From: a virus
Taxonomy: Duplodnaviria; Caudoviricetes
IMG/VR virus record: IMGVR_UViG_3300011402_000008
Coordinates: 1-34,658 of that record
Strand: one strand, 5' to 3'
Length of the DNA stretch: 34,658 nucleotides
In this document: positions 1-34,658 of the stretch, piece by piece
How the letters are laid out: each line of letters begins with the position of its first letter
Position numbering within the stretch: position 1 is the stretch's first letter
Translations under genes and position numbers: made by a program
The notes under the pieces: generated by a model
The model's input: only the letters and a program-made list of their open reading frames with translations
Database searches by the model: none
What the model was told of the DNA's origin: nothing

Positions 1-1372
1 CATCAGTAGGAGCAGCATCAGCAGAAAAGAAACCAGTATCTGGATCAGTAGGCCCAATAGCAGGAGGCATAGAAGCTACTGGGTTTCCTTGATCGTCAAT
101 TCCAATAGCAGGGGGCATCGCAGCAGGAGCAACAACATCTGCCGCAGTAATAGATTCAGTAGCAGTAGTATTTGTAGGAGAAAACAACGATTGCATAAGA
201 GCAAAAGTCGCAAAAGCAGTAAACGCACTCATTGGGTTCAATGCCATATTTGCAGCCGTAAAGGGACTCATGTTAGCAATAGCTGCAATAGTAGCTGGAT
301 TTCCGGCTACTCCTACCCCGGTACCACTAGAACCAGCAATCTCCGCGGGGTCTGCCGAGGGAATAGTGCTTCGTTTTCTACTGCTCGCTGGTTGTTGTGC
401 CACAGGTCTTGGCTGTGAAGCCAAATTTAATACTGGGGTTCTTTCTACTGCTGGGCGCGCCCCCATATTAGCTTTATTTCTAATTACCCCACCATCAGCG
501 TAGTTAGCAGGCTTTACTCTACCACCATCTTTGAAGAATGACCCGAAGAAGCTATAAATATCTTCAGCTCCTCCAGAATAATCAAGGAAATCACTTACAT
601 CGCTAACAGCTCCTAGATCTTCAACGCTATTAGCAAACAAATCTGCGGGGTCAAAAGCTTCTGCAAGAGAGCCGCCAATACTACTGGCATCAATGCCAGC
701 AGAAATCCCAGAATCAATTCCACCAATGGGGAAAGAAAGTCCGGCACCAGGAGTTCCTTCATTGAAAGCACCAAGATCACCAACAGGTGGTGATGTGGGA
801 GGAATACCCATTTGAGCAGAATTGTCTACATTGATGCTGCCTTCTAGCGGAGCCCCAGCAGCAGCTTCTTGTGCAGACTTAGCATCCATAGATTTGCCAA
901 GTTTATTAAGACCAAAGCCAGCTACTAGAGGCAACAGAGCATTTTTAGGCTTTCCTGGCTCAGTAGTTTTTTCTGTAGTAGTGCTCTTACTCGTATCTGC
1001 AATTTTACCAGCTGCTTGTACAGCTACTTGTTGTTGTTGAACTGCTGCCTGAGAAATAGATTGAGCCAGTGTCTGATTGAGTTGCGCCAGAGACTGCCCA
1101 AGCATTGAATTGTTTGTGGTTCTAGTACCAGTAGCGTTTGCATACTGTGTAGTAAGTCCTGGTACTTGTGCTGCTCCCTGCGCGAAAAGATTAGAAACTA
1201 ATGCTTGGAGAGCTTCTGGGTTTAACGTGGTAAGGAGTTGGGATAGAGCATCCGTATCCCCCGTAGTACGAGAAGTTTCAGTTGTCTTACTCCCTGCCCC
1301 ATACTTAAGAAAATCAAGCATATTAGGTAAGGGAGATTGATACTGAATGGGGGATACGGTTTCTCCGGCCAT
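1..1372 (-). CDS. Putative internal virion/DNA ejection protein (3'-truncated by the window edge; absent from the ORF track)
   Basis: Manual translation from the ATG at 1372 (RBS AGGAG upstream) reads MAGETVSPIQYQSPLPNMLDFLKYGAGSKTTET... and stays open to position 1. It is rich in A/G/S/T/Q, contains FKDGGRV and YADGGVI, and lies downstream of the tail and lysis genes. Confidence 0.7.
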   Translation of the reverse strand, partial: MAGETVSPIQYQSPLPNMLDFLKYGAGSKTTETSRTTGDTDALSQLLTTLNPEALQALVSNLFAQGAAQVPGLTTQYANATGTRTTNNSMLGQSLAQLNQTLAQSISQAAVQQQQVAVQAAGKIADTSKSTTTEKTTEPGKPKNALLPLVAGFGLNKLGKSMDAKSAQEAAAGAPLEGSINVDNSAQMGIPPTSPPVGDLGAFNEGTPGAGLSFPIGGIDSGISAGIDASSIGGSLAEAFDPADLFANSVEDLGAVSDVSDFLDYSGGAEDIYSFFGSFFKDGGRVKPANYADGGVIRNKANMGARPAVERTPVLNLASQPRPVAQQPASSRKRSTIPSADPAEIAGSSGTGVGVAGNPATIAAIANMSPFTAANMALNPMSAFTAFATFALMQSLFSPTNTTATESITAADVVAPAAMPPAIGIDDQGNPVASMPPAIGPTDPDTGFFSADAAPTD

Positions 1373-1387
1373 GATTTACTCCTAGTT

Positions 1388-1600
1388 TTACGAGTGTAGC
1401 CGCTTTTGTAAATCTTCACGAATAGTCTTTAATTCATCCCACGCAGAATCTGGAATAGATTCACCAGAATCTTGCGCAGTTTGAACTACAGACTTTACAT
1501 TGGCTAGGTAGCCACTAATATCTTGACCTGCTGCAAGCATTTTTGGGATAATGTCCAAAGCTTGCATTGCATAGCCAATAATTCCTAGAAGTTTATCCAT
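1388..1600 (-). CDS. Hypothetical protein (lysis-cassette neighbour)
   Basis: 70-aa ORF with RBS GGAG, tightly packed in the operon. Confidence 0.6.
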   Translation of the reverse strand: MDKLLGIIGYAMQALDIIPKMLAAGQDISGYLANVKSVVQTAQDSGESIPDSAWDELKTIREDLQKRLHS

Positions 1601-1610
1601 GCATTTCTCC

Positions 1611-1973
1611 TTATTTGCGTTCGATAGTTGCTACAATTGTTTGGAAAGCAACAAGAGCAGCATTGGCGGCAGAAATTGCGCTGTCAACAATATTCTTACC
1701 AAATCCAGGAGTACGTACAGCTGATTCAGCAGCAGACAGAGCAGTATCAGTTACTTTGTCTGCGAGCTGAAGTTGAGTTACTACTACTTTATCTGAGCAG
1801 GGCTGTACTTTGGGTGTTGCACATGGCTTAAGTTCTTTGTACTCTACTGCGGCACGAAGCACAACGTTCTGAGTACCCCGCATTTGAAAGACAGTTTGCT
1901 CTGGATTTTGGGGATTAATAGCACATCCAGAAGTGAGAACTAGAAAGCTAAAAATTGCAAAAAATTTCTTCAT
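1611..1973 (-). CDS. Lipoprotein (possible spanin-like lysis accessory)
   Basis: MKK + hydrophobic stretch + lipobox-like LTSG-C; AGGAG RBS; close to the putative endolysin. Confidence 0.6.
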   Translation of the reverse strand: MKKFFAIFSFLVLTSGCAINPQNPEQTVFQMRGTQNVVLRAAVEYKELKPCATPKVQPCSDKVVVTQLQLADKVTDTALSAAESAVRTPGFGKNIVDSAISAANAALVAFQTIVATIERK

Positions 1974-2000
1974 ATGTTTCTCCTAAGAAAGAACAGTTTA

Positions 2001-2183
2001 CTATCTCCAGAACCTACCATGATGCCATGTCGTATTACCTTCACCGCCAAAAAACCACAGTACTAATACTACAACTATGATTACCCATATGATTTGTGGC
2101 GGGGGTGTTGCAGGCCCAGTTCCTAATTGGCCTGTAATCCATAGAACTAAAAGAATCAGCACTAGCAACGCAAGTAGACTCAT
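2001..2183 (-). CDS. Small two-TM membrane protein (holin candidate)
   Basis: 60 aa with two hydrophobic segments; GGAGG RBS; immediately downstream of the peptidase. Confidence 0.5.
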   Translation of the reverse strand: MSLLALLVLILLVLWITGQLGTGPATPPPQIIWVIIVVVLVLWFFGGEGNTTWHHGRFWR

Positions 2184-2191
2184 GATTCCTC

Positions 2192-2509
2192 CTAAGGTTT
2201 AGGATCATACTCTACATGAATATGTTCGTTGTCCTTGCCTTCTTCTTCTAGAACTACATCAAAATTCTTGCCAAGAGCAGCTTTGAGTAATGCAAGAAGA
2301 ACAAGTTTGTCGCCTTTGTAGTCTTTAGTTCTAAAGTCTACGGCGCAGCCTTTACCATGCTTTGTACCAACACCATGTTTTCCATCATCTATGCTAGTAA
2401 TGGTACAATTTGCGGAATGGCTAGCATAAACTCTCTCTACAATCATGATACCTAAAACCATCTGCGGAGTAAGTTTATCAATCTTTACTCCAGGCTTAAT
2501 GAATAGCAT
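2192..2509 (-). CDS. Peptidase M15-like (Hedgehog/DD-peptidase fold) endolysin candidate
   Basis: ITS..DGKH...KHGKGCAVDFR (H-x6-D) and the C-terminal HIHVE Zn-ligand motif. Confidence 0.7.
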   Translation of the reverse strand: MLFIKPGVKIDKLTPQMVLGIMIVERVYASHSANCTITSIDDGKHGVGTKHGKGCAVDFRTKDYKGDKLVLLALLKAALGKNFDVVLEEEGKDNEHIHVEYDPKP

Positions 2510-2552
2510 AGTTGTAGTCTACAGATAGATAGTTATTTATGCTAGTGGGGAA

Positions 2553-2924
2553 TCACGCAACGCCAATCTCACCTTCACCTTCAATTGTCAGGGAAGCAGC
2601 AGCAGATGCAACACCAGTAAAGAAATCGGCAGTATCAAGTCTCACGGCGCCATACCAATCCACATAACTATTGGCAGGAATGGAAAGACCAGTACCAATA
2701 AATTCAGTGCCTGCCACAGACCCACCAGTAGCACCAATGTAACCAGAGAAAGTAACAGCCCCCGCAGTCTTGTTGAGGATGCGGATGTGACGCATAATGA
2801 CGTAACTGGCGGTGCTGAGCGAGGGAGGATTTACTCCGCCAGAAAGAATAGGTGGATTAAAAAGGTTGCCTACTGCGTTAGGAACTGCAATAGGGCCAAA
2901 ACGAACTGATTTGTTAGCAGCCAT
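2553..2924 (-). CDS. Putative small virion structural protein
   Basis: 123-aa beta-rich, G/A/T-rich ORF in the structural operon; AGGAG RBS. Confidence 0.5.
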   Translation of the reverse strand: MAANKSVRFGPIAVPNAVGNLFNPPILSGGVNPPSLSTASYVIMRHIRILNKTAGAVTFSGYIGATGGSVAGTEFIGTGLSIPANSYVDWYGAVRLDTADFFTGVASAAASLTIEGEGEIGVA

Positions 2925-2946
2925 GAGAGGCTCTCCTTATGAAATT

Positions 2947-3567
2947 TTAGAATCTGACTCGCACTGAAACTTGTTCAACTACCCAAGCGCCAGAAGCTCC
3001 TGGGTTTACAGAAAGTCCTACGTACTGTCCTTGTACAGCAGAAGCATCGAATGCGGCTGAAGTGCCACCAACGAGAGAAAATCCTGCTGGTGTGTTAGCA
3101 AATCCAGTAGCAGCCAGATTGTGCTGTAGATATACAAGACCGCGAATAACACACGCAGCTCCTGCTACACGCACAGTATAGAGACAACGAATGTATGCGG
3201 TGTCTGCAGCAGCAGTCTGCGCCGGGCCAGTAATGGAGAGGCGAGAAGTATCTGCTACAGTTTGGTTAGGGCCAATACGCAACTGGTAAATTGGTGTAGC
3301 AGTACCAGCAGCTCCTTTAGTAGCAGTAAATATCCACTCCAAGTTCATTCCAGCTTGCAGTCCGAATTGAGGAAGCTGAATTCCTTGGTAGTACGTGTCT
3401 GCGGAGTGAGATGCAATCTGGGTTACACGATCCGTGAACATATCTCCGGCAAAAAGGCCAGTAGAAAGTCTCTGTAGCCACTGTTTGTTACTTCCGTCAA
3501 AGCCAGCTCTTCCGAATCCAGCGGAAGGAGTAGATAGACTTTCTTCTGCAATTGTAATTTTACCCAT
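2947..3567 (-). CDS. Putative virion/tail accessory protein
   Basis: 206-aa A/G/T-rich ORF whose start overlaps the stop of the upstream gene. Confidence 0.5.
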   Translation of the reverse strand: MGKITIAEESLSTPSAGFGRAGFDGSNKQWLQRLSTGLFAGDMFTDRVTQIASHSADTYYQGIQLPQFGLQAGMNLEWIFTATKGAAGTATPIYQLRIGPNQTVADTSRLSITGPAQTAAADTAYIRCLYTVRVAGAACVIRGLVYLQHNLAATGFANTPAGFSLVGGTSAAFDASAVQGQYVGLSVNPGASGAWVVEQVSVRVRF

Positions 3568-4286
3568 TAGAGTATCACCAAGGTAGAATTGCCATTTAGG
3601 GTAACTTCGTTTGTACCACTAATGATACATTCAAAGCCCATCATAACGTAGTCTCCGTCTGCTACGTCAAAAGTACCGGGATCGTAAGATCCTTCAAATG
3701 GGTCAGTGCCACCACCGCCACCGCCAGCATCTCCCTTATCTCCTTTTGGCCCAGGAACTATGTCTGGTTCAGAAATCTCCACTTCTGCCAAATACATTGT
3801 AGTAGTTACTGATTGTGTTCCTGCTGGCCCCTGCCCACCTTGAAGTCCGGCAGGGCCAGGAATCAACATTGGCTCATCTGGAATTTCTGCTTCTAAAAGT
3901 ATTGTATAACCATCGCGTCCAGCAGTACCAATTCCATTCGTACCATCCAGCCCTCGTGCTCCTGGAATGGGAAAAACTTCTTCAGGATCGTCAGGTTGGA
4001 GAAAGAATACAGTAGTAGCAAAGGTAGTAATTCCATCATTACCTTGAAGTCCTTGGAGTCCACGAACTCCTGGAATCATCATTGGTTCTTCAGCATCTAT
4101 TCCATCAATGCCGGGAACTGTAGGAGAAGCAATTGATGCGCCACCAGCAGCAGCTACGATGGCAGCTTCAAGAGAAGCGTATGGAATTCTATACGTTATA
4201 TTTGCACGTTCAAAGACGTAATCATCCCCTGCTTGTGGAGGACTTCCATCTGCAAATCCTGATATTGGTTTCGGGCCGGATGGCAT
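3567..4286 (-). CDS. Collagen-like (Gly-X-Y) fibre protein
   Basis: Short GXY runs (GVRGLQGLQGNDG, GARGLDGTNG, GPAGLQGGQGPAG, GPKGDKGDAG) separated by acidic and hydrophobic spacers. Confidence 0.7.
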   Translation of the reverse strand: MPSGPKPISGFADGSPPQAGDDYVFERANITYRIPYASLEAAIVAAAGGASIASPTVPGIDGIDAEEPMMIPGVRGLQGLQGNDGITTFATTVFFLQPDDPEEVFPIPGARGLDGTNGIGTAGRDGYTILLEAEIPDEPMLIPGPAGLQGGQGPAGTQSVTTTMYLAEVEISEPDIVPGPKGDKGDAGGGGGGTDPFEGSYDPGTFDVADGDYVMMGFECIISGTNEVTLNGNSTLVIL

Positions 4287-4292
4287 AAGAAG

Positions 4293-4592
4293 TTATGGAG
4301 TTAACGTACCTTGCATGATTGCATCAAGAGAACTACCACTACCTCCACCGCCCCCACCACCAGCTACTTGGCGCGTTTCTCCTCCAAATACGGCAGCGTA
4401 AAAGGCTTCCATGAAAGCATCAGCTTCAATAGATACATCATCTTGCTCATCTGGCTCCAGTAAATCTTCTTTAGGTTCAGCTTTTTCTCCACCGCCAACT
4501 ACAATGATGGTAAATTCTTTTTCTGGAGCAGCAGTAAGAAGTGCTGCAATTATTTCGTCAATTTGGGAAGCTGAAGTTTGTTCCATGGGCAA
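4293..4592 (-). CDS. Hypothetical acidic protein
   Basis: 99-aa ORF filling the gap between co-directional genes; poly-Gly tract. Confidence 0.5.
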   Translation of the reverse strand: MPMEQTSASQIDEIIAALLTAAPEKEFTIIVVGGGEKAEPKEDLLEPDEQDDVSIEADAFMEAFYAAVFGGETRQVAGGGGGGGSGSSLDAIMQGTLTP

Positions 4593-4595
4593 CTT

Positions 4596-5384
4596 TTATA
4601 TGAAATGTGCAAAAGGGTCACTAGTGGCAGATACTGTCCAAACTTCTCCCGTAGCAGAAATAAATGAACTAACCCAGCGAGAAGCAAATCTTGGCTCAAA
4701 TTTAGCAACTACTGGGCCATCTATACCATTACGAATTTCTGCGTGGAAGAAATTGCCAGCTGCATTTTGATTAACACCGCCATCAAGACTCCCCAGTATA
4801 ACTGAGTCTGTTCCATCTCTTATGTTAGTTACTCCTGCAGTAATTATGTCAGTGCCGAGTTGACCCCACGTTATTCCATCGTCTGATGTGTAGAATCGTA
4901 CTGTACTACCTTCTGCGCCATTATCAACATCGAAGGTTACGCGTGCCCAGTTCAGTGCGTTATCAGCAAATCCTGTAGGAACAGTTGAAAATTTACCGCC
5001 AGTAAATGTACCAGCAGCGTCGAACCAAAACCAACCTAAAGTACCATTGCTAGCTAAAACAAAGCCCCATGATTGATTACTGTTTGATTTTGCAATGATC
5101 GATTTTTGGACTGCTGGAGTCCAATCTACCATTGCTACTCTTACTCTGATATCAATATCTCCCACAATAGATATAGCAGGAGAATCTGGCGTACTTGCAT
5201 AATTTCCTGTTGTACCAGGCAAAAACAGCGCGCTGACAAACCCCGGAACATTACCTCTGCCCAGCATAAAACGCGCGTCATGGTTGTCTGTACGAAAAAT
5301 ACGCGCAAGATTTTCTGGAAGAGAAAATTCCTCTTCTTGATTTTTCTTAAGTTTCCCTCTCAAAAATGCTGTCTGAAGTGGCAT
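4596..5384 (-). CDS. LamG/concanavalin-like domain tail or receptor-binding protein
   Basis: Segment GNYASTPDSPAISIVGDIDIRVRVAMVDWTP...WARVTFDVDNG resembles ConA/LamG-like jelly-roll domains of phage minor tail proteins (recognised by eye). Confidence 0.55.
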   Translation of the reverse strand: MPLQTAFLRGKLKKNQEEEFSLPENLARIFRTDNHDARFMLGRGNVPGFVSALFLPGTTGNYASTPDSPAISIVGDIDIRVRVAMVDWTPAVQKSIIAKSNSNQSWGFVLASNGTLGWFWFDAAGTFTGGKFSTVPTGFADNALNWARVTFDVDNGAEGSTVRFYTSDDGITWGQLGTDIITAGVTNIRDGTDSVILGSLDGGVNQNAAGNFFHAEIRNGIDGPVVAKFEPRFASRWVSSFISATGEVWTVSATSDPFAHFI

Positions 5385-5401
5385 AAAAAATTCAACTTTT
5401 T

Positions 5402-5971
5402 TCAGTGTTGCACAAAATAAGAATCAAGATTAGAAATAAGTTGGCTAGAACTTACCGCCCAACCTACTACTTGTTCGATGTTTCCAGCAGCTACCGGAGG
5501 AGCGTTAGTAATTGCCCCCGCAGTAGTACTTAACCAATGTCTCCCAGGAACTCCCATTCCCGAAATTCCTGAAATGAGCCCTCTAGTCTTAATCATAACG
5601 TAATCTCCAATTGCAAAACTCCCTGGGCTTTCTACAAATCCACAACACCACCGAGTATTGTTTGTCGCATTAGCTAAACGAACTTGAACAGTCGTAGAAA
5701 GAACAGGACTAACAGCTTGTCCATACGACACAGCTTCTGTACATTTAAGATACAATCTATTGAGATTTCCATCAAGGAATGTGTCTGCGATACCTAGCTG
5801 ACTCCACATATCCTGAGGATAATCATCTACTCCAGTGTATTGGCTAATGAATCGTTCAAGATTATGAATGGCACTGTATACGCTGTAGAAATGCATCCAA
5901 AGTTCTGGAGGCACTCCTTCTGGAGTTTGAGGCAATCCAGTAATTATCTTGCTTTCGTTAACGTGAGCCAT
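5402..5971 (-). CDS. Putative tail/virion structural protein (likely start MAHVNES at 5971)
   Basis: The ATG overlaps the end of the 533-aa gene; the C-terminal part (GRHWLSTTAGAITNAPP..GNIEQVVGWAVS) resembles small virion beta-modules. Confidence 0.55.
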   Translation of the reverse strand: MAHVNESKIITGLPQTPEGVPPELWMHFYSVYSAIHNLERFISQYTGVDDYPQDMWSQLGIADTFLDGNLNRLYLKCTEAVSYGQAVSPVLSTTVQVRLANATNNTRWCCGFVESPGSFAIGDYVMIKTRGLISGISGMGVPGRHWLSTTAGAITNAPPVAAGNIEQVVGWAVSSSQLISNLDSYFVQH

Positions 5972-7559
5972 GCCGAGTAGTTGTAAATATAGCTGTTGAA
6001 AGTTCGAAAGTTCCAACAGCAAGTAAAGAGATATTTACTCCAGTTCTAGCTGCTCCATGCATACCGGGAGCAGGAGCGGGAGCACCATACTTTACAACTT
6101 TTCTTCCAGCACCAGCTGACAATTCAGTAAGTTGTGCTGGTGCATTGTTAGTTTTCCCGTCGGGGGAAATAAGTAAGTATACTTGTGCTGGGTAGGCTTG
6201 ATGCTCTCCTTCAAGCTCTACACTTTGGAATGTAGTCAACTTGCCCCTAGAAAGTTGATACCGTCCCAAAAGAAGTACTCCCTCATTCTGGCGCTCACGG
6301 TAATCCATAATGAGAAGATCAACTTGTCCAGAACTTTTGAGAAACCCAACACTACGTTTTGGGGGAGTTTCAGTAACGGTACCAATAATGTTAGGGTATG
6401 GGTAGAAAAAACAATCTACATGATCTACTCTAAGCTTCCCCCATCTCTTAAGTCCTAGATCATACACCAATGCATGAGTATAAAGTTGTGGAAGCTCAGA
6501 CAAACGTCCGTAAGAAATGACAAGGTAACGTCCGCTGATGCAAGTAATTTTTACCTTCAGATCATCGTTGAGTCGTTGAGATGTTAGTGTCAGTGTCGTG
6601 ATATCAAATTCTTCCCAAATGCGCCCAGCAAGGAAATCCATCGCGGCGTTTGAAAGTGCCTCAGCACTGTTGATGCTAATTTTCTGTAGTCCGTTGGTCG
6701 TCCATGCGTAATGGAATCCGAGCGAGGCTTCAAGACTTACTTGCTCAGGGCTGAGTATCCCACCAGCATTAGAGATTTCACGGAATACAAATGGCGCCCG
6801 AGCATTGTTCGTATACAACGCAGCTACTGCGTTCTTTGTAGTGTAAATTACAAAGCCACCCGAAATGGGTATTACTGCGCGAGCAATACCTTTCATATCT
6901 TGTGGGATTGCGAATCCTGCACCAGTGTTGATAGACGGAGTAAAATCTGTTGGGTCTACGAGACTAGACCAAAATACAGTAATCCCAACAACTGCAATGA
7001 GATAGTTGTTGGAAGAGCCAATTACATCAATGTCGGAAGCTACAATTCCAGTAAGAGCCACTGGAAAGAAAGTATTTGCAGAAGTATTGTATTCGTACAT
7101 TCCAAACTTTTCGTATTGTACAAAAGTTCGCCCATTTACATACGCACGAGATACTATGCGATATTGATTTGGCCATCCAGTAAAAGGATTTGTAGAAACC
7201 CAATTACCTGTGTTAGCTTTGTAAATGTAATTAGTTCCGCGTGCAGGCACAAGAATAAAATTGTTTTCATCTACATCACGAAGAACAATTGCCTGATCAA
7301 AATTAGCTACCGGAGGATCAAATGCTGATATTACTTGAGAATATCCAATACTCATTAATCCTTCCGACGTAGGAAGAACATTCTGACAATAGTAATGTTG
7401 CGCAAGTTTTTGAACATTACTTTGTAAATCAATGGTGCTATCCTTTGGACTTCTGACTAGCTGATCGTATCCAGGAACAATTACACTTCTCTGAAAAAAA
7501 TCAGACACGAAAGGAAACTCAGCTGCGTTAAGAAGAGCTGTAAATGTTTCGTAGGCCAT
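5958..7559 (-). CDS. Tail tubular/nozzle (stabilization-type) protein
   Basis: 533 aa, beta-propeller-like pattern (NNYLIAV..ITVFWSSLVDPTDF); position typical of a podovirus nozzle gene. Confidence 0.6.
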   Translation of the reverse strand: MAYETFTALLNAAEFPFVSDFFQRSVIVPGYDQLVRSPKDSTIDLQSNVQKLAQHYYCQNVLPTSEGLMSIGYSQVISAFDPPVANFDQAIVLRDVDENNFILVPARGTNYIYKANTGNWVSTNPFTGWPNQYRIVSRAYVNGRTFVQYEKFGMYEYNTSANTFFPVALTGIVASDIDVIGSSNNYLIAVVGITVFWSSLVDPTDFTPSINTGAGFAIPQDMKGIARAVIPISGGFVIYTTKNAVAALYTNNARAPFVFREISNAGGILSPEQVSLEASLGFHYAWTTNGLQKISINSAEALSNAAMDFLAGRIWEEFDITTLTLTSQRLNDDLKVKITCISGRYLVISYGRLSELPQLYTHALVYDLGLKRWGKLRVDHVDCFFYPYPNIIGTVTETPPKRSVGFLKSSGQVDLLIMDYRERQNEGVLLLGRYQLSRGKLTTFQSVELEGEHQAYPAQVYLLISPDGKTNNAPAQLTELSAGAGRKVVKYGAPAPAPGMHGAARTGVNISLLAVGTFELSTAIFTTTRHGSR

Positions 7560-7565
7560 AGAAAC

Positions 7566-7850
7566 TTACGGCAAAGTATCCCATGCAGCTTTGAATGCTG
7601 CTTTCAATTGTGCTGGCGTCTTGCCATTCCATGTAGCTACTACAAGACCAAGTGCCTTCAATGCTTTCTCTATGTTGTCTACGTCGGAGAAATCAGTCGG
7701 CGCAGGTTCCGGATCAGCAGGTTGTGGAATATTGTCTAACGTTAGCCATTCTTGGTATTTTCGCCAATCGCGGTTGCGCGGGTTGTTGGGGATGCTCGCG
7801 CTATCGGCCAAACGGAGAACGGCGTCAGAGTTTCGAAGAAGTTTGTACAT
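7566..7850 (-). CDS. Tail-fibre-associated/assembly protein
   Basis: Motif IPNNPRNRDWRKYQEWL, typical of small genes just downstream of tail fibres. Confidence 0.6.
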   Translation of the reverse strand: MYKLLRNSDAVLRLADSASIPNNPRNRDWRKYQEWLTLDNIPQPADPEPAPTDFSDVDNIEKALKALGLVVATWNGKTPAQLKAAFKAAWDTLP

Positions 7851-7852
7851 GG

Positions 7853-9640
7853 CTATAGCTCCGCAGCAAAGGTTAGGCGAGCGTTTGCATTGGCGCCAAC
7901 AAGGAGGATCGCATTCGCCGCAACAAACGGTGTCGTGGACACATCCAGCGTTATAACTGCGCTCTCCGTGCCCAAGTTGGATGCGCTTATGGCCGACCCC
8001 GTGCCGGTTGCTGCGCCTGTCGTTGCAGTAAAGTCGCTGGCCGCGCTGGCGGTAAACGTAGGGACGCCCCGCATCCGGACAGGGAATGACCCGACCACCA
8101 ATGCTGAGTTGTTGTCTGCTGCGCTACCTGACCACCCCGTCGCCGCATCAGCGTCGCCGTCGGAGTTCCACACCCATGCGTAGCGCAGGCACTGAGCCAG
8201 TTCATCCTGATATGAGCGCCGCTCAAACGCTGTCGCCACTGTTCCACGCTCTAGTTGTGCGAAGTCGAAATCTAATGTAAAATTCTGTGCTGCTGTACCT
8301 TCTGTCCACACAAATACAATTAAATTGTTGAACGTTGACCCAAGTGCAACAGTTAGGGCTGCAAGCGAAGTCCAGACATTTGCAGCTGGAGTTATGGCCC
8401 CCACTGCTAGGGGGGTGATGTTGGCATCAACAAAAAATTTAGCCGCTCCATCCGTGTAATCGACAGAAGTCCAATCATTCACTACATCGCTAGTTACAGC
8501 GTCTTCAGTACCTGACCAACCAAGAATTGCGTATCTGATTGCTTGCGATGTTGAAGCCCTGATGCGCGGAACAAACGTGCCAGACTGCCCGCGTAAATCC
8601 TTGCAATTTTTGCCCTCAATGATCTGTGCGAAGCCGAATCGTTGCGCTGCCGCCTGAGATTGCGTGATTCTTACACCGCGAGGAAATCCATCTTCTGGAT
8701 CTGTTAACACCGAAGGTAAAACTGTACCTGTTTGAGTAAGTACATACCACCTATCCGCAAAATATGTATCATCAGCCGTGGCCACAATTGTACGCTGATA
8801 AACGTTACCAGCAGGATTAATAAGACGGTTTCTAAATCCACTATTTTCATCAACCCATGCTGGTGTAGTTGCTCCTGCGTTTACTTGAAGCTTTTGTCCA
8901 GATGTTCCAATACCTAAACGTGCAGTAGCCCCTCCACCTAAACCAATAAGAAGGTCTCCTGGATTAGTCAATATCCCCGTGTTAGCTGCACGTTGAAATC
9001 CAACCATTGTCCAATACGCGGAAGCATCATTAGTTTTTCTCCAGCGTACAATATCTTTATCTGCCAGTGAGATATTTGAAGACCCAAGAAGATTAAGACT
9101 TACTGCATCATGTGTAAGCGATAGGCTACCACCAGTAATGACGAAGATAGTCTCTATCTCTGTACCAGCAGGAATAGTAGCGCCACCAAGAGACGTAATT
9201 GCCTTAGTACCCGCTGCATTTGTAATGTTTACTACGTTGCCAGTTACCCCTGCAAGATCGGTAATTCCAGCAACCGCAGAAATATCAGCAGCAAAATCTT
9301 CTTGAATCATTTTGCTGTTCATCTTGAGGTCTACAGAAAGACTGTAGAGTGTATTGCTTAACAATGCCCTAAGAACTCCACCAGTAGCCCATGCAAGTGT
9401 ATCAGCAGCAGATCTATACATTCCAGTATCTAAGTCACCTTCAAAAGCGTAACTAGGAGCACCAACAGCTCCTACAGGAACATAAAACTGTCCTGTAGTG
9501 TTATTGAATTTAGCGTCCTTGTACTGAAGTTCTGTGGCAGCAGCATTCATCCCAAGAAGTTGGTATGCTGTACCAAGTAATGTCTCTATTGGCAAAGAGA
9601 ATGTACTGCCACCAACTACTGCCCAGACATTAGCGCCCAT
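7853..9640 (-). CDS. Tail fibre protein
   Basis: 595 aa with recurrent fibre motifs: APSYAFEGDLDTGMYR, GDLLIG...RLGIGTSGQKL, FRNRLINP..NVYQR..YFADRW, QLERGTVATAFERR...ELAQCLRY. Confidence 0.8.
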   Translation of the reverse strand: MGANVWAVVGGSTFSLPIETLLGTAYQLLGMNAAATELQYKDAKFNNTTGQFYVPVGAVGAPSYAFEGDLDTGMYRSAADTLAWATGGVLRALLSNTLYSLSVDLKMNSKMIQEDFAADISAVAGITDLAGVTGNVVNITNAAGTKAITSLGGATIPAGTEIETIFVITGGSLSLTHDAVSLNLLGSSNISLADKDIVRWRKTNDASAYWTMVGFQRAANTGILTNPGDLLIGLGGGATARLGIGTSGQKLQVNAGATTPAWVDENSGFRNRLINPAGNVYQRTIVATADDTYFADRWYVLTQTGTVLPSVLTDPEDGFPRGVRITQSQAAAQRFGFAQIIEGKNCKDLRGQSGTFVPRIRASTSQAIRYAILGWSGTEDAVTSDVVNDWTSVDYTDGAAKFFVDANITPLAVGAITPAANVWTSLAALTVALGSTFNNLIVFVWTEGTAAQNFTLDFDFAQLERGTVATAFERRSYQDELAQCLRYAWVWNSDGDADAATGWSGSAADNNSALVVGSFPVRMRGVPTFTASAASDFTATTGAATGTGSAISASNLGTESAVITLDVSTTPFVAANAILLVGANANARLTFAAEL

Positions 9641-9655
9641 GGGAAATCCTCTAGT

Positions 9656-10468
9656 CTACACTTTACGAAAAATGGCAGCTTTGCCATGAATTATTGCGCT
9701 CATTAGGCCTGCCGTATGGTAGTTGGCAAGCTTCAGATAGGCACCGGCGCCAGCATGAAGCGTTGGCCCCTTATAAGAAAAAATCAGAGTACCATCCAAC
9801 GTAGTTTCGTAAAATCCCTTATCCGTTGAAGTCCAGTAAATATCACTTTCGAAGTCATACCACTTGTTGCGGACAATGGGGCCAAGTTTTGGTTCGCTGA
9901 GCAGCTTGTTGCCAGTAGTTCCACCGAAGAACTGATAGATCAGTCCGGTAGGGCGATCAGCCGAAACTGCCGTAGCTGGCATAAACATTCCTTGTACTGG
10001 CCCTTGTGAGCCACTATTGTCGCGGTCGTCGTGCCAGTTAAACCACGATCCCCACTGCCAGATACCAGGAGGAATTGGATCGCCACTCTCCGGCGGTTGT
10101 ACAAACTCTAAAGGAAACAAGACAGAATGCTTAAATGTAACTTTATTACCTTCCTTTGCAAAGGATAGGTCATTGCCGAGCCGCAAATCGCAGCGATTGT
10201 GAGCACCACTACCATTTATGTTAATATCTTCTGGCATAGTAAGTAAACGTACGCCCGGTCTACCATCAACGTTTACTAAAATCACACGACTTGGATCTTT
10301 CGCCTGGATTGAGAAGCCGTAGTCAGTAGGCCACTTACTAAAGTCACATGACCACAACGGAGTTGGCGCAGGCTTAACATTCAACGCTGCAAATGCTTCA
10401 GCAATTTTTTTGAATTCTCGATTTGTATCATCCGGGAAGTTAGTAACTTTCTCATGAATATAACTCAC
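9656..10468 (-). CDS. Polysaccharide lyase-like jelly-roll protein (candidate depolymerase)
   Basis: RCDLR, SVLFP, NWHD, RNKWYDF..IYWT...G and YKGPT...YLKLANYH match the polysaccharide lyase (PF14099-like) pattern. Confidence 0.65.
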   Translation of the reverse strand: MSYIHEKVTNFPDDTNREFKKIAEAFAALNVKPAPTPLWSCDFSKWPTDYGFSIQAKDPSRVILVNVDGRPGVRLLTMPEDININGSGAHNRCDLRLGNDLSFAKEGNKVTFKHSVLFPLEFVQPPESGDPIPPGIWQWGSWFNWHDDRDNSGSQGPVQGMFMPATAVSADRPTGLIYQFFGGTTGNKLLSEPKLGPIVRNKWYDFESDIYWTSTDKGFYETTLDGTLIFSYKGPTLHAGAGAYLKLANYHTAGLMSAIIHGKAAIFRKV

Positions 10469-10665
10469 AGTTTCTCCTTTTCAGCTGCTCGGTTAGCGTC
10501 GCGGATAGCTTGGAGTTCCGCGCACATACGCTCAGTTCCGAGTTTCAATCCTATATTTGTAGGATCACCATTGTCAAAAAACAATGTGCCTTTTCCGTAT
10601 TTATGCCAGCGCATGATATAATCTATTATTGCAGCTCTGGCAGCTGCTTCTGAGGTTCGATGCAT
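10465..10665 (-). CDS. Hypothetical protein
   Basis: 66-aa ORF abutting or overlapping both neighbours. Confidence 0.5.
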   Translation of the reverse strand: MHRTSEAAARAAIIDYIMRWHKYGKGTLFFDNGDPTNIGLKLGTERMCAELQAIRDANRAAEKEKL

Positions 10666-11079
10666 TCACTGAATTTTCTCAGTTTTTACACCAGAATCTA
10701 CAATAGCTTGTTTAGCTATGTGTGCTTTATACATAGCTTCAGCAAGATTAGCTGCATTGATATCAACAATATCTTTCGTCTGTTGCGCCTTCCAGCGAGA
10801 TAGTTCAAGATTAAGTTTTAACTGGATACTCATATTATGATTTACAAGAGTATGGGTATCAATGCCAGTTTTTTGAATTTCTGCCATATGAACTCTAGCT
10901 TCTTTGTTGGCTTCTTCAAGAGTAGTTTTTACTTCTTCAGTCTTTTCTGCAGCATCCTGAGCCATATCCTTCACTTCTCTAACTGCTTTATTAGTTCTAG
11001 TTCCAATGTAGGCAAGAACAATAGTTACTCCTCCTGCAATTATAGCTTGCCAAACAACATCGCTAAAAGTACCGTGCAT
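10666..11079 (-). CDS. Membrane-anchored coiled-coil protein (holin-like candidate)
   Basis: N-terminal TM segment (VVWQAIIAGGVTIVLAYI) followed by a charged helical region. Confidence 0.5.
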   Translation of the reverse strand: MHGTFSDVVWQAIIAGGVTIVLAYIGTRTNKAVREVKDMAQDAAEKTEEVKTTLEEANKEARVHMAEIQKTGIDTHTLVNHNMSIQLKLNLELSRWKAQQTKDIVDINAANLAEAMYKAHIAKQAIVDSGVKTEKIQ

Positions 11080-11088
11080 AGAATTTTC

Positions 11089-11730
11089 TCACCTCCCTTG
11101 ATCTTCAACTTCACTCATTTTTAGAGAAAGATATTCCCCACCAGTAGGCATTTGTGCAGTTCCTGGTGGAGGCCCGTAAAGAAGCACACTAAGCTTATTT
11201 GCGGCTTCAATGTATCCAATCGTTTCAAATATACGCTTAGCAGCATCAATAACTATGAGGGCAGGTTGTTGTCGTGCAATCCAGCTCTCATAAGATGCAT
11301 CAGGAGTAAGCACAGGATTTGAATAATAACCAACCAAGAAAGAATCGTAATTAGCCCCCAAACGAATATTGAGATTATCCCCCGCAACGTAATATACGTT
11401 TGTTTTTTCAATGAGATAATCGTCAAGGATTGCATCTGGTTTCATACTTTCTAAGAAGAAACTAGCGGGAGCAGCTCCTACACTATCGTATGGGCGAATA
11501 TACGCAAAATTTCTCCAATTGGCAAATAGTGAACTAATGCTCAATTGGAAAAGATTCGCGCTTCCTGGAGAAATGAGAAGTTCTTGGATATCACGACGAA
11601 AGTAATCAGAACGATGCGCAGCTAAAGTTGCTTGGCGAACTGCTAATGCCGTTTCTGCTACTAAATCTGGTCTATTGGTGAGAGTGTACACACCCTCAGA
11701 ACCAGATACAATGTCAGAGAAAAGCGACAT
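11089..11730 (-). CDS. Head-tail adaptor/tail tubular A-like protein
   Basis: 213 aa downstream of the capsid genes; N-terminal helical TNRPDLVAET..AVRQATL..H pattern. Confidence 0.6.
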   Translation of the reverse strand: MSLFSDIVSGSEGVYTLTNRPDLVAETALAVRQATLAAHRSDYFRRDIQELLISPGSANLFQLSISSLFANWRNFAYIRPYDSVGAAPASFFLESMKPDAILDDYLIEKTNVYYVAGDNLNIRLGANYDSFLVGYYSNPVLTPDASYESWIARQQPALIVIDAAKRIFETIGYIEAANKLSVLLYGPPPGTAQMPTGGEYLSLKMSEVEDQGR

Positions 11731-11754
11731 TAGCAGTTTTCTTTCACATTAAAT

Positions 11755-12201
11755 TTATTTGGGAGGAACTTTACCACTCGCCGCAATAGCAGCTTGTGCA
11801 GCTGCTAATGATGCAGGCAATTCTGGCGGAGATTGTTTAGACACAGGAATTGGAACAGTAACAGGATTACCAGTAATTCCGCGATCAGTATCAAATTGCT
11901 GTTCTGCGGTCTGTCTGAGTTCTACAGCAGCAGCAACTTCTCCCGGCTCTACAACATCTTTAACAGTGTAGATGTGAGAAGTAGGAATGTTGGCAATTTT
12001 GTCTAGTTCTTCTCTAACTTTGGCGCGGTAAGCAGGCGGGATAGATGACAGTTTCAATACTCCACCTGCGAACGCTACTTCTTTAGCTTCACTACCAATC
12101 TGGCAGTAAAATTTAGCCCCAGGAGTTCTGTGGTAGTATGTTTTATCTGCTTCTTGACCTGCTTGACCCATTTGTACTGGCACTTTAGTTTGTTGTTCCA
12201 T
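11755..12201 (-). CDS. Hypothetical virion-associated protein
   Basis: 148-aa ORF after the MCP gene; GAGG RBS. Confidence 0.55.
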   Translation of the reverse strand: MEQQTKVPVQMGQAGQEADKTYYHRTPGAKFYCQIGSEAKEVAFAGGVLKLSSIPPAYRAKVREELDKIANIPTSHIYTVKDVVEPGEVAAAVELRQTAEQQFDTDRGITGNPVTVPIPVSKQSPPELPASLAAAQAAIAASGKVPPK

Positions 12202-12233
12202 TTTGACCTCTATGTTGACATACTAGTATTTGG

Positions 12234-12271
12234 AAACAAGACAGGGTGATAGTTACGGCTACCACCCTGTC
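12234..12271 (-). terminator. Rho-independent terminator after the major capsid gene
   Basis: Minus-strand RNA GACAGGGUGGUAG-CCGUAA-CUAUCACCCUGUC (13-bp stem) followed by UUGUUU. Confidence 0.75.
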
Positions 12272-12299
12272 CCCTGCGCTTTCTTCTCCGCCTCCTTTC

Positions 12300-13514
12300 T
12301 TAGCCTACCGCCGCAGCGGTGAAGTTGTACAGAATTACGTTTGCTGCCGGGTTTTTAACAAGGCAAGTGAGTTCGCTGGTAAGAGTACCGCCAACAGCAT
12401 CAATGCCATTGTCTACTTGCTGACCGCTCATATTAAACTCAGCGTTGTCAGTCTTTCTTCCTTGCAGATATGCACAATTGAAAGTAGAAAGATCAACACC
12501 AATGCCCATCTTTGCCCAAGTAGAAGTTGCACCAAATGCATTGAACAGAGGATGCTCAATGATATTAAAGGTGCCGCGCGGAGTCTTAATGGTGTCAAAT
12601 TGCAGACCCCACGAAGTTTCGTTGCCTTGGATAAAGTAGGTGCTATTGAGACGACAGATGTTGTGAATTACCCGGCGCGCTGGGCCACCAACAAAAAACG
12701 CACGCATATTCGGCACTTTAGGATCGGTGATTTGATTAAATGCCGGATCAAGCGCAGCTTCCAGTTGCGTCCAGGTAGTAGTAGCTCCCAAAGTCGTGAT
12801 GTTTCCAGGAGCATTCTGTGTTACAACAGAAACAAGACCATCCATAGTATGAAAAGGCTGTCCGTTCCTTGATCCCAGGAATTTCTGGCCAAAGAAGAAC
12901 GACTTTTCAATGTCAGCAGCATGGAAAGCGGCACAGTCTTGGCGCGATTCTGCAATGTTGCCAGAACCAGCGATGGTCATCGTAGCACCCGTCGTTTTCG
13001 ACAACGCCCAAGTATTGCGGAAAATTTGGGTGTAATTCGTGATACGATTGGGTACGATCACCATGCTTTGTGGACGGAGACTAGCTTCTTCAAATGCATT
13101 ACCAACCATCCACAAACTAACGCTAGCACCAATTGCAACAGCTGCTACAGTACCTACTGCACGTTGCACTGTTAGTTGCGTAGGAGACACAACTGCAAGA
13201 ACAAGTACGTTCTCATTAGTAGTGTCTACTCGCAACAGCATACCAGGGAGAATGTTTACAGTGCTTACTCCAGTAAAAGTCGTATCTACGTTAGTTTGAC
13301 CTGCCGCAGTTACGACAAACGACGGGAAAATCATCGTTTTGCTGAAGTACCCATGCTCAAACTGATATGCAGTTTCTTCTTTCAGCAACGCAGTTAGACC
13401 AAACAATGGAGCTGTACCGTTAGGCATCAGCCTAGTAATCATTGCGGCAAATGATTTCTTTGCCAGATCCTGCGTGATGTTAGAAGTGTTCCAAACTCCG
13501 GTTACCGCGGGCAT
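12300..13514 (-). CDS. Major capsid protein (SU10/DUF5309-type HK97 fold)
   Basis: 404 aa; NYTQIFRNTWALSKT, DIEKSFFFG and TMDGL motifs; follows portal and scaffold; strong terminator downstream. Confidence 0.85.
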   Translation of the reverse strand: MPAVTGVWNTSNITQDLAKKSFAAMITRLMPNGTAPLFGLTALLKEETAYQFEHGYFSKTMIFPSFVVTAAGQTNVDTTFTGVSTVNILPGMLLRVDTTNENVLVLAVVSPTQLTVQRAVGTVAAVAIGASVSLWMVGNAFEEASLRPQSMVIVPNRITNYTQIFRNTWALSKTTGATMTIAGSGNIAESRQDCAAFHAADIEKSFFFGQKFLGSRNGQPFHTMDGLVSVVTQNAPGNITTLGATTTWTQLEAALDPAFNQITDPKVPNMRAFFVGGPARRVIHNICRLNSTYFIQGNETSWGLQFDTIKTPRGTFNIIEHPLFNAFGATSTWAKMGIGVDLSTFNCAYLQGRKTDNAEFNMSGQQVDNGIDAVGGTLTSELTCLVKNPAANVILYNFTAAAVG

Positions 13515-13546
13515 TGTAGTTTCCTTTAGTTAAGTTGGAGGGATAG

Positions 13547-14176
13547 TTAAGCTGCCAATGAGCCCAGCGAATCCAACCTAACTCGCGGGAAGAACGTAAC
13601 AGCAATATTGTCGGCAGTAGCAGTAGACGCCACGGATACAGTAACAGTTTGGGCATCTTCAGACACACCAAGCACAATTGCCGCAGCACCAATACCAGTT
13701 CCTGTAACTCCCATTCCCGGCATGATTTGCTGAATTACTGATTTGGGAACGTTAGTAAGAACTAGAGTAGTGTTGGTAGTAGTAACTACACCAACTACGG
13801 TGCGCTTGTTGGCAAGAACAGTCATGGAGTAAAGGCGAGAAATAGAAGCAGCAACGTTAAGTACTCCCGTTCCTGCTACAATTCCAGTACCAGCTACAAA
13901 AGTCATTGCAAATGCTACTCCATTTCGGTAGAGAAGCCCAAATTCATCTCCTACTTGTGGGTTCTCCATTGCTGCAATGAGTTGATCCGCACTAGGCCAA
14001 GTATCGTTAAAAGCACCACCAGGGCCAGTACGATTCAAAATACCCTGCATAACGTCTGATGCTGTTAGAGATGCCGAACCGGCAGTTGCATTACCTGCCC
14101 AGCTACGTTGGCTCAAAACATGAGCATTTACAGGCTGAACAAGTCCTGCTGATTGTCCCATCGGGCGCGGAAGCAT
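13547..14176 (-). CDS. Putative capsid decoration/minor capsid protein
   Basis: 209 aa, T/G/A/V-rich, between scaffold and MCP. Confidence 0.5.
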   Translation of the reverse strand: MLPRPMGQSAGLVQPVNAHVLSQRSWAGNATAGSASLTASDVMQGILNRTGPGGAFNDTWPSADQLIAAMENPQVGDEFGLLYRNGVAFAMTFVAGTGIVAGTGVLNVAASISRLYSMTVLANKRTVVGVVTTTNTTLVLTNVPKSVIQQIMPGMGVTGTGIGAAAIVLGVSEDAQTVTVSVASTATADNIAVTFFPRVRLDSLGSLAA

Positions 14177-14297
14177 ATGATTACCTAGTCCTTTCGTAAG
14201 AGTAAAAGTTAATGGTAGGAATTTTTTACCGACCTACCTCTAGGCTAGCAGACTTGGTATCTATGTTTCCGCTGCCCTACTAACAAAACTTTGGTTA

Positions 14298-15185
14298 CTA
14301 CTGTTGAAGCTGCCCATCAAGAAAACCACCCCAATCAATTTCTTTAGTGCCATCTGCATTAAGCTTTTGCTTATCTTTCTCTCCATCAGTTTTCAGAGAA
14401 CCTAGTGCATCACCCATTGCCAAGAAATATTCTTCGGCTTTCTGATTCACTTCGTCTGGGGAAAGATTACGCCCCATACTAGAATTCGCAATTTGCTGCC
14501 TAAGTGCAGCGAGAACTGGCTTAGCAGCAGGATGACTAAGAACTTTATTCGAGGGGTTTGCACTATTGATCTGAAAGTTTCTGAATTTACCATCAAGAGT
14601 GGAATTAAAGCGCCCATTGTTTTTGGAAAACGCTTGTTCCATGATGCCTACAATCATTTGTGTAGAGGCTGCAAACGACCCTTGAAAAGCAGAATTCAGA
14701 ACTGAGTTGAAAGCACCTACATCACCTTGTAATGCTTTTTGCACAAGTTCTGGATTTAGATTCCTAGTGAAGTCCATCTTACTTACTGTCTCACCAAACT
14801 TCTTAGGATCTAATTCCAGCAATCTTTGAGAAAGCGGATCTGTTTGTTGATTAGCTACATCATCCATCTTAAAGATATCTTTGAAAGCATCAAGCGGGGA
14901 ACCTGGGTCATTAGGGTTAGTTTTAGCTCCTGCCATGTTATTGCCAGTTACATTAGCAGGATCAGCTCCTGGATTTGCCATATCATTAGGCATCCCAGTT
15001 CCAGGAACATTTTTTGGGCGTGGCTGCCCTGTGGCAGGGTCAACTTCACCTCCACCACCTTGTTGTTGTTGATTCTGTAACTGTTGAGCATCATTAGCTA
15101 CAGCAGCATTGTTAGGGATACCAGTTCCTTGACGAAACATATTGGAAATACTAAAACCACCACCACTACCACCAGGGCCAGCCAT
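14298..15185 (-). CDS. Putative scaffolding protein
   Basis: 295 aa; low-complexity N/Q/P/G N-terminus and helical C-terminus; between portal and capsid genes. Confidence 0.6.
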   Translation of the reverse strand: MAGPGGSGGGFSISNMFRQGTGIPNNAAVANDAQQLQNQQQQGGGGEVDPATGQPRPKNVPGTGMPNDMANPGADPANVTGNNMAGAKTNPNDPGSPLDAFKDIFKMDDVANQQTDPLSQRLLELDPKKFGETVSKMDFTRNLNPELVQKALQGDVGAFNSVLNSAFQGSFAASTQMIVGIMEQAFSKNNGRFNSTLDGKFRNFQINSANPSNKVLSHPAAKPVLAALRQQIANSSMGRNLSPDEVNQKAEEYFLAMGDALGSLKTDGEKDKQKLNADGTKEIDWGGFLDGQLQQ

Positions 15186-15199
15186 GATTAATTACCTCT

Positions 15200-15511
15200 T
15201 TAAGAGTCAGATACGGATTTAACACCAGGAAGGTCTGTTTGTTTCCCACTATCTTCTGCTGAAGGCATAGAAATATCTGTGTAGAGAGAAATTAGATATT
15301 CCATAGCACCAATACTCCCCTTCAGTGCTGCTTCTTCTTGAATTGATGCAAGATCATTAGGACGAACATTAATTGCAATACGTTGTTTAGCATCTCTAGC
15401 AAGCAACGTTTGAAACAACATCAATTGCAACTCACTAAAACGAGTAGCTGCATACATTTCTGCCTGAGTAAATTCAAATTCAGTAAAATGGTTTGTAATT
15501 TGTTTTGGCAT
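15200..15511 (-). CDS. Hypothetical head assembly protein
   Basis: 103-aa ORF directly after the portal gene. Confidence 0.55.
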   Translation of the reverse strand: MPKQITNHFTEFEFTQAEMYAATRFSELQLMLFQTLLARDAKQRIAINVRPNDLASIQEEAALKGSIGAMEYLISLYTDISMPSAEDSGKQTDLPGVKSVSDS

Positions 15512-15520
15512 AGTAGTTAT

Positions 15521-17461
15521 TCACGCACCTATTTGAGGAGTTGGAGCTGCTGCATTTTGTGGTCTAGCAGCATCAGGCTTTCCAGAATTTTGCATGGCAG
15601 TAAGAGCCCCAAGAATCTTGTCTCTTGCAGCAGGATCACGACGAAAATCTTCGAACCATTGGGCACCATTAATCTTACACCAATATGAAAATGCGCCAAT
15701 GATGTCAAACTCCGCCTGCATAAGAGGACTGGTTTGTATCGTTTGCATAAACACTTGCAATAGTTCTGAACTCATGAGTTTATCAGTAGGCAAAAGCCCA
15801 TCTGATACCTTAAATACCATGGCCATTTGGCGCAATGTTTCTGGCTTAATATCTACTTTCTTCTTAGCACTAGTATTGTAGATTCCAGTAGTACTTTGAT
15901 ATTGGAGAATATTAAGTTTCAGAATCTCTTTCATTGGAGTAAATACTTGGTATTCAAGGCCGAGAGCTTGAAGCTGTTGTCGAGAGTTAGCTCCCCCCAT
16001 AGTTTCTACAAATTCAGTTCTAGTCTTGTTTCCTTTCTGAAATTGCCCCCGTTGCACTTTATTTTGGCCGTTGGCGATATCTGCCATATCGTTAATGCTT
16101 TGAGCCATTTGAAGCTCACTAGCAGAACCATCTTCACGGAAAGGAAATGCATATACTGAATCAGACACAGGTTTACCATATGCATTTTGCTTTACAGGAA
16201 TACGAGCAACTGCGGTAACCTTGTCAATATCTTCTTTACGAATGCGAGAAGGATCATAAAGAAGCCGATCGTAAACTGCACGACGTTTAGCTTCCATTAC
16301 ACTGTTCCAGAGAGAGGTACTCATGCTTTGGAAAGGGATAGCGTTATCTAAGAAACTCTTACTTTGGTATCCTAAGCCATCTTCCGTAGGTTGGCAAATA
16401 AGCACAGGAAGATAGTTGTGAGCATTAGTTTGTCGCTCAACATAAATAAGAACTCGTCTGTTAACTAGAATAAATTTCCAAATTTGCGGTTGATTTCTGC
16501 GGGGAACTGTGAGGTTGAAATCTTGTGGGATAATTTTTCCATAGATAGTTGTAACCTCATACATATTGTTGTATGCAATACTATCTTTAGCAGAATTACC
16601 TGTGCGCCCATCCAACATCGCCCAAGATAGCCAATTGGTAGTTGCATAATTCTGACCTGCTCCCATAAAGGAGAAGGGGTTCACTTGTGGGATATAGTAC
16701 CAAGAATCAGAACCATTGAGAGTAATTGTAGGTGTACCAGATTCAAATGCTTGGCGCGCATTCATAGTAAGTGCAGGGTTGAGATCAAGAATCAGTTGCT
16801 TAAGCTGTACTCTACTCATTACCCTAGTATCCCCAACAAATTCACCATCACAGTGAACATTTGCAGGATCTACTCTCTTGTCCCAAATAGTATTGTACGG
16901 ATCAAGGCGCCGAAGTTTATTTCCTTCGTAAAAAAGTTCGTCTTTAGAACCCTGACGAAGATTAGCTACTGGATCATTTATGAGACTGTAGATTCTTTTT
17001 CTATCCCAAGTAATCTCCATAGCTCCGAAATTATACTTAAGACCATCACGAAGATACATAATCAGTTGGCGTAACCAGCCATACTGCATGGAATTATCAG
17101 CAATTACTGATTCCATCTGGAGAGCACTGTCTGCATTTGTCGGGTCAGAAACAATGCCAAAAATAGGATACCCAGTGAAGAAAACACCGGCAAGATAAGC
17201 CAGTGCGGATTCTACTTGCGGCATTACAATAGGAACTTGCATATTTTGATACTTATACGGGTCTCCGGCGCGATTTGCTGCTATCGCCCTAGACTGCTCT
17301 ACTGATTTATCCATCTCACGGTAGTAAAACAAGTCACGAAGAAGGAATTGTTCTCGTAAGTTCCACACAGTAGAGAGACTCTCTACACAATTGGTAACAT
17401 ACTTCACAATTGCTTCCTGCTGTTTGGTATTTACTTGAAAGGGGAGGGATGGGGACGACAT
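15521..17461 (-). CDS. Portal protein
   Basis: 646 aa immediately after terL; size, position and Q/P/A-rich C-terminal tail typical of podovirus portals. Confidence 0.8.
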   Translation of the reverse strand: MSSPSLPFQVNTKQQEAIVKYVTNCVESLSTVWNLREQFLLRDLFYYREMDKSVEQSRAIAANRAGDPYKYQNMQVPIVMPQVESALAYLAGVFFTGYPIFGIVSDPTNADSALQMESVIADNSMQYGWLRQLIMYLRDGLKYNFGAMEITWDRKRIYSLINDPVANLRQGSKDELFYEGNKLRRLDPYNTIWDKRVDPANVHCDGEFVGDTRVMSRVQLKQLILDLNPALTMNARQAFESGTPTITLNGSDSWYYIPQVNPFSFMGAGQNYATTNWLSWAMLDGRTGNSAKDSIAYNNMYEVTTIYGKIIPQDFNLTVPRRNQPQIWKFILVNRRVLIYVERQTNAHNYLPVLICQPTEDGLGYQSKSFLDNAIPFQSMSTSLWNSVMEAKRRAVYDRLLYDPSRIRKEDIDKVTAVARIPVKQNAYGKPVSDSVYAFPFREDGSASELQMAQSINDMADIANGQNKVQRGQFQKGNKTRTEFVETMGGANSRQQLQALGLEYQVFTPMKEILKLNILQYQSTTGIYNTSAKKKVDIKPETLRQMAMVFKVSDGLLPTDKLMSSELLQVFMQTIQTSPLMQAEFDIIGAFSYWCKINGAQWFEDFRRDPAARDKILGALTAMQNSGKPDAARPQNAAAPTPQIGA

Positions 17462-17476
17462 AATAGTTTGTACTCC

Positions 17477-19024
17477 TTAAATGGGAAGCCTGTTTGCAAC
17501 TTCAGAGGTATCGTCGATTGCTTCCCCGCCCTGATACTGTAATGCCGGCGGAGAGTCGTCGCGGTGCAGAGCTACAGAACCAAGAATATCCATGCTATGA
17601 CCGTAAAGTTCTATAGCACGAAATATCCATGCAAGTAAATCTAAAATGTCATCTGTGTTGTGCGTCTTTAGTGGATTCCAGTGAACTATCTGGTATACCA
17701 CCGCAGCTCGTACTGAAGGGTGGAGAAGAATAAGACCTTTAAGTAAATTTGCGAGCATATCTTTAATTTTCGCATTCTTACTTAAAGCTCCTGCATACAA
17801 TTCACAAAGTTCGATACCACTACCTTGTATTTGAAGTTGCTCAAGTACAAAGTTGAACCAAAAGAGGAATGTGTACTGGTATGCGTTAGATTCAATAGCA
17901 ATAATTTTAATTCTAGACTCCAACGCCATTTTCAAGGCTATGTGTATGGCCTCTAGAGGACTAAACTTTCCTACTCGCAACTCATGCAATACTGGCTTGC
18001 CATCGTAGATGTAAAACTTACCTATAGATACATCATTACCCTGCTTCTTACCTGTGGCAGGATCAATAATTATACATCCACCTTGAGGTTCGATAGTATC
18101 TAGAGCTTGAGGATAGGCAGGAATACGAGAAATGTCAATTCCAGAGACAGTACCAGCTTCTTCGTCATTAAGAACTTCACTGTAGAAGATTTCTGGGTGT
18201 CCTAGAGCTATGTCGTTTTCTAACTCCGCCAAAAGTTCATTAATAGGACGAAGTTCCTCCCAAAGGGATTTCCCATCTGCCAGTATTGCTCCACAGATAA
18301 AGGAAATCCATTTTGAGTTATACTTAAGCTTTCTAAGGATACAATCTTCGTAAGGATACATGTTTCCGACGAATACGAATAGGCAGCGTTCATAACTCCT
18401 CGCCTTCATTAGAGTACCCATCATCCATGTAAGTTGCTTCATGGCGACAAGTTTCTGTTCTGCATCTTCTTTACTCTGCATATCGTCCATGATAATTACA
18501 TCTGGACGACGAAACTTAATGTTCAAGCCCCGCATGGAAGTCCCTACACCAATTCCAGCGAGAATTATGTCTCTACCACGAAACCCAAACTTCTTTAGAC
18601 CCTGAGTATCCTTCTCAATGCCCAGGCGCCAGTCACCAAAGAGGCGTTTCATGTTGTAACTCTCTAGTATATCTACTACGTCAGCTAGAAAGTTCATAGC
18701 GAGTTGCTCTGTATTACAGACAATGAGTATAAAATTCCTGTCTGTAAAGAGAATACAGTATACTGTAAAGAGTTTTAGGAAAGCTGTTTTAGCGAAGCCA
18801 CGAGGAAGGCCAATAGCAAGTTGAAGGAGACCACTTGTTTTACCTACTGCTTCTACTAGAAGCCCCCAAATTGCTATGAAAATTGCCGGGAAGAAAAATT
18901 TGAAAATATCTGGTATAGAAATGCCTGCAAGAAAATTCATATCGCTCTTGCAATTATTAATTACTTCTTCCCTGCTGTAGACTGACTCCCCTGTTTCTGG
19001 GGGTATTTCTGCTACCTCAGCCAT
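17477..19024 (-). CDS. terL: Terminase large subunit
   Basis: Walker A-like LPRGFAKT, Walker B VIIMDD, coupling motif VGN, and nuclease motifs IIIDPA and HNTDDILD. Confidence 0.9.
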   Translation of the reverse strand: MAEVAEIPPETGESVYSREEVINNCKSDMNFLAGISIPDIFKFFFPAIFIAIWGLLVEAVGKTSGLLQLAIGLPRGFAKTAFLKLFTVYCILFTDRNFILIVCNTEQLAMNFLADVVDILESYNMKRLFGDWRLGIEKDTQGLKKFGFRGRDIILAGIGVGTSMRGLNIKFRRPDVIIMDDMQSKEDAEQKLVAMKQLTWMMGTLMKARSYERCLFVFVGNMYPYEDCILRKLKYNSKWISFICGAILADGKSLWEELRPINELLAELENDIALGHPEIFYSEVLNDEEAGTVSGIDISRIPAYPQALDTIEPQGGCIIIDPATGKKQGNDVSIGKFYIYDGKPVLHELRVGKFSPLEAIHIALKMALESRIKIIAIESNAYQYTFLFWFNFVLEQLQIQGSGIELCELYAGALSKNAKIKDMLANLLKGLILLHPSVRAAVVYQIVHWNPLKTHNTDDILDLLAWIFRAIELYGHSMDILGSVALHRDDSPPALQYQGGEAIDDTSEVANRLPI

Positions 19025-19029
19025 CTACT

Positions 19030-19629
19030 TTACAATACTTGATGAATTGGTAGATGAGTAAGTTTCTGAAGATTAGTAAGGCGAGCCTGTGCACGTTCCA
19101 TATCTGCGTCATCTGGATTTTGTACTTGGGGAGCGTCCAGAAGTCCAGCAGATTTACGCCTCATCATTTCTTCAACTACAGCATTAGCAGGCATTGTAGC
19201 TACACTCCTTCCATCTACTTCCACTACTTGGTTGGTAGGATTTACGACAAACTTTGCTGCTAAAAGCGCAGGCATGTGAAGGTGTAGGTGTGTAGATTGC
19301 GCCACAGCTCCCAACTCTCGTTGACTGCCACGCCTAGTAGCACCATTAACTGCTTTAAGAGCTTGAATTACTGCCATTGGATTTACAATCATAGGAAGCA
19401 ACCCTTCAAGCTTCTCTAGGAGTTGATCTTCAAGGCAATTCCACTTCCTATCTCTACTTGTTGCTTCCGTAAGATTCTGCAACTTCCTTTTCTGTACTTC
19501 CACTGCAAATGCTTCATCACTGAGCCATTGAGAAACTAACGATTCAGATACTCCAAGGGCGTTGGCGACCACTACATTCTCCAGGTTGGCGCCAAGAAGT
19601 TCCAGTGCTTTGTCACGATTGTTAGACAT
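19030..19629 (-). CDS. Terminase small subunit candidate (HTH); likely start MSNNRDK at 19629
   Basis: N-terminal HTH (VVVANALGVSESLVSQWL); directly upstream of terL; GGAG RBS before 19629. Confidence 0.65.
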   Translation of the reverse strand: MSNNRDKALELLGANLENVVVANALGVSESLVSQWLSDEAFAVEVQKRKLQNLTEATSRDRKWNCLEDQLLEKLEGLLPMIVNPMAVIQALKAVNGATRRGSQRELGAVAQSTHLHLHMPALLAAKFVVNPTNQVVEVDGRSVATMPANAVVEEMMRRKSAGLLDAPQVQNPDDADMERAQARLTNLQKLTHLPIHQVL

Positions 19630-19921
19630 AAATTCTTGCTCCGAAATTGGAGTCCGAGTTTTCAGTTTACACACTCCCCTACAACTACACTAGTGGGGAA
19701 CCCTCTCTCTAGACTTTAGAAAATTTGGGGGATGGCTATGTAGAACTTGCAGCTTCAAAGCTTAAAAAAGGATCTCCCCCCGTCAGCAAAGCACCGTATT
19801 TTCCAAGGTGTTAGAGCCGACAGTTTCATCGTCGGCGTCCAACGAGGCTTTCCAGCACGATGCTTCTCCCGAGCTAGCCGAGAAGATGAGTATTCACGGG
19901 CAGTAATGCGAGGGTCGCCGC

Positions 19922-19987
19922 AGAAAAATGCTGCACAGCAACAAAGGCTGCAAGATGGTACATTGCAGACTTCGCTACTGTGCAGCA
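19922..19987 (-). terminator. Long hairpin plus U-tract (terminator or processing site of the leftward early transcript)
   Basis: Minus-strand RNA UGCUGCACAGUAGCGAAG-U-CUGCAA-(9-nt loop)-UUGCAG-C-CUUUGUUGCUGUGCAGCA-UUUUU; the G-U wobble pairs work only on the minus strand. Confidence 0.65.
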
Positions 19988-19993
19988 AGTTGT

Positions 19994-20185
19994 CTATCTG
20001 CTAGTTCTCCTAACGTCCAGCATCGTGGTTGCTGCTTTCGGGTGCCTCGGCGCAATGCCTAACAGCACCCAATGTGCAGCATGAAAGCTCCACCCTCTTT
20101 TCCGCAGATACCTAGCAGCATGATCTATCCCTTTCACGCTAGCTAGAGCCTTTGCTACTCTGATTTGCTCTGCTGTGCTGTCCAT
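19994..20185 (-). CDS. Hypothetical small basic protein
   Basis: 63 aa, between the 236-aa gene and the terminator hairpin. Confidence 0.5.
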   Translation of the reverse strand: MDSTAEQIRVAKALASVKGIDHAARYLRKRGWSFHAAHWVLLGIAPRHPKAATTMLDVRRTSR

Positions 20186-20197
20186 GATGGCATTGTC

Positions 20198-20908
20198 TTA
20201 GAGGTCATCGGCCTGCATGGAAACTTCCGACAGCTTGGCAAGCTTCTTAGCAATTGCCTTGCAGACCGTGGAGGACGTATCTTCCGGGCTGATGTAAGCC
20301 AACATCTTGACTGCAAGCGCGGGGGGAATGTTCGGATTGTTGCTTGCGAGAGACAGGTACTTCTCACGCAAAGCAAGTCCAAGTTTCTCCGCTGTGTCAG
20401 GCTTGGAAGCATACCGCGTTGTAGCATCCTGCTTGGTTTTGCTAGCGTCGTACCACGCGGCGATAGCATCTCCATTCAAACGCTGGCTAGTCTGCTGTGC
20501 CTGCATCTCTGTAACTACTGCGGCGAAAGTCAGCAAGGATGCATCTATCGTTGTTGCCGCTTTGTTGTCGTCACAGTAGCGGCGGAGAATGTCGCTCGCC
20601 GCAGCGTTGATGCATTCAGACAGCGCAACGCTGAAAACTTCCTCTGCATCTGTGATTTCGACTTCGTTACCTTCCACCGTCTTTTGGTACACGGCAGAGG
20701 GTGCAACGTATGCAGGCACACAAACAGCACGGTAAGAATCTGCCTCTGCTACTTTCTTGCGGCGGAAGAAAACTACTTGCTGTCCGGCCTCAAGCTTGGG
20801 TTCGCCCGCGTGGATGGTCAGGAGTACCACAGGCTTCGCAGCAGCTTGTTCTTGCGGCTCGCCTATCGTGCCTTCTGTTCCCTGCATTGCATTCATTACG
20901 GTATCCAT
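20198..20908 (-). CDS. Hypothetical protein (first leftward early gene)
   Basis: 236 aa with a strong AGGAG RBS; ends in QADDL. Confidence 0.75.
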   Translation of the reverse strand: MDTVMNAMQGTEGTIGEPQEQAAAKPVVLLTIHAGEPKLEAGQQVVFFRRKKVAEADSYRAVCVPAYVAPSAVYQKTVEGNEVEITDAEEVFSVALSECINAAASDILRRYCDDNKAATTIDASLLTFAAVVTEMQAQQTSQRLNGDAIAAWYDASKTKQDATTRYASKPDTAEKLGLALREKYLSLASNNPNIPPALAVKMLAYISPEDTSSTVCKAIAKKLAKLSEVSMQADDL

Positions 20909-21152
20909 CTGAACTACTCCTAGTAGTTAGTGAGGGGAGTAACTAGGGGCGACGTTGCAAGCTAGTGTGCTATGTTGCGACACACCTAATACAGTGCCTA
21001 GTCGCGTATTGCCTATGGCATTGCGGCCCCTAGTCTTAGGGTCAGAGGGTTTCAGTGTTCAGCCAGTCTTGCTGGCCCTTCCCTCTGGCGGCCTGCTATC
21101 TGCGTTGATCCCACTTCTACTCCGGCAGATACGGTTGACGCAAGTAAATAAG

Positions 21153-21168
21153 AGCAGGAACCATGCCA
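21153..21168 (-). promoter_or_regulatory. Sigma54-type -24/-12 promoter motif (leftward)
   Basis: Minus strand TGGCAT-GGTTC-CTGCT, against consensus TGGCAC-N5-TTGCW with correct GG-N10-GC spacing. Confidence 0.5.
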
Positions 21169-21209
21169 GCGGAGAAAAGCCAATAGAATCAATGGGGTTA
21201 GTTCTACGT

Positions 21210-21268
21210 GTGACAAATTCGGTCACTTTCGGTACAAATTTGGTCACATGAGTGACATTTATCGTCAG
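21210..21268. repeat. Three tandem palindromic sites GTGAC-N7-GTCAC at a 21-bp period
   Basis: GTGACaaattcgGTCAC (21210), GGTACaaatttgGTCAC (21231), GTGACatttatcGTCAG (21252). Confidence 0.7.
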
Positions 21269-21390
21269 TGTCAGAATCTCAGCAGGGTAAATAGCAATGA
21301 GTCGTATTTCCGGGCACACAGGCCGCACACCTATCTCTGTAAATGGTAAACAAAGATAACGTAAACAAGGGAGAGGATTCCTCTTGTGCA

Positions 21391-21690
21391 TGGTGTATGT
21401 TTGTGTAGCTTTGTGGCAGATGTTCCTTGTGTATGTGGCCCCCCTCTCCCCCTCTGCACATCCCTTCCCTGTAGTTAGTTTCTCCCCTTCGTATTATGTG
21501 TGGATACTCATTATGCTTCACTGTCTTTATCTCTACTACCTTCTTTTGTGAGTTTGAAATTAAAGAAGGGGTATAGATATACGGCAACAAAGGCAGATAG
21601 ATAGTTACTCAGGAATAGGGATAGGCAGGGACAGGGGGAGGGGGGTGGACACAAGGAACATCCACCACAATAGGCCACAAGGATACACAA
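21391..21690. repeat. Mirror-symmetric inverted arrays of TTGTG/CACAA boxes (candidate origin or terminus)
   Basis: TTGTG-like boxes at 21391, 21401, 21411 and 21427 are mirrored by CACAA ending at 21690, 21680, 21670 and 21654. 21411-21432 and 21649-21670 form a 20/22 inverted repeat. Confidence 0.75.
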
Positions 21691-21765
21691 AGGGAACCCA
21701 CCACCTTCCTGAGTAACTACCTTACCATCATATTACGTTGCACAGTCTCTAGCTGTGGGAGGGGG

Positions 21766-21781
21766 TGGCACGGTTCTTGCT
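21766..21781 (+). promoter_or_regulatory. Sigma54-type -24/-12 promoter motif (rightward)
   Basis: TGGCAC-GGTTC-TTGCT, an exact match to TGGCACG-N4-TTGCW, upstream of the early operon. Confidence 0.6.
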
Positions 21782-21792
21782 TGTGGTATCTA

Positions 21793-21801
21793 TGATATAC
21801 T
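21793..21801 (+). promoter_or_regulatory. Extended -10 sigma70-type promoter element
   Basis: TGaTATACT about 60 nt upstream of the first rightward ATG. Confidence 0.5.
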
Positions 21802-21860
21802 GGGCGAGTGCCCATAACTCACAACTCAGCAAACACAACTACAGAGGAAGGCAGAAAGTT

Positions 21861-22088
21861 ATGACAGGTATTCCGCAAGATGATTATACAGATGACGATG
21901 GAATTAATATCTGTCGCCACAACCAAATCAGCCACTTGTGCAAACAATGTGAAGCTGAATTTCAAGAGCTTGCAGACGTAAATGGTGGCATAGAAAAATG
22001 CCTCAACTGCGGCAAAATCAAATGGGGCGATCAACTTAATGAGCATCAAGTCTGCTCGAAAGGATGTGTAAACCCAAATGAATACTAA
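21861..22088 (+). CDS. Small Cys/His-rich (zinc-binding) protein; likely start MTGIPQ
   Basis: CRH..HLCKQC, CLNC and CSKGC motifs; AGGA RBS upstream. Confidence 0.55.
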   Translation: MTGIPQDDYTDDDGINICRHNQISHLCKQCEAEFQELADVNGGIEKCLNCGKIKWGDQLNEHQVCSKGCVNPNEY

Positions 22089-23142
22089 CCCATCTCAGCC
22101 TATTGGATACATTGCAGACGACACACTTGTGGCAGATAAATTTCACATGCCATTGATCTGTGCTCGTTCTGGTGTATTCATCGGTAAGTTCTATCCAAGC
22201 GTAGGACTTGCATCTACGCAAGCTTACGTTTCCGCATGGAAGGAAGCAGCATTCTTGCACCCAATCTTCAGTTGGAGTCTGGGGACGCTACTTCATCGCG
22301 CCGTGGCTTGCTGGAACTTGGAGAAAACAGGAACACGCCAGTATCCTATGCGCGAAAAACAACTCATGTTTCTCGCTATGCTCCATGCCTCTGGCTGCAT
22401 ACGTCAAGACATTGCAGCTCTCCCGTTACCAAAGGTAGTAGAGATACACTTTCCACGACTGATCGAATTGTTGAGCTGGAAAAACGACCAAGGAACTACA
22501 CGCCTTCAATTTCCTAAGCTTCACGTTTGGAAGGGCGCAGTTGGTGAAGATGAAAAGAATCCCTTTGGTAATGTCTTAGCATGGATTGCAGCTTGTGAGT
22601 CTGTGAGGGATGAATGGGAGAATCTAGTCCGGGAGGGCCAAAAGAAAGCCAAATCTCAGGCTCAGGCGCTTGCCATGCGTAACATCAAGCGCGCAATGTA
22701 TCAAGACATCTCTCTGCGGCGCCTTTGGAATTGGGTAACTACTCAGGTTCCGGGTTCCGTACTAGAGAGTAATGCTGATCTTCAGCAGCTTTTCTTCACT
22801 TCAGAAGATCAGATTCATGTTTGGACTGCTGAAGATATTGAAGCACTGGAAGATCTTGTAATCCAATACTGTGAGCTTGGTAATTCAGTATCCTTCGAAG
22901 TCATGAAGCGTACAAAAGAACTCATGACTTGGTTCCAAACATACTACGATACATTCGAAATAGTAATCAACACTGAAATGTTCTCTGCTCACAAGGGAAC
23001 TCCAGAACCAAAACAATCTGACTTTACTACCAAGGCTGAGTATCTTGTCACAATGGCAAGGTGGAAGCTTGGAAACAAACCTGCTGGTAGTGAGTCTGAA
23101 GTCAAAGAAAAGTCCCGTAAAATCACTGCGGAGGATTTGTAG
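22078..23142 (+). CDS. Hypothetical early protein
   Basis: 354-aa ORF overlapping the upstream stop; ends in ITAEDL. Confidence 0.75.
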   Translation: MNTNPSQPIGYIADDTLVADKFHMPLICARSGVFIGKFYPSVGLASTQAYVSAWKEAAFLHPIFSWSLGTLLHRAVACWNLEKTGTRQYPMREKQLMFLAMLHASGCIRQDIAALPLPKVVEIHFPRLIELLSWKNDQGTTRLQFPKLHVWKGAVGEDEKNPFGNVLAWIAACESVRDEWENLVREGQKKAKSQAQALAMRNIKRAMYQDISLRRLWNWVTTQVPGSVLESNADLQQLFFTSEDQIHVWTAEDIEALEDLVIQYCELGNSVSFEVMKRTKELMTWFQTYYDTFEIVINTEMFSAHKGTPEPKQSDFTTKAEYLVTMARWKLGNKPAGSESEVKEKSRKITAEDL

Positions 23143-23145
23143 CCC

Positions 23146-23256
23146 ATGAACGAAGATTGGATACTTTTTACAGGTGCCTTGTCAATCCTGCTCTTTATGT
23201 TGGCAGGGATGGCATGGCTTGCTGACTGGCTAGAAAGGAAATACCCTCATGGCTAA
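23146..23256 (+). CDS. Small single-TM membrane protein (36 aa, below the ORF-track cutoff)
   Basis: MNEDWILFTGALSILLFMLAGMAWLADWLERKYPHG; GGAGG RBS; overlaps the helicase start. Confidence 0.55.
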   Translation: MNEDWILFTGALSILLFMLAGMAWLADWLERKYPHG

Positions 23257-25561
23257 TGATAAACTTCTAGCTCTTATTGAGGAAGCTAGAAAGAAAGAAC
23301 GAGATAGGTTAACTGCTACTACTACTACCTCTGCTCCCATTCCAGTTCCTCACGCTTTGTCCGCAGATCAGATAGTTGAACAAGCTATTCTGGACGCTGA
23401 TCCTAACGCCTTCACATGGAATGCGGAACAGCACCGCGCCATTGAACTTGCCGTAACTGGTAAGAGTTTTAACCTTATCGGCGCGGCAGGCACCGGAAAA
23501 ACTACTACCGAACGTGAAATTGTGCGTCGCCTCATAGTAGATGAATGCGTACAACCACTCCAAAGTAGCACCAAGTACTTAGTGCAGGGTGTTCCCGGCA
23601 TCGTACTTACTTCTTTCACGCGCAGAGCAGTTCGTAACATGCGGAAAGTAGTAAGTGAAGATATGAAGAAGCACTGCATTACACTCCACAAACTCTTGGA
23701 GTATGAGCCTGTATTCTACGAGATTTGGGACAACGAAACGCAAAAGTACAAGAACACCATGCGTTTTGAGCCTATGAAGAATAAGAACAACAGATTGCCA
23801 GATGAAGTAAAGTGCATCATCATTGATGAATCGTCAATGGTAAGCACAGACCTTTTTCAGAAACTACTCGAAGCACTCCCCAACGTAAGCAAGGTGCAGT
23901 TCATTTTTGTTGGTGATCTTCATCAGCTCCCACCAGTTTACGGTCAAGCAATTCTAGGCTTTAAGCTTCTTTCCCTTCCTACTGTAGAACTTACTCATAT
24001 CTATCGTCAAGCAGCTAAATCTCCAATCATTGCACTTGCCCATAGAATGAAGAATGGTGAAGATATAGCTCTTGGCATTACCAATGAAAAAGTCTCTACA
24101 GAGCAAGGCACAGTAACACTGCGCCCGTGGAAGAAACCCCTTTCAGATTTTGACGCTGCATTTACAGCAAGTGCTTTTCTTAAGAAGTTAGTCTCAGAAG
24201 GTGACTACAATGAGGAAGAAGATATTATTCTCTGTCCGCAAGAAAAGACCAAAAATACTGCCTTTGGAACTAACGAATTTAACAGAATTATTGCTCAGGC
24301 ACTCGGGGATAAAAGAAACGCAGAAGTATTTGAAGTTATTGCTGGATACGAGAAACATTATCTCGCAGTTGGAGATAGGTTGCTCGTTGGAAGGGAAGAT
24401 GCTGTCATTAAATCTATCACTAAGAATTCCAAGTTCTGGGGAGGCAAGCATCCACTTAAAGCCTCTGTTGATCTTGATAGATGGGGACAGTACAGGAAAA
24501 AAGTAGAGCAAGAGATGGATGATACAGATGTAGATGCAATGCTTGATTCCTATACTCTCACTCCTGACGAGAAGGATGATGATAGGAAGCAAGAAGCATC
24601 ACACTGTATCCTTGTAGAACTACTTGACTCTGGAGTAGAAGAAACTATCTCAACAGCAGGAGAAATCAATGCTACACAATTTGCATACGCCCTCACTGTT
24701 CATAAAAGTCAAGGGTCAGAATGGAAGCGAGTATTCTTCCTTACTCATCAATCTCACGTTGTCATGTGGAATAGAGAACTCTTGTATACCGCGATTACTA
24801 GAGCGCGTGAAGAACTCTACATTATCTGTGAACCTGACAGAGCAGGAAAGCGCGGAACTCTCTGGAAGGCTGCAAAGTCTCCTAGAATCAAGGGGGATAC
24901 GCTTGCGGAGAAGGCCGAGTATTTCAAAGGACGACAAGAAGAATACGAAAGTAAGTACGAACCCCTAACTAATGCAGAAGCAGGACAACGAGCGTACAAG
25001 AAACCAGTGAAGGAGTCTGTACCTATTCCCAAGTTTGAGCCTGCGCCGGAACCTGTGAAACTCATAAAGCTGCATGAGTTTGTAAGTGCAGCCTTCAAAG
25101 CAGAAGCACAGGCAGCAATGGTGCAGTTTTGGAACAAAGCATTAGCAATCTGGGGCATGGATAGGATTGGCAAACTCCCCACATTGTCCTACAATCTACA
25201 ACGCAGCAAAGTTGTAGGGCTTGCTCGGATGAACTTCAACGAGATAGTACTTAACCCTCTCTGGTGCATCATGGCAGAGAGAAACGACAAGATCAAGCGT
25301 GAGATGCTAGTAGAAACAATGGGGCATGAGATTGCTCACTTGGTTGCTTGGCAGTACAGCAAAGAACGAGGGCATGAATCAGGATGGGTAATGGCAATGA
25401 AGCTTCTCGGTCTTACTCCTGATGTTACCGTAACCGACACTACTCTCCCTACTTGGGCGCAGATGTACCAAACATTTGCTACTGAGATAATGGCAGAGTT
25501 GCAAGCGAAGGGCGCAGATGTGGTAGATGATTACCAATCCAACTCTTTTGACGAGGTGTGA
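23249..25561 (+). CDS. RecD/Dda-like SF1B helicase with a C-terminal SprT-like metalloprotease domain
   Basis: GAAGTGKTT, TLHKLL, IIIDESSMV, VGDLHQLPPV, YRQ, AYALTVHKSQGSEW and LYTAITRA; C-terminal HEIAH...GHESGW. Confidence 0.9.
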   Translation: MANDKLLALIEEARKKERDRLTATTTTSAPIPVPHALSADQIVEQAILDADPNAFTWNAEQHRAIELAVTGKSFNLIGAAGTGKTTTEREIVRRLIVDECVQPLQSSTKYLVQGVPGIVLTSFTRRAVRNMRKVVSEDMKKHCITLHKLLEYEPVFYEIWDNETQKYKNTMRFEPMKNKNNRLPDEVKCIIIDESSMVSTDLFQKLLEALPNVSKVQFIFVGDLHQLPPVYGQAILGFKLLSLPTVELTHIYRQAAKSPIIALAHRMKNGEDIALGITNEKVSTEQGTVTLRPWKKPLSDFDAAFTASAFLKKLVSEGDYNEEEDIILCPQEKTKNTAFGTNEFNRIIAQALGDKRNAEVFEVIAGYEKHYLAVGDRLLVGREDAVIKSITKNSKFWGGKHPLKASVDLDRWGQYRKKVEQEMDDTDVDAMLDSYTLTPDEKDDDRKQEASHCILVELLDSGVEETISTAGEINATQFAYALTVHKSQGSEWKRVFFLTHQSHVVMWNRELLYTAITRAREELYIICEPDRAGKRGTLWKAAKSPRIKGDTLAEKAEYFKGRQEEYESKYEPLTNAEAGQRAYKKPVKESVPIPKFEPAPEPVKLIKLHEFVSAAFKAEAQAAMVQFWNKALAIWGMDRIGKLPTLSYNLQRSKVVGLARMNFNEIVLNPLWCIMAERNDKIKREMLVETMGHEIAHLVAWQYSKERGHESGWVMAMKLLGLTPDVTVTDTTLPTWAQMYQTFATEIMAELQAKGADVVDDYQSNSFDEV

Positions 25562-25806
25562 CAATGGTTGAGCCTTTAGTCAATAAACTTCATGCGGAAG
25601 AAGTGAAAGAATTAGAAAAAGCTGCTCGTGACTTCGAAGAAGGAGATACATTCTGTGAGGAAGATGGCGAATTCATTGGTACTTACGAATGCACAGCAGG
25701 GCCACCAATAGAATTGTCCATCCTTTACAAAGGCCACTGGTTTATTTACAAACTGGATAGAAAGGAGAAGTACGAAAATGACAATGAATCCACAAATGAA
25801 GGCTAG
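25558..25806 (+). CDS. Hypothetical acidic protein
   Basis: 82 aa; start overlaps the helicase stop. Confidence 0.5.
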   Translation: MTMVEPLVNKLHAEEVKELEKAARDFEEGDTFCEEDGEFIGTYECTAGPPIELSILYKGHWFIYKLDRKEKYENDNESTNEG

Positions 25807-26155
25807 GTTGGATATTGTGTGTGCTGAAGTAGCAACTCAATTCGAGACTACGCCCACAGTAATACAGCTATTCATTTCCTCAAATCTTCTAGCCACAAAG
25901 CTACTTGTGGTAGGAGACAACGCCGTTGATAAGAAGATGGACTTGCGAACTACCATGCGCCAGTGTGCAGAAGAACTCACAACACATCTCATTCAAGCAT
26001 GCCAATTTCTTGATCCTGTTTGGGATGCAAGCAAGGTACTTCAGGTGTACGATGTAGTAGGAACAAAGGTTCTGCCCATCGTTCGTTTCTTCTACTTTGG
26101 TATTCAAGAGAAAGATAGAAAGGATGAACAAGGAAAGATTATTGTTCCTAATTAA
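25778..26155 (+). CDS. Hypothetical protein
   Basis: 125 aa; AGGAG RBS. Confidence 0.6.
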   Translation: MTMNPQMKARLDIVCAEVATQFETTPTVIQLFISSNLLATKLLVVGDNAVDKKMDLRTTMRQCAEELTTHLIQACQFLDPVWDASKVLQVYDVVGTKVLPIVRFFYFGIQEKDRKDEQGKIIVPN

Positions 26156-26190
26156 TTGTACCCACCCCCTACGGCATGGGCGCGATTCCA

Positions 26191-26199
26191 TGCTATAGT
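26191..26199 (+). promoter_or_regulatory. Extended -10 promoter element
   Basis: TGcTATAGT in the intergenic gap upstream of the 220-aa gene. Confidence 0.5.
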
Positions 26200-26267
26200 G
26201 TCTGACCGGGCAAGCGTTTCATTTTGCCGGGGAAACTAAACCCTCTTAACAAGGATGCAAACCAGCC

Positions 26268-26930
26268 ATGCCTGAAAACGTAGTTGTTCTCCCAATTCCT
26301 ACTGAAGCAAAAGAAGTAGCTTTCCACTTCAAAAAGGAAAAGATTCGCAATCAAGCAAATGAAGTAATTGGAGAAGGTAAGAAACTTCCCTCGATCAAAG
26401 TTGCTGTTGAGCGTCCTAGCGCCGAGGGAGTTTTGGAGATCGTAAAAGCTGGTGGAAAAGAGTTGGACTTGCTGCTTGATGCTGCTGCGGATATTGTTAT
26501 TGACCGTGTTCGCGCCCTCATCAACGAAGTCCGCGCCAAGCTTCCTGATGGTCAAGAAATCAAGCCGGAAATGATTGACCTGTCGCAAGCATCTTGGTCA
26601 ATCATCGCCAATATTCCGAAAGCTGTTCGCAAGGGTCTTGGTATTTCGGATGAAGATTGGGAAGATTTTGCTGCTGACTACCGTGCTATCATGCCGGGAG
26701 TTACGCAGAAAGATGCTGACCGTATCGAGAAACATATCAAGTTGTTCAAAAGCAAGTATGCTCAGTGCCGGAATGACAAGAAAGCACTGGCTGTTCTTGC
26801 GGAGATGCTCGATGTTTGGGCTGCTAACACTGGCAGCATGGATGATAACCAAACTGTTTACGAGTATCTGAAAGGTCGTGCTGCTTCGCTGATGCAAGAA
26901 GAAGAGAAGGTGCTGGCAGAAGCACTGTAA
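26268..26930 (+). CDS. Hypothetical protein
   Basis: 220 aa with AAGGA RBS and its own promoter element; directly precedes the structured RNA region. Confidence 0.75.
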   Translation: MPENVVVLPIPTEAKEVAFHFKKEKIRNQANEVIGEGKKLPSIKVAVERPSAEGVLEIVKAGGKELDLLLDAAADIVIDRVRALINEVRAKLPDGQEIKPEMIDLSQASWSIIANIPKAVRKGLGISDEDWEDFAADYRAIMPGVTQKDADRIEKHIKLFKSKYAQCRNDKKALAVLAEMLDVWAANTGSMDDNQTVYEYLKGRAASLMQEEEKVLAEAL

Positions 26931-27688
26931 GTTTTTGAGAGGCATTTACCAGTTCACCCTCTCGCGGTCTAAAACTAAACTGGGAATGTGAGGCGGGAGT
27001 ATGGCGCCTGTATTGAGCCATAACAAAGGATAGATACTCCCAAGCTGTCTGATGAGCTGGTGAAACTCCAGCGAAACGAGGTGCGGAGTTGCCAAGCTTC
27101 TCCAATCCTCGTAACAGAGAAGCGCGGCTCTTTAACTGGTTTAGCTAATCAGTGTTTGTGGCAAATTATAAAGAGCGTCGGAACCACAGTAACCGACTGA
27201 GTAGAGGCCAAACCTTGCGGTAACGTGCTGTGAGGTTCTATTCAAGAGAACTCTGGGCGTGGCTAGAGTAAGAAGCACGCAAAAATGAAAGCAGAGTTCT
27301 CCTGAGTAGTGATGGAGGATGGATGGAAAGACAACCATCCACTGCGTTTTGGGATTAACATAGATGTATATAGTCCCTCGCAAACATTCTCGCGCTCAAT
27401 TGCTAGTCTGACGCGCGGACTCATAATGACTAGCTAAAGTTCCAGTGTAATATAAAACTTACGGTGATGAAACTGGAATAAACCGTGTTTCCCCCCGGAA
27501 AACTGCACAACTGACAAAGGCATATTACTAGTATGCTCGATTCATCAGTGGAAAATGGTTTGAACACAAGAGCTATCTCTACAGTTCAGCCAAATAGTGC
27601 GCCGGAGATTCCGAGTAACCGGCATCTTCCTCGTAAACTTTACACAGTCCTGTGTGAAGCATACATCACACCCCGCAAAGGAAAAAAG
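26931..27688 (+). ncRNA. Structured non-coding RNA region (several hairpins and pseudoknots, includes the hammerhead)
   Basis: No convincing ORF; at least 12 inverted-repeat stems and several loop-loop complementarities read by eye. Confidence 0.65.
27045..27117 (+). ncRNA. Type I hammerhead ribozyme
   Basis: Stem I CUGU/ACAG; core CUGAUGA; stem II GCUGG-UGAAACU-CCAGC; GAAA; stem III (A)CGAGG/CCUCG(U); cleavage triplet GUA, cut after 27113. Confidence 0.85.
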
Positions 27689-27955
27689 ATGGACAAACCT
27701 AAGCCATTACAAAATAAAGTTGTTCCTTCTGAAGTATCTAACCATCCTAAAGATGCCAAACAGAATGTCTTTGCTATGGCATCGCATTCTGCACAACTTC
27801 TTGCTCAACAGCGTATGAAGCAAATGACTGTCCTTGCTAACTTCGGTGTTTACATGAAGTCTCGTGAGATGCGCTGTACTGGCGTAACTTACAAGCCTAA
27901 TGGAAACAGAGAAGTAGCAAGGCGCCTGCGCCAGCAAGCCAAGAAACAAGCGTAG
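27689..27955 (+). CDS. Hypothetical basic protein (likely start MDKPKP)
   Basis: AAGGA RBS before the ATG at 27689; C-terminal YKPNGNREVARRLRQ. Confidence 0.55.
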   Translation: MDKPKPLQNKVVPSEVSNHPKDAKQNVFAMASHSAQLLAQQRMKQMTVLANFGVYMKSREMRCTGVTYKPNGNREVARRLRQQAKKQA

Positions 27956-27967
27956 GAGGTCTTTCCT

Positions 27968-28252
27968 GTGGCTCGCGTTTCTGAAATCTTCAACCGTCTG
28001 GTTGAGGAAAAACATCTAGTCATCAAAACTGATGACTTCAAATCCCATGATGCTCTTCGCATACGTTTGGTCAAGCTTTATTCTCGTCATAAGAGTGTGC
28101 TGGAGGATATTGGATTTGATGATGGCACTAGCACTCTTTCTGTTTGTGCTCAGTTTGACGTTGCTACGGGACATTCTACGTTTCATATTCAACGTAGACA
28201 AACCAACCAAGTAGCTAGAGAGTTTGAAATTGTGGAGGCTCCCCGTGTCTAA
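27968..28252 (+). CDS. Hypothetical protein
   Basis: GTG start with a strong AGGAGG RBS. Confidence 0.65.
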   Translation: MARVSEIFNRLVEEKHLVIKTDDFKSHDALRIRLVKLYSRHKSVLEDIGFDDGTSTLSVCAQFDVATGHSTFHIQRRQTNQVAREFEIVEAPRV

Positions 28253-28478
28253 AACTTTTACTGGTTTTGCTGCTATAGGTAAACCTATTCCATATAGCCG
28301 TAGACAGCGTGCTTATGATGTTGCTAAAAAAGAAATGGGGGTAAAAAATCCTTTTACATTAATTGATGCAATGGCAGAAAAACTAGAAAAAGATAACCCT
28401 TTTGAAGCTATGGAAGCTGCTGAAAAATATGTTGATCTTACTGGTGCGTATCGTTTAATGGCAACATTGCTCACATGA
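28245..28478 (+). CDS. Hypothetical protein (likely GTG start at 28245)
   Basis: GGAGG RBS; coupled to both neighbours. Confidence 0.55.
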   Translation: MSKTFTGFAAIGKPIPYSRRQRAYDVAKKEMGVKNPFTLIDAMAEKLEKDNPFEAMEAAEKYVDLTGAYRLMATLLT

Positions 28479-28771
28479 AGTCCATCCTTCCTCTCGTTCT
28501 TCTCTTTACTCTTATTTCCTGTGCTACGCCAGAAACACTGCGCGATCAGTACAATGTCTCATGGGTAAAATCTCGCAAGGAAGTACCGCAAGAGAACTGG
28601 ATTTATACTGTCATGCCTAGAGATAGAATGGCATCGTTCTGTATAACCTCACAAAATCTTGCCTGTGCGTGGGTAACTCCGTACACGCAATGCGACATTT
28701 ATCTACCAATAGGATACACTCAGTATATGAAGTGGCATGAAGAACAACACTGTAAAGGGTGGACACACTAA
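28475..28771 (+). CDS. Small lipoprotein with an HExxH motif
   Basis: MK + hydrophobic stretch + LIS-C lipobox; WHEEQHC near the C-terminus. Confidence 0.6.
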   Translation: MKSILPLVLLFTLISCATPETLRDQYNVSWVKSRKEVPQENWIYTVMPRDRMASFCITSQNLACAWVTPYTQCDIYLPIGYTQYMKWHEEQHCKGWTH

Positions 28772-28959
28772 TGTACCTCACTATTGATTGCACAACTTTT
28801 GAAGTTAGACAGCATCAAAGTCTTGAGAACGAAGAAATCTCTGGATTTGTTGCAGCTGGTTGTGTAGTTCTTGAAGTAGGCGCAAATCAAGCAAACGTAG
28901 GAATTACTTTACGCCAATTTAATGAAGATGCCACAGCTTCAGAGGTGGAAGTTGGCTAG
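28759..28959 (+). CDS. Hypothetical protein
   Basis: Short ORF coupled to its neighbours; start uncertain. Confidence 0.45.
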   Translation: MDTLMYLTIDCTTFEVRQHQSLENEEISGFVAAGCVVLEVGANQANVGITLRQFNEDATASEVEVG

Positions 28960-29194
28960 ACGTTACGCTTCCATTTGGTCAGCACTGAAGAAGCATCGCA
29001 AGATCCTAATTCGTTGTCGGCCTGAAAAGATGACTACACTCATTCAGGCTGTAAAGAAGGAGAAGGCAAGAGAAGTGGCACCGCGCCGAGCACTTGAACT
29101 TCCGGTACAGGGGAAGCTAGAGATAGTTCGTAGACGCGACAAAGGCGAAGTAGAATTCAAACTCGTAGGATTTACAAGAGCGGAGAACCTCTAA
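28922..29194 (+). CDS. Hypothetical basic protein
   Basis: R/K-rich ORF in the operon; start uncertain; ends in RAENL. Confidence 0.55.
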   Translation: MKMPQLQRWKLARRYASIWSALKKHRKILIRCRPEKMTTLIQAVKKEKAREVAPRRALELPVQGKLEIVRRRDKGEVEFKLVGFTRAENL

Positions 29195-29198
29195 AGTT

Positions 29199-29447
29199 AT
29201 GATCCTTAAAAAGCTTGAAATTGAGTTACAAGAATGGGGTGAGAATAAAGGACAATACAAAGGAGAAATTTCTTTTGTAAGTGCGAATGGACAAGTTACT
29301 ACATTTCTGAATGCTCAGCAAATTCAAAAGCTTCTTCCTGTGGTAGCCGATGCAGTTGTAGCTAGTGCTAAAGAGGTTGCAAACATCCTTACTAGTCAAG
29401 TATTAGACCAAAAAAAGATTCTTAAAGTTCTCGAATCCAAAGAATAG
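29199..29447 (+). CDS. Hypothetical protein
   Basis: 82 aa; GGAG RBS. Confidence 0.6.
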   Translation: MILKKLEIELQEWGENKGQYKGEISFVSANGQVTTFLNAQQIQKLLPVVADAVVASAKEVANILTSQVLDQKKILKVLESKE

Positions 29448-29455
29448 AGGTAGTT

Positions 29456-29731
29456 ATGCCTCTTGATCCTGACAAAGTTTTCATGTTTCCTGAATCCTTC
29501 AATGAACTCAGGAAAGAACTGTGCCTCCACTGGCCTGACTTGTGGGTTGATCCTAAATGTGGTTGGGCAATGGCATTTGATATGGCTATGTTCATAGAGT
29601 TTATGAACTCCAAGCTAGGTATGCCTCTCCGTATTTCTGTAGTTGTAGAGAATGATGAGAAGTTTTGCGACCTAGTATGTACAACCTTTCTCACAACTCT
29701 GAGGAAGAAACGAGGGGAGATGAATCCATGA
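29456..29731 (+). CDS. Hypothetical protein
   Basis: 91 aa; GAGG RBS. Confidence 0.6.
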   Translation: MPLDPDKVFMFPESFNELRKELCLHWPDLWVDPKCGWAMAFDMAMFIEFMNSKLGMPLRISVVVENDEKFCDLVCTTFLTTLRKKRGEMNP

Positions 29732-30141
29732 AAATAGAAAAACATGATTGCGCTTTCTATCGTGCTGGCGTATGTAATAATTGTAAAGACCAATGTAGAT
29801 ACTCTACTCTGCCGGAAGCGCCGCAGCCTGCGACACAGCGAGGCGTGCAGGAGGTGTTCGACAACTGGAACGCCTACCTGCACCCGGTTGACCGTGAGGA
29901 CTTCAAGGCGCAGCTACTTGCATTGTCGCGGTCGGAGAAACCAGCGATACCGGAGGGGTGGAAGCTGGTGCCGCCTGAGCCTACAGAATCTATGATCGAC
30001 GAGGCAGCAGACGTATATCCGCTCTGGCCCGAGCGGCAGATCGAGAAAACGCCAATCGGAGAAATTTGCACGAAGCTGTGGAAGGCCATGCTCGCCGCCG
30101 CACCTTCGCCGGATGGCAACGAGGAGAAAACTAATGGATGA
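29728..30141 (+). CDS. Mosaic protein with an Ead/Eaa-like C-terminal module
   Basis: IPEGWKLVPPEPTESMI...WKAMLAAAP is characteristic of lambdoid Ead/Eaa-type accessory modules; likely start at 29728. Confidence 0.6.
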   Translation: MKIEKHDCAFYRAGVCNNCKDQCRYSTLPEAPQPATQRGVQEVFDNWNAYLHPVDREDFKAQLLALSRSEKPAIPEGWKLVPPEPTESMIDEAADVYPLWPERQIEKTPIGEICTKLWKAMLAAAPSPDGNEEKTNG

Positions 30142-30427
30142 AACTTCTGTACTTCCCACTCATCCAAAACTACTAGAGCTTCTTCCTAAACTAGCTGCTC
30201 TAGAAAAGTCTCTCATTACTGCTGATCCTATGATGCCTGTGCATCTAAAGGAAATTCACAAGTATCTAATCCAGTTTGAGGAACTCAGCCATTTACTTAC
30301 TGAGGATCAAATCTCTGTGATCCTCGAAGGACAGCAGAAGAAGCTTGGTGTGCTCCTTGCTGCAGAAACAACCAAGACTAAGAGCAGTACAAAGATTAAA
30401 GGCGGAGTTTCGGCGGAGGATTTATGA
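30134..30427 (+). CDS. Hypothetical protein (likely start MDETSV)
   Basis: GAGGAG RBS; helical; ends in VSAEDL. Confidence 0.65.
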   Translation: MDETSVLPTHPKLLELLPKLAALEKSLITADPMMPVHLKEIHKYLIQFEELSHLLTEDQISVILEGQQKKLGVLLAAETTKTKSSTKIKGGVSAEDL

Positions 30428-30612
30428 GCTTACAAGAGGCAATTAAAAACGCAGAAGAAATAGTATTAAAAGATATTTATGGTACTTGGCATGGGTGTAA
30501 ATTAGAAAAAGCTGAACGAGGTATGCCAATAGGTACTATTTGTGATGCGTGCAAAGAAGAAATTATTTGGAGGCTACGACAGCTATCTAAGTACCATGGG
30601 TTTCCAGAATAA
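30424..30612 (+). CDS. Hypothetical protein
   Basis: 62 aa; ATGA coupling; CxxC motif. Confidence 0.5.
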   Translation: MSLQEAIKNAEEIVLKDIYGTWHGCKLEKAERGMPIGTICDACKEEIIWRLRQLSKYHGFPE

Positions 30613-31022
30613 TGATCTCTAATCACGCGGCAGCAGTACGCCTTTTCTTTCGTGGGTACTTATCTCACACACATTTCATGTACATAGATTACATGAAGAA
30701 TGCAAAACTCTGGGCATCATTCTTGCTACCGCCAGAAGATCAACATGATCTCGAACTTCTGAAGCACTGTCCTGCTGTGTCTGCACCGGACATTTGCATG
30801 ACCTGTCTAAATACTTACGGCCCATGTGGACAGACGATGATGGGGCGCCTTCGTGAAGGGTGTCCTATCTGCAAACATACATACAGTACACAGACAGTAG
30901 GAGGATACGAGATTCAAGAATTTACAAAATTTCTCCACATATCATACCATTGGTGTGAAATCTTGCTTGCACAAGAATTTCTTTGGTTAAAAACATGGCG
31001 CTCTCAGCAGACGACTTCCTAG
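30612..31022 (+). CDS. Hypothetical Cys-rich protein
   Basis: CMTC and CPIC motifs; TAATG coupling. Confidence 0.5.
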   Translation: MISNHAAAVRLFFRGYLSHTHFMYIDYMKNAKLWASFLLPPEDQHDLELLKHCPAVSAPDICMTCLNTYGPCGQTMMGRLREGCPICKHTYSTQTVGGYEIQEFTKFLHISYHWCEILLAQEFLWLKTWRSQQTTS

Positions 31023-32062
31023 ATTCTGAGTTAGGAATTGGAGAAGAATCTCCAACATCTGAGATTGGGGCTATTGACTCATCTCCTAGTTTCGCAGCAA
31101 TCCAAGCACACAAAACAAGCAAAAAAAACTATCGTGATGCTTACATCTACATCAATGTAACCTCCAACAGTCAGTCCGATGTATTGCACAAATGCGCCCG
31201 GATGTTCCAAATAAGTAAATCACCTAGTCATCAAACTCCTGAAGGTATTTTCAACATTGACTTTGTCTTTGGTCATTCTGTTGGAGCTGGTGTTCAGGCA
31301 TACTTGGCTACTGGCTCCAAATCTCAAGCTCTTTTCGCATCGCTGCTCGCATGGAACATAGACCTAGATGCTGATGCTCCAAAAAAAGGTAAAAACTCTG
31401 TACTTGCTACACTTGCAGTTGAAAAATTTATACAGTTTTGGGAAGCAGGTTACGCAGAACATTGGGAAATAGCATTCTTTAACGGTAAACCTGCTAGTGA
31501 ACTTACATTTTGGATTGACTTCGAAAACGGATACTATCACGCAGGTCACATTGACATTGTTCTCAGACACAGGATTACCAAACGACTCATGGTTCTGGAA
31601 TTCAAGACAACAGCAATACGAACCATTGATGAGGCACAATACGGAAACTCAGGACAAGCCCTCGGATATTCTCTCATTGTTGATAGAATTGCAGAAACGC
31701 AAGAGTTGGGACAAATCTACGACGTTCTCTACCTTGCATATTCTAGTACGCAACGTACATGGAATCCCTTTGTATTCAAAAAGAATAGAACTCAGCGGCT
31801 TGAGTGGCTACAATCTAGACTCTTGGATCACGCTAATATCGGAACTTTCAGGACACTTCAATTCTTTCCAAAAAATGGAAATAGTTGTTGGTCTTTTTCC
31901 TCCAGATGTGCTCATTACGGGATGTGCGATATGAAAGCTATGCAACGTAATGACTTTCTAGTGTTTGATCCTGCCGTGCATGAAATGCCAGAAGCTATGG
32001 ACTTTAGCTTCAAGTTAAGTGAACTAGCTACTGCTGTAATGCGGGAGCCAGCTAGTGTCTAG
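30995..32062 (+). CDS. PD-(D/E)XK (RecB/Cas4-like) exonuclease
   Basis: KCAR, GHSVG, SEL, AGHIDIV, VLEFKT and QALGY motifs, plus C-terminal C..CAHYGMC cysteines. Confidence 0.8.
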   Translation: MALSADDFLDSELGIGEESPTSEIGAIDSSPSFAAIQAHKTSKKNYRDAYIYINVTSNSQSDVLHKCARMFQISKSPSHQTPEGIFNIDFVFGHSVGAGVQAYLATGSKSQALFASLLAWNIDLDADAPKKGKNSVLATLAVEKFIQFWEAGYAEHWEIAFFNGKPASELTFWIDFENGYYHAGHIDIVLRHRITKRLMVLEFKTTAIRTIDEAQYGNSGQALGYSLIVDRIAETQELGQIYDVLYLAYSSTQRTWNPFVFKKNRTQRLEWLQSRLLDHANIGTFRTLQFFPKNGNSCWSFSSRCAHYGMCDMKAMQRNDFLVFDPAVHEMPEAMDFSFKLSELATAVMREPASV

Positions 32063-32258
32063 AACAGCAGGAGACCCAGAACTTCAAAAATTGCTAGAGA
32101 AACTGGAAATTGACGATCATTTGTACTGGCCGTATCGGTTTAGTAAGATAACTCCTACTAAGCTTGTTAGGCAAATTACAACTGTAAATGCAAACTGGAA
32201 GATCAAAATCAGAACTATCATTTCCAAAACCGGACTTCACATCGTAAGGGTAGAGTAA
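32055..32258 (+). CDS. Hypothetical protein
   Basis: 67 aa, coupled between the nuclease and the ATPase. Confidence 0.5.
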   Translation: MSRTAGDPELQKLLEKLEIDDHLYWPYRFSKITPTKLVRQITTVNANWKIKIRTIISKTGLHIVRVE

Positions 32259-33184
32259 TGAACCTTGAACAATACGAGCAGAAAAAGTCACACAAGATAT
32301 GTGTGTTTGGCCGCGCCAAAGTAGGAAAAACTGTCCTCGTTTCTCAGCTCGCTAAGATTGGGAAGCTGTGGTGGTTTGATCTTGAGGATGGAATCAAGTC
32401 AGCGTTGAATCCAACCATGCTTCCGAAAGAATACTGGAAGAACATTGAAGTATTCCGTATTCCATCAATGCAAGCAATCCCAATGGGGATTGAGACATTA
32501 CTAAAAGTTATCAAAGGTAATGAATGCAAGATTTGTTGGAATCATGGCAAAGTTGATTGTGTTGTTTGCTCAAAAGATCCAAATGCAGTGATTACTCCAA
32601 TCTGCCTTCAGAAGTTTGGCCCGAATGATTGGTTAGTAATTGACTCCATCACACAACTTACGAGTGACGCCAATGCCGCAGTCCTCAAATTTATCTTCGC
32701 GTCCGCAGATACGCCAGAAAAGTTTGTTCTCGATAAAGATACCGGCGGCAAAGATTTCAAGTATCCGATGGCCGTATCGTTCATGTTGGATCGTATCTTC
32801 TCTACCGTCCAAGCTGGAAATTTTAACTGCGCGGTTATCAGCCATGAGGTCATGACAGAGAGAACGAAAGATACTGGTCATGCTCCGGGCAAGGGAGAAA
32901 ATCAACCCAGTGATAATGTGGAAATGATATTCCCTGCGGCTGGAAGTAGAAACTTTAGCAGAAATTTTGGACGCTACTTTGATATGTTGATCCATGTTGA
33001 CATAGTTAATCGGAGGCACCGTGCGTTCAGCTCCACCACCTACGACTCCCGTGTACAAACTGGATCGAGATTGGAGAAGAACATTGAAGAAGTATTGGAT
33101 GCAAAAGGCCAACCTCTCCCACCAAACGAAGCAATTGTTAAACTATTTGAAAGGAAATCAGATGAAGCAATTAAACCTGCATGA
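32258..33184 (+). CDS. AAA_24/Sak4-like ATPase (ssDNA annealing/recombination)
   Basis: GRAKVGKT Walker A, FDLEDG, LVIDSITQL and ISHE; flanked by a nuclease and an SSB-like gene. Confidence 0.75.
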   Translation: MNLEQYEQKKSHKICVFGRAKVGKTVLVSQLAKIGKLWWFDLEDGIKSALNPTMLPKEYWKNIEVFRIPSMQAIPMGIETLLKVIKGNECKICWNHGKVDCVVCSKDPNAVITPICLQKFGPNDWLVIDSITQLTSDANAAVLKFIFASADTPEKFVLDKDTGGKDFKYPMAVSFMLDRIFSTVQAGNFNCAVISHEVMTERTKDTGHAPGKGENQPSDNVEMIFPAAGSRNFSRNFGRYFDMLIHVDIVNRRHRAFSSTTYDSRVQTGSRLEKNIEEVLDAKGQPLPPNEAIVKLFERKSDEAIKPA

Positions 33185-33509
33185 AGTTTATACATACAGC
33201 AAATTTAATGAATTGTTTGGTAATACAGTTATAGCAGTAGATAAACTTCTCAAGGTAAAAGGGGGCGAATATGCAGGAGATACTGATAGACTTGCTAATT
33301 TTCGCCGTAATGCTCTTGCTCTGGGAGTCTCTGCTGAAGTAGTATGGGGGGTTTATGCAGGCAAGCATTGGGATTCTATCATGCAGTATATTAAAGATGC
33401 TGCACAGAATGAAACTCGTGAGCGTGCGGAGGATATGACTGGCCGCGCACACGATCTTATTGCATACTTAATTTTATTCATTGCTATGGAGGATGAGAAA
33501 GCTAGATAA
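33162..33509 (+). CDS. Nucleotide modification-associated domain 1 (DUF1599/Nmad1-like) protein
   Basis: K.GEYAG..DRLANF, KH.DSI and DLIAYLIL motifs; AAGGA RBS before 33162. Confidence 0.6.
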   Translation: MKQLNLHEVYTYSKFNELFGNTVIAVDKLLKVKGGEYAGDTDRLANFRRNALALGVSAEVVWGVYAGKHWDSIMQYIKDAAQNETRERAEDMTGRAHDLIAYLILFIAMEDEKAR

Positions 33510-33591
33510 CTGGATTAGCAATCCCACAGACGGTTCAATCGAACTAACGAACTAACTTACCTAACTATCTAACTTCAAGGAACGAACTACC

Positions 33592-34056
33592 ATGTCAGAT
33601 GAAATGAAGGTAATCCCCATCGACGATCTGATGGACGCAAGCATTGATGATCTTGCAGATATGCCGAAGTTTGAACTGCCGCCGAAAGGTCACTACCAGT
33701 TCGTAGTTTCTTTGGCGCGTAAGACTGTCAATGAGAAAAAGAATGTCGAAGCAACCCTCGTTGTGGATCAGACGCTGGAACTGGCTGACGCCGCGAAAGA
33801 CCAACCTGTTGAAGTAGGCAGCAAGTTTTCTGCTCTGTTCAATATGGAAAACGAGTGGGGCCAGGCGAGCTTCAAAGAGTTTGTCCTGCCTATCGCTAAG
33901 GCGCTTGGATACAAGAGTGTTGGTGAAGCAATTGAGAAGTGTCAAAACGTGAAGGTAGCTGCTGTGCTCAAACATAGGGTTCACAAGGACGATCGTGATA
34001 AGCCTCTGGATGAGCAACGCCGTTATCCTAACTTGCAAGACATTACGCCTCTGTAA
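33592..34056 (+). CDS. Putative ssDNA-binding protein (DUF669-like)
   Basis: FELPPKGHY N-terminal motif and RYPNL C-terminal motif; follows the Sak4-like ATPase. Confidence 0.6.
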   Translation: MSDEMKVIPIDDLMDASIDDLADMPKFELPPKGHYQFVVSLARKTVNEKKNVEATLVVDQTLELADAAKDQPVEVGSKFSALFNMENEWGQASFKEFVLPIAKALGYKSVGEAIEKCQNVKVAAVLKHRVHKDDRDKPLDEQRRYPNLQDITPL

Positions 34057-34064
34057 GGTATGAT

Positions 34065-34397
34065 GTGATGGAATCCTGCGCCGGGGTATTACGAGTTCCT
34101 CGGCGCAGGGCTATTCCAAACTGGCGAAGGAAACAACGTGCAAGAGAGATTGTGTGTAACTACGATGTTTATTTATTCCCCCACAGATTTGGTGGAGGTA
34201 AGTGTAACTTTCAACAATTCTGTGAAGGGGTTTACTTTCGAGGAAGTAGAGAATGTGTTAAGTGCAGCCTTAATACAGGTTCGGAATGCGAAGTTGTTAG
34301 CGGAACAGAGCGGCCCCAAGAATGCCCTGCACTTCAGAGTTTTGCAAATTCCCATGAAATAAATTTATGGCCACGAAAAAAGAAGGCCGTGCGGTAG
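34065..34397 (+). CDS. Hypothetical Cys-rich protein
   Basis: YLFPHRFGGGKC plus several further Cys residues. Confidence 0.5.
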   Translation: MMESCAGVLRVPRRRAIPNWRRKQRAREIVCNYDVYLFPHRFGGGKCNFQQFCEGVYFRGSRECVKCSLNTGSECEVVSGTERPQECPALQSFANSHEINLWPRKKKAVR

Positions 34398-34658
34398 ATG
34401 TTTTCTTAATGTCCATTAAGGATTTACCAGGTAATGCAAATCCTATGGTGGTTATTAACAAGACAAAGCATACGCGCGGAGTAAAGATTCTATCTAAAAC
34501 GCGAATCGAAGATTTACCTACAGTCATTTTACGAGATACACAAGAAGATGCTGACTGGAGTAAGCAACAACAGATAGCTAAACACCGTGCATTCTCTAAT
34601 CTATTTAGGAGTACTGCCAATGCCAAATCCAAAAACAGGAAAGCCGCAACTGCAAGAC
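34367..34658 (+). CDS. Hypothetical protein (open at the right edge)
   Basis: Manual translation MATKKEGRAVDVFLMSIKDLPG... has no stop before the end. A further AGGAG-ATG start (MPNPKTGK) occurs at 34620. Confidence 0.45.
   Translation, partial: MATKKEGRAVDVFLMSIKDLPGNANPMVVINKTKHTRGVKILSKTRIEDLPTVILRDTQEDADWSKQQQIAKHRAFSNLFRSTANAKSKNRKAATAR

Follow-up and report, generated by a model that had tools for sequence, protein, structure and literature searches.

A modular RNA cassette behind a phage hammerhead ribozyme carries an uncatalogued double-pseudoknot RNA that also lies beside jumbo-phage tRNA genes

What is encoded by a densely structured gap between two phage genes: one large RNA, an array of small ones, or leader sequence of the gene that follows? 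The question is raised by positions 26931–27688 of a phage contig of 34,658 bases (the window, by which we mean the whole stretch of DNA that was analyzed), which CheckV rates as 79% complete. The contig belongs to a clade of 45–50-kb podophages. Capsid, portal and terminase genes occupy its minus strand; its plus strand bears a helicase gene and a Sak4-like gene. The terminase shares 35% identity with its counterparts in Pseudomonas phages 119X, PaP2 and PaMx41. One DNA sequencing run matches the gap stretch without differences, and this run may itself be the source of the window. An earlier note, made from the letters alone, had taken the gap to be wholly non-coding and to hold either one ornate RNA or a hammerhead-headed array of small RNAs. 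Our analysis reveals that the gap is a real modular RNA cassette that includes one well-supported uncatalogued RNA family (Table 1).

The stems on which the earlier note relied are there. All seven main stem pairs, from 26995/27034 through 27351/27371, were found, together with the further arms ACUGA/UCAGU (27510/27545), UGAAC/GUUCA (27561/27584), GCCGG/CCGGC (27601/27619) and CUUUACACA/UGUGUGAAG (27638/27651). On the plus strand the 758-nt gap folds with a z score of −4.42 and beats all 20 dinucleotide shuffles, while the minus strand gives −2.49. Indeed, the lowest z score of 231 segments of 150 nt taken across the contig (12 shuffles per segment) falls in the gap (27451, z −5.6), where four consecutive segments score −2 or below. 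As had been supposed, no tRNA or tmRNA was detected in the gap by ARAGORN, and cmscan against Rfam 15 returned no family at gathering score over it. At E ≤ 10 the window gave chance-level Rfam matches only, and at E ≤ 1 nothing was found over the modules in 16 motif-bearing loci.

Table 1. Features in and around the gap, with window coordinates
Feature	Position	Strand	Description	Basis or remark
Promoter-like site	26191..26199	+	Extended −10, TG-n-TATAGT	Sequence; likely transcript source
220-aa protein	26268..26930	+	Conserved phage protein, function unknown; upstream neighbor and synteny anchor	68 homologues
Module A	26995..27041	+	47-nt hairpin, possible internal pseudoknot	Fold predicted
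Module A, possible pseudoknot	27000-27005/27017-27022 crossing 27007-27009/27027-27029			
Hammerhead ribozyme	27045..27117	+	Type I; predicted cut after 27113	Full core and three stems
Hammerhead stem I	27045-48/27114-17			
Hammerhead CUGAUGA	27049-55			
Hammerhead stem II	27056-72			
Hammerhead GAAA	27073-76			
Hammerhead stem III				
Hammerhead GUA triplet	27111-13			
Module B	27127..27197	+	Closed stem with inner hairpin, then GGA..AGUAACC hairpin	
Module B, possible pseudoknot	27156-27161/27184-27189	+		
Module C	27198..27309	+	Near-invariant 10-bp hairpin and 18-bp stem with UGAAAG bulge	
Two small hairpins	27320..27377	+		None in relatives; missing from L001 and L003
Module D	27390..27486	+	Uncatalogued; two tandem pseudoknots, about 100 bases	Covariation
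D5	27390-27434	+	H-type knot; half of module D	
D3	27436-27486	+	Hairpin with loop CGGU pairing with 3' ACCG; half of module D	
Module E	27504..27555	+	Stem-loop burying AUG 27533 and a weak AAAGG site	
140-aa ORF	27533..27955	+	Arginine-rich C terminus	

The embedded ribozyme was also recovered, as a hammerhead core at 27045–27117. The core combines CUGAnGA and GAAA with an NUH triplet, three stems are present with stem I open, and covariation was observed: among the nine gaps with a hammerhead there are eight different stem I sequences, every one of them paired. In relatives the core is kept and all three stems have changed, with GUA, GUC or GUU as the triplet. This hammerhead is likely self-cutting, the predicted cut being after 27113. 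As in hammerhead cleavage generally, the cut would leave the core on the upstream mRNA and a 5'-hydroxyl on the downstream RNA. Stem I of this copy has four pairs with an ensemble probability of 0.0; a slipped register is preferred by the energy model. Residues 26948–26956 can capture stem II, the probability of which is 0.01 with that stretch and 1.0 without it. The model ignores tertiary contacts and ribosomes. The hammerhead may be slow or regulated in this copy. Type I hammerheads in phage and prophage operons are already known and, in the portion of the report consulted, are proposed to split long transcripts (Perreault et al. 2011, PMC3088659). Like the present one, they lie between genes and have three stems around a complete consensus core; however, those described there are several and flank genes, whereas this one is single, stands ahead of non-coding modules, has an enlarged stem III loop and is missed by Rfam models. 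In Pseudomonas phage phita81A, a 29-base stretch (L008, 2501–2529) in an unannotated gap upstream of tRNA-Thr matches the core and stem II of the hammerhead without a difference, and related stretches are present in several Acinetobacter phages.

Comparison with relatives shows how the gap is put together. A search with the 220-aa protein yielded about 100 syntenic loci (designated by L numbers), from which 14 distinct close gaps were scored, each behind a homologue with 50% identity or more. The window counts as one of the 14, redundant contigs having been merged, and another, L116, is covered to 422 bases only. The hammerhead is present in 9 of the 14, the GGA..AGYAACC hairpin of modules B and F in 8, module E in 5, D3 in 4, D5 in 3, module C in 3 and module A in 2. 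An extra structured module starting CUGACRA, absent from the window, occurs in four close gaps, 278, 20, 677 and 224 bases after the stop codon in L010, L111, L002 and L119, respectively. L105, the upstream protein of which is 97% identical, passes from the hammerhead directly to the module E leader without A, B, C or D, and this minimal form of hammerhead plus leader recurs in L120 and L124. L001 contains A, B, C and E and lacks D, while L111 and L116 contain D and lack the hammerhead. The same gap contains tRNA genes in 4 of 80 viral relatives and, in L122, is occupied by a 134-aa ORF behind the 220-aa homologue that resembles an HNH homing endonuclease (label read by eye).

The modules are gained and lost independently, and the gap is not one ornate RNA, because near-identical phages would not lose the middle of such a molecule. 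Thus, the idea that the whole gap forms a single large RNA of the ROOL or GOLLD type, working with the 220-aa protein, is largely refuted, although the gap is densely structured over about 600–750 nt, module B accompanies C in all three loci with C, and ROOL and GOLLD are placed near tRNAs in phages by the part of the literature consulted (PMC5737381). Beyond the loss and replacement of modules, no conserved long-range pairing was observed, gap contents vary from about 200 to 760 bases, and the protein occurs without the hammerhead in 75 of 75 distant loci. The gap is like ROOL and GOLLD in being a long structured non-coding stretch in a phage with a link to tRNA regions, but it matches neither in Rfam, is not conserved as a unit, has no conserved multistem junctions across it, and is a mosaic rather than a single 500–800-nt entity. 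Of the two possibilities in the earlier note, the array of small RNAs is the one that stands.

Among the 5' modules, A has a counterpart in L001 (92.6% identity across 54 nt), which lies at a different distance from the hammerhead. The stems of module B show compensatory changes in L001 and L003 and take looser forms in L002 and L009 (by eye). Module C (z −3.3) contains a 41-base stretch that, in the window, L001 and L003, has one change, from G-U to A-U. Residues 27238–27244 can pair with either UGAGUAG copy (27198 or 27303), and all three 7-mers change together in L003. Such heptamer pairing hints at a strand-exchange switch, the three sequences being too few for statistics. Direct repeats flank module C, and a pattern scan found it in this clade only. 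Searches of cultured phages with A, B–C and E–F gave no match or chance-level matches inside genes.

The element that the earlier note overlooked, module D, is the best conserved of the gap; its z score is −0.6, nested folding being blind to knots. Blastn of the gap retrieved one stretch common to three phages, Ralstonia phage RP13, Pseudomonas phage phiHQ and Xanthomonas phage Xoo-sp13. None of their records annotates it, and in RP13 it lies 5 bases before tRNA-Leu. Four IMG/VR pattern scans, three of which covered 2, 18 and 26 of the 64 parts, together with profile searching of 606 sequences gave 41 matches, 26 of them distinct. Merging the halves of L085 and dropping L340 (E 0.01, no paired arms) left 24 loci, of which 19 have the full module, 3 have D3 alone and 2 have D5 alone; lone halves of 45–50 nt are found in L131 and L166 and in L010, L091 and L101. 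A loose D5 pattern yielded mostly chance loci.

Covariation supports the fold. Of the 19 full forms, 13 have no long insertion in the core; in these, 96.2% of cells are paired compared with 78.5% after shuffling (0 of 500 shuffles as high), and 15 of 26 pairs are compensatory, with both sides changed. Slid controls were 26–38% paired, a comparison biased in favor of the structure, which was derived from the same sequences. D5 alone, in 12 sequences that include two stand-alone forms, is 95.5% paired with 9 of 13 pairs compensatory. For the second knot there is one covarying column, together with UGGU/ACCA forms in L111 and L277 (by eye). In addition, 31 columns are invariant in 18 sequences, partly owing to the design of the pattern, and many of these are unpaired. 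These data bear on whether the gap is simply a recombination hot spot that gathers mobile structured elements from which the phage gains little. The patchy presence of modules and the repeats around module C would fit such a hot spot, but compensatory changes are seen in D, the hammerhead, B and C, which implies that the folds are under selection, no mobility gene is nearby, and all modules lie on one strand, which makes this reading highly improbable.

How widely is D distributed? The D model finds one copy each in the cultured phages RP13, phiHQ, Xoo-sp13 and Psa21 and nothing in the T4, T5 or phiKZ records, these absences being soft, as the model misses the genome of L095, a form with insertions. 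None of 120 pattern loci from bacterial genomes (4 of 64 collection parts) contained D, and plasmids gave a single chance-level match. A scan of 14 loci found the motif covered by no Rfam family, and no description of it was found in the literature searched. Six D motif strings have no match in the tables of PMC10690425 (Fremin et al. 2023; 8,495 IMG/VR candidates); D may be among the unnamed candidates reported there or in Fremin et al. 2021.

The D loci are linked to tRNA genes. A tRNA is nearby in 11 of 24 D loci versus 1 of 350 viral loci without the motif, with flanks not exactly matched; in the other 13, the flanks taken contain no tRNA. Where a tRNA lies upstream, D starts 9–11 bases past its end, and in L099 and L103 D occupies the space between two tRNA genes. 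D often has no gene behind it to regulate. In L086, from a large phage contig, a group I intron match (151–417, minus strand, 68 bits) splits the tRNA directly behind D.

The closest kind to D is the set of stable RNAs in the tRNA regions of T4 and T5, a class that is itself already known. The T4 and T5 records list stable RNAs of 73–172 nt and unknown function in these regions (T4 rnaC and rnaD; T5 RNAI, RNAIII, RNAIV, RNA1, RNA2, RNA2H, RNA3 and RNAX), which are like D in size and tRNA setting. To our knowledge, no function has been assigned to them for decades. In the part of a recent account consulted, that of RNAC and RNAD is given as still unknown (PMC9697503). D likewise lies inside phage tRNA clusters, with a tRNA gene no more than 11 bases away at 9 of 24 loci (five of the nine near-identical, and hence one lineage), though not in this window; the present cassette, in contrast to T4 and T5, contains no tRNA and has a hammerhead at its head. 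Profiles of D, hammerhead–B–C and B did not match the ten annotated T4 and T5 RNAs.

D5 on its own forms an H-type knot. Its first loop has 6 nt and ends in UU, and its third loop ends in AAU, a layout in which it resembles H-pseudoknot aptamers of the SAM-II/SAM-V type, SAM-II in particular. Assignment of D5 to SAM-II was rejected, as RF00521 has no match in the contig at E ≤ 1 and there is neither an expression platform nor a consistent downstream gene. Readings of the modules as hairpin, twister, twister-sister, pistol, hatchet or group I RNAs were likewise set aside, with no Rfam match and the elements required by their consensus out of order.

Could D, or each of its halves, be a new self-cleaving ribozyme that splits jumbo-phage tRNA precursors and subdivides this cassette? 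Halves of 45–50 nt do stand alone, and 2 of the 4 D-bearing close gaps (L111 and L116) are without a hammerhead. The close tRNA spacing recalls theta ribozymes, which, in the sections of Kienbeck et al. 2024 consulted (PMC10879173), are likewise small double-pseudoknot RNAs beside phage tRNA genes. Self-cleaving ribozymes are also enriched near one another according to the portion of PMC10085705 consulted, and in L101 a twister-P1 match (1–55, minus strand, cut by the locus end) lies about 430 bases downstream of the D3-only motif. However, theta ribozymes have a nested HDV fold and cut at most 5 nt from the tRNA end, which defines them, whereas D consists of tandem, separable knots and begins 9–11 bases away; with halves that occur alone and no match to HDV-like families in Rfam, D was rejected as a theta or HDV-like ribozyme. 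No known catalytic core matches D, and ten similar candidates failed to cleave in the portion of PMC10085705 consulted. A ribozyme role for D is unlikely.

At the 3' end of the gap the RNA modules give way to sequence that is probably translated. The first 52 codons of the 140-aa ORF overlap the conserved hairpins F (27601–27623) and G (27638–27659), F showing a compensatory change in L124, and a second start with a strong ribosome site lies at 27689. In six of six relatives the frame stays open over the 51–92 codons that precede the second start. The distance from AUG to second start is 156, 162, 156, 171 and 168, and that from hairpin F to second start is 78, 81, 90, 90, 102 and 66, all multiples of 3, while distances measured from upstream of AUG 27533 are not. 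Seven independent length differences thus keep the frame, with a chance of about 1 in 2,000 if they are independent. These patterns suggest that the last 156 bases of the gap (27533–27688) are probably translated, so that the gap is probably not wholly non-coding. Because relatives keep the frame from AUG 27533, E–G are best explained as a leader that belongs to the next gene, is folded and translated, and lies outside the RNA cargo, which is best taken to span about 26995–27490. Module E is likely a translational control element, a role suggested by the sequence that it buries; its pattern scan found the partner arm in 1 of 76 loci, that one being the contig of L001. The 140-aa ORF has no PHROG family below E 0.03.

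This overlap of E–G with the next ORF is one of the observations behind a purely cis-acting explanation, according to which the modules are folded blocks and knots that, once the hammerhead has cut, would protect the 5' end of the early mRNA that follows and adjust how it is translated, with no free RNA made. All modules do lie on the coding strand between two genes, and in L105, L120 and L124 the cassette is reduced to the hammerhead and the leader. In L099 and L103, however, D between two tRNA genes has no mRNA to protect, and invariant unpaired bases across distant phages appear to surpass the needs of a roadblock. We consider the cis-only explanation quite unlikely.

The upstream neighbor had been put forward as the protein partner of the RNA. 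Its predicted structure has a pLDDT of 88.5, but no PHROG or Pfam family and no PDB fold was matched, Atlas structure matches were all below 0.9, and the single match to a viral structure is to one without a name. Its possible paralogy with the 236-aa protein (20198–20908) was dropped, as comparison gave no support. The pattern finder located the hammerhead behind 0 of 75 homologues of less than 50% identity, a count that may miss some because the finder is blank at the phita81A locus with its 29-nt core stretch. Because of this absence, the 220-aa protein is unlikely to be a dedicated RNA partner, and tblastn finds no homologue in the unrelated jumbo phages with module D. The product of ORF 27689–27955 appears to be the better candidate RNA-binding partner. 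This ORF encodes an arginine-rich C-terminal helix that is kept in relatives.

The proposed promoter at 26191 appears to be correct. The site reads TG-n-TATAGT, and like extended −10 boxes precede the same gene in L001, L105 and L111, but a consensus −35/−10 scan does not list it; it is a putative promoter. A terminator-like hairpin at the end of the 220-aa gene is absent in L001, and a scan of the contig found 6 such hairpins versus 2.9 expected.

The observations comprise the modular make-up, the anatomy of the hammerhead, the fold and distribution of D, the association of D with tRNA clusters and the kept 3' frame. From these we favor, with a probability of about 0.55, a swappable small-RNA cassette that stands in for a phage tRNA cluster and in which the hammerhead frees stable trans-acting RNA. 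A transcript would start at the extended −10 site and read through into the gap; the hammerhead would cut it and free the 5'-hydroxyl RNA; and host nucleases would trim this RNA, releasing single modules that, D above all, would persist as stable RNAs. With its invariant unpaired bases, D would then work in trans, probably as a binder of some small molecule or protein of the host cell or its surroundings. Where D lies among tRNA genes, as in jumbo phages, maturation of the tRNAs would excise it, and in this gap the hammerhead would replace that first cut. We infer the binding role because so many invariant columns of D are unpaired and there is often no gene behind it, while the steps of transcription, cleavage and release remain conditional. 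The cassette reading is favored by the independent gain and loss of modules and by a hammerhead near the gap head in 9 of 14 close gaps, and the cleavage step by the demonstration, in the portion of PMC3088659 consulted, that phage transcript-splitting hammerheads cleave. That the cassette stands in for a tRNA cluster is favored since D adjoins tRNAs, the same gap can hold tRNA genes, and T4 and T5 tRNA regions carry stable RNAs. The cassette reading is weakened by the stem I probability of 0.0, the capturable stem II and the terminator-like hairpin upstream, as well as by the 13 D loci without a tRNA and by the gap itself, in which no signal was seen for releasing D alone, without tRNAs or a second ribozyme.

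More tentatively, D could be a new functional RNA class, with two ribozyme or two aptamer domains, that is traded between this podophage clade and unrelated jumbo phages. The locus would then be a tRNA-free cargo bay from which the hammerhead releases interchangeable RNA tools, possibly anti-defense sponges. For the class of T4 and T5 stable RNAs, D provides a covariation-backed fold, invariant unpaired bases and separable halves, and its copy in the cultured Pseudomonas aeruginosa jumbo phage phiHQ makes cleavage, ligand binding and fitness directly testable. Judging by this locus, small phages that lack tRNA genes may carry such RNAs as swappable cargo behind a hammerhead.

Two further observations concern the proteins of the contig. 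Five proteins of the early/replication arm (20198–20908, 22078–23142, 26268–26930, 28922–29194 and 30113–30427) end in a similar acidic C-terminal tail, ADDL, AEDL, AEAL, AENL and AEDL, respectively, which may be a shared docking motif. The 770-aa helicase (23249–25561) contains a C-terminal SprT-like domain (Pfam PF10263, above cut-off), an unusual fusion.
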